This document shows positions 1 through 50,704 of a stretch of DNA of 50,704 bases, in pieces. The notes under the pieces are model-generated. The model searched no databases and was not told where the DNA came from. It was given only the letters and a program-made list of their open reading frames with translations. The position numbers and the translations under genes are program-made. Source of the stretch: Candidatus Omnitrophota bacterium. GTDB taxonomy: Bacteria > Omnitrophota > Gorgyraeia > Gygaellales > Profunditerraquicolaceae. The first letter of the stretch is position 1; each line of letters starts with the position of its first letter. The stretch lies in NCBI GenBank assembly GCA_030693145.1, contig JAUYBI010000021.1, positions 1 to 50,704 of the forward strand, in the 5' to 3' direction.

Positions 1-37
1 CCTGTTGATCGGTAAATCTTTTGTGTAATTGTGCCAT
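1..37 (-). CDS. N-terminal 12 codons (MAQLHKRFTDQQ...) of a gene that runs off the left edge; function not assignable
   Basis: Minus-strand ATG at 37-35 with AAGGAGG 9 nt upstream; frame is open to the window edge. Confidence 0.35.
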   Translation of the reverse strand, partial: MAQLHKRFTDQQ

Positions 38-72
38 ACTTGTAAACCTCCTTTTTCTTACAAGTATGGCAC
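31..72. promoter_or_regulatory. 15-bp perfect inverted repeat (GTGCCATACTTGTAA / TTACAAGTATGGCAC) enclosing the SD and start codon of the edge gene
   Basis: Arms at 31-45 and 58-72; the 12-nt loop carries the complement of AGGAGG; the ATG lies inside arm 1. Confidence 0.6.
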
Positions 73-74
73 AA

Positions 75-128
75 AAAACAGTGCACTTTTAAATTGTAAC
101 TCCCTTTAAAAACAGTGCACTTTTAATT
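75..128. promoter_or_regulatory. Two copies of the ~21-nt motif AAAACAGTGCACTTTTAA(A)TT, each centred on the palindrome AGTGCACT; candidate operator pair
   Basis: AGTGCACT at 80-87 and 114-121, 34 bp apart, upstream of the minus-strand edge gene. Confidence 0.45.
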
Positions 129-137
129 TGGAGATGA

Positions 138-530
138 CACCTGCATAAAAAAAACAAGCTTACCAAGAAAGAATATGATATAATAAAAAAACACCCGCAA
201 ATCGGGGCTGAAATCATACGGACGGTGCATTTTTTAAACGAAGTAGTGCCGATTGTCCTTTATCATCATGAAAGATACGACGGGCTGGGGTATTCCGCGG
301 GATTAAAAGGCAAAGAAATACCTTTAGGGGCCAGGATTATCGCGGTAGCAGACGTCTACCAGGCGTTGATTTCAGACAGGCCCTACCGGAAAGCCTATAG
401 CAAAAAAGACGCCTTAGAAATCATTAAAGAAAGCACGGGGACGCATCTGGATCCGGATGTGGTAAAAGTATTCCTGGCAAACTTAGGATCGGAAAAATCG
501 GGCGCAAAAAAATATGTCAAAAAAAGCTAA
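138..530 (+). pseudogene. 5'-truncated HD-GYP-type phosphohydrolase remnant (...KLTKKEYDIIKKHPQIGAEII...HHERYDGLGYS...)
   Basis: Frame is open only from the TGA at 135-137; no ATG before the GTG at 225; the upstream H..HD metal-binding part of the domain is absent; GYS replaces GYP. Confidence 0.55.
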
Positions 531-876
531 AATTGTAATCGCAGATGATGATGCGGGCATCCGGGCAACCTTAACGGATATACTCACAGAAAGAAAATAT
601 GTGGTTGATGCGGTCGAAGACGGCTATGAACTGCTCGCTAATTTAAAAAAGAAATCTCCCCAGATTGTCATTTTGGATTTAATGATGCCGGAGAAGGATG
701 GTATTGAAGTTCTTTCTACGATAAGAAGTATCTCTCCGAATACGAAAATAATAATTTATACGGGCTTTAAAAAATACGAAAATTCAATTTACTCCCGTTC
801 CGCGGATAGATTCCTGTTAAAAGGGGAATCTCCTGAAAAACTGCTTCAAACCATAGAAGAATTATTGGAAAAATAA
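514..876 (+). CDS. Stand-alone response regulator receiver (CheY-like) domain protein
   Basis: IVIADDD...ILDLMMPEKDG...K motifs; 120 aa; start overlaps the end of the HD-GYP frame. Confidence 0.85.
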   Translation: MSKKAKIVIADDDAGIRATLTDILTERKYVVDAVEDGYELLANLKKKSPQIVILDLMMPEKDGIEVLSTIRSISPNTKIIIYTGFKKYENSIYSRSADRFLLKGESPEKLLQTIEELLEK

Positions 877-921
877 CATTTCCCCAGCTAAACCCATTTC
901 TGCCTGCTTGCTCTAGAACGG

Positions 922-1058
922 ACATTTATAATAAACCCTGCGGACTTTTATCAATTACAGTAGGGGAGGTTTATCTACCTGCCGGTAGGCAGGAACCTCC
1001 CCTACTGTTGAGAGTAGGGTTTATTAACAATAGTAGGGTGGGTTTAAACCCACCCTAC
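922..1058. repeat. Composite REP-like element: conserved leader, A-type palindrome (CAGTAGGGGAGGTT..AACCTCCCCTACTG with an inserted inner hairpin) and B-type palindrome (GTAGGGTGGGTTTAAACCCACCCTAC)
   Basis: Leader 922-960 is near-identical to 37046-37080; palindrome arms at 957-972/994-1008 and 1033-1058. Confidence 0.85.
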
Positions 1059-1068
1059 GGAAAGTCGG

Positions 1069-1105
1069 CAACGTTCTTGACAACGTTCTTGACAACGTAA
1101 ACGTT
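1069..1105. repeat. Tandem 12-mer CAACGTTCTTGA x2 plus a partial third copy (AACGTT palindromes; each junction creates TTGACA)
   Basis: Copies at 1069-1080 and 1081-1092, then CAACGTAAACGTT. Confidence 0.8.
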
Positions 1106-1110
1106 TTCTT

Positions 1111-1139
1111 TTGACACAACCCCAAATATACTATATAAT
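1111..1139 (+). promoter_or_regulatory. Consensus sigma70-type promoter TTGACA-17 nt-TATAAT for lysS
   Basis: -35 at 1111-1116 and -10 at 1134-1139; lysS ATG at 1149; no SD in between. Confidence 0.6.
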
Positions 1140-1148
1140 TACTGAACT

Positions 1149-2603
1149 ATGGATATCCATGAGATTATACAACAGAGAACGGCTAAGCTGGAAGCACTGG
1201 GAAGCAAAAACGTGGTTTTGTATCCGGCAAATGTGCCTGCGCACATCACGATCACGCAGGCTTTGAGCAGTTTCCAGGAAGGTAAACAAGTTACTCTCTG
1301 CGGCAGGGTTATGGCTAATCGGGCGCACGGTAAAGTCAATTTTATGGATCTTCGGGATACCACCGGTAAGATCCAGCTTTATATTAAGCGGGATATTGTG
1401 GGCCAAGAGAAGGCGGCATTGCTTGAACAATTGGATATCGCCGATATTCTAAGCGTTAGCGGTGAGCTTTTTATGACGCATACGCAAGAATTTACAGTCA
1501 AGGTCCAGGATTTTACGATACTGGCTAAGGCTTTACGGCCTCTGCCTGAGAAATGGCATGGCCTAAAGGATGTCGAGCTGCGTTATCGGCAGCGCTATCT
1601 GGATTTACTTTCCAACGAAGATGTAAAAAAAGTGTTTTTATTACGCGCAAAAATTATTCAGGCGATTCGGAGCTTCTTAGACGCCAGGGGATTTTTGGAA
1701 GTGGAAACTCCCATGATGCATGATATCGCCGGGGGCGCGGCAGGCAGGCCTTTTAAGACCTTTCATAATGAATATAGCATGGATTTATATTTAAGGATTG
1801 CCCCGGAGCTCTACTTAAAACGCCTCCTGGTAGGCGGCCTTGACCGGGTCTATGAGATTAATCGTTCTTTCCGCAATGAAGGCGTATCCACCCGGCACAA
1901 TCCGGAGTTTACCATGTTGGAAGTTTATCAGGCTTATGCCGGCTATGAAGACATGGTTAATTTAACACAGGATTTAATTTGTTATCTCGCCAGGGAAGTC
2001 TTAGGCAAAGAGGAGTTGTTTTATCAGGGCAAGGTTATTGATCTTAAAACTCCTTGGAATAGACAATCATTTGCCGGATTGGTAAAAGATAAGTTTGGCA
2101 TAGAGCCGCAGGATGATCCAGCGGTGATGTTGGATAAATTGCAGGCTAAAGGATTGGCGAAGGATAAAAACCGCTTGAGCCGTTCTCAAATAAATAAGAT
2201 TGTGGAAGATGCGCTCCAGCAAGGCCTGCAGGTTAATCCGGTATTCATTACGGATTATTTTACCAGTCTTTGCCCTTTAGCCAAGGCTAAAAAAGATAAT
2301 CCTTTGATTTCTGAGAGGTTTGAACTTTATCTGGCAGGAATGGAAATTGCCAATGCCTATTCTGAGTTAAATGATCCCCTGGAACAACGCCGGCGTTTCC
2401 AGGAAGAGATCAGGGGCCTTAATGCCGAGGAAAAGAAGAACGTGGATGAAGAGTACCTCCTGGCTTTAGAGCATGGTATGCCTCCGGCCGGAGGATTGGG
2501 TATCGGTATTGACCGGCTGGTGATGCTGCTTACCGACCAGCCATCAATCAGGGACGTAATTTTATTTCCTCTCCTGCGCGCGCAAGCGGAAGATAAGGCG
2601 TAA
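1149..2603 (+). CDS. lysS: Lysyl-tRNA synthetase, class II
   Basis: 484 aa; OB-fold N-terminus and class II motifs (FRNEG, GGLGIGIDRLVM). Confidence 0.95.
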   Translation: MDIHEIIQQRTAKLEALGSKNVVLYPANVPAHITITQALSSFQEGKQVTLCGRVMANRAHGKVNFMDLRDTTGKIQLYIKRDIVGQEKAALLEQLDIADILSVSGELFMTHTQEFTVKVQDFTILAKALRPLPEKWHGLKDVELRYRQRYLDLLSNEDVKKVFLLRAKIIQAIRSFLDARGFLEVETPMMHDIAGGAAGRPFKTFHNEYSMDLYLRIAPELYLKRLLVGGLDRVYEINRSFRNEGVSTRHNPEFTMLEVYQAYAGYEDMVNLTQDLICYLAREVLGKEELFYQGKVIDLKTPWNRQSFAGLVKDKFGIEPQDDPAVMLDKLQAKGLAKDKNRLSRSQINKIVEDALQQGLQVNPVFITDYFTSLCPLAKAKKDNPLISERFELYLAGMEIANAYSELNDPLEQRRRFQEEIRGLNAEEKKNVDEEYLLALEHGMPPAGGLGIGIDRLVMLLTDQPSIRDVILFPLLRAQAEDKA

Positions 2604-2604
2604 G

Positions 2605-3816
2605 ATGTTTTCAGAATTATGGCTTAGCCAGAGATATCTGCGGGCAGGTAAAAAAGAAAAAATTATTTCGATTACGGCGTTAATCTCTATCGTCGGGATT
2701 GCGATTGGGGTAATGGTCTTAATCGTGGTGATTTCGGTGATGAGCGGGTTTGACCGGTTCCTCCAGGAGAAGATGGTCGGGACGAATGCTCATCTGTCGC
2801 TGGAGTTTGATAACGGCGCTAAGGATTCAGCCGGGGTAATTAACAAATTAAAAACTTTTCCGTATGTTCAGGGCGCGTCTCCTTTTATTGATGGCCAGGC
2901 TCTGGTTAAGGCCGGCAAATCGATTTTTGGAGTCCAGGTGCGCGGTATCGACCCCAAACTGCAAACAGAAACATCTAAGATTAATGAATATTTAAAATTA
3001 GGGAGTTATTTTCTGGCGGGTAATGAGGTGGCTTTAGGCAGTGAACTTGCTTTGCGCCTGGGCCTGGAGGTAGGGGGTGTTTTGAGCCTGATTTCCCCGG
3101 TTACTTTAGCTAAAACTGATTTTTATGTTAAAGGAATTTTTAATAGCGGAATGTACCTGTATGATTCCAGCTTAGTCTTAACGAGTATTCAGGGAGCGCA
3201 GGATTTTTACAAAATGCCCGGCGTAGTCAGCGGTATTTCCGTTTCAGTCCGGGATGTTTATAAAGTCGAAAATATCAAGGAGAAATTATACCGGGACTTA
3301 TCGGGTTTTGGCTCTTACCAGGTACGTACCTGGATAGATGCGAATAGGAATTTTCTCGAAGCTTTAAAACTTGAGAAGATTGTTATGTTTATCGTGGTGA
3401 CCATGACCACGGTGGTGGCGGCATTCGGTATCGTGAGCACTTTAATTATGTCGGTAATGAGCCGGATTAAGGATATCGGTATCTTACGTTCTGTGGGGGC
3501 CAAGACCAAGAGCATCTTGCAGATTTTTATTTTTCAAGGGATGGCTATTGGCATTACCGGTATTTTTCTGGGCCTGGCTGCCGGGGTCAGCCTGGCGTTC
3601 TCATTAGATAAGGTGGTAGAAATTATCTCTAAGCTTATCGGCAGAAGCCTGATTCCAAAAGATATTTATTATTTTGACCGTATTCCGGTGAATATTAATA
3701 TGAGTGACGTAACCTTAATCGTAATTTCTGCTTTGGTGATAACTTTAGCGGCCAGTATTTACCCGGCATATTATGCCAGCCGCATCATTCCGAGTGAGGC
3801 GGTCAGGCATGAGTAA
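2605..3816 (+). CDS. LolC/LolE-family lipoprotein-releasing ABC permease (FtsX/MacB-type)
   Basis: 403 aa; N-terminal TM, periplasmic domain, C-terminal FtsX-like TM bundle; followed by a LolD-like ATPase. Confidence 0.85.
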   Translation: MFSELWLSQRYLRAGKKEKIISITALISIVGIAIGVMVLIVVISVMSGFDRFLQEKMVGTNAHLSLEFDNGAKDSAGVINKLKTFPYVQGASPFIDGQALVKAGKSIFGVQVRGIDPKLQTETSKINEYLKLGSYFLAGNEVALGSELALRLGLEVGGVLSLISPVTLAKTDFYVKGIFNSGMYLYDSSLVLTSIQGAQDFYKMPGVVSGISVSVRDVYKVENIKEKLYRDLSGFGSYQVRTWIDANRNFLEALKLEKIVMFIVVTMTTVVAAFGIVSTLIMSVMSRIKDIGILRSVGAKTKSILQIFIFQGMAIGITGIFLGLAAGVSLAFSLDKVVEIISKLIGRSLIPKDIYYFDRIPVNINMSDVTLIVISALVITLAASIYPAYYASRIIPSEAVRHE

Positions 3817-4489
3817 TCCGATAGTCAAAGCCAGCGCGATTGGTAAAAGTTACCGTGATAATTCCAGTAACCTGGAAGTATTAAAAGATATAAATTTTAC
3901 CGTTGCCCAGGGTGAATTTTTAGTGATTCAAGGCCCTTCGGGAGCAGGCAAATCCACGCTCCTGCATATTTTAGGGGGCCTGGATAATCCTACAAGCGGC
4001 GCAGTTTATTTTCAAGGGACGGATATCTATACTTTAGACGAAAATGCCCGGAGCGCTTTTCGTAATCAACAGGTAGGTTTTGTTTTTCAGTTTTTCCATC
4101 TTTTGCCGGAATTAAATGCCCTGGAAAATGTTTTATTACCGGGAATCTTGAAATCCTGGTGGGAAAGAAAAAAAAGTTTAGGGGCGGCGCTTGAGCTTTT
4201 AGAAAGATTGGGATTATCCGGAAGGCTTAAACACCGGCCAAGCGCTTTAAGCGGAGGAGAACAGCAAAGGGTGGCACTTGCCCGGGCATTGATTAATCAT
4301 CCGCAGCTTTTGCTCTGCGATGAGCCGACAGGAAATCTGGATTCGGAAAACGGCAAAAAGATTTTGCAGCTTTTAATTGAGCTTAATCAGAGCCGGAAGG
4401 TTACGATTATCATGGTTACTCATGATAAAGAGATTGCAATTGGGGCAAGCAGGGTCATGCATTTGAAAGACGGAGCCATTTTACATTAG
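3809..4489 (+). CDS. lolD: LolD-like ABC transporter ATP-binding protein
   Basis: Walker A GPSGAGKST, signature LSGGEQQR, Walker B LLLCDEPT; start moved to the ATG at 3809 (MSNPIVK), overlapping the permease stop. Confidence 0.85.
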   Translation: MSNPIVKASAIGKSYRDNSSNLEVLKDINFTVAQGEFLVIQGPSGAGKSTLLHILGGLDNPTSGAVYFQGTDIYTLDENARSAFRNQQVGFVFQFFHLLPELNALENVLLPGILKSWWERKKSLGAALELLERLGLSGRLKHRPSALSGGEQQRVALARALINHPQLLLCDEPTGNLDSENGKKILQLLIELNQSRKVTIIMVTHDKEIAIGASRVMHLKDGAILH

Positions 4490-4493
4490 TTCC

Positions 4494-4569
4494 TGTCATT
4501 GCGAGCCACGTAGTGGCGAAGCAATCTTGATCTGGATTGCTTCGTCGCCTACGGCTCCTCGCAATGACA
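4494..4569. repeat. 76-nt imperfect palindrome (TGTCATTGCGAG...GAAGCAATC / GATTGCTTC...CTCGCAATGACA); probable stem-loop or terminator after lolD
   Basis: 12-bp outer arms and 9-13-bp inner arms read directly; internal GTAG/CTAC. Confidence 0.7.
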
Positions 4570-4591
4570 CCTTATATGAGAGGAGAAATTA

Positions 4592-5461
4592 ATGAAGATT
4601 TATATTAACGGAAAATTTTATGATAAGGATAATGCTAAAATTTCTGTTTTTGACCATGGCCTGCTTTATGGGGACGGGGTTTTTGAAGGGATCCGTTCCT
4701 ATAATTGCCGCGTGTTTAAATTGCAGGAACATATTGACCGGCTTTTTGAATCTGCCCAGAGTATTATGTTAAAGATCCCTTTGTCCAAAGAGCAGCTGAT
4801 TAAGGCGGTTATTTCGACGCTGAAGGTGAATAAATTAGACAATGCTTATATCCGCCTGGTGGTTACCCGCGGAGAAGGCGACCTGGGCCTTGATCCGCGT
4901 AAATGTAATCAGGGCTCGACAATTATTATTATCGCTGATAAAATTGCTTTGTATCCGCAGAAGCTTTATCATGAAGGATTAACGATTGTTACCGTGCCTA
5001 CGGTGCGTAATTTACCGGAAGCGCTTAATCCTCAGATCAAGTCTTTAAATTATTTAAATAATATTCTGGCTAAAATTGAGGCAGCCAATGCCGGCTGCGA
5101 TGAAGCAATCATGCTGGATTCTTTAGGGTATGTGGCGGAGTGCACCGGAGATAATATTTTTGTGGTAAAAAATGGGCATCTTTATACTCCTCCGCAGTGC
5201 ATGGGGACCTTACGCGGGATTACCCGCGATTCCATTTTAGAGATTGCCCGAAAGCATAAGCTTCCGGCGCACGAACATGTAATTACGCGCCATGAAGTTT
5301 ACATTTCGGATGAGTGTTTTCTTACCGGCACCGCCGCCGAGGTTATCCCCGTAGTCAAGGTGGATGGCCGGGTTATTGGCCAGGGAAAACCGGGAAAAAT
5401 TACCTTGAGCCTGATGCAGAAGTTTAAAGAGCTCACTGCGAAAAATGGAGTAAAATACTAA
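4592..5461 (+). CDS. ilvE: Branched-chain amino acid aminotransferase (class IV PLP enzyme)
   Basis: 289 aa; GDGVFEGIRSY and class IV fold motifs; SD GAGGAG upstream. Confidence 0.8.
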   Translation: MKIYINGKFYDKDNAKISVFDHGLLYGDGVFEGIRSYNCRVFKLQEHIDRLFESAQSIMLKIPLSKEQLIKAVISTLKVNKLDNAYIRLVVTRGEGDLGLDPRKCNQGSTIIIIADKIALYPQKLYHEGLTIVTVPTVRNLPEALNPQIKSLNYLNNILAKIEAANAGCDEAIMLDSLGYVAECTGDNIFVVKNGHLYTPPQCMGTLRGITRDSILEIARKHKLPAHEHVITRHEVYISDECFLTGTAAEVIPVVKVDGRVIGQGKPGKITLSLMQKFKELTAKNGVKY

Positions 5462-5976
5462 TGCTTTGCGATGTTTGCGGTAAAAATCCGGCCACCGTGC
5501 ATTTGACTGAGATCATTGATGAGCAGATGAATGAACTGCATTTATGTGAAGACTGCGCCAGGCATAAAAGCGCGGCCATGGAACAGCAGTTTGGTTTAAG
5601 TGACCTGTTGGCGGGTATGGCGGATTTCGAGAAGCCTTCCAGTAAAGAAGAAGAGATGGTTACGATGAAATGCCATAGCTGCGGCTTGACCTACGCGGAT
5701 TTTAAGAAGATTGGCCGGCTGGGTTGTGGGGAGTGTTACAATGTTTTTCGCAGATACCTGGCCCCTTTGTTAAAACGTATACACGGCTCAAATCAGCATA
5801 TTGGTAAAAATCCGGCTAAGACAAAAGTTATTACTAAGCTTTATAAAAAGAAAGCCGGCTTGGAAGAATTAAAAAACCAATTGCAAAAAGCCATTCGCCA
5901 AGAGGCTTTTGAAGAGGCGGCGCGCCTGCGCGATCAGATCAAAGAAATGGAAGGCAAGAAGGAAAAAGAAGAATAA
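5461..5976 (+). CDS. mcsA: McsA-like protein-arginine kinase activator (zinc-finger plus UVR domain)
   Basis: CxxC pairs (CDVCG...CEDC; CHSCG...CGEC) and a C-terminal UVR motif (EAFEEAARLRDQI). Confidence 0.85.
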   Translation: MLCDVCGKNPATVHLTEIIDEQMNELHLCEDCARHKSAAMEQQFGLSDLLAGMADFEKPSSKEEEMVTMKCHSCGLTYADFKKIGRLGCGECYNVFRRYLAPLLKRIHGSNQHIGKNPAKTKVITKLYKKKAGLEELKNQLQKAIRQEAFEEAARLRDQIKEMEGKKEKEE

Positions 5977-5980
5977 TAAT

Positions 5981-7033
5981 ATGCAAATTAATGATTTAAT
6001 CAATCATACTAGCGAATGGCTTAAGGGGACAGGGCCGCATTCGGATGTGGTTATCTCCAGTAGAATACGCCTGGCCAGGAATCTCAATAAATTTCCTTTT
6101 CCGCATTGGGCATCTAAGGCGCAGTTAAATGCGATTATGGAAAAGATCAGCCAGGCAATAGAAAAAGTCCCGCTGCTTAAGAACTCCACGCTTTTTGTCC
6201 TGGCAAATTTAGACAGTATCGATAAGCAGTTTTTAGTGGAAAGACATCTGATGTCTATTGAGCATACTCAGAAGACAGAGCAGAAAGCGGTATTGGTTAA
6301 TGATGAAGAAAATATCGCCGTAATGATCAATGAAGAGGATCATTTACGGATTCAACTTATGCAGTCGGGTTTTAATCTTTTCGAGGCCTGGGAGATTATT
6401 AATGGTATTGATGATGCTTTAGCTAATTTTCTGGATTATGCGTATCTGGCGGATTTCGGTTATCTTACGGCTTGCCCGACGAACATCGGCACGGGTATGC
6501 GCGGGAGCGTGATGCTGCATTTACCGGCGTTGGTGATGAGCCGGCAGATCGAGCGGGTATTGGCCGCCATCGCCAAATTGAGTTTTACCACGCGCGGCCT
6601 TTACGGAGAAGGAACACAGGCCAGCGGTAATTTTTTTCAGATTTCTAATCAGGTTTCTTTAGGCCACAGCGAAACTGAGATTATCGAAAATATTAATGGC
6701 CTAATCCGGCAGATTATTGAACAGGAGACGCAGGCCAGGGAGATTATGCTGGCTAAAAGCAAAGAGATCCTGGAGGACAGGATTAATCGTTCCCTGGGTA
6801 TTTTAAAAAGCGCCCGGATTATTACCAGCCAGGAGACGATTGAATTGTTGTCCATGGTGAGATTAGGAAGTGATCTGGGCATGGTCAAAGATATCGACCG
6901 GCGCACGATTAATGAACTTTTTATCATTACTCAACCGGCGCATTTGCAGAAGCTGGAGAATGTAAAACTTTCATCAGATCAGCGGGATTTAAAAAGGGCG
7001 GAGTTGATTCGTAAGAAATTAAGTTTATTATAG
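5981..7033 (+). CDS. mcsB: Protein-arginine kinase McsB (ATP:guanido phosphotransferase family)
   Basis: Phosphagen-kinase core (CPTNIGTGMR; NEEDHLRIQ); start placed at the ATG at 5981 (MQINDL). Confidence 0.9.
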   Translation: MQINDLINHTSEWLKGTGPHSDVVISSRIRLARNLNKFPFPHWASKAQLNAIMEKISQAIEKVPLLKNSTLFVLANLDSIDKQFLVERHLMSIEHTQKTEQKAVLVNDEENIAVMINEEDHLRIQLMQSGFNLFEAWEIINGIDDALANFLDYAYLADFGYLTACPTNIGTGMRGSVMLHLPALVMSRQIERVLAAIAKLSFTTRGLYGEGTQASGNFFQISNQVSLGHSETEIIENINGLIRQIIEQETQAREIMLAKSKEILEDRINRSLGILKSARIITSQETIELLSMVRLGSDLGMVKDIDRRTINELFIITQPAHLQKLENVKLSSDQRDLKRAELIRKKLSLL

Positions 7034-7077
7034 GGATGCATTATTTAGACATTACAATAAACTCTGTTGATTTTTAT

Positions 7078-7154
7078 TAATTATCAATTACAGTAGGGTG
7101 GGTTTAAACCCACCCTACTGTTTAAAGGGTTTAAACCCACCCTACTGTTTAAAG
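7078..7154. repeat. REP-like B-type palindrome followed by a tandem duplication of its 3' arm (27-mer GGTTTAAACCCACCCTACTGTTTAAAG x2)
   Basis: Copies at 7101-7127 and 7128-7154; left arm CAGTAGGGTGGGTTT at 7091-7105; leader TATCAATTA shared with the other loci. Confidence 0.9.
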
Positions 7155-7199
7155 TCAGCAAGGTTTGTTACATTGTCGTTATCTAGGAGGAGAAAAAAC

Positions 7200-9620
7200 A
7201 TGTTTAATCGTTTTACGGAGAGGGCAAGAAAAGTAATTATTTTAGCTAAAGAAGAGGCCAGGCGTTTTAATCATGATTATATCGGCACTGAGCATATACT
7301 TTTGGGGTTAATTCGAGAAGGAGAAGGAGTGGCGGCCGCGGTATTACAGAAGTTGGAGGTTTCACTTGAAAATATTAGATTGGAGATTGAAAAATTAGTA
7401 CAGCCAGGGCCGGCTACTCAGATTATCGGGGATATTCCTTTTACCCCTCGTGCCAAAAAAGCTTTAGAGTTGGCGGCGGAGGAAGCGCGTTCCTTGGGGC
7501 ATAATTATATCGGTACGGAGCATCTTTTGCTTGGGCTTATTCGCGAAGGGGAAGGCATTGCTTCGCAGGTGTTGTTAAATTTAGGTATGGATCTAAATTC
7601 TGTGCGTAATGAGGTGATGAGCCTTTTGGGTTCGGCTTTGCCGGGGATGAGTTCGCCAGGAGCGCAAACAGCAAAATCTAAGACTCCGGCTTTGGATGCT
7701 TTTGGCAGGGATCTTACGGCGTTGGCACGTGAAAATAAATTGGATCCGGTAATTGATCGCACGCAGGAGATTGAACGGGTGATCCAGATTCTAAGCCGGC
7801 GCACTAAAAATAATCCGGTGCTTTTAGGAGAAGCCGGAGTAGGTAAAACTGCGATTGTGGAAGGCCTGGCGCAGCTAATCATCGCCGGCAATATTCCGGA
7901 AGTTTTAAGGGGGAAACGCATTGTGGTTTTAGATTTAGCCTTGATGGTTGCCGGGACTAAATACCGCGGCCAGTTTGAGGAAAGAATTAAAGCGATTATG
8001 GAGGAAATTAAACGTTCTCAGGATGTAATTATTTTTATTGATGAGTTACATACCTTAGTCGGCGCGGGTGCTGCCGAAGGCGCCATTGATGCTTCTAATA
8101 TTATGAAACCCGCGCTCTCCCGGGGGGAGATGCAATGCATTGGGGCGACGACTATCAATGAGTATCGTAAATATATCGAAAAGGACGCGGCTTTAGAGCG
8201 GCGTTTTCAGACGATTATGGTGGAACCGCCTAACATAGAGCAGACGATTAAGATTTTAAAAGGCTTGCGCGATAGATACGAAGCGCATCACCGGGTTACT
8301 TTTAAAGATGAAGCGTTAGAGGCGGCGGCAGTGTTAAGCGACCGTTATATTACCGGAAGGTTTATGCCGGATAAAGCGATTGATTTAATTGATGAAGCCG
8401 GTTCCCGGAGCCGTTTAAATGTTCTGATTGTTCCGGAAAATATCAAGAGTATCGAAGTTAATGTTGAGTCTTTAAGAAAAGAAAAAGAAGCTTATATTAA
8501 GAGTCAGGATTTTGAAAAAGCCGCTTCTTTAAGGGATCAGGAGCGTACAATACGTCAGGAGCTAGAACGGTTAAATAAAGAGTGGGGCCAGGCCAAAGAT
8601 AAAATGCGCCCGGAGGTAACCGCTGAGGATATTGCTAAAATTTTAGCGCAGTGGACGGGGATTCCTGTTTTTAGATTAGAAGAAAAAGAAAGTGAGAAGC
8701 TGCTTAAGATTGAAGACCAGTTGCATAAGCGCGTGATAGGGCAGAATGAAGCGATTGAAGCGATTGCCCACGCGGTAAGGCGGTCGCGGGCCGGGATTAA
8801 AGATCCTAAGCGGCCAATTGGTTCATTTATATTTTTGGGCCCAACCGGTGTTGGCAAAACCCTGCTCGCCCGGGCATTGGCGGAGTTTATGTTCGGCGAC
8901 GAGGAGGCATTGTTGCAGCTGGATATGTCAGAGTATATGGAGAAGTTTAATGTTTCGCGGCTGATTGGCGCTCCTCCGGGATATGTGGGATATGAGGAGG
9001 GCGGCCAGCTTACCGAGCGCGTACGCCGCAGGCCTTATGCGGTTATACTCCTGGATGAGATTGAAAAAGCGCACCCGGATGTTTTTAATTTACTACTGCA
9101 GGTCTTTGAAGAAGGCCGGCTTACCGATAGCTTTGGCCGCAAGGTGAGCTTTAAGAATACGATTATTATTATGACCTCTAATGTCGGCGCAGAATTGATC
9201 CGCAAGACCGGTTCACTGGGTTTTAAGTCGCAGAAAGAAGAGGGTACTTATCAGGATATGAAAGATAAACTCCTGGAAGCAGTTAAACATGCCTTTAAAC
9301 CGGAGTTTTTAAATCGTATCGATGATATTATTGTTTTCAGGCAATTAATTAGGGAGGATTTGACAAAAATCATTGATATTGAAATTGGTTATGTGATCGG
9401 CCGCCTGAAGGAACAAAAGATCATTCTGGAGGTTAGCCAGGAGGCCAAGGAGCTTTTGATTGAAAAGGGATTTGATCCGGTTTTTGGCGCCCGGCCCTTA
9501 AAAAGAACGATCCAGAGATTCATGGAAGATTCACTGGCCAATGAAATTATTTCCAAGAAATATAAGGAAGGCTCTTTGATTAAAGTAACGCGTAAGAACG
9601 AAGAGCTTGTTTTCGAATAA
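7200..9620 (+). CDS. clpC: ATP-dependent Clp protease ATP-binding subunit ClpC (class III stress AAA+)
   Basis: Two Clp_N repeats, a UVR-like middle domain, two Walker A sites ([16 protein letters not shown]); start at the ATG at 7200 behind AGGAGG, since the track start at 7098 reads through the repeats. Confidence 0.95.
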
Positions 9621-10405
9621 TGTTTACTTTATTTTTTATAGACCTGGGCCGCAAGATACTTTCTTTTATGTATTTTTTCGGCGGTTTAACCAATTTAACG
9701 GTACAGACTGTCTATCAGACATTTAAGCCGCCCTATAAATACGGCCATATCCTCGAGCAATCCGGGAAAGCCGGTTCTGACAGCCTGCCGATTGTTTCGG
9801 TGGTGGCTTTGTTCATTGGTTTTATTTTTGCGCTGCAGTTTGGTTATTTTATGCAGCGCATCGGCTCGGAGATGTACATCGCCAGTTTAGTAGCTTTAGC
9901 CATCGTGCGGGAATTAGGCCCGGTAATTACTGCTTTGATCGTTGCCGGAAGAGTCGGGGCGGCCAATACCGCGGAGTTAGGCTCGATGCAGGTTACCGAG
10001 CAGATTGATGCTTTGGAAACCTTGGCTACTAATCCCATAAAATATTTAGTGGTGCCGCGTTTCGTCGCTCTCAGTATTATGCTTCCTTTGCTTACATTAT
10101 ATGCCAATATTATCGGCATCATCGGCAGTTATCTTATCTGTGTAGTAAAATTGGGGATTACCAGTAATATGTACATGAATATGACTTTTTCTGCCCTGTT
10201 TTATAAAGATTTATTCACGGGATTATTTAAAGCCTGGATTTTTGGCATGGTGATCGCCTTAGTCAGCTGCTATGAAGGTTTTAATGTCGAAGGCGGAGCA
10301 GTGGGGGTAGGCCGGGCCACTACGCGTTCAGTAGTCTTTAGCTTTTTGATGATTATTGCCGCGGATTGTTTATTTACCGCCCTGTTTTATTTTATTTTTC
10401 CTTAA
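9620..10405 (+). CDS. mlaE: MlaE-family ABC permease
   Basis: 261 aa polytopic protein with MlaE/Ttg2B-like sequence; followed by an ATPase and an MCE protein. Confidence 0.8.
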   Translation: MFTLFFIDLGRKILSFMYFFGGLTNLTVQTVYQTFKPPYKYGHILEQSGKAGSDSLPIVSVVALFIGFIFALQFGYFMQRIGSEMYIASLVALAIVRELGPVITALIVAGRVGAANTAELGSMQVTEQIDALETLATNPIKYLVVPRFVALSIMLPLLTLYANIIGIIGSYLICVVKLGITSNMYMNMTFSALFYKDLFTGLFKAWIFGMVIALVSCYEGFNVEGGAVGVGRATTRSVVFSFLMIIAADCLFTALFYFIFP

Positions 10406-10409
10406 AAAC

Positions 10410-11171
10410 ATGATTGAGATACAGCGTTTAAGTAAAAAATTTAATAATAACTTAGTTTTGGATGAATTAAGTTTAAACGTGCAAACCGGGCAAACCTGCG
10501 TAATTATCGGCAGGAGCGGCTGCGGGAAATCGGTTTTACTTAAACATATCGTCGGTTTATTAAGGCCGGATAGCGGCCGGGTCTTAGTTGAGTCTAAAGA
10601 AGTAGCCGGTTTAAAAGAATTAGAATTAGTTGCTTTGCGCGCAAAAATCAGCATGGTTTTCCAGGGAGGCGCTCTTTTTGATTCGATGGATGTGAGTGAA
10701 AATGTGGGTTTTAGCCTGCTGGAGCATACCCGGATGAGCCAAACAGAGATCTTAGGGCGCGTAGAGGAGTCTTTATCTTTAGTCGGCTTGAGCGGTATTG
10801 GTAATCTTATGCCGTCAGAATTAAGCGGAGGGATGAAGAAACGCGTGGCTTTAGCCCGGGCAATTTGCATAAAACCTGAGATTATTCTTTATGATGAACC
10901 GACTACGGGAGTGGACCCGATCACCGGCGATAGTATTAATGAACTGATCCGTTCATTGCACGATAAATTGAAAGTTACCTCTTTGGTGGTTACTCATGAT
11001 ATGAAAAGCGCCTATCACATTGCCGATAAGATCGCGATGTTGTATAAAGGAAGAATAATTCTAGAGGGTACTCCTAAACAGATCCAGGAGACGAGGGATC
11101 CGGTAGTCCACCAGTTTATTAATGGACTTTCTAAAGGGCCGATAACCGAAGCAATGGATAATTTTAAATAA
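10410..11171 (+). CDS. mlaF: MlaF-family ABC ATPase
   Basis: GRSGCGKS, LSGGMKKR, ILYDEPT; start at the ATG at 10410 (MIEIQRL). Confidence 0.85.
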   Translation: MIEIQRLSKKFNNNLVLDELSLNVQTGQTCVIIGRSGCGKSVLLKHIVGLLRPDSGRVLVESKEVAGLKELELVALRAKISMVFQGGALFDSMDVSENVGFSLLEHTRMSQTEILGRVEESLSLVGLSGIGNLMPSELSGGMKKRVALARAICIKPEIILYDEPTTGVDPITGDSINELIRSLHDKLKVTSLVVTHDMKSAYHIADKIAMLYKGRIILEGTPKQIQETRDPVVHQFINGLSKGPITEAMDNFK

Positions 11172-11183
11172 ACGGAGGTTTAA

Positions 11184-11798
11184 ATGATTTTCGGTAAAAC
11201 TAAATTAGAGTTAAAAGTAGGAATTTTTGTTTTTATCGGTTTAACCATTTTAGTTATTTTTATATTATCGATTGGCGGATTTAAGACTTGGAGTTCAGGT
11301 TATCGGATTAATCTTAACTTTAATTTTGTCAACGGAGTAAAGATCGGGGCGCCGGTGCGTTTTGCCGGATTGGATGTGGGAGAGGTAAAAAAAATTGGTT
11401 TGCAGTTTATACCTCAGGAAAATCGTTCGATTGTGCGCCTGGAGGCCTGGGTCAGGGATATTGTTCGCGTCCCTGCTGATTCCACGGTTTGGGTGAATAC
11501 TCTGGGCCTGCTGGGTGAGAAATACGTAGAGATTATCCCGGGAAAGGATTACGCTAATTTTCTTAAAGATAATCAATCTTTGATTGGAATTGATCCTTTG
11601 CCGATACATGAGATATTTAACCGGGCCGAAAGTATCTTACGTAATTTAGATGACGGGATTATGAAGATCAGGGATAAAGAGGGTTCTTTAGGCAAGCTGC
11701 TTTATGATGACGCGGTTTATAATGAACTGGAAGCCCTGCTTACCGATGTGCGCAAGAATCCTTGGAAGTTACTGATTAAAACTAAAGAAAAGAAATAA
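11184..11798 (+). CDS. mlaD: MlaD-like MCE-domain protein
   Basis: N-terminal TM followed by an MCE fold (GAPVRFAGLDVGEV). Confidence 0.8.
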   Translation: MIFGKTKLELKVGIFVFIGLTILVIFILSIGGFKTWSSGYRINLNFNFVNGVKIGAPVRFAGLDVGEVKKIGLQFIPQENRSIVRLEAWVRDIVRVPADSTVWVNTLGLLGEKYVEIIPGKDYANFLKDNQSLIGIDPLPIHEIFNRAESILRNLDDGIMKIRDKEGSLGKLLYDDAVYNELEALLTDVRKNPWKLLIKTKEKK

Positions 11799-13180
11799 TG
11801 AAGACCAGGTCGGTTTTTAGCTGCTCAAGCTGTGGTTATCAGTCCCCTAAATGGTTAGGCCGGTGCCCGGACTGTAACAGTTGGAACTCTTTTAATGAAG
11901 AGGATTATACTCCTGTTTCCTCCGGCGCCAAAGAGAGGGTTAGTTTATATAAAGACGGCCCGGTTCTCCTGAAGGATGTAGTGGCTAGGGATGAGGATAG
12001 GTTAAAAACCAATATTCTGGAGTTGGATCGGGTTTTAGGCGGGGGGATTGTTAAGGGGTCAGTGATTTTAATCGGCGGCGATCCCGGGGTGGGAAAATCT
12101 ACGATCTCTTTGCAGGTCTCCAATCATTTAACTCAGCAGGGAATCCGCGTGCTTTATGTCAGCGGCGAAGAATCCGTGGCCCAAACTAAGTTACGCGCGA
12201 AACGCTTAGGTGAGTCAGGATCAGGCGATCTGTATATCGTTAACCAGACAGACTTATCTTTAATTATTGAATATATAAAAAAATTAAAGCCTCAGGTAGT
12301 AGTGATTGATTCCATTCAGGTTATTTTTGATCCCGGGATTAGTTCTTCTCCCGGCAGTGTCAGCCAGGTAAGGGAATGCGCCGGAGCGCTTACACAGTTA
12401 GCTAAAACTACCGGGACTTCAATTTTTATCATCGGTCATGTTACTAAGGAAGGGGCCTTGGCTGGCCCGCGCGTTTTAGAGCATATTGTGGATACGGTGC
12501 TGTATTTTGAAGGTGATCGTTTCGCGATCTATAGAATATTACGGGCAGTGAAAAACAGGTTTGGTTCAACCAATGAAATCGGGGTATTTGAAATGGCGGC
12601 GATAGGTTTAGTGGAAGTAAAGAATCCTTCCGAGATTTTTCTTGCTGAGCGGCCCAGTAATGTTTCCGGCACCATCGTCACTTCAATTCTGGAAGGCTCG
12701 CGGCCTCTCTTGGTAGAGATCCAATCGCTGGTCTCCAGGAGCAGCTTTGGTTATGCCCGGCGCCGGGCACAGGGTTTTGATTTTAACCGGCTTTCTTTAT
12801 TGGTGGCGGTTTTAGAGAAACGCATGGGCCTGGCTCTGGAAGCTGAAGATATATTTATTAATGTTGCCGGAGGCATAAAAATAGAAGACCCGGCAGCGGA
12901 TTTAGCGGTATGCGCGGTGATTGCCTCTAGCTTCCGTGATCAGGAAGTGATACCTCGATCGGTAGTTTTAGGAGAAGTAGGTTTAAGCGGTGAAATCAGA
13001 AGTATCTCCCAGGTGCTCACGCGCGTAAATGAAGCAGAGAAGTTAGGTTTCAAGCAGTGCATCTTACCAAAAAACAGCATCAAGAATCTTAAATTCAAAA
13101 AATCAGAGATGGAGATTATTGCTGTTTCTACTTTGAAGGAAGCTCTGGATATCATCTTGGGTTCGGCAGTTAAGCAGTAG
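11798..13180 (+). CDS. radA: DNA repair protein RadA/Sms
   Basis: N-terminal zinc finger CSSCGY..CPDC, Walker A GDPGVGKST, KNRFG motif, Lon-like C-terminus. Confidence 0.95.
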   Translation: MKTRSVFSCSSCGYQSPKWLGRCPDCNSWNSFNEEDYTPVSSGAKERVSLYKDGPVLLKDVVARDEDRLKTNILELDRVLGGGIVKGSVILIGGDPGVGKSTISLQVSNHLTQQGIRVLYVSGEESVAQTKLRAKRLGESGSGDLYIVNQTDLSLIIEYIKKLKPQVVVIDSIQVIFDPGISSSPGSVSQVRECAGALTQLAKTTGTSIFIIGHVTKEGALAGPRVLEHIVDTVLYFEGDRFAIYRILRAVKNRFGSTNEIGVFEMAAIGLVEVKNPSEIFLAERPSNVSGTIVTSILEGSRPLLVEIQSLVSRSSFGYARRRAQGFDFNRLSLLVAVLEKRMGLALEAEDIFINVAGGIKIEDPAADLAVCAVIASSFRDQEVIPRSVVLGEVGLSGEIRSISQVLTRVNEAEKLGFKQCILPKNSIKNLKFKKSEMEIIAVSTLKEALDIILGSAVKQ

Positions 13181-13268
13181 ATGATCTGTTGATTTTCCCC
13201 CTCGCGGGAGCTCGGGGTCATATTTCCCCAAACCGCCGGAGGCTGGGGAAAAATGAGGAGGCAGGAAA

Positions 13269-14249
13269 ATGAATTTATTATTAGCGCGGCTTTTATTTAT
13301 CTTAGGAAGCATGTTTATCGGTTACCAGACGGCGCTGTCGGGAGGCAGTGGTTTTATCGGCATATCTGTGGGAGCCCTGGCAGCGATAATTATGATTCTT
13401 CTCGAGGCGGGTTTACGTAAAGTTTCGGTAAGCGGCTTATCCAGCGCGGTATTTGGATTAATCTTAGGGTTGATTATGGCTAAGCTGGTGGGCGATGCTT
13501 TTAGCCTTGCTCCTGTGGATGCCAATATGCTTTCCAGGATCAGGGGAGGGTTAACTCTGATTTTTTGCTATCTGGGCATGGTGATGGCTTTACGCGGGAA
13601 AGACGAATTCAATATTATTATTCCTTATGTGCGCCTGCGCCGGCAGGACCAGTCGCAGGATGTAGTGCTTTTAGATACCAGCGTAATTATTGACGGCAGG
13701 ATTGTGGATCTTTGTAAAACCCGTTTTTTAGGCGGAAAAATTATTATTCCAAAATTTGTGCTCAGGGAATTGCAGCAGATTGCTGATTCCACTGATCCGA
13801 TTAAACGCCAAAGAGGCAGGCGGGGTTTAGAGATACTGAATACTATCCAAAATGAACCGGGGATGGATATTACGATACATGAACAGGATTTTACCGAGAC
13901 CACGGAGGTTGACGCGAAATTAGTTTTGTTAGCCAAGTTGCTGGAAGCAAAAATTCTTACGGTTGATTTTAATTTAAACCGGGTAGCTAGTATCCAGGGG
14001 ATCAAGGTCTTAAATATCAATGAATTGGCTAATGCCCTTAAGCCGGTGGTTTTTCCCGGAGAAGAGATGCATCTCAAGCTGATTAAGGAGGGTAAGGAGC
14101 ATAATCAAGCGGTGGGTTATCTGGATGACGGCACGATGGTGGTGGTTGAAGACGCGCGCCGGTTGATCGGCCAGGATGTTAAAGTCACGGTGACTAGCGT
14201 CCTGCAGACCCAGGCCGGCAGAATGATTTTTACCAAAGTTGAGAAATAA
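13269..14249 (+). CDS. yacL: YacL-like membrane protein with PIN and TRAM domains
   Basis: N-terminal TM helices, PIN core ([12 protein letters not shown]), C-terminal TRAM-like beta domain; same position as Bacillus yacL. Confidence 0.8.
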
Positions 14250-14935
14250 TGCTTAGCGCGATTATTCTGGCCGCAGGGCAGGGTAAGCGGTTGGGTGCGG
14301 CGGTACTTAAGCCTTTAGTAAAAATAGCTAAATTGCCGGCAATAATTTATTCTTTGAACACCCTGGATAAACATCCCCAGATTGATGAGATTATTGTGGT
14401 GGTAAACGCCAAGAATCAACAGGCGATAAAGCGGTTAATCAGGAAGTATTCTTTTAAGAAAATTAAGCGTTTTGTTTTAGGCGGCAGGCGGCGGCAGGAT
14501 TCCGTGTATAACGGCCTTAAAATGGCCAGTGGGAATAGCGATTGGGCGTTGATTCATGATTCTGCCCGGCCATTTATCGATGGGGAAACTATCGCTAAAG
14601 TTATTCTGGCGGCGAAAAAAACCGGTTCAGCCATCGTGGCAGTGAAACCCAAGGCAACGATAAAATTTTCCCAAAAAAATAATATCGTCAAGGAAACTTT
14701 AGATAGAGACAATCTTTGGGAGATTCAGACTCCGCAGGTTTTTAGAAAAGAATTGCTTCTGCAAGCGTATAAAAAATACGGCAAAGAAAAAGTTACTGAT
14801 GATGCTTCTTTGGTTGAAAAATTAGGAGAGGATGTTTTAATTGTCCAGGGAAGTTATCAGAATATTAAAATTACTACCGGCGAAGATTTACTATTTGCCG
14901 GGTTAATCGCCAAGAGGCGCAGGCATGCAGTATAG
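14249..14935 (+). CDS. ispD: 2-C-methyl-D-erythritol 4-phosphate cytidylyltransferase
   Basis: AIILAAGQGKRLG motif; 228 aa. Confidence 0.9.
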   Translation: MLSAIILAAGQGKRLGAAVLKPLVKIAKLPAIIYSLNTLDKHPQIDEIIVVVNAKNQQAIKRLIRKYSFKKIKRFVLGGRRRQDSVYNGLKMASGNSDWALIHDSARPFIDGETIAKVILAAKKTGSAIVAVKPKATIKFSQKNNIVKETLDRDNLWEIQTPQVFRKELLLQAYKKYGKEKVTDDASLVEKLGEDVLIVQGSYQNIKITTGEDLLFAGLIAKRRRHAV

Positions 14936-15407
14936 GGTTGGTATGGGTTATGATATCCACCGTTTGGTTGAAGGGAGAAAACTGTTTTTAGGTGCCGTAG
15001 AAATTCCTTATACTCAAGGGCTCCTGGGGCATTCTGACGGGGATGCGCTGATCCATGCGCTTTGCGATGCCTTACTGGGAGCTTTAGCACTGGGTGATAT
15101 CGGAGAGCATTTTCCGGATACAGATCCTAAATATCAGGGCATTGCCGGCAGCCGCCTGTTGGCAATAGTTAAAGAGCTTGTAGATAAGAGCGGTTATAAA
15201 ATCAATAACCTGGATGTGATTATTATTGCTCAAGAGCCGAAACTTATCCCTTTTAAGATACAGATGAAAGAAAAGATTTGCTCGCTTCTAGGTATTGGCC
15301 AGGATATTTTAAACATCAAGGCAAAAACTAATGAAGGATTGGATGCCGTGGGGCAGCGGGAAGCAATTGCTTGTTATGCGACAGCTTCTTTAATTAAGGG
15401 AGAGTAA
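14925..15407 (+). CDS. ispF: 2-C-methyl-D-erythritol 2,4-cyclodiphosphate synthase
   Basis: [25 protein letters not shown] motifs. Confidence 0.95.
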
Positions 15408-15408
15408 T

Positions 15409-16089
15409 ATGGATTATTTGATTAGTATCTTAATTATATTATTAGCAATTTTTGTGATTAAGCTGGTGCTTATTTGGGTAATTTTTTATGCCGACGTCAG
15501 GGCGGCGCAAAAAAGAGATCCGGCGGCCAAGAGTTTCTTAGAGGTAATTTTACTTTATCCCGGGCTGCACGCTTTAATTTATCACCGGATTGCGCATTTT
15601 TTTTACAGGTTAAAGTTATTTTTTCTGGCACGGGCTTTATCGCAGATTGCCAGATTCTTTACTGGTATTGAGATCCATCCCGGCGCGATTATCGGCAAGC
15701 GGTTTTTTATTGACCATGGCTTAGGGGTGGTCATCGGAGAAACTGCCATTGTCGGAGATGATGTCCTGCTTTATCAGGGCGCAACCTTGGGCGGTACCGG
15801 GATTGTCCAGGGAAAGCGCCATCCTACTGTCGGCAATAATGTGGTCATCGGCGCCGGAGCCAAGGTCCTGGGTAATATTGTTATCGGAGATAATGCTTAT
15901 ATCGGAGCAAATGCGGTAGTGATTAAAGATGTCCCGCCGAATTCTACGGTGATCGGTGTTCCCGGCAGGATTACCAAGCAGGATGGTAAGAAAATGGACA
16001 TTAGCCTGGATCATGCCCGGATTCTGGATCCGATTATGCAGGCCATTGAAGAGCTGCAGGACAGAGTTAAGAATCTAGAAAAGAAGTAA
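15409..16089 (+). CDS. cysE: Serine O-acetyltransferase (hexapeptide repeat) with an unusually hydrophobic N-terminal ~27 aa
   Basis: [31 protein letters not shown] hexapeptide core. Confidence 0.85.
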
Positions 16090-16100
16090 GGTGCTTTTTC

Positions 16101-17546
16101 ATGCCTATTTTTATATATAACTCCCTTTCCAGAAAAAAAGAAGAACTTCTCCCCTTAAAGCCGAAAGAGATCAAGATGTACGCCTGCGGCCCTACGGTTT
16201 ATGATCAACCGCATATTGGGCATGCCCGGAGTGCTTATATATTTGATGTGATCAGAAGGTATTTAACCTACAGGGGGTATAAAGTTAAATTTGTCAGAAA
16301 TGTGACTGATGTCGATGATAAAATTATCGATAAAGCGCGAAAGGAATTTCAGGGCGAAGATTTAAACATCGCAGTTGGAAAAGTTTCTACCAAGTATCTT
16401 GATTTTTACCATGAAGATATGAAAAGCTTGGGCATTCTTGAACCGGATGTTGAACCTAAGGCAACCGAATATGTCAGCCAAGAGAATCCTTTAATGCAGA
16501 AATTTATAGAGCAGCTTATTAAGAATGGTTGCGCTTATGTTTCTGAGGGAGACGTGTATTTTGATATTAGAAAAGCAAAGGATTATGGAAAATTATCTAA
16601 ACAGGTGATAGAAAAAATGGAATTAGGAGCAAGAATTGCTCTTGGTGAAAAAAAGAAAGACCCGCTTGATTTTGCTTTATGGAAATCCGCTAAAGCCGGA
16701 GAGCCTGCCTGGGATAGCCCCTGGGGACGCGGCAGGCCGGGTTGGCATATTGAGTGTTCGGTAATGAGCTCGGATATCTTAGGAGATGAATTCGATATTC
16801 ACGGCGGCGGAATTGATCTTATTTTTCCACATCACGAGAATGAGCTTGCCCAATCTGAAGCCGCCGGTAAAAAATTTGCCCATTACTGGATGCATCATGG
16901 TTTGCTGACGATTAATAGCCAAAAAATGTCGAAGTCTTTAGGGAATTTTATAACCATTAAGGATTTTATTGCTAAGTATCACAATTCCGAGCTGCTTAAG
17001 TTTTTCTTCTTGTTCGCGCACTATGCACATCCGGTTGATTATACTGATGAGAAAATCCAGGAGGCAAAGCAGGCGCTGGAGAGAATAGCGATATTAAAAG
17101 GCAAAATGGACAGAAGCGTTCCTCTAAATGATAAACAGTCAATTTTAAAGCAGTTTGATGAGATAGATAATATTAGAAATAAATTTATTGAAGTTATGGA
17201 TGATGATTTTAATACGCCCCAAGCGTTGGCAAGTATATTTGATTTGGTAACATTAATAAATGAGCATATTAATGATGCGGATTTTATTAAGAGTGGAAGA
17301 AAAGTATTGAGTGAGTCATTAGATATTTTAGGGATATCTTTTGAAAACATCCTTAGAATATTTAAGATGACATTTCTTGATGAGGTTTCTTTAAAGGAAG
17401 AAGTTGAAATAGAAATTGAAAAAAGAAGGGAAGCACGTAAAAATAAAGATTTTGCTTTATCCGATAAAATAAGAAAAGAATTAGAAGCCAAAGGTATTAT
17501 TTTAGAAGATTCCAAAGACGTTACAACTTGGCGTAAAAAGTTATAG
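16101..17546 (+). CDS. cysS: Cysteinyl-tRNA synthetase
   Basis: HIGH (PHIGHARS) and KMSKS motifs; 481 aa. Confidence 0.95.
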   Translation: MPIFIYNSLSRKKEELLPLKPKEIKMYACGPTVYDQPHIGHARSAYIFDVIRRYLTYRGYKVKFVRNVTDVDDKIIDKARKEFQGEDLNIAVGKVSTKYLDFYHEDMKSLGILEPDVEPKATEYVSQENPLMQKFIEQLIKNGCAYVSEGDVYFDIRKAKDYGKLSKQVIEKMELGARIALGEKKKDPLDFALWKSAKAGEPAWDSPWGRGRPGWHIECSVMSSDILGDEFDIHGGGIDLIFPHHENELAQSEAAGKKFAHYWMHHGLLTINSQKMSKSLGNFITIKDFIAKYHNSELLKFFFLFAHYAHPVDYTDEKIQEAKQALERIAILKGKMDRSVPLNDKQSILKQFDEIDNIRNKFIEVMDDDFNTPQALASIFDLVTLINEHINDADFIKSGRKVLSESLDILGISFENILRIFKMTFLDEVSLKEEVEIEIEKRREARKNKDFALSDKIRKELEAKGIILEDSKDVTTWRKKL

Positions 17547-17623
17547 CGGGTGACACGGAGGCGGGTCTCCTACCGCGCGCAACGTAAGTGAGCACGGTAG
17601 GGTGCCGCAGTGGCAGAACCCGC
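17546..17623 (+). other. GC-rich structured element with nested stems (GCGGGT/ACCCGC, CCTACCG/CGGTAGG, TGCC/GGCA); identity unknown
   Basis: Complementary segments read directly; starts at the cysS stop codon; no U-tract. Confidence 0.35.
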
Positions 17624-17651
17624 TAAGTAAGGAATAAGTTCATGGAGATAA

Positions 17652-17798
17652 ATAGAAACGGTTCTATTATTTCAGGGGCTGGATTTACTTAAGGGAATTT
17701 AACGTGGGCATTCAGATGTGGCGACGACATTGAGGTATTATGTGGATGTGTTTCCGGAAGACTTAGAAGAGGCGGCAGAGATGTTGGCGGAAAGGTAA
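17652..17798 (+). pseudogene. C-terminal remnant of a tyrosine recombinase/phage integrase (..LLFQGLDLLKGI*RGHSDVATTLRYYVDVFPEDLEEAAEMLAER*)
   Basis: Box II-like GHSDVATTLRYY motif with the catalytic Tyr region; in-frame TAA at 17700-17702; no N-terminal part present. Confidence 0.55.
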
Positions 17799-17987
17799 TT
17801 TAATTCTCATAAAAATATTTTTAGGTGTTATACGAAATGCGTATTTCCTGCTATTATAGAACAAGTACGAATATTGGGCTCAAAAAATACGCTATTTTGA
17901 ACAAGAACAGAAAGAGAGCAGTAGAAAATGCGAAGTTCGTCTATTAATTGTTAGATGAAAAAATATTAATATTAACAGGGGGGAGGC

Positions 17988-18341
17988 ATGAAACGATTAC
18001 TAAGCTATATTTTCATAGCAGGTGTATTTCTGTTAAACATTATTGGCGTGGTCAAAGCAGATTTGGCCACACCTTTTGTTGACACTGTTGAAGTTGGCGA
18101 AATATCGACAGGACGATGTTGGCTGATTTCTGAATATCAGAATGAGTATTTAGTTGTTGTTGCCACAGATACGTCAGAATTTATGATTCTATCAGCGATT
18201 GCTGCTGAAGGAGTCGTAGATGAATCCCTATTGGGTAAACCTGTTATACTAAAAGCAAAGGTTATGGAGAAGAAAATTCGGCCAGATGGCAAGCTGCATA
18301 TGCTACTTGAGATTTTATCAGTTAAGCCAGTTGTAATATAG
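17988..18341 (+). CDS. Small secreted protein of unknown function (117 aa)
   Basis: Signal peptide MKRLLSYIFIAGVFLLNIIGVVKA|D; SD GGGGGAGG upstream; no family recognised. Confidence 0.65.
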   Translation: MKRLLSYIFIAGVFLLNIIGVVKADLATPFVDTVEVGEISTGRCWLISEYQNEYLVVVATDTSEFMILSAIAAEGVVDESLLGKPVILKAKVMEKKIRPDGKLHMLLEILSVKPVVI

Positions 18342-18363
18342 GCAAGAGCGATATGCATTAGAT

Positions 18364-19107
18364 ATGGCTAATTATTTTGGCTTTATTGATGAAACAGGCG
18401 TACTACACAATGATCCAGATCAACGGTTCTTTGCGATAGGTCTGTTAAAGTGCGATGATACATCGGCTTTATACGAAGAATTTCGTATGTTAAAAAATAG
18501 GGCCGAATCAAAGCTTGATCTTGAAAGGCAAGTAAAAGGGCAACCGGTAAAGAAGGGGTGTTTTGAGTTTAAGTTTTCAAGTATTACTCGCGGATCCCAC
18601 GAATTCTATTATGATCTTATTAATTTGTATTTTAAATTTACAAAACTCCAATTCTGTAGTCTTGTGATTGATAAAACAAATCCTGGGGTTAAAATCGAAG
18701 ACGTTTTTTCAGACACTTGGGAAGCCTATATTGGTTATTCTAAAATGCTTATTAAAAATAATATGAACCCGGATGATAGGATATGTGTGGTTGCGGATTT
18801 TTTGGGAAAGCCGAAAACAAGCACTAAATATTATGAGCCGGAGATTAGATCATTGCCTACTGTTTATAATGCAACTGTGCTGGAGTCGCATGCATCACTC
18901 TTTATTCAGCTAGTAGACGTTATGATAGGATGTATTGTATTGGATTTTAAGAGAGACCGACAACCAGAGAGGAAAGCAGACGTGTTTAAAAGCAAGGTTT
19001 GCGATTTTCTGAAAGGTAAATTAGGAGTACAATCCTTAGCTAAGAATTTTACGAAGCATCAACCGAATTACTTTAGTGTGTGGGAGTTTAGTCCGAAGGA
19101 GAAATAA
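18364..19107 (+). CDS. DUF3800-like protein (247 aa)
   Basis: N-terminal FGFIDETG motif and distal SLFIQLVDVMIG motif, typical of the DUF3800 family; recognised by eye only. Confidence 0.6.
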   Translation: MANYFGFIDETGVLHNDPDQRFFAIGLLKCDDTSALYEEFRMLKNRAESKLDLERQVKGQPVKKGCFEFKFSSITRGSHEFYYDLINLYFKFTKLQFCSLVIDKTNPGVKIEDVFSDTWEAYIGYSKMLIKNNMNPDDRICVVADFLGKPKTSTKYYEPEIRSLPTVYNATVLESHASLFIQLVDVMIGCIVLDFKRDRQPERKADVFKSKVCDFLKGKLGVQSLAKNFTKHQPNYFSVWEFSPKEK

Positions 19108-19211
19108 AAAATGCGAGCCATCGACCCAGTCAACGCCCGCATTAAGAATATATCTTATAATGCGATATATGTCAAGGTTTTTATTAAATTTGAATTTAGC
19201 GGATGACTTGG

Positions 19212-19343
19212 CTTGTTTCGGAGCGCACGTGAGAATTTTGCGCGGGCACGGTCCCGCCACGATTCTTGGCGGGGAGCGCAAAATTCTCCTCGAGCGAAGA
19301 TTTTCCACGCTGGGGAAAATCGAGCGGTGCGCGGAGAAACAAG
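19212..19343 (+). ncRNA. Candidate structured RNA: three-way junction closed by CTTGTTTC..CGCAC / GTGCG..GAAACAAG; family unknown
   Basis: 13-bp stem 19231-19243/19276-19288 capped by the hairpin CCCGCCA/TGGCGGG; 8-bp hairpin 19299-19306/19314-19321; GC-rich; only overlapping junk ORFs on both strands. Confidence 0.35.
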
Positions 19344-19385
19344 ACAAGGCAGACGCTGAGAACATGACCCGCACAAGGTATTAAT

Positions 19386-19991
19386 ATGAAAAGTAAATTT
19401 ATTACATTTGAAGGTTCTGAAGGTTGCGGCAAGAGCACGCAGTCGGAGATGCTTTTTAATTATCTTAAGGCTAGGGGGGCCAAGGTAATTTATCTGCGTG
19501 AACCAGGCGGAGTAAGGCTAAGTGAGATGATCAGGACGATATTACTTGATCCTAAAAGCAGGATATCCGCTCAAGCAGAAACTTTGCTTTATATGGCGGC
19601 CCGGGCTCAGGTAGTTGAGGAGATAATCAAACCGGCGCTAGAGGCTAAAAAAATAGTTATTTGCGACAGATTCCTTGATTCTACCATTGCTTATCAGGGG
19701 TTTGGGTTAGGTGTAGATATAAAGTTAATTAAGTTCTTGAGTAATTTTGCCACGCAAGGCATTAAACCGGATTTAACTATTCTTTTAGATTTACCGGTAA
19801 AAAGCGGGCTTAAGCATCGGCAGAATTGCCGGGATCGTATTGAACAGCGCTGCCTGAGTTATCATGAAAAGGTCAGGAAGGGGTACTTGCTATTGGCTAA
19901 AGAAGAGCCGCAAAGGATTAAGGTGGTTAAGGTGCTGGAAGATAAGTTTAAGACGCAAAATAAAATCAGGGAGATAGTGAATGCGCTTTAG
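19386..19991 (+). CDS. tmk: Thymidylate kinase
   Basis: FITFEGSEGCGKST P-loop, DRF motif. Confidence 0.95.
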   Translation: MKSKFITFEGSEGCGKSTQSEMLFNYLKARGAKVIYLREPGGVRLSEMIRTILLDPKSRISAQAETLLYMAARAQVVEEIIKPALEAKKIVICDRFLDSTIAYQGFGLGVDIKLIKFLSNFATQGIKPDLTILLDLPVKSGLKHRQNCRDRIEQRCLSYHEKVRKGYLLLAKEEPQRIKVVKVLEDKFKTQNKIREIVNAL

Positions 19992-20940
19992 CGATTGTTT
20001 GGGCCATGACCGGCCATTAACTATTATTAAGGCGCATTTGGAAAATCACCGTTTTTCCGGGTCATATATCTTTAGCGGCCCGGAGGGAATCGGCAAACGG
20101 ATGGTTGCTAAAATCGTTGCCCAGGAATTAAACTGCACGGGGCAAACTAATAAACCGTGCGGACTCTGTGATTCCTGCCGTAAAATTGAAAAGTCAGAGC
20201 ATCCGGATTTGCATATTATAGAACACGGCGAATCTCAGATAAAAATTGAAGAAATCCGCGGTATTCTGCGGCAGGCAAGTTTTCGGCCATACGAGGGGAG
20301 AGTTAAGGTTTTTATTATTGATAACGCCCATGCGCTTAATTCCGAGGCAGCCAACTCTTTGCTCAAAGTATTAGAGGAGCCGCCGCCGGATGTGTTGATT
20401 ATTCTGGTTACGCATAAGCCTCAAAATATTATCAAAACCGTGCTTTCCCGCTGCAAACTGATAAAGTTCTGTCCTCTGGTGAGAGCCCGGTTAGAAACTG
20501 TTTTGATTAAAAATTATGCTTTAGATAAAGCCGCCGCGCATTTTCTGGCTTTTTACGCTGAGGGCAGATTAGGTTTAGCCTTAAGATTAAAGGATACCCC
20601 GTTACTGCAGGAGAAGAATAAAATATTTGATTCTTTTATTCTTTCGGCAAAACCGCTGGATCGTAATATTATGGGCCAAAACAAGGAGCAACTGCGGGTG
20701 AGTTTGAATATCCTGGCATCCTGGTTCAGGGATATATATTTACTAAAATGCGGCGCAAGCAATCAAGAGGCAATTCATTTAGACCGGCATAGTGATTTAC
20801 TAAAAATAATTCCTAAGTTTTCCTTTAAGCAATTGGATGAGATTATGGCTACGCTTTCGGAAAGCTTTCTGTATTTAGAGAGGAATATTAATAGTAAGTT
20901 AATTTTGCATAATTTAGGAGCGCAACTATGGAAGGCATGA
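19981..20940 (+). CDS. holB: DNA polymerase III delta' subunit
   Basis: GPEGIGKR P-loop-like motif, zinc module CGLCDSC, VLSRC motif. Confidence 0.85.
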   Translation: MRFSDCLGHDRPLTIIKAHLENHRFSGSYIFSGPEGIGKRMVAKIVAQELNCTGQTNKPCGLCDSCRKIEKSEHPDLHIIEHGESQIKIEEIRGILRQASFRPYEGRVKVFIIDNAHALNSEAANSLLKVLEEPPPDVLIILVTHKPQNIIKTVLSRCKLIKFCPLVRARLETVLIKNYALDKAAAHFLAFYAEGRLGLALRLKDTPLLQEKNKIFDSFILSAKPLDRNIMGQNKEQLRVSLNILASWFRDIYLLKCGASNQEAIHLDRHSDLLKIIPKFSFKQLDEIMATLSESFLYLERNINSKLILHNLGAQLWKA

Positions 20941-21734
20941 TTCTGGTTAAGCTTAATAATTCCGGTATGGTGCAATTTTATCAGGCAGGTAATTTAATTT
21001 TAAAAGTCGGTGATCAGGTGATTGTTGAACATGATCGGGGCCTGGATTGCGGATGCGTGATTCCGGCGGGGCACGCGCACTGCTGCGCTGAGGATATTCC
21101 CAAAGAGCCGCCGAAAAGAATAATTCGTTTGGCCAAGGAAAGCGACCTAAAGCAGGTTGGCGATAACGCGATTAAAGCCAAGGAAGCATTTGGCGCCTGT
21201 GAAAAGAAGATCTCTGAACATAAATTAGAGATGAAGTTGGTTAAGGCGGAGTATTCTTTTGACCGTTCCAAAATCCTGTTTTATTTTACTTCCGATGGCC
21301 GGGTAGATTTTCGTAATCTGGTTAAAGATTTAGCTAAAGTGTTTAAGGCGCGGATTGAATTAAGGCAGATCGGGGTCAGGGATGAGGCCAGGATTTTCGG
21401 CGGATATGGTTCATGCGGCCGCGAGCTTTGCTGTAAAAAATTCTTAAAAGATTTTGAGCCGGTAACGATCAAGATGGCCAAAGAAGAGGGGTTACCGTTA
21501 AATCCTCCTAAAATTTCCGGCTTATGCGGAAGGTTGATGTGTTGTTTATCTTACGAATATGAAACTTATAAAATACTTTCTAAGGGGCTGCCGCGCGAAG
21601 GGGAGCATTTAAATACCGCCGAGGGTAAGGGCAGGGTAATTAATGTGAATGTTTTTAAACGCTTAGTTAGCGTGCAGCTTGACGAGGGTGGTTATATTGA
21701 GGTAAGTTATAAGGAAAAAGATCATGTTCAATAA
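20928..21734 (+). CDS. ricT: PSP1-domain protein (YaaT/RicT-like)
   Basis: PSP1 C-terminal domain with a Cys-rich cluster (GSCGRELCC...GLCGRLMCCL); same position as Bacillus yaaT. Confidence 0.8.
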   Translation: MEGMILVKLNNSGMVQFYQAGNLILKVGDQVIVEHDRGLDCGCVIPAGHAHCCAEDIPKEPPKRIIRLAKESDLKQVGDNAIKAKEAFGACEKKISEHKLEMKLVKAEYSFDRSKILFYFTSDGRVDFRNLVKDLAKVFKARIELRQIGVRDEARIFGGYGSCGRELCCKKFLKDFEPVTIKMAKEEGLPLNPPKISGLCGRLMCCLSYEYETYKILSKGLPREGEHLNTAEGKGRVINVNVFKRLVSVQLDEGGYIEVSYKEKDHVQ

Positions 21735-23259
21735 ATTCTATATTACTACTCCTATTTATTATGTGAATGCCTCTCCGCATATCGGGCATTCCTATACGAA
21801 TATTGCTGCAGACGCCCTGGCGCGTTATAACCGTAAGATTTTGGGAAAAGAAAATGTCTGGTTTCTTACCGGAACGGATGAACACGGCCAGAAGATTAAG
21901 AAAGCGGCCGATGAGGCCAAACTTTCACCTGTTGAATTTGTCGATAAAGTAGTGCTGCAATTTAGAGATTTGTGGAAGAAACTTGAGATATCCCATGATG
22001 ATTTTATCCGCACGACCCAGGATCGGCACATTAAATTCGTGCAAAAGGCGCTGCAGATTGTATATGCTCAAGGTGATATTTACGAGGGTAAATACGAGGG
22101 TTGGTATTGTACCCCTTGTGAAACATTCTGGCCGCTTTCGCAGATTACTGATAATTTATGCCCGGATTGCAAACGCCTCCTTGAAAAGATCAGCGAAACT
22201 AATTTTTTCTTTAAATTATCAAAATACCAGGACTGGCTGATTAAATATATTAAAGATACCGAAAAAAATCCGGAGCGGATTCATTATATCCAGCCGGCAA
22301 GCAGGAGAAACGAGGTTTTAAGTTTCTTAGAGAATAATAAGCTGGAGGATCTTTGTATATCCAGGCCTATAGAGCGGCTTAGTTGGGGCATACCTTTACC
22401 GTTTAGCCCAAAGCATGTTACCTATGTCTGGTTTGATGCCCTGATTAATTATATTAGTGCGGTTGGGCAGTTTGACGCGCAGAATATTTACCGCTCAGAT
22501 TGGTGGGCTAAAGATGTGAGAGTAGTGCAACTGGTAGGCAAAGATATTTTAAGGCATCATGCGGTTTATTGGCCGATTATGCTGGAGGCCTTAGGCATCA
22601 GGCAGCCGGATACTATATTTGCTCATGGCTGGTGGATGATGAATGAGGATAAGATGTCAAAATCGCGCGGTAATGTAGTTAATCCCAGCCAAGTGGCCGA
22701 TAAATTCGGCGTCGATGTATACCGTTATTTTCTGCTGCGGGATGTACCCTTTGGTTTAGATGGTAACTTTTCTGAAGAATCGATTATTAAGAGATTTAAC
22801 GGAGATCTGGCTAATGATTTAGGGAACCTTATTTACCGCACACTGACCATGGTGGAAAAGTATTACGCCGGGATAATTCCGGAATTGGATATTTACAAGG
22901 CCAAATATGATGCCAGCGGTGAAAATATAAAACAGAAAATAAAAGATTTGCATCAGGCGGTTTATACACCGTTAAGTCGGAATAATGATTTTAGTTTAGC
23001 GTTTGAGAAAATTTGGGAAGTTATCGGCATAACGAATAAATATGTTGAAGAGACTAAACCCTGGAACCTGGTAAAAGAAGGTAAAGATGAGCAGCTTAAA
23101 GCTTTTATCCGGTTACTGGTTGAGGCGATTAGAGCAGTGGGGCAGGAGATCGCTCCGTTTATGCCCAAGACGGCGGAATCCATACTATTGCAATTAGGTA
23201 GCCCTAAGATTAATAAAACTGATCCGCTATTCCCGCGTATTGAAATTAAAAAAAAGTAG
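21724..23259 (+). CDS. metG: Methionyl-tRNA synthetase (short form, no C-terminal tRNA-binding domain)
   Basis: HIGH (PHIGHSY), zinc knuckle (CTPCE...CPDC), KMSKS. Confidence 0.95.
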   Translation: MFNKFYITTPIYYVNASPHIGHSYTNIAADALARYNRKILGKENVWFLTGTDEHGQKIKKAADEAKLSPVEFVDKVVLQFRDLWKKLEISHDDFIRTTQDRHIKFVQKALQIVYAQGDIYEGKYEGWYCTPCETFWPLSQITDNLCPDCKRLLEKISETNFFFKLSKYQDWLIKYIKDTEKNPERIHYIQPASRRNEVLSFLENNKLEDLCISRPIERLSWGIPLPFSPKHVTYVWFDALINYISAVGQFDAQNIYRSDWWAKDVRVVQLVGKDILRHHAVYWPIMLEALGIRQPDTIFAHGWWMMNEDKMSKSRGNVVNPSQVADKFGVDVYRYFLLRDVPFGLDGNFSEESIIKRFNGDLANDLGNLIYRTLTMVEKYYAGIIPELDIYKAKYDASGENIKQKIKDLHQAVYTPLSRNNDFSLAFEKIWEVIGITNKYVEETKPWNLVKEGKDEQLKAFIRLLVEAIRAVGQEIAPFMPKTAESILLQLGSPKINKTDPLFPRIEIKKK

Positions 23260-23265
23260 CTAATC

Positions 23266-24027
23266 ATGCTGATTGATACGCATTGTCATCTTGATTTTCC
23301 CGCCTTTGATCCGGATCGCGGCCAGGTTATCCGGCGTGCCCTGGAAGCAGGAATAAATTATTTTATTAATATTGGTGCGACCTTGGAGTCTTCAGCTGCT
23401 TCTTGTGAGCTGGCTCAGAAACATCCGGAAATTTACGCTACGGTGGGTTTGCATCCGCATGATGCGGATACTTTTGATTCTTCCTCAGCAGAAAAGTTAA
23501 GGCAAATGGCTTCCGGGAAAAAAGTGGTGGCGATCGGCGAGACAGGCCTGGATCATTACCGTAATCTATCCGGTAAAGAAAATCAAAAGCAGGCATTTCT
23601 TAAGCAGATTGCTTTAGCTAAAGAGCTTAATTTGCCGGTAGTGGTACATTGTCGTCAGGCCGAAGAAGAAACTCTGCGGATTTTAAAAGCGGCTTTGCCG
23701 CTTGAGGCAGTGGTGCATTGTTTTTCCGGAGATAAAAGTTTTTTACAAGAATGTTTAGGGTGTGGATTTTTTATCTCTTTTACCTGCAATATTACTTATA
23801 AGAAAGCTCAAGGCCTAAGAGATATGGTTAGCCTGACTCCGCTGGATAAGTTGATGCTTGAGACCGACGCGCCGTATTTATCTCCGGAAGGATTCCGGGG
23901 AAAACGCAATGAGCCGTTTCAGATAAAATTACTGGCTGATGAGGTCAGCCGGATCAAAGGGGTAAGTTTTGAAGAGATTGCAGGCAGGACAACTCAAAAC
24001 GCAAAGGAATTTTTTAATTTAGGATGA
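23266..24027 (+). CDS. tatD: TatD-family metal-dependent hydrolase/DNase
   Basis: IDTHCHLD start and conserved His/Asp pattern; 253 aa. Confidence 0.9.
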   Translation: MLIDTHCHLDFPAFDPDRGQVIRRALEAGINYFINIGATLESSAASCELAQKHPEIYATVGLHPHDADTFDSSSAEKLRQMASGKKVVAIGETGLDHYRNLSGKENQKQAFLKQIALAKELNLPVVVHCRQAEEETLRILKAALPLEAVVHCFSGDKSFLQECLGCGFFISFTCNITYKKAQGLRDMVSLTPLDKLMLETDAPYLSPEGFRGKRNEPFQIKLLADEVSRIKGVSFEEIAGRTTQNAKEFFNLG

Positions 24028-25145
24028 GTACAAAAGTTTCCATAGTTAAATGCGCCAGTTATGAACCGGCAATAGTGGAGTTGGCGATCAGGAATACGGT
24101 TAATCTTTTAGGCGGGATCACTAATTTTATTAAGCCCGGCTCCCGCGTGTTGGTAAAGCCTAATCTTTTAATGTCCAAGGGGCCGGAGTGCGCTATTACT
24201 ACTCATCCGGAAGTAGTCAGAGCGGTTATTCATCTATTACAGGAAATAAACTGCAAGATTATTGTCGGGGATGGGCCCAGTGTTTGGGGCCAGTATATTG
24301 AAAACGTAGAAGAGGTTTATAAAATTACCGGTATCCGCGGCGTTTGTCAGGATGAGGGCGTATCCCTGGAAATTTTTGATAAGCGCCGGATGCGTAATAA
24401 ATTTCCCCTTACCGTTTGGCTTGATGAATGCGATTATTTAATCAGCCTGCCTAAATTCAAAACCCACGAATTTACTTTACTTACCGGGGCAATCAAGAAT
24501 CTTTTTGGCCTGGTTTCCGGGACCTATAAAACCGAGTTGCATAAGAATTATTTTTCCCCGGCTGACTTTGCTAAGATCCTGGTGGATATCTATCAGGAGG
24601 CCAAGCCTGCCTTAACGATTATTGACGGGATATTAGCCATGGAAGGGGATGGGCCGGCTACCGGCGGAATAGCCCGCCAGCTTGATCTTTTGCTTGCCGG
24701 TTCAGATTGCGTGGCCTTAGATGCGGTGATGGCCAGAATAATGGGGATTGATAATTACGAAGTATTGACCACTAAAGAAGCAGCTATGCGGGGATTGGGA
24801 GAGAATAAAATTAATCGCATCAAAATAGAGGGAGAAGATATTGATAAGTTGAATATTCGCCCGTTTATTTTGCCGAAAAATTCAGCTAAAGTAATTAATC
24901 TGCCTCCAATCATAAAGAAAATATTTAAATCTTTAGTCAGATATTATCCTTATTCATTGCGTTTAAAATGTACGCGCTGCGGCCACTGCGTTAAAGTTTG
25001 CCCGAAGAGTTGTATTGTGCTCAGGAAAAGCGGGATTAAAATTGATTATAATAAATGTATTGCTTGTTTTTGCTGCCAAGAGGCTTGTCCGGAGGCAGCG
25101 ATCAAAGTTAGAAAAAGTATTTTGGCTAAATTTATAGGATTATAA
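24024..25145 (+). CDS. DUF362-domain protein with a C-terminal 2x[4Fe-4S] ferredoxin domain
   Basis: DUF362-like core; CTRCGHCVKVCP and CIACFCCQEACP motifs. Confidence 0.75.
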   Translation: MSTKVSIVKCASYEPAIVELAIRNTVNLLGGITNFIKPGSRVLVKPNLLMSKGPECAITTHPEVVRAVIHLLQEINCKIIVGDGPSVWGQYIENVEEVYKITGIRGVCQDEGVSLEIFDKRRMRNKFPLTVWLDECDYLISLPKFKTHEFTLLTGAIKNLFGLVSGTYKTELHKNYFSPADFAKILVDIYQEAKPALTIIDGILAMEGDGPATGGIARQLDLLLAGSDCVALDAVMARIMGIDNYEVLTTKEAAMRGLGENKINRIKIEGEDIDKLNIRPFILPKNSAKVINLPPIIKKIFKSLVRYYPYSLRLKCTRCGHCVKVCPKSCIVLRKSGIKIDYNKCIACFCCQEACPEAAIKVRKSILAKFIGL

Positions 25146-25149
25146 TGAT

Positions 25150-25219
25150 ATTAGCGGGTGGCTTGGGTGTTTTTGCAGCGCGTCAGCGCAAAAAAATACC
25201 CAAGACAGGACCCGCTAAT
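25150..25219. repeat. 70-nt imperfect palindrome between DUF362 and mtnA (ATTAGCGGGT..CTTGGGT..TTTTTGC / GCAAAAA..ACCCAAG..ACCCGCTAAT)
   Basis: Three complementary arm segments read directly. Confidence 0.7.
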
Positions 25220-25229
25220 AATTGATAAT

Positions 25230-26276
25230 ATGAATATCCGTACGATAGACTGGAAGAATAACAAAATCAGATTAATCGATCAAACTAAATTACCGCTCAA
25301 GTTAGTTTATATTGATATTGATAATCTTAAGAGTTTATGGAAGGCAATCAAGATAATGCGGGTGCGGGGTGCTCCGGCATTAGGTGTGGCTGCGGGTTTA
25401 GGGATGTATTTAGGTATCAAAGATTATCGTGGTTCTGATTGGTTGGGGTTTAGCCGGAGATTAAATAAAGCGGCTAAATATATTGCCAGTTCCCGTCCGA
25501 CAGCCAGGAATTTATTCTGGGGCATTGAGAGGATATGCCGGGTTGCTGGAAATAATAAAAAGCAGCCAATCGCTAAGATTAAAAAAATTATTCTTGCCGA
25601 AGGTAAAAAGATTATGCAAGAGGATATGTCCTCTTGCCGTAAAATCGGCTCTTACGGCGCAAAGTTACTTAAAGATAACAGCACGGTTTTGACAATCTGC
25701 AATGCCGGAATTTTAGCCACCATTGATTATGGCACTGCCTTGGGAGTTATTTATTCTGCTGTAGGCCGAGGGAAGAAAATTAAAGTTTTCTCTTGCGAAA
25801 CGCGGCCTTTACTGCAAGGCGCGCGTTTATCTACCTGGGAGTTGTATAAACAAGGCATAGATGTTACCTTGATTGCCGATAATACTGCGGCTAAACTCAT
25901 GGGTGATGGACAGGTCGATCTGGTAATTACCGGAGCAGACCGGATTGCCGCAAACGGAGATTCCGCTAATAAAATCGGTACTTTTAATCTGGCAGTTTTA
26001 GCCAAATATCATAAGATACCTTTTTATGTTGCCGCGCCTCAGAGCACTTTTGATTTAACGATAAAAGATAAAGCCGGTATTAAGATTGAAATGCGTAAGC
26101 CTGAAGAAATAACTAGTATTTTATTTAAAAAGGATATTGCTCCGAAAAAGGCCAGGGTGCTTAATCCTGCTTTTGATGTTACTCCGCATCAGTTAATTAG
26201 CGGTTTGATCACGGATAAAGGAATTATCCGGCAGCTATATTTTAAGAACATTAGCAAAATTTTTTTTGGTAAATAA
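25230..26276 (+). CDS. mtnA: S-methyl-5-thioribose-1-phosphate isomerase (eIF-2B alpha/beta/delta-like family)
   Basis: IDQTKLP, VRGAPALG, GADRIAANGD motifs; start placed at the ATG at 25230 (MNIRTIDW). Confidence 0.85.
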   Translation: MNIRTIDWKNNKIRLIDQTKLPLKLVYIDIDNLKSLWKAIKIMRVRGAPALGVAAGLGMYLGIKDYRGSDWLGFSRRLNKAAKYIASSRPTARNLFWGIERICRVAGNNKKQPIAKIKKIILAEGKKIMQEDMSSCRKIGSYGAKLLKDNSTVLTICNAGILATIDYGTALGVIYSAVGRGKKIKVFSCETRPLLQGARLSTWELYKQGIDVTLIADNTAAKLMGDGQVDLVITGADRIAANGDSANKIGTFNLAVLAKYHKIPFYVAAPQSTFDLTIKDKAGIKIEMRKPEEITSILFKKDIAPKKARVLNPAFDVTPHQLISGLITDKGIIRQLYFKNISKIFFGK

Positions 26277-27173
26277 ATGCGTTTAAAAGATATCGGTGAA
26301 TTTGGATTAATTAAGAGATTTCAAAAAAAGATTAAGATTAATTCTTCTGTGGTTAAGGGCAGCGGGGATGACTGCGCGGTTTTAAAACTTAATAAGAGCA
26401 GTTATCAATTATTTACCTGCGATATGATCGTTGAGGGGGTGGATTTTTTTAAAACCGCTGATCTTAGGCTTGTGGGCAGGAAGGCATTGGCGGTATCAAT
26501 TAGCGATATTGCTGCCTGCGGAGGGATCCCTCAGCATGCCGTAGTGGCGTTGGGATTATCCGGGAATATGCAGGTTCATCAGATTGACCGTCTGGCTAAA
26601 GGTTTATTGGATTTGGCCGGGAAATTTAATATTAATATTGTCGGAGGAGATATTTCCGCCTCCAGTAAGCTGATCATTGACGTGAGCATGCTGGGGGTAG
26701 TCCAGAAAAATAAACTTTGCTTGCGTCAGGGAGCAAGAGCCGGTGATTTGATTATGGTTACCGGTGAGTTTGGCGGCGCGATTAAAGGCAAGCATCTAAA
26801 ATTTACTCCGCGCTTAAAAGAAGCGCAATTTTTAGTGAATAATTTTAAAATCAACGCGATGATTGATGTTTCTGACGGCCTGGTTGCCGACTTAGGGCAT
26901 ATTTTAAAGCAGAGCTCGGTGGGGGCGGTTTTATACGCAAGCCTTATTCCATTGAGTAAGCAGGCTCAAGGTATGGAGGAAGCACTTTGTTCGGGTGAGG
27001 AGTTTGAACTGCTTTTTACTGTCTCCCGGGGCCAAGCGAGTAAAATTATTCAGAGCGCCAAATATTGTTTTAAAGTTATCGGTGAAATCATGCCGGAAGC
27101 ATTTGGCCTAAGATTAATTAATTCTAAAAATGAATATTCTAAACTTAAGTTCCAAGGCTATAGGCATTTTTAA
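26277..27173 (+). CDS. thiL: Thiamine-monophosphate kinase
   Basis: IGEFGLI, GDDCAV, AIR-synthase-like fold motifs. Confidence 0.85.
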   Translation: MRLKDIGEFGLIKRFQKKIKINSSVVKGSGDDCAVLKLNKSSYQLFTCDMIVEGVDFFKTADLRLVGRKALAVSISDIAACGGIPQHAVVALGLSGNMQVHQIDRLAKGLLDLAGKFNINIVGGDISASSKLIIDVSMLGVVQKNKLCLRQGARAGDLIMVTGEFGGAIKGKHLKFTPRLKEAQFLVNNFKINAMIDVSDGLVADLGHILKQSSVGAVLYASLIPLSKQAQGMEEALCSGEEFELLFTVSRGQASKIIQSAKYCFKVIGEIMPEAFGLRLINSKNEYSKLKFQGYRHF

Positions 27174-27640
27174 TGGAAAAATTATCTTCATCGGTTAATC
27201 AGACATTAAGGCTGGGTAAAATGATCGCCGGCAATCTTCGCGGAGGCGAGATTATTCTTTTATCCGGTTCGCTGGGAGCAGGCAAAACAGTTTTAGCCAA
27301 GGGAATCGCTCAAGGGTTAGGGATTAATAAAAATAATGTCGTTAGCCCGACCTTTGTCTTATTGCGCGTATATCCAGGAAAACATTTATTGCAGCATTTT
27401 GATTTTTACCGCATTAAAACTCCGGAAGAGATTCTGGCTTTAGGGCTTCAGGAGTACCTGTATTCCGATGCGGTGACGGTTATCGAATGGCCTGAACGGT
27501 TAAAATTCATCTTGCCAAAAGAATTTTTAAAGATTAAACTATTCTCTAAAGCTAGAAATCAAAGGTACTTTAAGTTTATGGCTAAAGGCTCCAGATATAG
27601 AAAATTATTAGAAAAAATTCATGAAGATATTAGGGATTGA
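27173..27640 (+). CDS. tsaE: tRNA t6A37 biosynthesis ATPase TsaE
   Basis: GSLGAGKT Walker A, SPTF, HFDFYR motifs. Confidence 0.9.
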   Translation: MEKLSSSVNQTLRLGKMIAGNLRGGEIILLSGSLGAGKTVLAKGIAQGLGINKNNVVSPTFVLLRVYPGKHLLQHFDFYRIKTPEEILALGLQEYLYSDAVTVIEWPERLKFILPKEFLKIKLFSKARNQRYFKFMAKGSRYRKLLEKIHEDIRD

Positions 27641-28295
27641 TACTACCACTAGTCGTCTTTGCCTGGGATTGTATGTAGACGGTAAATTCTATGAATACAG
27701 CCTGCAGGTAGGCAGAAGGCTTTCAGAATTATTAGTTCCGATTATTCAGCGGGTGATTTGTGCGTTAGGATTAAAAATAGCGGATATTGATTATTTTGCC
27801 TGCGGCTTGGGCCCGGGTTCATTCACGGGAATGCGTATTGGTTTAGCGACGATAAAAGGATTAAGCGTCGTAAGAAATAAGCCGGTGATCGGAATATCGA
27901 CATTAGATATCCTGGCTATGAATGCGCCGGTAAAAGATCGTTTGATTGTTACTGCGCTGGATGCCAAACGGTCGCTTATTTACTGCAGTGCCTATAGGTA
28001 TGAGCGGGGCAGCTTAAAACGTAAGAGTGCCTATGCGCTCCTGAGCCTGGATGAATTAGTAAAAAAGTTTCCCAATAAGGCGGTAATTTTAGGAGATGCC
28101 GCAGCTTTGTATGGCGACGCGCTATTAACCCGTATCAAGAACGCAACTATTTTGGATAAAGATTATTGGATCGTGCAAGCGCACAATCTTATATCTCTGG
28201 CGCTGGCCAAAATTAAAGCTAAACAATTTTCTTCCGTTTTAACCGTTAAACCCATTTATTTATATTCTAAAGAATGCCAAATAAAAACGCGATAG
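27621..28295 (+). CDS. tsaB: tRNA t6A37 biosynthesis protein TsaB
   Basis: ILGIDTT, GPGSFTGMRIG motifs. Confidence 0.9.
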   Translation: MKILGIDTTTSRLCLGLYVDGKFYEYSLQVGRRLSELLVPIIQRVICALGLKIADIDYFACGLGPGSFTGMRIGLATIKGLSVVRNKPVIGISTLDILAMNAPVKDRLIVTALDAKRSLIYCSAYRYERGSLKRKSAYALLSLDELVKKFPNKAVILGDAAALYGDALLTRIKNATILDKDYWIVQAHNLISLALAKIKAKQFSSVLTVKPIYLYSKECQIKTR

Positions 28296-29395
28296 GTTAT
28301 CGGCCCACCTGGGCAGAGATTAATCTGGATTATTTAGAGCATAACTTTAAAGAAGTTAAATCTCTACTGCAGCCGGAGACTAAGGTTTTAGTTACGGTCA
28401 AGGCGGATGCCTATGGCCATGGTTTAGTGGAGGTAGCCAAAAGACTAGTTACTTGCGGGATAGATTATCTGGGGGTGGCCTCTATCGATGAGGGAATTGA
28501 GTTAAGGGGGGCGGGAATAAAAACTCCGATCTTACTTTTGGGCTTGATTCTTAAAAAAGACATCAATCCGCTTTTTACTTACCAGCTTATTCCTACTGTT
28601 TGTGATAGAGCAACGGCAAAGGCACTTAATGCTCGAGCGGCTGTATTAAAACAGAGGATGCCCATTCATATTAAAGTAGATACTGGAATGGGTAGGATCG
28701 GAGTTCTGCACACTGAGGCGTTGGAATTGGTAGTGGATATTCATAAACTTAAAAATATTACAATCCAGGGTATTTTTACGCATTTTGCCTTAGCGGACTC
28801 TGATCGTAAATTTACTGTTTTGCAAATTAATTTATTTGACCGGTTAATTAGTAAATTAAAAAAGAGAGGTATTGTTATTCCCTTGGTACATGCGGCTAAT
28901 AGTATTGGGTTAATTAACTATAAGAATAGCCATTTTACGATGGTTAGGCCGGGGTTAGTAATTTATGGCTTGCATCCGAAAGAAGGCTTACGTATAAATT
29001 TAAAACCTGTTTTAAGTTTGAAAACGCGCATTGTTTTCATTAAGCAGGTTCCTGCAGGCACCGGCATAAGTTATGGCCGCACTTATATAACTAAGCGGCC
29101 GACTCGCATCGTTATTTTACCTATTGGTTATGGTGATGGTTATCCGCGCAATCTTTCTAATTTAGGAATGTTACTGATTGGTGGTAGGCGATTTCGGATT
29201 AGTGGTAGGATTTGTATGGACCAGATTATGGTGGATGTGGGTAATTTTAAGCCAAAAATCGGAGATGAAGTTGTTTTGATTGGAAGGCAAGGCAAGCAAA
29301 AAGTTACTGCTGAAGAGCTTGCGGATTTATCCGGCACAATCTCCTATGAAATTGTCTGCGGTTTAGGCAGCCGGATTCCGAGAGTTTATAAATAA
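28274..29395 (+). CDS. alr: Alanine racemase
   Basis: VKADAYGHG PLP-lysine motif; C-terminal beta domain. Confidence 0.9.
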   Translation: MPNKNAIGYRPTWAEINLDYLEHNFKEVKSLLQPETKVLVTVKADAYGHGLVEVAKRLVTCGIDYLGVASIDEGIELRGAGIKTPILLLGLILKKDINPLFTYQLIPTVCDRATAKALNARAAVLKQRMPIHIKVDTGMGRIGVLHTEALELVVDIHKLKNITIQGIFTHFALADSDRKFTVLQINLFDRLISKLKKRGIVIPLVHAANSIGLINYKNSHFTMVRPGLVIYGLHPKEGLRINLKPVLSLKTRIVFIKQVPAGTGISYGRTYITKRPTRIVILPIGYGDGYPRNLSNLGMLLIGGRRFRISGRICMDQIMVDVGNFKPKIGDEVVLIGRQGKQKVTAEELADLSGTISYEIVCGLGSRIPRVYK

Positions 29396-29443
29396 AGGGG
29401 ACGGTTCTCTTAAGTAGTTTTATGAAGGAGAGAACCGTCCCCT
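29396..29443. terminator. Bidirectional stem-loop between the convergent alr and lptG genes (AGGGGACGGTTCTCT / AGAGAACCGTCCCCT)
   Basis: 15-bp perfect stem with an 18-nt loop; T-rich on the + side. Confidence 0.75.
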
Positions 29444-29448
29444 TGATT

Positions 29449-30549
29449 TTATGGTAATCTTGCGATAAGGTAGAGGCTGCTGGAGAGAATAATTATGTGG
29501 CTTAATGAGGCAGCTAGCGCCGGCGCGATTAAGCCGGATTTACCTACTGCCAGGCAGACAGCATCCAGGACATAATAGAGAAATCCTACGATAATGGAGA
29601 CCCCGATAGCCGACATTCCCGTGGCGCGTTTACGCATGAGCAGCGAAAAAGGAATTCCCAGAAGTATAATGATGATGCTGGTAAATGGCGAGTAGAAGCG
29701 CTGGTAGAGGTCCACCTTTAAATTCCGGATTACGGTAGTTGCCCCGCTTTTAGAAAGTATCCAGATATAATCTTGCAGTTGGCGTATGCTCATTTGGTCC
29801 GGTTTTTGCCTTAAAGAGGCAAGATTTTCAGGAGTTTCCGGGATACTCATAATCTCTTCTTCCAGATAGACGGGTTCATCAATTACCTGCCCGTTATGGT
29901 CAAATCGATAAGTAATACTTTGCAAGAATTTCCATAATCCATCCTGATAATATCCTCTGGTTGCGATAATTTTCTTAGTCAAATTTTGATTTTCATCCTG
30001 CTCTAGAATAGTGATTCCTTCCATAGTTTTAGCGGCAGGCGAAAACTTACTGATAAAAAATAATCTGTTTCTTAAGCCGTAGAGGGTAAGATTAGTGATG
30101 GTCTCGTTTTTCTTAGATTTACTTTTCGGCGAACCTTCTTCGATTTGGATTTTAATCTTTTGATTTTCAATTAGAGAGACGGGGACGAACCTGTCATTTA
30201 CCCAGAATACCGCCAGGCTAATCAGGAAACCAAAAATCAGGGCATTGCGGGCAATGGCAAATATGCTTAAGCCGCTTGAACGCATAGCGATGATCTCATT
30301 ATTATGATTAAGCTTTCCGAAAGTATAAACTGTGCTTAAGAGGCAGGCAAAAGGAGAGACCTGCACAAACATGATTGGCAGGTAGGAAACATAGTAACGT
30401 ACCAGCAGCGCTAAAGTGGCCTGGTGTTTTAATACCTCATCTAAATTAGAAAGCAGGTCAATGACGATATAGAGAAACAGAAATACAAAAATGCAGGAAA
30501 AGAATATATAAATAATCGATTTTAAGATGTAACGGTCTAAGATGCGCAT
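29449..30549 (-). CDS. lptG: LPS export ABC permease LptG
   Basis: YjgP/YjgQ family (MRILDRYILK...); 366 aa; overlaps the lptF stop. Confidence 0.85.
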   Translation of the reverse strand: MRILDRYILKSIIYIFFSCIFVFLFLYIVIDLLSNLDEVLKHQATLALLVRYYVSYLPIMFVQVSPFACLLSTVYTFGKLNHNNEIIAMRSSGLSIFAIARNALIFGFLISLAVFWVNDRFVPVSLIENQKIKIQIEEGSPKSKSKKNETITNLTLYGLRNRLFFISKFSPAAKTMEGITILEQDENQNLTKKIIATRGYYQDGLWKFLQSITYRFDHNGQVIDEPVYLEEEIMSIPETPENLASLRQKPDQMSIRQLQDYIWILSKSGATTVIRNLKVDLYQRFYSPFTSIIIILLGIPFSLLMRKRATGMSAIGVSIIVGFLYYVLDAVCLAVGKSGLIAPALAASLSHIIILSSSLYLIARLP

Positions 30550-31640
30550 AGTTTATAGGTTAAATATCCTCCGATAGAGGCAAAGATGATATTGGGTATC
30601 CATAGAGCAAGGGCTGCCGGCAGGATTCCTTCCATGGCTAGCGCGGTTAAGCCGATATACATAGGATAATAACAGACAATGATTAATACGGCAATTCCAA
30701 TGTTAATGGATTTTTCGCGCCGGCGGGTAATAATTCCCAGAGAAGAGCCCAGGAGCATGAAGACAAAACAGGAGAAGGCTAAGGCCAACTTTTCATGGAT
30801 TTTGGTAATCAGCGGAGCCGGGCTAATGCCTTCGGATTGAAGTTTGGCCGCCTCTTGCTTTAATTCGTGAATAGTCATTTCTTTATATTTCTTTTCGACA
30901 ACCTTATCCTGCATCTGGGCCATATCCAGGTTCATAAAGTAAGAACGGAAATTAAGCTTGTAGAAATTTGTGGGGTTTTCCGGGTCAGGCTCATCAGAAG
31001 TTCCGTCGATAAGTTTTAATTTTATGGCATTTTGCCCGGGAATAGTGATAAATTCACCGGCTTTAGCCACAATCGTGCGCGTTGGCCGATCTTCCCCCTG
31101 GGGTTCGTAAATCCGGATATTATTAAGCCGGTTTTTCTTCTGATCGACATGGTAGATAAAGAGGATGTATTTTTTGAAGGAATCAATGAATACTCCTGCT
31201 TCAAAAGCGGCGGTAGGATTTTTTATGCCCATTTCCTGTAAGGTTTTCCGGTAAGCAAAATGCGAATATGAAGCTGCCCGATCATTAAAAACCGCCAAGG
31301 CCAGGCTTAAAGCCAGGCCGATAATTAATAAAGGCAGTATTAATTTGAATAGGTTTATGCCGCTTGAGCGGATGGCGATTATTTCATTATCGCCGCTTAA
31401 TCTGCCCAGGGCAAGCAATACTGCCACCAGTATTGATATCGGCAAGGTATAGGTGACAATATAAGGAGTAAGGTAGGCAAAAATCTGGATTACGCTGAAT
31501 ATATCCACTCCTTTATTGATGACTAAATCCGCAATGCGTTTTAAATTACCGATAAGTACCATGACAAAGGTTAATACTCCCAGGCATAATAATAGCGGCC
31601 CGAGAAATTCTCTTAAGACATAATTGCGCAGGATTTTCAT
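30537..31640 (-). CDS. lptF: LPS export ABC permease LptF
   Basis: YjgP/YjgQ family; start placed at the internal ATG (MKILRNYVLREF), directly after the comF stop. Confidence 0.85.
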   Translation of the reverse strand: MKILRNYVLREFLGPLLLCLGVLTFVMVLIGNLKRIADLVINKGVDIFSVIQIFAYLTPYIVTYTLPISILVAVLLALGRLSGDNEIIAIRSSGINLFKLILPLLIIGLALSLALAVFNDRAASYSHFAYRKTLQEMGIKNPTAAFEAGVFIDSFKKYILFIYHVDQKKNRLNNIRIYEPQGEDRPTRTIVAKAGEFITIPGQNAIKLKLIDGTSDEPDPENPTNFYKLNFRSYFMNLDMAQMQDKVVEKKYKEMTIHELKQEAAKLQSEGISPAPLITKIHEKLALAFSCFVFMLLGSSLGIITRRREKSINIGIAVLIIVCYYPMYIGLTALAMEGILPAALALWIPNIIFASIGGYLTYKLCAS

Positions 31641-31642
31641 GG

Positions 31643-32374
31643 TTAACTGGCTAAAGTTAAAAGGAGTACTTTTCTCGCTCCGGCGCTTTTTAAGCATTTG
31701 GCTGCCTCGTTGGAGGTAGCCCCGGTAGTTAAGACATCATCGATAAGCAATAAATTCGTATCTTTAATTAATTCCGGTTTGGTTACGGCGAAACTTTCTT
31801 CTACATTCTGGCAACGCTCCCGGAAAGTAAGTTCCGTCTGAGTCTGCGTGCGTTTAACGCGGATGAGCGCATCGGTTAAAACCTGTTTATCGAACTCCCG
31901 GGCGACCTCTTGGCTTAAGATCTCCGCTTGGTTAAATTCTCTCTCCCGCTGCCGGCTCCTGTGTAGTGGTATGGGGATAATAAAATCAAGATGTTGGATG
32001 GGCAATTGGTAATCCCGGATAAATGTCTGCATTAATTTTCCCAAGGGTTTGCCCAGATAATCCTTACCGGAATATTTAAACTCATGGATCAGTTTCTTGA
32101 TGGAGCCGGTATATGTACAAGGGCTAAAGGCCCGGTCAAAATAAAAATTTGCTTTGCACTTTGAGCAACTTGGACAGGTGTTTTTTTCTATTGCTTGGGA
32201 GTCCAGGTGCCTGCCGCAGCGAGCGCAGAAAGGAGGTAGGTTTTTCTCAAACAAATCCCAGCAGCCGGAGCAGATTAATTGCTGTTGGCCAGCCGGCGGA
32301 ATCTTGTTTTTACAAACTAAACAGTAGTTTGGATAAATTAAATCCTTTAAGCCTTTAAACAACCCCCGCAACAT
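31643..32374 (-). CDS. comF: ComF-family protein (zinc finger plus phosphoribosyltransferase domain)
   Basis: CxxC..CxxC N-terminus; PRTase motif LLIDDVLTTGAT. Confidence 0.8.
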   Translation of the reverse strand: MLRGLFKGLKDLIYPNYCLVCKNKIPPAGQQQLICSGCWDLFEKNLPPFCARCGRHLDSQAIEKNTCPSCSKCKANFYFDRAFSPCTYTGSIKKLIHEFKYSGKDYLGKPLGKLMQTFIRDYQLPIQHLDFIIPIPLHRSRQREREFNQAEILSQEVAREFDKQVLTDALIRVKRTQTQTELTFRERCQNVEESFAVTKPELIKDTNLLLIDDVLTTGATSNEAAKCLKSAGARKVLLLTLAS

Positions 32375-32430
32375 AAAGATATAATATCAATGAAAATTAG
32401 GTTTGTCAAAGTAATTGGCATACGAAGGTA

Positions 32431-32459
32431 TTGACAGCCGGCTTTATCGATAGTAAAAT
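32431..32459 (+). promoter_or_regulatory. Sigma70-type promoter TTGACA-17 nt-TAAAAT for pyrE
   Basis: -35 at 32431-32436 and -10 at 32454-32459; first ATG at 32467. Confidence 0.55.
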
Positions 32460-32466
32460 AAAAATA

Positions 32467-33027
32467 ATGGAAAAACTGGATCCTGCGGAATTAAAAGTTA
32501 GGTTATTCAATTTGTTAAACCAAGAGGCCTTAAAAAGAGGTAAGTTTGTCCTTTCTTCGGGTAAGGAAAGTAATTATTATCTTGATGGCCGCATCATTAC
32601 CTTGAGTCCGGAAGGCGCGTATCTGGTTGCCGGGATAATCTTGGAGATGATTAAGGGCCAAGCTTTGGATGCAATCGGCGGTCCGACTTTAGGGGCCGAT
32701 CCCATTGTCGGAGCCCTGGCGGCATTAAGCTATATCCATAAACAGCCGATTAAAACATTTATTGTGCGTAAACAGGCCAAAGAGCATGGGACGCAGAGGC
32801 AGGTAGAAGGCCCGGAGTTAAAAAAGGGTGATCATGTAATTCTGATCGATGATGTGGCTACCAGCGGCAAAGCAATTCTGGAAGCCAAGCAGGCTTTGGA
32901 CAAAATCGGAGTAATTGCCCAGAAAGCAATCGTGATTGTTGACCGTAACCAGGGCGCTGCTGAAAATTTAGCCAAAGCAGGCCTAAAGTTAGATTCAATT
33001 TTTAAGATCTCGGATTTTGGCCTTTAG
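32467..33027 (+). CDS. pyrE: Orotate phosphoribosyltransferase
   Basis: PRTase motif VILIDDVATSG; start moved to the ATG at 32467 because the track start at 32431 is the TTG of the -35 hexamer. Confidence 0.85.
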   Translation: MEKLDPAELKVRLFNLLNQEALKRGKFVLSSGKESNYYLDGRIITLSPEGAYLVAGIILEMIKGQALDAIGGPTLGADPIVGALAALSYIHKQPIKTFIVRKQAKEHGTQRQVEGPELKKGDHVILIDDVATSGKAILEAKQALDKIGVIAQKAIVIVDRNQGAAENLAKAGLKLDSIFKISDFGL

Positions 33028-33035
33028 GTGCTCTG

Positions 33036-34280
33036 ATGAAAAGAATAAAAATTTTAGTAGTTGGTGGCGGCCCATCAGGAATGATGGCGGCAATCCGGGC
33101 AGCAGCTTTGGGCCAGGAGATAATCCTTCTTGAAAAAAAGAGTACCCTGGGTAATAAGCTCCTCTTAAGCGGCAAAGGCCGCTGTAATCTCACCAATACC
33201 GAAGATCTCCAGTATTTCCTAAAACGTTTCTCTAAGAGTGGTGACTTCTTACGGGATGCTTTTAAAAAGTTTTTTTCCCAAGAGTTGATTTCTTTCTTCG
33301 AAGAGCGTGGTTTAAAACTAAAAGTTGAGCGCCAAATGCGCGTGTTCCCTCAGGGTGGCCGCTCTTGTAGTGTACTGGATATATTAAAAAAAGAATTGGA
33401 AAAGCTCAAGGTAAAAATTATTTATAAAAGCAAAGTAGTGGATTTGCTGGTTGCCGGCGCAACCGCCCGGGGAGTACGCTTAGAGAATGGGACGGATATT
33501 ACGGCTGACCGGATAATTTTAGCCGGCGGTGGGGCAAGTTATAGTTTTACCGGTTCCGACGCATCCGTAATAAATATCGCCAAGAAATTCGCCCATACGA
33601 TTGTGCCTTTGCAGGCAGGTTTAGTTCCTCTGGACGTAAAACAAAATTATCCTAAAAAATTAGAAGGTTTAACCTTACGTAATATCAGGCTTAAGTTTTC
33701 CGACGGCAAGACGCAGATTATTTCCGAGATTGGGGAATTAATTTTTACATCGGCCGGGATATCCGGGCCGCTGGTAATTACTTTAAGCGGCAAGGTAATT
33801 GATCTACTGGGTCCGGAGAGCGAAGTTTATGTGGATATAGATTTAAAGCCGGCATTATCCAGCGAACAGCTTGACGGCCGCCTGCTTCGGGAGTTTAAAT
33901 CTAATTCTAAAAAAATTATTCAGAATACACTTAAAGAATTATTACCCTTGCGTTTAATTAAAGTTTTTATGGAGGCCACTGGAATCGGCCCGCTTACAAA
34001 ATGCAGTCAGATTACCCAAAACCAAAGACAAAAGATAATTTCTTTACTTAAAGGTTTTCAAATGGAGATTTCCGGCCCGCGGCCTCTGGAAGAGGGGATG
34101 GTTACCCGGGGAGGAGTCAGCCTAAAAGAGATAAATCCGCGCACCATGGAATCGCGTTTGATTAAGGGCCTATATTTTTGCGGGGAGATGATTGATGTTG
34201 ACGCCGATACCGGCGGATTTAACCTTCAGGCGGCTTTCTCGACGGGATACTTGGCTGGAGAGAGTGCGGCATTGAGTTAG
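33036..34280 (+). CDS. HI0933/YhiN-family FAD-dependent oxidoreductase (BaiN-like)
   Basis: VVGGGPSGMMAA dinucleotide fold; GKGRCNLTN; C-terminal GEMIDVDADTGGFNLQ. Confidence 0.8.
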   Translation: MKRIKILVVGGGPSGMMAAIRAAALGQEIILLEKKSTLGNKLLLSGKGRCNLTNTEDLQYFLKRFSKSGDFLRDAFKKFFSQELISFFEERGLKLKVERQMRVFPQGGRSCSVLDILKKELEKLKVKIIYKSKVVDLLVAGATARGVRLENGTDITADRIILAGGGASYSFTGSDASVINIAKKFAHTIVPLQAGLVPLDVKQNYPKKLEGLTLRNIRLKFSDGKTQIISEIGELIFTSAGISGPLVITLSGKVIDLLGPESEVYVDIDLKPALSSEQLDGRLLREFKSNSKKIIQNTLKELLPLRLIKVFMEATGIGPLTKCSQITQNQRQKIISLLKGFQMEISGPRPLEEGMVTRGGVSLKEINPRTMESRLIKGLYFCGEMIDVDADTGGFNLQAAFSTGYLAGESAALS

Positions 34281-34313
34281 GGTAGGAACCTCTTCTACAG
34301 TTCTACGGTTTGC

Positions 34314-34353
34314 TTTAACAGTAGGGGAGGTTTAAACCTCCCCTACTGTTAAA
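34314..34353. repeat. REP-like A-type perfect 40-bp palindrome TTTAACAGTAGGGGAGGTTT|AAACCTCCCCTACTGTTAAA
   Basis: Read directly. Confidence 0.9.
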
Positions 34354-34378
34354 ACCGGCCGTGAATATAAATTATTAA

Positions 34379-35725
34379 ATGGAAAAAATTTATTTAGCTT
34401 CCAATTCCAAAGCCCGAAAGAAATTGTTAGAGAAATTTGGCCTGAAGTTTAAAATCCTTCCTTCTAAAATTAAAGAGCAAACCAGCCGTGGTAATTTATC
34501 TTATGTTCAGCTTGTGCAAGCCAACGCTCGGAACAAGGCCGTAGATGTAGCTGCCAGCTTAACCGAGGGGATTATTATTGCCGCCGATACCATTTGTGTA
34601 CAGGATGGCAAGATATTCGGTAAACCGAAAAATATACCAGATGCCCGCCTTATGCTTAAGCAATTATCGGCTAAGCCGCAATGGCTTTATACCGGCCTGG
34701 CAGTTATAAAAAAAGATAAGCGCAAAGAAAGAATTATCCTGGACTATGAAAAAACAAAAGTTTATATGGATCGCTTAAGCAGCAGAGAGATTAATCGTTA
34801 TTTTAAACAGGTTTCTCCGTTGGATAAAGCGGGGAGCTTTGATATTCAGGGCAAGGGGGCATTTTTTATCAAGAGGATAGACGGCTGTTTCTATAATGTC
34901 GTCGGTCTGCCTTTGCGAAAACTCTATCGTATTTTTCAGAAACTGGGTGTGTTTTCTTTAATTTGTTTTGTCTGGGTGCTCGCCGGCTGTTCTACCGAAT
35001 ATAACCTGGCGACCAAGCAGGAGGAGAAATATTATTATAGTACGGATCAGGAAGTGAAGATAGGCCAGTCAGTTAACCGCCAGGTGGAAAAGGAATTAAA
35101 ATTTTCCAGTGACCCTTTACAGAAAAAACGCGTAGAGGATATCGGCAAAAAGATAGCCGCAGTCAGCGATAGGAAAGAGATTGATTACTATTTTCAGGTT
35201 TTGGATGATGATACGGTAAATGCCGTTTCGCTGCCCGGAGGCTATGTCTATGTCAACAGCGGATTATTGGATAAAGTTTCCAGTGATGATGAACTGGCCT
35301 GCGTTTTGGCACACGAAATAGGCCATATCGTTGCCCGGCACAGTATCAAAAAACTCCAGGCAATGCAAAGTTATTCTGTATTAAGGCTATTAGTGGCCGT
35401 TGCTCCCGGTACAGGAGGGGTTGGCCCTGCCGCCGATGCTGCTTTTACTCAATTTCTTCTGGGTTATAGCCGGGAGGATGAGCTGCTTGCGGATCAATTA
35501 GGGACCCGCTACGCTAAATTGGCAGGTTATAACCCGCACGGTATGATTACTTTTTTAACCAAACTACAGGATATAAACCGCAGGATGCCGCTTAGAGAGC
35601 GTTCATATTTTAAGAGCCACCCGTATGTGCCGGACAGGATTAGGGTAGTTAAACAGGAACTGAATGAAGGAATTGAATTTAGCGATTACATCAATATTGA
35701 ACAAAAACCCCATGAACCCCGTTAG
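34379..35725 (+). CDS. Single ORF fusing a Maf-like nucleotide pyrophosphatase (aa 1-~190) to a lipobox-containing hydrophobic segment and an M48 zinc metallopeptidase (HEIGH)
   Basis: Maf motifs (LASNSKAR, DKAGSFDIQG, NVVGLP); VWVLAGC lipobox; AHEIGHIVARH. Confidence 0.75.
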   Translation: MEKIYLASNSKARKKLLEKFGLKFKILPSKIKEQTSRGNLSYVQLVQANARNKAVDVAASLTEGIIIAADTICVQDGKIFGKPKNIPDARLMLKQLSAKPQWLYTGLAVIKKDKRKERIILDYEKTKVYMDRLSSREINRYFKQVSPLDKAGSFDIQGKGAFFIKRIDGCFYNVVGLPLRKLYRIFQKLGVFSLICFVWVLAGCSTEYNLATKQEEKYYYSTDQEVKIGQSVNRQVEKELKFSSDPLQKKRVEDIGKKIAAVSDRKEIDYYFQVLDDDTVNAVSLPGGYVYVNSGLLDKVSSDDELACVLAHEIGHIVARHSIKKLQAMQSYSVLRLLVAVAPGTGGVGPAADAAFTQFLLGYSREDELLADQLGTRYAKLAGYNPHGMITFLTKLQDINRRMPLRERSYFKSHPYVPDRIRVVKQELNEGIEFSDYINIEQKPHEPR

Positions 35726-35777
35726 AGGCAGGACGCCAGAGGCGTCCGACGGTTGCCTTCGGCAACCTGCCTCTAAC
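35721..35777. terminator. Y-shaped stem-loop: 12-bp outer stem GTTAGAGGCAGG/CCTGCCTCTAAC enclosing two hairpins (GACGCC/GGCGTC; GGTTGCC-TTC-GGCAACC)
   Basis: Read directly; overlaps the stop codon of the Maf-M48 ORF. Confidence 0.6.
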
Positions 35778-35780
35778 GGG

Positions 35781-36899
35781 GTGAATAGAATAATTTGTTT
35801 ACTCACTTTATTTTTGTTAGCAACCTCTGCTCTTCAGGCAGGGGAAATACTGCGGAGAGAAAATATGGATAAAGATCCGGCTTATTTAAATGAAAGTAAT
35901 TTCAAAAATCCTTTTGGAGTATTGGAGTTTTTACACTGGAATCATTCTTGGAACAAGTATAAATATCCCAGTAATCGTGATTTAGAAAAAGCTGTTTCTT
36001 TGATGCAAGAGGCGGGGGTGGGTTGGGTTAGGGTTGATTTTTTATGGGGAGATATTGAGCCGCGAGAAGGGAACTTTGATTTTGCCAAACATGACTATAT
36101 TGTTGGGCTGCTCAAAAGCAAAGGCATGCAGATCCTAGGTGTTTTACAGTATAGCGCTGATTGGGCGTCTGCCTGCGGGCAATGGAACTGTCCGCCTAAA
36201 GATAATAAGTTATTTGTGAATTATGCAGGTAAAGTTATCGAGCGTTATAAGTCCGAAGTTAAATACTGGGAGGTTTGGAATGAGCCGGATTCTGCTATTT
36301 ATTGGAAAGAGCAGGATGGGTTGAAATCCTACGGTGTTTTGTTAAAAGAAGTTTATACAAAGGCCAAGCAGATTGACCCGGAGTGTAAGATTCTAAACGG
36401 CGGGATTGCTAATGGCATCTCTAGTATTAACCACTTGTATGATAATGGCGCCAAAGATTATTTTGATATATTAAATATCCATTTCTTTGAGACGCCGCAG
36501 CATACTGGCGGGATTGAGGCAGTGGCAAGTTATCCGAAGCTGGCGTATAAAATTATGCAGCGGAACGGAGATCAGGATAAGAAAATTTGGATTACCGAGA
36601 TTGGCTGCCCGGGGGTAAAAATGGGGTTAGCCGTAGATAACTGGTGGATGGGTAAGAATCCTACTGAGCGTCAACAAGCAGAATGGTTAAAACAAGCATA
36701 TACTGAATTATTGAAAGATCCGCATATTGAGAAGGTTTTTTGGGCTTTCTTCCGGGATACCCAAAAACATTGGGATAATGGCGTAGATTATTTTGGTTTA
36801 GTGCGCTGGGATTATTCCCGCAAACCTTCTTTTAAAGCCTATCGAGAGTGTTACCGGGGATGGAAAAAGAATAAAAATATAGAACCCAAGAGTAAATAA
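35781..36899 (+). CDS. Secreted clan GH-A (TIM-barrel) glycoside hydrolase
   Basis: WEVWNEPD acid/base and WITEIG nucleophile motifs; GTG at 35781 gives the signal peptide MNRIICLLTLFLLATSALQA; the track start at 35664 would read through the stem-loop. Confidence 0.65.
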   Translation: MNRIICLLTLFLLATSALQAGEILRRENMDKDPAYLNESNFKNPFGVLEFLHWNHSWNKYKYPSNRDLEKAVSLMQEAGVGWVRVDFLWGDIEPREGNFDFAKHDYIVGLLKSKGMQILGVLQYSADWASACGQWNCPPKDNKLFVNYAGKVIERYKSEVKYWEVWNEPDSAIYWKEQDGLKSYGVLLKEVYTKAKQIDPECKILNGGIANGISSINHLYDNGAKDYFDILNIHFFETPQHTGGIEAVASYPKLAYKIMQRNGDQDKKIWITEIGCPGVKMGLAVDNWWMGKNPTERQQAEWLKQAYTELLKDPHIEKVFWAFFRDTQKHWDNGVDYFGLVRWDYSRKPSFKAYRECYRGWKKNKNIEPKSK

Positions 36900-36900
36900 G

Positions 36901-36981
36901 TGCGGAGGAAGAGACTTGAACTCTTATGGGTTGCCCCACACGCTTCTGAGACGTGCGCGTCTGCCATTCCGCCACCCCCGC
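36901..36981 (-). tRNA. tRNA-Leu(CAG), type II with a long variable arm
   Basis: Manual cloverleaf: acceptor GCGGGGG/CCTCCGC, anticodon loop CTCAGAA, T arm AAGAG-TTCAAGT-CTCTT; no encoded CCA. Confidence 0.85.
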
Positions 36982-37045
36982 GAAATTAATCTTAAGTATA
37001 TATTAGCCTCTTTATCCTGTCAATCAATTCTCATTTCCCGCGATG

Positions 37046-37156
37046 ACATTATAATAAACCCTGCGGATTTTTATCAATTACAGTAGGGGAGGTTTAAACC
37101 TTTATTAACAACAGTAGGGTGGGTTTAAACCCACCCTACTGTTGTTAATAAAGGTT
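37046..37156. repeat. Composite REP-like element: conserved leader, A-type half-palindrome, and a 60-bp perfect B-type palindrome (37097-37156)
   Basis: 37046-37100 is near-identical to 921-975; AACCTTTATTAACAACAGTAGGGTGGGTTT|AAACCCACCCTACTGTTGTTAATAAAGGTT. Confidence 0.9.
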
Positions 37157-37183
37157 TGTTACGCTGTCCCCACTATAAATAAA

Positions 37184-37212
37184 TTGCTGTCGGGTTTTTT
37201 TGCTGTTATAAT
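37184..37212 (+). promoter_or_regulatory. Sigma70-type promoter TTGCTG-17 nt-TATAAT upstream of the AEC permease
   Basis: -35 at 37184-37189 and -10 at 37207-37212; SD GAGGAGAGG before the ATG at 37260. Confidence 0.5.
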
Positions 37213-37259
37213 AATAATTCACGAAAAGGCCTGCATTTCTAAACAGGTGAGGAGAGGCA

Positions 37260-38216
37260 ATGTTTTTAGAACAATTCAAAATTACCGGCCTGGCCATGGC
37301 CCAGATATTTCTTCTGGGTGGTTTGGGCTATATTCTGGTTAAGAAAGACATCCTTTCTCATGAAGGGCTGGATGCTTTAAGCCGTCTGGTGATTCAGATA
37401 ATCTTCCCGGCTTTAATTTTCACCCAGATGCTTAAGAACTTCCGCTTTAACCTTTATCCGGACTGGTGGATTTTTCCGTTAATTAGCCTGGCGATTACAG
37501 TTACGGGTTTAAGCGTAGGATGGCTGCTGCTTAAATTGTCAGGGCTAAAAACACATAAGTTGCAGTTTTTAAGTTTGGTGGCTTTTCAGAATTCAGGGTA
37601 TCTTCCTTTAGCGATGGCCGCGGCGATATTTACGGGCCGGCAGGCCAATGATATATTCATTTTTATTTTTTTATTCCTGTTGGGTTTTGATCTGGTGGCC
37701 TGGTCATTAGGTATTTATATGCTTACTTATGAAAAACAAGTTAAATTCAAATTGCGGAGTGTTTTTAGCCCGCCGGTAATCGCCAACTTAACTAGCCTGG
37801 CGTTAATCGCGCTGGGTTTAAATAAGTTTATCCCGGAAGTTTTGTTTAAACCTTTATCCATGGTGGGCAATTGCACTTTGCCTTTAGCGATGTTAGTAGT
37901 CGGAGGGAATGTCGCTTTAGTGCAGGTGAAGAATATCGATGGGAAGACAACCTTTATATTTTTGTTAGGGAAATTAGTTATTCTACCGATATTAGGCATA
38001 GTGATTGTTTTGAAACTTGCGTTGCCGCATTTATTAGGTTTTCTGATTGTGATGCAGCTGGCCATGCCTTCGGCAACCTCTTTAAGCGTGATTATCCGCC
38101 GTTTTAATAAGCAGGACGCTTTAATCAGCCAAGGGGTATTTTTTAGCCACATCATCGGTTTGTTGACCATACCCTTATTTTTAAGTTTATATTTATTCCT
38201 GGTTATGCTAAAATGA
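37260..38216 (+). CDS. Auxin efflux carrier (AEC) family permease
   Basis: 318 aa, ~10 TM; AEC-like sequence pattern. Confidence 0.7.
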   Translation: MFLEQFKITGLAMAQIFLLGGLGYILVKKDILSHEGLDALSRLVIQIIFPALIFTQMLKNFRFNLYPDWWIFPLISLAITVTGLSVGWLLLKLSGLKTHKLQFLSLVAFQNSGYLPLAMAAAIFTGRQANDIFIFIFLFLLGFDLVAWSLGIYMLTYEKQVKFKLRSVFSPPVIANLTSLALIALGLNKFIPEVLFKPLSMVGNCTLPLAMLVVGGNVALVQVKNIDGKTTFIFLLGKLVILPILGIVIVLKLALPHLLGFLIVMQLAMPSATSLSVIIRRFNKQDALISQGVFFSHIIGLLTIPLFLSLYLFLVMLK

Positions 38217-38668
38217 GTAACACTATCGCCACTAACCGTAAAGCGTACAGGGATTATGAACTCCTGGAGTCTTTTGAGTGTGGTATTGAATTAAAAGGCT
38301 CGGAAGTAAAATCTTTACGCGCCGCCAAGATTAATTTAAATGATAGTTTTGCCCGTTTTGAAGAAGGTGAGATTTTTTTATATAACGCGCATATCAGCCA
38401 TTACGCGCAAGCCAGTTATTTAAACGTTGATCCGGACAGGCATCGAAAGCTGCTTCTGCATAAGCAGCAGATTGAACGAATAAACGGCAAGCTTACCCAA
38501 AAAGGCCTGACCCTAATTCCGTTAAAGATTTATTTTAATGGCCGGGGTTTTGTAAAAATAGAACTTGCGCTTTGTAAAGGTAAAAAACTTTACGATAAGC
38601 GCCAAACTGTTAAGCGCAGGGAAACCGATAAACTGCTGCGCCGGATAATTAAGGATAGAAGAGGTTAA
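38213..38668 (+). CDS. smpB: SsrA-binding protein SmpB
   Basis: NRKAYRDYE..GIEL.GSEVKSLR..LLLHK motifs. Confidence 0.95.
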   Translation: MSNTIATNRKAYRDYELLESFECGIELKGSEVKSLRAAKINLNDSFARFEEGEIFLYNAHISHYAQASYLNVDPDRHRKLLLHKQQIERINGKLTQKGLTLIPLKIYFNGRGFVKIELALCKGKKLYDKRQTVKRRETDKLLRRIIKDRRG

Positions 38669-38700
38669 TTGTTTTTTAAAATATTGTTATTTGAAAATTT

Positions 38701-39106
38701 GGGGGTGAAAGGGTTCGACTTAAGCTATGTCACTTAAGAGCAGCATGCCGCGGACGCATGGTTAGCCGCGTTAATAACCCGTGCACAATTCAAACGCAAA
38801 CACGCAAGTGTCACGTTTAGGAACATTTGTTCAGCCGTCTTTTGCGGCTAGGCCGATGTTCGTACCAGCCTTCGGACTTAATTAAGTCCGAAGCCTCTAA
38901 CTGTCCAGCCTACGGGATAGATTAGGGCTCAAGTAGGATAGTCCCGGCGGTTAGCCTTCCAAACCGGGGCGAAATCGAAAAGGCTGCGCTTTGCAAATCC
39001 TGCCGGATAGGAGTTGCAGGGCTAAGTGTAAAATATCAGGCTAAGCATGTAGCGGCTTTTAGGCGATTACTTAAGGACGGCGGTCCAATTCCGCCCACCT
39101 CCACCA
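38701..39106 (+). ncRNA. ssrA: tmRNA (ssrA)
   Basis: 5' GGGGGTGAAAGGGTTCGAC pairs with the 3' T arm GGCGG-TCCAATT-CCGCC and CACCTCC-A-CCA (G3:U70); lies directly downstream of smpB. Confidence 0.9.
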
Positions 39107-39121
39107 AAATTTTACAATTTT

Positions 39122-40210
39122 ATGATGATGTTTAGAAAATTACCTATATTATTTTTTTTAACGCTACTCTTGATCTTCGGCTGCGCTACTATTCCTACCG
39201 GAGAGAATATTGCTACTTATTCCATCGGCGGGGTAACTTATTATCCTCTGGTTACCTTGTGCGATTTACGCGGGGTGGGAATGCAGTATGACGCGCTCTT
39301 GCGCACTGCTAATTTAAGTAGAGACGCGCAACAGGTGAGTTTGAGGGTGGGGGATAATTTGGTGTTGGTAAATAATAATGCCATGCATTTAAATTCTCCG
39401 ATCGATGTTTATCAAGGCACAATTGCCGTGCCCCGGCAATTTAAAGAACAGGTTTTTGATCTATTGTTTAAGCAGGCCGTTTTAGTTGGCCGCCGGGCGG
39501 TAACCGGTAAAATAAAATTAAATAAGGTGGTGATTGATGCCGGCCACGGAGGCAATGATCCCGGGGCAATAGGTAAAAACGGCTTAAAGGAAAAGGATGT
39601 AAATTTAGATATTGCCAAAAGATTAAGCAGCCTTTTGAAGGCAGAAGGGGTGCAGACTGTGCTGACCCGTTCAACGGATAGGTTTATTCCTCTTTCTACG
39701 CGGGTGAATATTGCCAATAAGTCCGGGGCAGCTTTATTTATCAGTATTCATTCGAATGCTAACCGTTCACGCTCTTTAAGCGGCTTCGAAGTTTATTATG
39801 TTGCTTCCAGCGTAAGTGATTCCAAGCGCGCCGTGCTTACGACCAGAAGTACCGCGTTGAATCTAAGGGATGCTAATTTTGCCAGTAATTCTCAGGATCT
39901 CAAGACGATTGTTTGGGATATGATTTATACCAATAGCCGGGCAGAGTCAATTGAGCTGGCGCATTCTTTGTGTAAAGTTATGGGTGCCAGTATTGACGCT
40001 AATATTTTGGGTGTTAAGAATGCCCGTTTCCAGGTATTAAAGGGAATTACCATGCCGGGAATACTGATCGAAGTAGGTTTTGTTTCTAATTTGAACGAGG
40101 AAAGATTATTAAGAACCGGCGAATATCGTGAAAAATTGGCTGCAGGTATATTAGAAGGGGTCAGGGATTATTCACAGGATATGGCATTAGTGGAGGTGGC
40201 CTTAAGATGA
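39122..40210 (+). CDS. N-acetylmuramoyl-L-alanine amidase (Amidase_3) lipoprotein
   Basis: Lipobox LIFGC; VVIDAGHGGNDPG, SIHSNA, E-containing C-terminal motif. Confidence 0.85.
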   Translation: MMMFRKLPILFFLTLLLIFGCATIPTGENIATYSIGGVTYYPLVTLCDLRGVGMQYDALLRTANLSRDAQQVSLRVGDNLVLVNNNAMHLNSPIDVYQGTIAVPRQFKEQVFDLLFKQAVLVGRRAVTGKIKLNKVVIDAGHGGNDPGAIGKNGLKEKDVNLDIAKRLSSLLKAEGVQTVLTRSTDRFIPLSTRVNIANKSGAALFISIHSNANRSRSLSGFEVYYVASSVSDSKRAVLTTRSTALNLRDANFASNSQDLKTIVWDMIYTNSRAESIELAHSLCKVMGASIDANILGVKNARFQVLKGITMPGILIEVGFVSNLNEERLLRTGEYREKLAAGILEGVRDYSQDMALVEVALR

Positions 40211-40998
40211 GCGCAATCGGTGTTTTTGATTCTGGTGTAGGCGGGCTTACGGTAGCCAGGGAAATAATTCGTCAGCTACCCGATGAAAATATAATTTATT
40301 TTGGAGACACTGCCCGTGTCCCTTACGGGATTAAGTCGCCTCAGACGGTGATTCGTTTCTCCATCGAGAACATCCTTTTTTTGTTAAAACATGATGTTAA
40401 GCTGATCTGCGTCGCTTGTAATACCGCGTCCAGCCTTGCGCTTCCGGTAATCAAGAATAATTTTCGGGTGCCGATCATCGGTGTAATTACCCCCGGAGCC
40501 AGAGAAGCAGTTTATGCCTCGCAGAATAGGCGGATTGGCGTAATTGGGACCAAAGGAACGATTAAGAGCCGTACTTATGAAACAGAGATTAAACAACTTG
40601 ATCCTAAGGTTAAGGTTACTGCCGTAGCTTGTCCTCTATTTGTTCCTTTTGTGGAAGAAGGGTGGCTTTCCGGAGAGGTTGTTTTAAGCGTAGCCAGGAA
40701 ATATTTAAAACCGCTGCGCCAGGCCGGTGTAGATACGGTAATTTTAGGCTGCACGCATTATCCTCTGCTGAAACCGGTAATTCGGGAGGTTCTGGGTAAG
40801 CATGTCATTTTAATTGATTCTGCTAAGCAGGTAGCTTTTGAAATAAAAAAGATCCTGGCTAGTGAAGATCTGTTTAATCGCGGTAAAGGCGGCCGGCATA
40901 AGTTCTATGTTAGTGATAATCCGGAGTGGTTTAGTTCGCTGGCGCAGAGATTTATGGGTAGTAAATTAATGAACGTGAGGAAGGTAGATAATGTATAG
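40207..40998 (+). CDS. murI: Glutamate racemase
   Basis: GVFDSGVGGLTV, ACNTAS, GCTHYP motifs. Confidence 0.95.
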   Translation: MSAIGVFDSGVGGLTVAREIIRQLPDENIIYFGDTARVPYGIKSPQTVIRFSIENILFLLKHDVKLICVACNTASSLALPVIKNNFRVPIIGVITPGAREAVYASQNRRIGVIGTKGTIKSRTYETEIKQLDPKVKVTAVACPLFVPFVEEGWLSGEVVLSVARKYLKPLRQAGVDTVILGCTHYPLLKPVIREVLGKHVILIDSAKQVAFEIKKILASEDLFNRGKGGRHKFYVSDNPEWFSSLAQRFMGSKLMNVRKVDNV

Positions 40999-41347
40999 TT
41001 TAAAAGTGCAAGGCACCTTCAGCTCCGCGCATAATCTCAGAGGCTATAAAGGAAAGTGCGAAGACCTGCATGGCCATAATTGGCTGGTGGAAATAGTGAT
41101 TAAATCCGCGCAACTCGATGCTGTCGGCATGGTTTTAGATTTTAAATACCTAAAGAAAAAATTAAACGCTTGTTTAGAACAGATGGATCATAAATATCTT
41201 AATAAGCTGGTTTATTTTAAAAAAGTAAACCCCACATCTGAGAATATCGCGAAATATATCTATAAAAAACTTAAACCCCGGATTCCTTGGCTTAACTGTG
41301 TAACGGTTTGGGAAAACAGCACCAGCAGTGCTAATTATGAAGAGTAA
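40991..41347 (+). CDS. queD: 6-carboxy-5,6,7,8-tetrahydropterin synthase
   Basis: FSSAHNL..C..LHGHNW motifs; 118 aa. Confidence 0.9.
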   Translation: MYSLKVQGTFSSAHNLRGYKGKCEDLHGHNWLVEIVIKSAQLDAVGMVLDFKYLKKKLNACLEQMDHKYLNKLVYFKKVNPTSENIAKYIYKKLKPRIPWLNCVTVWENSTSSANYEE

Positions 41348-41996
41348 AATTGCTAAGACTGCGGTAGTGCTTTTATCCGGGGGATTGGATTCAGCAACGG
41401 CCTTATATTTTGCTAAAGCCAAAGGTTATCAATGCCGCTGTTTAATTTTTGATTACGGCCAACTTCATAAAAAAGAAATTACCAGCGCCGTAAATATTGC
41501 TAAGGCAAGCAGATGCCCTTATGAAATCTTAAAAATAGGTTTTCCCTGGAGAGGCTCGGCGCTGCTGGATAAGAAAGTAAAAATTTCCAAGAAAATTAAG
41601 CCAGGCATCCCGTCTACTTATGTGCCGGCCCGGAATATTATATTTTTAAGCTTTGCTTTGTCGTTTGCCGAAACGATTAAGGCTAAGGCGATTTTTATCG
41701 GAGCGCATGCCCAGGATTATTCCGGTTATCCTGATTGCCGTCCTGAATTCTTTCAAGTTTTTGCTGAAATGGCCAAGGTTGGCACATATGGCGGCGGCAG
41801 GATTAAAATTTTAGCTCCGTTACTAAATAAGAAAAAAGCGCAAATTATTAGTTTGGGGCAAAGATTAGGCGTACCGTTTAATTTAAGCTGGTCATGTTAC
41901 CGCGGAGCAAAACTTCCTTGTGGAATATGTGACAGTTGCTATTACCGGGCTAAAGGTTTTAAAGAGGCGGGCCTAGCGGATCCGTTAACCAAATAA
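41328..41996 (+). CDS. queC: 7-cyano-7-deazaguanine synthase
   Basis: VVLLSGGLDS PP-loop; C-terminal Cys cluster CGICDSC (the alternative start at 41337 is equally possible). Confidence 0.9.
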   Translation: MLIMKSKIAKTAVVLLSGGLDSATALYFAKAKGYQCRCLIFDYGQLHKKEITSAVNIAKASRCPYEILKIGFPWRGSALLDKKVKISKKIKPGIPSTYVPARNIIFLSFALSFAETIKAKAIFIGAHAQDYSGYPDCRPEFFQVFAEMAKVGTYGGGRIKILAPLLNKKKAQIISLGQRLGVPFNLSWSCYRGAKLPCGICDSCYYRAKGFKEAGLADPLTK

Positions 41997-42011
41997 GAAA
42001 GAAGGGGCCTG

Positions 42012-42683
42012 GTGAAAGCCAAGATTGCCGAAATATTTGAGAGCGTGCAGGGTGAGGGCCTTTATTTGGGAGAGAAGCAGATCTTTGTGCGTTTTTTTAA
42101 CTGCAATCTCAGTTGTGCTTACTGCGATACTAAATTGGACCGGTTTACGGAGTATGAACCAAAAGAACTTTTTGAAGAGATCAAGCTTTATCGTGATAAG
42201 TATCATTCTATTTCTTTTACCGGAGGAGAGCCGCTTCTCTACGCGGATTTTCTAAAGGAGATCCTTAGGCTTACTTCCGGACACGGGCACAGGCATTATC
42301 TGGAAACAAACGGTACCCTGTTCTTTGAACTGGAAAAACTAATTGATCGCATCGATATTATTGCTATGGATTTAAAATTTCCCAGCTCCACCGGAATGGG
42401 TAATCTCTGGCAGCTGCATCGAAAGTTTTTAAAAATTGCCTCCAGAAGAGAGGTATTTCTTAAAGCCATCATCTGTCAGACAACCTCTGCAGAGGATTTA
42501 AGAGAGGCGTTGGCGATAATTAAAGAGGTAAGCCCTTCCAGCGTCCTGGTTTTACAACCAAATAGTTATGAGAATCAATCGGTTCTACATGAAAAGTTAT
42601 TAAATTTTAAGGAGATAGCCAGTCAGCAGGGGGTTACGACTTGTGTTATTCCTCAGATTCACAAAATAATGGGGTTGAGATGA
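42012..42683 (+). CDS. queE: 7-carboxy-7-deazaguanine synthase (radical SAM)
   Basis: IFESVQGEG; CNLSCAYCDT cluster; GTG start. Confidence 0.85.
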   Translation: MKAKIAEIFESVQGEGLYLGEKQIFVRFFNCNLSCAYCDTKLDRFTEYEPKELFEEIKLYRDKYHSISFTGGEPLLYADFLKEILRLTSGHGHRHYLETNGTLFFELEKLIDRIDIIAMDLKFPSSTGMGNLWQLHRKFLKIASRREVFLKAIICQTTSAEDLREALAIIKEVSPSSVLVLQPNSYENQSVLHEKLLNFKEIASQQGVTTCVIPQIHKIMGLR

Positions 42684-43114
42684 AAAGGACAGAAGGCAGA
42701 GAACAGAAGACAGAGAACAGAAAAAATAAGGCAAGTTACGAAGGGTTGCAGGAAAATATTAGGAATCTAGAAACGCCGAAGATTGAGGTTTGGCAGAATC
42801 AGTATGCGCATAAGGTTTATACGATCAATCTGGATATCCCGGAGTTTACCTGTATTTGTCCGAAGACCGGCCTGCCGGATTTTGCGGCTATCCGCATTGA
42901 ATATTGCCCGGCTAAATTCTGCGTGGAGTTAAAATCTTTTAAGCTGTACACCATATTTTTCCGTAACGTGGGAATTTTCCATGAGCATCTGATCAATAAA
43001 ATGCTTGAGGATTTTGTGGCCGCGGTCAAGCCGCGTTGGCTAAAGATTACCGGGGTTTTTAATCCTCGCGGCGGTATTACCACTACTGTTTGGCGGGAAT
43101 ATAAAACTAAATGA
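42680..43114 (+). CDS. queF: NADPH-dependent 7-cyano-7-deazaguanine reductase (type I QueF)
   Basis: EFTCICPKTGLPDF with the catalytic Cys; ELKSFKLY QueF motif; ATG at 42680 overlaps the queE stop. Confidence 0.9.
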   Translation: MKRTEGREQKTENRKNKASYEGLQENIRNLETPKIEVWQNQYAHKVYTINLDIPEFTCICPKTGLPDFAAIRIEYCPAKFCVELKSFKLYTIFFRNVGIFHEHLINKMLEDFVAAVKPRWLKITGVFNPRGGITTTVWREYKTK

Positions 43115-43968
43115 GAGAGATTAAGGCAAGCCAAATAACTAAGGCAGTTACGGAATTAGTGCGTCGTGCTAATTTTATTTTACGCAGTGATGTTTTATCT
43201 GCTTTGCGCAGCGCTTATAGATTTGAGAAAAATAAGCGTGCGAAAACAATCCTTAAGGCGATACTGGATAATGCCGCTTATGCCAGGGAAAAAAATCTGG
43301 CTATCTGTCAGGATACGGGCATGCCGGTGGTATTTGTGCAGATCGGCCAGTATCTGAAAATATCCGGAAACTTAAAAGCCGCGATCAATTCAGGTATAGC
43401 AAACGGGTATAAAAATTATTCCTTAAGAAATTCTATTGTCTCGGATCCTTTGCTTAGAGGTAAATCCGGATTTTCTCCCTGTATTATGCATATGGATATT
43501 ATTCCAGGGGATAAAATAAAATTAACCCTGTTACCCAAAGGTTTTGGTTGTGAAAACAAATCGCAACTAAAAATGTTTAAGCCCACCGCCGGCAGAGAAG
43601 AGATCAAAAAATTTATAATTGATGCAGTAAAGAGCGCCGGCCCTGATGCCTGTCCGCCCTATGTTGTCGGCGTAGGTATCGGCGGGTCAGCAGATTATGC
43701 AAGTATTATGGCTAAGAAAGCGCTTTTAAGAAAGATCAAGTTACAGGGGGGCCTACTGAGGGGACTGTCCCCGAAGGGAACTGTCCCCGGTTTTGAACGG
43801 GAACTGTTATTTGAGATTAATAACCTTAACATCGGCCCCATGGGTTTAGGCGGTAAAATTACAGCCTTGGCTGTAAATATCCAAACCTATCCCACGCATA
43901 TCTCAGGATTACCGGTAGCGGTAAATATCAGCTGTCATGCCCTAAGGAGTGCTGAGGTAGTTTTATGA
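43111..43968 (+). CDS. Fe-S type hydro-lyase (class I fumarate hydratase / tartrate dehydratase) alpha subunit
   Basis: ICQDTGMPV, GFGCEN, GIGPMGLGG motifs. Confidence 0.85.
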   Translation: MREIKASQITKAVTELVRRANFILRSDVLSALRSAYRFEKNKRAKTILKAILDNAAYAREKNLAICQDTGMPVVFVQIGQYLKISGNLKAAINSGIANGYKNYSLRNSIVSDPLLRGKSGFSPCIMHMDIIPGDKIKLTLLPKGFGCENKSQLKMFKPTAGREEIKKFIIDAVKSAGPDACPPYVVGVGIGGSADYASIMAKKALLRKIKLQGGLLRGLSPKGTVPGFERELLFEINNLNIGPMGLGGKITALAVNIQTYPTHISGLPVAVNISCHALRSAEVVL

Positions 43969-44486
43969 AAAAAATATTTACTCCATTAGATTTAAATAAA
44001 ATTAAAACCTTAAAAGCAGGCCAGGAGATTCTTTTAAGCGGCATAATCTATGCTGCCCGGGATCAGGCGCATAAGAGGATGGTTCAGGCGATTAAGTTGC
44101 GTAAAGCCTTGCCTTTTGAGCTTCGTGATGCGGTTATTTATTATTGCGGCCCCACGCAAACTCCTAAAGGTAAAATAATTGGCTCTTGCGGCCCGACTAC
44201 AAGTTCGCGCATGGATGTATTTACTAATTTTTTATTGGCTAAAGGATTAAAGGGGATGATTGGTAAGGGCTGTCGTTCTGGTGAAGTAAAGAAAGCGATT
44301 AAAAAGTATAAAGGAATTTATTTTATTACTTATGCCGGATGCGGAGCGCTTTTAAGCAAATATGTCAGGAGCGTTAAAACAGTTGCCTATGGTGATCTGG
44401 GGCCGGAGGCAATTTTGAAATTGGAAGTAGAAAATTTTCCTTTGATTGTAGCGATTGACGTTAATGGGGGGTGTATTTATGGTTAG
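43965..44486 (+). CDS. Fe-S type hydro-lyase beta subunit
   Basis: [22 protein letters not shown] motifs; translationally coupled to the alpha subunit. Confidence 0.85.
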
Positions 44487-45195
44487 GATTGACGGACGCG
44501 GCAATGATAGAATCAGAAAAGTTACCATCACCAGGAATTATCTTAAATATCCCGAAGGATCCTGCCTGATTGAGTTAGGTAATACTAAGGTAATTTGTAC
44601 TGCCTCGGTTGAAGAGACTGTTCCGCCGTTTTTAAGAAACTCAGGCACAGGCTGGGTTACTGCGGAGTATGGTATGCTTCCCCGCTCCTGCGGAACGCGT
44701 ATCCCCAGAGGCAAAGATTCCGGGCGCACTTATGAGATTCAGCGCTTGATTGGTAGATCCCTGAGGTCAGTTACCGATATGAAGCAAATTGGTGAACGCA
44801 CAATTTGGATAGATTGTGATGTTATTCAGGGGGACGGAGGCACGCGCACAGCTGCGATTACCGGAAGTTTTATTGCTTTAGTTGATGCTTTGCAGAAGCT
44901 TAAAAAAGACGGCAAGATTAATAAAGTTCCTATTCAGGATTATATCGCTGCTACTAGCGTAGGTATTTTAAACGGCAGTATGATTTTAGATTTATGTTAC
45001 GCGGAAGATTCCAAAGCGGAAGTTGATATGAATGTGATTATGACTACAGCAGAAGAATTTATTGAGATTCAAGGGACTGCGGAGCGTAAACCTTTTTCTA
45101 AAGATCAGCTGGATACAATGTTGGATTTAGCTAAAAAAGGGATCCAAGAACTTTTTGCAATTCAAAGAAAATTGGTCGGGGATATATTGTTATAA
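44479..45195 (+). CDS. rph: Ribonuclease PH
   Basis: [28 protein letters not shown] motifs; start at the ATG at 44479. Confidence 0.95.
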
Positions 45196-45806
45196 TGCAG
45201 CAGCTGGTAGTGGCTACAAAAAATAAAAAAAAGTTATCCGAGATAAAAGATATTTTAAAGGGCATACATTTAAAGCTGCTTTCTTTGGATGCCTATAAAG
45301 ATGTTCCGCTGGTAACTGAAAATGGTAAAACTTTTCAAGAGAATGCCATAAAAAAAGCGGTAACCTTGGCGCGTTTTACCGGCCAGCTTTGCCTGGGTGA
45401 GGATTCAGGGCTATGTGTTGATGCTCTAAATGGCGCGCCGGGGATTTATTCGGCGCGTTTCTCAGGCAGAGATAAGAGTGATATTAAGAATAACCTTAAA
45501 TTATTGAGATTATTAAAAGATGTGTTTGCGGTAGAAAGAAGAGCGCATTATGTTTGCGCCGTGGCTTTGGCTGATAAGCGCGGGCTAATTGGGGTGGTGG
45601 AGGGGAATTGTTCCGGTTTGATTGCTTTTGAGCCCGGAGGCAGCGCAGGTTTTGGTTATGACCCGTTATTCTATATTCCTAAATATAAAAAGACCTTTGC
45701 TCAGCTGGGAGAAAAGATCAAGCATAAAATGAGCCACCGCTACCACGCTTTAAAAAAGGCCAAGCGGATTATCGAGAAATATATTGTTAAGAGTAAGTGC
45801 TGTTGA
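45195..45806 (+). CDS. rdgB: Non-canonical purine NTP pyrophosphatase (RdgB/HAM1)
   Basis: VVATKNKKKLSE, EDSGL, GFGYDP, SHR motifs. Confidence 0.9.
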   Translation: MQQLVVATKNKKKLSEIKDILKGIHLKLLSLDAYKDVPLVTENGKTFQENAIKKAVTLARFTGQLCLGEDSGLCVDALNGAPGIYSARFSGRDKSDIKNNLKLLRLLKDVFAVERRAHYVCAVALADKRGLIGVVEGNCSGLIAFEPGGSAGFGYDPLFYIPKYKKTFAQLGEKIKHKMSHRYHALKKAKRIIEKYIVKSKCC

Positions 45807-45812
45807 TATAAT
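45784..45812 (+). promoter_or_regulatory. Sigma70-type promoter TTGTTA-17 nt-TATAAT feeding the tRNA-Pro/GIY-YIG locus
   Basis: -35 at 45784-45789 (inside the rdgB 3' end) and -10 at 45807-45812. Confidence 0.45.
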
Positions 45813-45837
45813 TAATCTTTCGTTATAGGTTACAAAA

Positions 45838-45898
45838 CGGGGAGTGGCTCAGTTTGGCTAGAGCGTCCGCCATTAAGGCGTTGGCGGGCGCTTGCTTT
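45838..45898 (+). pseudogene. 5' fragment of a tRNA-Pro gene (acceptor 5' strand, D arm, 22-nt foreign hairpin, anticodon-stem 5' strand), ending inside the anticodon loop
   Basis: 45838-45865 is identical to 46152-46179; hairpin TCCGCCA-TTAAGGCGT-TGGCGG at 45866-45887; GCG-CTTGC-TTT at 45888-45898. Confidence 0.8.
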
Positions 45899-45905
45899 TA
45901 GAATT

Positions 45906-46148
45906 ATGTTTGTTTACGTATTAAGAAGCGAAAAAGATAAAAGTTTTTATATAGGCTCAACTAAAAATGTAGAGCAGAGGTTTAATGGCCATAATAGAGG
46001 ACAAAGCTTATCTACAAAGTTAAAAAGACCTTGGGTATTAGCCAGAGTTGAAGAATACGAGAGTGATTCTTTAGCGCTAAAGCGGGAAAAGTTTTTGAAA
46101 AGCGCTAAAGGAAGAGGGATTGTAAGGAACCTATGTTCTTTTAGATAA
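45906..46148 (+). CDS. Minimal GIY-YIG nuclease-domain protein (80 aa, YhbQ/YazA-like)
   Basis: FVYVLRS...FYIGST...R...H...LKREKFLK pattern (GIY-YIG core with conserved Arg and Glu); no SD. Confidence 0.75.
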   Translation: MFVYVLRSEKDKSFYIGSTKNVEQRFNGHNRGQSLSTKLKRPWVLARVEEYESDSLALKREKFLKSAKGRGIVRNLCSFR

Positions 46149-46151
46149 TAG

Positions 46152-46226
46152 CGGGGAGTGGCTCAGTTTGGCTAGAGCGCTTGCTTTGGGAGCAAGAGGC
46201 CGTGAGTTCAAATCTCACCTCCCCGA
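46152..46226 (+). tRNA. tRNA-Pro(UGG), intact 75 nt
   Basis: Manual cloverleaf: CGGGGAG/CTCCCCG acceptor, D arm GCTC-AGTTTGGCTA-GAGC, anticodon arm CTTGC-TTTGGGA-GCAAG with G37, T arm GTGAG-TTCAAAT-CTCAC, discriminator A; no encoded CCA. Confidence 0.9.
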
Positions 46227-46243
46227 CATGTTAACACCCTGTA

Positions 46244-46356
46244 TTTGGTTAGAGCGTCCGCCATTAAGGCGTTGGCGGACGCCCGCCAAAGTATCAGTGG
46301 CGGGCGCTTGCTTTGGGAGCAAGAGGCCGTGAGTTCAAATCTCACCTCCCCGACCA
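46244..46356 (+). pseudogene. 3' fragment of a tRNA-Pro gene starting in the D loop, with a 47-nt two-hairpin insertion between the D and anticodon arms; complete 3' part with encoded CCA
   Basis: TTTGGtTAGAGCG at 46244-46256; hairpins at 46257-46278 and 46279-46303; 46307-46353 is identical to 46180-46226; CCA at 46354-46356. Confidence 0.8.
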
Positions 46357-46390
46357 GATTTGACACTGTGATTTAAGGAAATAAATTTTG

Positions 46391-47773
46391 ATGAACAAAA
46401 AAATCGTAACTTTAATTTTGGTTACAAGTATAATTCTTGTTGCCGGGCTTGTTCGTTGGGCCTCAGCAGAAGAACCATCTGAAAAGCTGCCAATTTCGAT
46501 TCCGACAGATAAAAATGAAGCACAAGAAAGGCTTTCGCAGGTTAAGGTTGCCTCGCTTTATGAAAATATAACCGATGGGGTTGCCATTGGTAGAAGTATA
46601 GACGATACGATTGCCATTCTAAAAGAGACAAAGACCGATTTAATATTTCGCGGATTTTGGAAGTGGGCGCCGGTTGTTGATTCGCCGGACAATATTTCTT
46701 CGGAATTGCTTAAGCTAACCGGGGATAAAAATCTTACCCCAAAGCAGGTTTCCGAGAATTTGAGAAAAAGCGGCCATTATTACCAAGAGCTGAAACGATG
46801 GATTTTTGCCATAAAGAAAGAGCTGCCTGACATTATTTTTGTTGGCGCAATTCCAGCTCAAACCCTTGCTCGGATTGAATTGAACCCTATAACAGGCAGG
46901 GTTTATACAACTGAGAAAACCTGGCAGATGGCGCTTGACCCTGCAAAATGGAGTATAGAACGAAATAGCAAACCAGTCACTAAGGAGCAATTTCAGGAAT
47001 GGTTTTATGGCATCCATCCATACGGAGGGAAATTAGAAAAATATGATTGGCGTAAAGTTTCAGCCTATTTTCCCGATATAACAAACCCTGACTTTCAAGA
47101 GCTTCTTTTGAGCTGGGCAAAAAAGCAGATAGATTCCGGTGCAGATGCTATCTGGATAGATATGCTTTATCATCAGGTAACACGCCTTGCCCAAATCACA
47201 GGGGACATGAATCATCCTTCAGTAAAAGAATCCGTTGCCGCCGCCTCAAAAATAGTGGATGAAATCCACAGATACGGACAATCCAGGGGAAAATACATCT
47301 ACGTGGGAAGCTGGCCCGGGCCTTTTGTTTTAGCGGAAGCTGCAAATCGAGAATTTCCCTATTCCCCGCCTGATGTGGATTTTATCACTATATCTCCATT
47401 GAACAAGGACGTCATGGATAAGAAACTGGATAATGTAAGATGGGGAAAAATTATTTCAATTATAAAAAATAAATTTAGGGGTATCCCAATTTTTTCATTC
47501 ATAGACTGGGCATTTGATGAGTCACAGACAGTAATTTTCTCTCAGAAATTAAGTAAGGAAGAGCAAAGGGGAGTGCTAAAGACATTTGATGAGTCTTTTG
47601 CAAAAATGGGAGTAAACTTTGTTTATCCTATCCATGGCGGCTATATGGGAAGGGGAGAAATCACCACCCATCTTGCCTGGAGCAAATACAGGATTTATGA
47701 CAGCTTCGCTCCGGAATTTGATACCTATGAAACAATAAAGGAACTTGCTTTAAGGAAAGCGGTAAAATATTAG
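46391..47773 (+). CDS. Secreted hypothetical protein (~460 aa), possibly TIM-barrel glycosidase-like
   Basis: Signal peptide MNKKIVTLILVTSIILVAGLVRWASA; the segment ADAIWIDML is weakly glycosidase-like; family not recognised. Confidence 0.6.
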   Translation: MNKKIVTLILVTSIILVAGLVRWASAEEPSEKLPISIPTDKNEAQERLSQVKVASLYENITDGVAIGRSIDDTIAILKETKTDLIFRGFWKWAPVVDSPDNISSELLKLTGDKNLTPKQVSENLRKSGHYYQELKRWIFAIKKELPDIIFVGAIPAQTLARIELNPITGRVYTTEKTWQMALDPAKWSIERNSKPVTKEQFQEWFYGIHPYGGKLEKYDWRKVSAYFPDITNPDFQELLLSWAKKQIDSGADAIWIDMLYHQVTRLAQITGDMNHPSVKESVAAASKIVDEIHRYGQSRGKYIYVGSWPGPFVLAEAANREFPYSPPDVDFITISPLNKDVMDKKLDNVRWGKIISIIKNKFRGIPIFSFIDWAFDESQTVIFSQKLSKEEQRGVLKTFDESFAKMGVNFVYPIHGGYMGRGEITTHLAWSKYRIYDSFAPEFDTYETIKELALRKAVKY

Positions 47774-47841
47774 CTTTTATATAACCTTTGAATTGAACGC
47801 GTTTTTATCGTATATTAGATAATTGAGATATCAAAATTAAT

Positions 47842-47915
47842 GCGCCTGTAGCTCAAATGGATAGAGCACCTGCCTTCTAAGCCGGTTGTTGGCCGTTCGA
47901 TTCGGCCCAGGCGCA
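47842..47915 (+). tRNA. tRNA-Arg(UCU)
   Basis: Manual cloverleaf: GCGCCTG/CAGGCGC acceptor, anticodon loop CTTCTAA, T arm GGCCG-TTCGATT-CGGCC; one U:C mismatch in the anticodon stem. Confidence 0.85.
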
Positions 47916-47951
47916 TTAGATTGACGATAAAACTAGGCAAACTTTAATTTT

Positions 47952-49154
47952 ATGAGAGACTGGAAAAAATTATTTACTATCGTTGCCATCGTAGTTATTA
48001 TTTTTAGCTTGGTCTATGCAGTTATTCTACTGACAGCTAAAACTATAATTACCAATAAAATCCAAAAGGCAACCGGATTAAAAACAAACATCAGCAAGCT
48101 CAGTATCCTGCCGCCGTTTAATATTGAAGCCAGGGGGTTTGAGATTGCCGGCCTGATAAAAGCTGACCGTGTTCATTTAGCGCCAAGTATTCGCTGTCTT
48201 TTATTCGGTAAACTCGTTTTTAATAAGATAGTAATTGATCGTCCGGAAGTTACTTATCAGCGCAATCTTCCGGCTGAGCCGGTTAAGGATAGCCGCGCTC
48301 CGGTTAAGGAAAGTCAAGGTGAACCGGTTGCTCTTGCTACTACGCAGGGCAAGGTTTTTCCTGTAATTATAAAAAGTTTAAAAGTTTATTCCGGCAGATT
48401 AAATTTTATCGACACAACGGCAGCTAGCGGAAAAATAAGCATTTTAATTAAGGATATAAATTTCTATATTACCAATCTAGCTACTTCTAGCACAAAAGGC
48501 GTAAGTAATTTTGATTTAAAGGGTAATTTATCCTGGAATACAGGTGAGCCTGATGGTAAGATTTTGCTGCAGGGTTGGCTGGATTTTTATAAGAAAGACA
48601 TCTCTGCTGTTTTAAAGGTTGAAAATATCGACGCGATTGTCTTTTATCCATATTATTCCACTTGGGTGGATTTGGGAAAGGCGCGTATTGATAAGGCCAA
48701 TCTTAGTTTTAATTGTAATATTAAAGGCCAGCATAATGATGTTACTGCGGATTGCCACCTAGAGCTGGTAGATATCGTGCGTAAAGTGCGTTTACTGGAA
48801 GAGCCGCAGCAAAAAGCAGAGAGGCTCACCGATGCAGTATTGGATATGTTTAAGTCTATGAACCAAGGCAAGGTGGTTTTAGATTTTGTCCTGCATACAA
48901 AAATGGACCGGCCGGAATTTGGTTTTGGTAATATCAAATCGGCATTCGAAGGTAAACTGATGCAGGCTAGATCTAGTGCTGGCTTAAGGCCTCAAGATGT
49001 GTTATCCTGGCCTGTTCGTTGGCTACAAAGCGTGATTAAAAGCGGCACGGATTTATCGAATGCGGCAATTGACGGTGTATTTGATTTAAGTAACGGCATA
49101 AAGAAGTTTTTTGAAGATAGGATGAATAAGCCGGTTTCTGCCCAGGCGGATTAG
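47952..49154 (+). CDS. Membrane-anchored hypothetical protein (400 aa), weakly AsmA/DUF748-like
   Basis: Single N-terminal TM followed by a beta-rich repetitive body; family call is tentative. Confidence 0.55.
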   Translation: MRDWKKLFTIVAIVVIIFSLVYAVILLTAKTIITNKIQKATGLKTNISKLSILPPFNIEARGFEIAGLIKADRVHLAPSIRCLLFGKLVFNKIVIDRPEVTYQRNLPAEPVKDSRAPVKESQGEPVALATTQGKVFPVIIKSLKVYSGRLNFIDTTAASGKISILIKDINFYITNLATSSTKGVSNFDLKGNLSWNTGEPDGKILLQGWLDFYKKDISAVLKVENIDAIVFYPYYSTWVDLGKARIDKANLSFNCNIKGQHNDVTADCHLELVDIVRKVRLLEEPQQKAERLTDAVLDMFKSMNQGKVVLDFVLHTKMDRPEFGFGNIKSAFEGKLMQARSSAGLRPQDVLSWPVRWLQSVIKSGTDLSNAAIDGVFDLSNGIKKFFEDRMNKPVSAQAD

Positions 49155-49172
49155 CCTTCTTTCCAAATTTAT

Positions 49173-49250
49173 GGTGGCTGTAGCTCAATTGGTCAGAGCT
49201 TCTGATTGTGGTTCAGAAGGTTGCGGGATCGTTCCCCGTCAGCCACCCCA
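49173..49250 (+). tRNA. tRNA-His(GUG) with encoded G-1 and CCA
   Basis: G-1 plus GTGGCTG/CAGCCAC acceptor, discriminator C, anticodon loop TTGTGGT, T arm GCGGG-ATCGTTC-CCCGT (atypical loop). Confidence 0.85.
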
Positions 49251-49263
49251 TCCTTCGGCGCGG

Positions 49264-49304
49264 AAATGCCTCTCCATTGGAAAATGGTGGAGAGGCATTT
49301 TCTT
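49264..49304 (+). terminator. Rho-independent terminator after tRNA-His
   Basis: 13-bp perfect stem AAATGCCTCTCCA/TGGAGAGGCATTT followed by TCTT. Confidence 0.75.
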
Positions 49305-49377
49305 GCTCAGGATGTAGTGAGCAAGGCCTTCGACGTGTTCCTTGCTCAGGCCGCGTCGAACTACAGACGTTAACTCT

Positions 49378-49656
49378 ATGTGGTATGTTTACATAATTCG
49401 ATGTTCAGATAATTCACTTTATACCGGTGTAACGACTGATGTCCCTCGACGAGTAAACGCACATAATCAGAAATCGGGCGGTAGCTACACTCGTATTCGT
49501 ACACCTGTTAAGCTAGTTTACCAGGAGAGTCATCCAACTCAATCGTCTGCATTAAAACGAGAAGCTCAAATCAAGAATTGGTCTCGCGCTAAAAAGCTTG
49601 CCTTGATAAAAGGTTGTTATAAAGAACTTGTTACCCTTGCTAAATCTAGAGACTAA
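49378..49656 (+). CDS. GIY-YIG nuclease-domain protein (92 aa, YhbQ/YazA-like)
   Basis: MWYVYIIRCSDNSLYTGVTTDVPRRVNAHN...ALKREAQIK; start moved to the ATG at 49378. Confidence 0.8.
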   Translation: MWYVYIIRCSDNSLYTGVTTDVPRRVNAHNQKSGGSYTRIRTPVKLVYQESHPTQSSALKREAQIKNWSRAKKLALIKGCYKELVTLAKSRD

Positions 49657-49745
49657 TATCGCCGAAATAGGCCAATTCCTTTCTTAGTTTATAGTCACTA
49701 GTTTATGCTAATATTGCAGAAATTACACAAAAGTTGTTTATAGAG

Positions 49746-49852
49746 AGGTCGTCCCCTTGTTGAATATTACTGTCCGTCCTCATGGGAGCCACCTCTCAAA
49801 TTTTGCCAATAGCTAGGTCTTCCCCTTGTGAAATATTAATGCCTGGCCTCAT
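49746..49852. repeat. Two 38-nt direct repeats (31/38 identical): AGGTCKTCCCCTTGT..AATATTA.TG.C.G.CCTCAT
   Basis: Copies at 49746-49783 and 49815-49852, 69 nt apart, upstream of the radical SAM promoter. Confidence 0.8.
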
Positions 49853-49861
49853 CTAATGGCC

Positions 49862-49890
49862 TTGAATTGACGGTTAATCCAAGGTATAAT
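49862..49890 (+). promoter_or_regulatory. Sigma70-type promoter TTGAAT-17 nt-TATAAT for the radical SAM gene
   Basis: -35 at 49862-49867 and -10 at 49885-49890; SD GGGAGAGG before the ATG at 49922. Confidence 0.5.
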
Positions 49891-49921
49891 CATTTCTAAT
49901 ATTTGCATGGGAGAGGACAGA

Positions 49922-50704
49922 ATGTCAATAGTAGAGCCTGTTATAAGACCACCGGCGGAAGCGGAGAGCTTTCTTTTACAGGTAACGCTCGGATGTTCGT
50001 CGGATAGTTGTAGCTTTTGCGGCGCGTATAAAAGTAAAACTTTTCGCGTTAAAGACCGAAAAGAGATAGCAGCGGATATAAATGGTTACGCACGCAGATA
50101 CCAAAACACGCGGCGTGTCTTTCTTATGGATGGTGATGCTTTTGTTCTGGCTAATACTAGGCTTGTCCCTATCTTAGAAGAACTGGATGTGGCCTTTCCT
50201 CGTCTAACCCGTATTTCAAGCTACGCGAACGGATGTAATATCACAAGAAAAAATGATTATGAACTGGCAGAGCTATACAAGCATAAGCTAAGCCTGATCT
50301 ACATGGGCTTGGAAAGCGGCAGTCAGGCCGTGCTTGATCGGTGCGGAAAATCTTCCAGTGTTGAAGAAATGATCGAGGCGGTCAATAAGGCGGCCAAGGC
50401 TCAGATAAAATCTTCCGTGATCATTTTGCTGGGGTTAGGCGGTAAGAAGCATTCCGAGGAGCATGTCAAAGGCACCATAGCGGCATTAAACAGGATGCAG
50501 CCAAGATACCTTTCATTCCTTTCCCTGATGGTAATTCCCGGCACGCCGCTGGCGAAAGAGGTTAGAAAAGGAGAATTTGAGGAATTGAATCCTACAGAGC
50601 TATTGAAAGAGTCTTATGAGATTATAAAGGGACTGCAGCTTAAGAAAACCGTATTTCGATCGGATCACGCTTCAAATTATCTCGCGCTGGAAGGGGCGTT
50701 CCCA
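49922..50704 (+). CDS. Radical SAM protein, 3' end outside the window (not in the ORF track because no stop is reached)
   Basis: Hand translation MSIVEPVIRPPAEAESFLLQVTLGCSSDSCSFCGAYK...MDGDAF...GLESGS...SDHASNY; frame is open to the window end. Confidence 0.8.
   Translation, partial: MSIVEPVIRPPAEAESFLLQVTLGCSSDSCSFCGAYKSKTFRVKDRKEIAADINGYARRYQNTRRVFLMDGDAFVLANTRLVPILEELDVAFPRLTRISSYANGCNITRKNDYELAELYKHKLSLIYMGLESGSQAVLDRCGKSSSVEEMIEAVNKAAKAQIKSSVIILLGLGGKKHSEEHVKGTIAALNRMQPRYLSFLSLMVIPGTPLAKEVRKGEFEELNPTELLKESYEIIKGLQLKKTVFRSDHASNYLALEGAFP

Follow-up and report, generated by a model that had tools for sequence, protein, structure and literature searches.

The window analysed here is a 50.7-kb stretch of a contig from a Candidatus Omnitrophota bacterium, and all features described below lie on its forward strand. 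At the locus of interest, a 5′ fragment of a tRNA-Pro gene with a hairpin is followed by an 80-aa GIY-YIG ORF and an intact tRNA-Pro(UGG); beyond a linker comes a 3′ fragment of tRNA-Pro that overlaps the first one and carries two hairpins and an encoded CCA. An earlier note on this DNA had mapped these features, and repeat comparison, ORF prediction, Pfam, ARAGORN, and Rfam bore out all of its coordinates. A native tRNA-Pro promoter lies upstream at 45784–45812 (TTGTTA-17-TATAAT with an extended −10 TG; 10 of 12 consensus positions), where it overlaps the 3′ end of rdgB. The block TTGATATAAT is common to this promoter and to the region before the plain tRNA-Pro at empty sites in relatives. 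Transcription from the tRNA promoter, as the earlier note had proposed, is plausible given this promoter-like site, which presumably drives the whole unit.

The 5′ fragment, fragment A, consists of two parts separated by a hairpin. The first part (45838–45865) contains tRNA-Pro positions 1–26 (28 nt) and is 100% identical to 46152–46179. It is continuous with the native leader, which the window shares with its closest relative, L013 (loci in relatives are numbered in this way throughout), and is the leftover 5′ end of the resident tRNA-Pro gene. A truncated hairpin module of 25 nt follows at 45866–45890, a fusion to which hairpin 1 contributes its 5′ arm and loop and hairpin 2 its 3′ arm. Repeat comparison and alignment assign the second part, CTTGCTTT at 45891–45898, to tRNA-Pro positions 27–34; homology stops at 45898, within the anticodon loop. 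The gene for the 80-aa GIY-YIG nuclease (UPF0213/Slx1-like), recognised as an ORF with a match to Pfam PF01541, occupies 45906–46148 and has no Shine-Dalgarno sequence. It is followed at 46152–46227 by the intact tRNA-Pro(UGG) (ARAGORN; Rfam tRNA, 69 bits), an ‘AG-type’ allele without an encoded CCA, which is the functional copy travelling with the ORF.

Downstream of the intact tRNA, the linker TGTTAAC...TGTA (46228–46243) is conserved with L001 and differs from the native downstream flank. Fragment B then begins in the D loop with tRNA-Pro positions 16–26 (D loop and 3′ D stem; 46244–46256, 1 mismatch), and its start point, TTTGG, is the same in L001, L016, and L024. The full 50-nt double-hairpin module comes next (46257–46306; stems of 7 bp in H1 and 9 bp in H2, each with a 9-nt loop), and the fragment ends with tRNA-Pro positions 27–76 and the encoded CCA (46307–46356; Rfam, 32.5 bits), which is the leftover 3′ end of the resident gene. 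A TTGACA...TAAATT block 3′ of fragment B resembles the flank that follows tRNA-Pro in relatives. The sequence GCGCTTGCTTT is found three times, at 45888, 46177, and 46304. Fragments A and B do not abut; they overlap at tRNA positions 16–34. We rejected a group I intron with an endonuclease because of this overlap and because Rfam returned only tRNA in 45500–46700 at E ≤ 1. An integrase-mediated island was also set aside, since the ~0.4-kb insert holds only the 80-aa ORF and the tRNA, with no recombinase.

The 22-nt hairpin at 45866–45887 is repeated at 46257–46278, and no further copy occurs in the 50.7-kb window at up to 3 mismatches, where the chance expectation is 0. The hairpin of fragment A equals the 50-nt module minus 25 nt, the deletion lying between two TGGCGG repeats, and L013 has the full 50-nt module at the fragment A position. 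Even so truncated, the module folds into one extended hairpin. In the module alignment, 97.3% of cells are paired and covariation is 0.27, compared to 0.10 in shuffles; five pairs are changed on both sides, one position shows four different Watson-Crick pairs, and the second stem covaries. Fragment B folded as DNA gave z = −4.4. Between the window and L013 the module differs at 1 of 50 nt, while the ORF of the same pair has a pS of 0.43. The hairpin motif occurs 62 times in 49.5 kb near ORFs of the family and once in 213 kb elsewhere, an approximately 270-fold enrichment, and a TCCGCC..GGCGGA-type hairpin is found within 300 nt of 50 of 93 family ORFs.

The resident tRNA-Pro allele had been thought to be the bearer of these hairpins, a view we had to abandon: no empty tRNA-Pro contains them, and across phyla the motif goes with ORFs of this family. 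Given in addition that the second stem covaries, the hairpins belong to the element and not to the resident allele. Neither they nor the fragments match a known RNA family other than tRNA, the only family that Rfam returns at E ≤ 1. We infer that the nuclease, which has no DNA-binding domain, most likely recognises the module as its cognate nucleic-acid element.

The 80-aa protein matches PF01541 over residues 2–70 with 63.2 bits (cut-off 22.6; E = 2.8e-17), and Y4, Y15, G17, R25, H29, N30, and E61 are invariant among 14 homologues. Its AF2 model (pLDDT 94.1) has strands at residues 2–8, 14–19, and 43–50 and helices at 22–30, 35–38, 54–65, and 67–78, so that both the beta-beta-alpha-alpha-beta-alpha fold and the catalytic residues of the GIY-YIG superfamily are found. 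Foldseek gave the model a probability of 1.0 to UPF0213 and Slx1 and 0.87 to I-TevI. Sequence matches ran in the same order (1zg2 and 1ywl, E = 1.9e-9; SLX1, 3e-6 to 1e-4; I-TevI, only 0.009), and the Slx1 structure 7cq3 aligned to the model with a TM of 0.68 and an rmsd of 1.7 Å over 71 columns. As a single domain of 80 aa in all, the protein falls into the UPF0213/Slx1-like stand-alone clade, as a minimal GIY-YIG nuclease and not one of the Seg/I-TevI type. It has no C-terminal DNA-binding domain, scores 24.2 bits to TIGR01453 against a cut-off of 56.05, and has no PHROG match. The kinship to T4 Seg proteins suggested in the earlier note therefore narrows to the superfamily level, the nearest solved relatives being UPF0213 proteins and Slx1. 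We infer both the nuclease activity of the 80-aa protein and its cleavage target.

The ORF is under purifying selection (dN/dS 0.04–0.19), and its copies are old (pS 0.4–0.66). A phage origin or vector was rejected: no relatives were found in IMG/VR, only 2 weak matches were found among 50,697 phage records, and PHROGs gave no match, which leaves no vector candidate from the phage and viral collections searched. PADLOC matches of only 16 bits led us to reject a defence-system component as well.

Relatives of the window show that the unit is an insertion. Among 66 syntenic metagenome loci, 56 have one plain tRNA-Pro and no GIY-YIG ORF, which is the empty site that the earlier note had suggested looking for and which supports its view that the ORF and tRNA were inserted into a resident tRNA-Pro gene. 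Only 1 of the 66 loci carries this GIY-YIG clade. Occupied loci are scattered on the rdgB tree and their nearest neighbours are empty. Several different GIY-YIG clades sit at different positions of the same tRNA cluster. The same design is seen in the independent assemblies L001, L003/L004, L012, L013, L014, and L002, and data from NCBI, JGI, and ENA independently gave assemblies with the parts in this order. L002, L012, L025, and L058 contain tandem units.

The tRNA alleles point to the origin of the intact copy. Of the 10 occupied loci with a called intact tRNA-Pro, 8 have an AG-type tRNA beside the ORF, and about 40 empty sites are CG-type; AG-type empty sites also occur (L089, L090, L094, and L097). 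The AG-type tRNA adjoins the ORF even where neighbouring lineages are CG-type, and in L001 the outer pieces at either end are CG-type (CGGGGCG on the 5′ side, CGCCCCG on the 3′ side) around an AG-type tRNA. From the AG-type tRNA beside the ORF and the resident allele in the outer fragments of L001, we conclude that the ORF and the replacement tRNA move together. In L014, CTTGC follows the hairpins, compared to CAGCG in the local tRNA stem, a mismatch that indicates imported material and a variable tract end. The claim that the cassette carries its own tRNA is correct for the AG-type allele found with the ORF. However, it fails in L014 and L016, where the intact tRNA is of the resident type, so the element does not always import a whole tRNA.

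Two hallmarks of homing endonucleases are therefore present, namely presence/absence polymorphism at one conserved site and, on comparative evidence (the AG-type allele, L001, and L014), co-conversion of flanking markers. Synonymous divergence of the ORF and of rdgB is discordant in both directions (0.43 versus 0.24 for window–L013 and 0.41 versus 0.68 for window–L001), which is suggestive of recent horizontal transfer but not decisive, as values of 0.24–0.75 are near saturation and the ORF has only 80 codons. When 90 distinct homology breakpoints were placed on ARAGORN secondary structures, 35 lay inside helices, for which the null expectation is 43%, and the other 55 in loops or junctions. 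The enrichment is not significant, the test is a crude one given fuzzy alignment ends, and we do not claim structure-specific cutting of a cloverleaf-folded tRNA gene.

The association extends well beyond Omnitrophota. Of 93 ORF copies from 77 species, 70 have an intact tRNA on the same strand, no more than 150 nt downstream or 300 nt upstream, and the linkage of ORF, hairpin, and tRNA recurs in many phyla and with at least 10 isotypes of tRNA. Profile searches gave 5,361 clusters at 50% identity at E ≤ 1e-10 and 21,476 at E ≤ 1e-3, and homologous arrays occur in cultured Flavobacterium covae, whose strain AL-02-36 has a homologue in the L058 region. The cassette appears to be part of a large, seemingly undescribed family of tRNA-gene-associated elements in many bacterial phyla. 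A full-text search of the literature, which is not proof of novelty, found no account of bacteria in which small GIY-YIG genes go together with hairpins and pieces of tRNA.

Our preferred reading, to which we give a probability of roughly 0.6, is that a resident tRNA-Pro(UGG) gene was invaded by a ~0.4-kb mobile cassette that spreads by nuclease break and repair. The cassette would comprise the 50-nt double-hairpin module, the 80-aa, catalytic-domain-only GIY-YIG gene, and a replacement tRNA-Pro. The nuclease would break an unoccupied tRNA gene, and the break would be repaired from an occupied copy, with conserved tRNA sequence serving as homology arms. Conversion tracts with variable ends could leave the dead, overlapping fragments A and B of the resident gene, while one intact tRNA, imported or chimeric, would keep the host viable; repeated break and repair might then build tandem units. 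Lacking its own promoter and Shine-Dalgarno sequence, the ORF would be transcribed from the tRNA promoter and freed by tRNA processing, a release suggested by the tRNA 5′ end lying 3 nt after the stop codon. Repair-mediated homing and co-transcription are the parts of this reading that go beyond direct observation. Several points count against it: nothing obvious protects the neighbouring intact tRNA from the nuclease, the reading accounts neither for the first fragment–ORF–tRNA arrangement nor for hairpins that sit within tRNA-derived sequence at position 26/27, away from the ORF junction at ~34, and the phage and viral collections searched offered no relative that could serve as a vector. 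The patchy distribution could also reflect many losses rather than many gains.

Old ORF copies under strong purifying selection would also fit a gene that benefits the host. The nuclease could be domesticated and kept in tRNA operons for co-expression, where it might amplify or repair tRNA genes, process tRNA or RNA, or shield the cell from phage or from toxins that target tRNA. Recombination stimulated by the nuclease would then have produced the tRNA fragments and tandem units as by-products, not as selfish scars. No decayed copies are seen among those examined, same-strand linkage to tRNAs is obligate across phyla, and SegB provides a precedent for adaptive tRNA amplification. A prokaryotic Slx1-like GIY-YIG domain is also fused to the tRNA Gm18 methyltransferase TrmH, for which an RNA role has been suggested (PMC1564403). 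We nevertheless consider a host function unlikely. Of 66 close syntenic relatives, 56 lack the ORF, its distribution on the host tree is scattered, several GIY-YIG clades occupy different positions in one tRNA cluster, and PADLOC offers no meaningful match (16 bits). A tRNA allele particular to the cassette and displaced pieces of the resident gene are, moreover, classic signatures of invasion.

The hairpins raise the question of whether the element is instead a transposon, with the module as its end or target structure and the GIY-YIG protein acting like a transposase, independent of homology-driven repair. Such a unit might be put into tRNA genes by a single-strand route of the IS200/IS605 type or with long target duplications. 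A conserved, covarying hairpin tightly linked to the ORF is what such an element would show, and in the window and L001 modules flank the ORF-plus-tRNA unit on both sides. The direct repeats of tRNA positions 1–26 that flank the hairpins and ORF also look like a long target duplication, and in the window, L002, L004, L012, and L014 they match perfectly over 28 nt. Yet this ‘duplication’ ranges from 17 to 43 nt, its copies can be different alleles (CG versus AG in L001, L003, and L013), and hairpins lie on one side only at most loci. There is no HUH or DDE transposase or recombinase, and we know of no strand-transfer chemistry for GIY-YIG enzymes. We regard a transposon as quite unlikely, and rejected the IS200/IS605 type since the only ORF is the GIY-YIG gene, HUH (TnpA) is lacking, and hairpins in relatives are mostly one-sided.

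It is tempting to speculate that the fragment with the hairpins, either transcribed or as a single strand of DNA, could anneal to an intact tRNA gene and form a heteroduplex that the Slx1-like protein would cut, the hairpin being a programmable specificity module; we consider this distinctly improbable. It would place the module between copies of the target tRNA on both sides and have the conserved TCCGCC..GGCGGA stem recognised in a branched or bulged-hairpin heteroduplex. If true, new tRNA targets (Pro, His, Asp, Ser, Asn, Met, and others) could be acquired by local tRNA capture around the hairpin, amounting to nucleic-acid-guided homing built on an 80-aa GIY-YIG domain. Finally, ordinary tandem duplication and decay of tRNA-Pro, or an assembly collapse as the earlier note had allowed for, with an unrelated ORF between the copies, is extremely improbable: tRNA clusters do duplicate and MAG assemblies break at repeats (L018 ends inside a copy and L012 has a run of N), but independent assemblies agree, empty sites are single-copy, and the same linkage is found for many isotypes and phyla.

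If the invasion of tRNA genes by a homing cassette is confirmed, it would reveal a large overlooked class of selfish elements in bacterial chromosomes and give the widespread small UPF0213/Slx1-like GIY-YIG proteins a first concrete function. It would also explain many tRNA-gene fragments and pseudo-tRNAs, breaks of MAG contigs at tRNA loci, and mis-called N-terminal ORF extensions. An 80-residue nuclease with a cognate hairpin of 15–50 nt may be of interest to tool builders, and the arrays in cultured Flavobacterium covae make experiments feasible.

Several known systems resemble parts of this locus, and among them phage SegB and the mobile ORFs (mORFs) of fungal mitochondria come nearest to it. 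In integrase-type tRNA elements, attP holds the 3′ part of the tRNA gene, so that an intact tRNA is restored and the partial copy forms a direct repeat. The cassette likewise inserts into a tRNA gene and displaces a partial tRNA copy, but it has no integrase, measures ~0.4 kb, and shows variable junctions and repeat lengths and a dead copy with hairpins. Slx1 acts with Slx4 on branched DNA, whereas a partner protein is not evident here. UPF0213/COG2827 (BH0048, EF2693) and Slx1 give the best sequence and fold matches of the 80-aa protein, and this minimal domain corresponds to the prokaryotic Slx1-like proteins of Dunin-Horkawicz et al. (PMC1564403); in the literature we found no description of a function for UPF0213/COG2827/Slx1 or of a genomic tie to tRNA genes or hairpins.

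SegB of phages T4 and T6 is, like the family ORF, a GIY-YIG gene among tRNA genes. It cuts inside tRNA genes at a 27-bp site that takes in the TpsiC motif and spreads with neighbouring tRNA genes via gene conversion (PMC2330249). It is statistically enriched beside tRNAs and drives recombination-dependent tandem amplification of segB and tRNA, and a C-terminally truncated variant has been described (PMC13096335). Relatives of the window have tandem units too. If confirmed, the homing cassette would imply that tRNA alleles are swapped and amplified between species by a nuclease-driven process akin to that of phage SegB. Unlike this phage protein, the one described here has 80 aa, only the catalytic domain, and a home in bacterial chromosomes, and it is essentially absent from phage collections. 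Here a conserved hairpin module and dead, overlapping pieces of tRNA belong to the element itself, features for which we found no description in SegB.

The ‘self-healing’ logic of fragment A, ORF, intact tRNA, and fragment B is shared with the mORFs of fungal mitochondria (Allomyces atp6; Glomus atp6, atp9, cox2, and nad3), which carry a replacement gene end. There, an endonuclease ORF (LAGLIDADG or GIY-YIG) enters an essential gene together with a foreign version of the segment that it displaces, so that gene function is kept and the native segment becomes a dead duplicate downstream (PMC3630166). mORFs reside in organelles, where they enter protein-coding genes and replace the 3′ ends of these. 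In our family, by contrast, the target is a bacterial tRNA gene, the 5′ part or the whole tRNA is replaced in some loci and the 3′ part in others (L016, Flavobacteriia), and a specific hairpin module is part of the element.

The tRNA-Pro locus reads base for base as the earlier note described it. Downstream of a promoter-like site (TTGTTA-17-TATAAT with an upstream TG, 45784-45812), tRNA-Pro positions 1-26 (45838-45865, 100% identical to 46152-46179) are followed by a 22-nt hairpin (45866-45887) and by GCG-CTTGC-TTT, which ends at 45898. The 80-aa ORF (45906-46148) starts 7 nt later, and 3 nt after it lies an intact tRNA-Pro(UGG) without an encoded CCA (46152-46227; ARAGORN, 69 bits in Rfam). 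After a 16-nt linker comes a third copy (46244-46356), which extends from the D loop to an encoded CCA, repeating the first fragment's hairpin and adding a second. Within the tRNA-derived sequence, the hairpins sit at 26/27 and the ORF at about position 34, i.e., at separate points. The hairpin sequence has no other copy in the 50.7-kb window (chance expectation 0). The version in the first fragment derives from a 50-nt two-hairpin module that lost 25 nt between two TGGCGG repeats; in locus L013, the closest relative, the full 50-nt module occupies this position. A TTGACA...TAAATT block 3' of the third copy resembles the flank that follows tRNA-Pro in relatives, and it is a foreign linker, not that flank, that lies 3' of the intact gene. 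Just 3' of a promoter-like block (46360-46387) that resembles the same flank is a 461-aa ORF (46388-47773) with a signal-peptide-like N terminus, whose sole domain match is weak (GH31 TIM-barrel, E=0.0013); it separates the locus from tRNA-Arg, unlike in most relatives, where tRNA-Arg immediately follows tRNA-Pro.

Homologues of the ORF came from Candidatus Omnitrophota MAGs and metagenomes, with a conserved gene order of QueF, fumarase, RNase PH, RdgB, tRNA-Pro, tRNA-Arg, DUF748 and tRNA-His. Using the window's RdgB, we retrieved 80 syntenic metagenome loci, in 66 of which the tRNA-Pro after rdgB was readable. Most of these (56/66) had a single plain tRNA-Pro and no GIY-YIG ORF, 9 had a different GIY-YIG clade, and only 1 had the window ORF's clade. 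Occupied loci were dispersed over a neighbour-joining tree of rdgB (window with L013; L012; L001; L003/4/124; L014; L016; L018; L024), and the nearest neighbours of each were empty. The earlier note had considered that relatives might all share the three-part structure; because presence and absence are instead polymorphic among them, the ORF at the tRNA-Pro locus is an insertion. The ORF and rdgB disagreed in synonymous divergence, with the ORF value higher for window-L013 (0.43 vs 0.24) and lower for window-L001 (0.41 vs 0.68). This speaks against simple vertical descent, although the values are near saturation.

Two tRNA-Pro(UGG) alleles occur among the empty sites: a common CG-type (CGGGGCG...ACAGG T arm...CGCCCCG, about 40 loci) and a rarer AG-type (CGGGGAG...CTTGC...GTGAG T arm...CTCCCCG; L089, L090, L097 and L094). 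Beside the ORF, the window and loci L013, L012, L001, L003, L004, L024 and L002 all have an AG-type intact tRNA, including those whose nearest empty relatives carry the CG-type; the CG-type 5' strand persists in the upstream fragments of L001, L003 and L013. The last downstream fragment of L001 also retains the CG-type T arm and acceptor strand, and the outer pieces pair together (CGGGGCG/CGCCCCG), enclosing an AG-type gene of imported origin. The intact tRNA of L014 is of the local type (anticodon stem CAGCG), but CTTGC follows its hairpins, pointing to a shorter imported tract. L016 and Flavobacteriia show the mirror order, with intact tRNA, ORF and then a 3' fragment with hairpins. Such variable junctions in homologous tRNA sequence fit break-induced gene conversion rather than a fixed-length target duplication; breakpoints were not enriched in cloverleaf loops or junctions (55/90 vs a 57% null).

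The Omnitrophota hairpin module is 50 nt long and consists of H1 (TCCGCCA-N9-TGGCGGA) and H2 (9-bp stem, 9-nt loop). Across 14 modules 97.3% of cells were paired, compared to 31-56% with the partner columns slid. Five pairs had changed on both sides, one H2 position occurring as GC, CG, AU and UA, and the covariation score of 0.27 (vs 0.10 in shuffles) was reached by 0 of 500 shuffles. The window and L013 modules are identical at all but 1 of 50 nt, whereas 43% of ORF synonymous sites differ. Shorter 15-nt versions occur in other phyla, including Ignavibacteria (L043), Saccharibacteria (TCCGCCTTTGGCGGA, L045) and Flavobacterium (TCCGCCTCGGCGGA, L058). The protein profile identified 77 genomes, each of a different species; in the 49.5 kb lying no more than 300 nt from their family ORFs, [TA]CCGCC-N3-11-GGCGG[AT] occurred 62 times, against a single occurrence in the remaining 213 kb. 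Among the 66 syntenic loci, hairpins were present in only 3, never in an otherwise plain tRNA-Pro. We therefore reject the idea of a resident allele that already bore the hairpin, which is instead a conserved part co-travelling with the nuclease gene, always inside a dead tRNA copy. Since the protein lacks a DNA-binding domain and the stem sequence is conserved across phyla, we infer that the hairpin serves as the protein's cognate recognition element.

The ORF encodes a clear GIY-YIG domain (PF01541, E=2.8e-17) with Y4, Y15, G17, R25, H29, N30 and E61 invariant in 14 homologues, and dN/dS among copies is 0.04-0.19. Its AlphaFold model is confident (pLDDT 94.1). Among solved structures, the bacterial UPF0213 proteins BH0048 and EF2693 and eukaryotic Slx1 come closest in both sequence and fold; I-TevI is distinctly farther away, the score against TIGR01453 (group I intron endonuclease) falls below the cut-off, and there was no PHROG match and no meaningful PADLOC match. 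The protein is thus best described as a predicted nuclease, Slx1-like and consisting of the catalytic domain only, rather than a Seg/Tev-type enzyme with a DNA-binding domain. Database versions of family proteins often carry 20-50 extra N-terminal residues (e.g., P0003, 116 aa, and P0010, 108 aa). For L008 this extension comes from a wrongly placed start, from which the reading frame runs through the upstream tRNA fragment and hairpins; the family's true start is the conserved MFVY/MYVY.

We favour, with a probability of roughly 0.6, a homing-type selfish cassette. The nuclease would break an unoccupied tRNA gene; conserved tRNA sequence would then provide the homology arms for repair templated by an occupied allele, which would bring in the hairpin module together with the ORF and a stretch of adjacent tRNA of variable length. 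Displaced resident pieces would stay as the fragments on either side, repeated break and repair would give tandem units, and an intact tRNA, whether imported or chimeric, would always be restored, allowing the host to survive. The ORF lacks its own promoter and Shine-Dalgarno sequence, and its stop codon lies 3 nt upstream of the tRNA 5' end, so its expression presumably relies on the tRNA promoter and tRNA processing. What survives of the earlier proposal is the mobile GIY-YIG-plus-tRNA cassette, on the strength of the polymorphism and the cassette tRNA allele; its hairpin-bearing resident and Seg kinship do not. A tRNA-linked nuclease that benefits its host would also account for the strong purifying selection on the ORF, and adaptive amplification of tRNA by SegB offers a precedent, but this reading is unlikely given that most close relatives lack the ORF. 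More doubtful still is a hairpin-dependent transposon: it would account for the conserved hairpins and long flanking repeats, but no transposase is present, repeat length varies and the two repeat copies are sometimes different alleles. Plain duplication or an assembly error, such as the collapse considered in the earlier note, is scarcely credible and contradicted by the comparative data, in which 5' tRNA fragment with embedded hairpins, ORF and intact tRNA recur in that order in L001, L002, L003/L004, L012, L013 and L014, independently assembled in NCBI, JGI and ENA data.

The family extends well beyond this locus. The 77 genomes contain 93 ORF copies, and an intact tRNA on the same strand lies within 150 nt downstream (37) or 300 nt upstream (36) of 70 of them. 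These tRNAs include those for Pro, His, Asp, Ser, Asn, Gly, Met, Phe, Val and Leu, and repeats of tRNA segments flank most copies. Tandem units occur in L002, L012, L025 (Sphingobacteriia, tRNA-Asp) and L058. The latter, Flavobacterium covae AL-02-36 (CP067379.1; L058:1300-2650), has three tandem tRNA-fMet genes followed by three units, each with a GIY-YIG ORF, a tRNA-fMet 3' fragment with its hairpin and a terminator, and offers a cultured, experimentally tractable example. A profile search of 1.84 billion cluster representatives matched 5,361 clusters at E<=1e-10 and 21,476 at E<=1e-3, mostly of 79-130 aa; the family was essentially absent from the viral and phage collections searched.

Other insertions are found in the same tRNA cluster. 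In many relatives a polymorphic insertion of about 200-300 nt interrupts the tRNA-Arg(UCU) anticodon loop (L013:2516-2890, L095:3284-3550, L012:1673-2056, L001:3643-3935, L002:1005-1266); the window's tRNA-Arg (47841-47916) is uninterrupted. The insertion is probably a group I intron, with a weak full-length Rfam match (19.8 bits, E=0.01; gathering score 50). A structured, ORF-less insert of about 150 nt, with no Rfam match, follows a duplicated 17-nt tRNA-Arg 5' piece (GCGCCTGTAGCTCAAAT) in L013:2338-2515, L089:3237-3405 and L002:822-1000, and precedes a TTGACAATTTAAAT promoter-like block and the real tRNA-Arg; it is a second kind of tRNA-fragment-generating element. At least two further small GIY-YIG clades, GIYb and GIYc, occur elsewhere in the tRNA-Pro/Arg cluster (loci of further clades include L003:2041-2292, L092:1389-1648, L018:1490-1753 and L157:3375-3650), with signatures such as palindromes from the tRNA-Pro 5' end (TAACGGGGCGTGCCCCGTTA, L092) or an ORF flanked by a 12-nt repeat of the tRNA-Arg 3' end (L157). 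Long hairpins (TGGAGATGT..CGGGG..CCCCG..ACATCTCCACAAAA) that include pieces like the tRNA 5' acceptor strand lie immediately 5' of tRNA-Pro 5' ends, duplicated either side of the ORF (L008:2440-2515 and 2830-2895; L003:2300-2410). L110:1322-1396 has a hairpin (TCCCGCCAGTGCTTTAAGATTAGGCGGGA) in the D loop of tRNA-Arg beside a plain tRNA-Pro, on a contig that ends before any ORF. Between DUF748 and tRNA-His, a 153-aa ORF with a weak HNH_3 match (L001:5445-5906) may be another tRNA-cluster-associated endonuclease.

A full-text literature search found no description of such a small GIY-YIG/hairpin/tRNA-fragment bacterial element, and a GIY-YIG phylogenomics paper mentions minimal prokaryotic Slx1-like proteins with no tRNA-gene context given (PMC1564403). 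The element's closest functional counterpart is phage SegB. This GIY-YIG endonuclease cleaves within tRNA genes and spreads with the surrounding tRNA genes (PMC2330249); it is enriched beside tRNAs and drives recombination-dependent amplification of segB and tRNA (PMC13096335). The nearest structural analogue is a fungal mitochondrial mobile ORF that inserts with a foreign replacement gene end, leaving the native end as a dead duplicate (PMC3630166). Unlike both, the tRNA-Pro element resides on bacterial chromosomes, encodes a minimal UPF0213/Slx1-like nuclease, carries a conserved hairpin module and belongs to a family that would target, if cleavage is as we propose, many tRNA isotypes.
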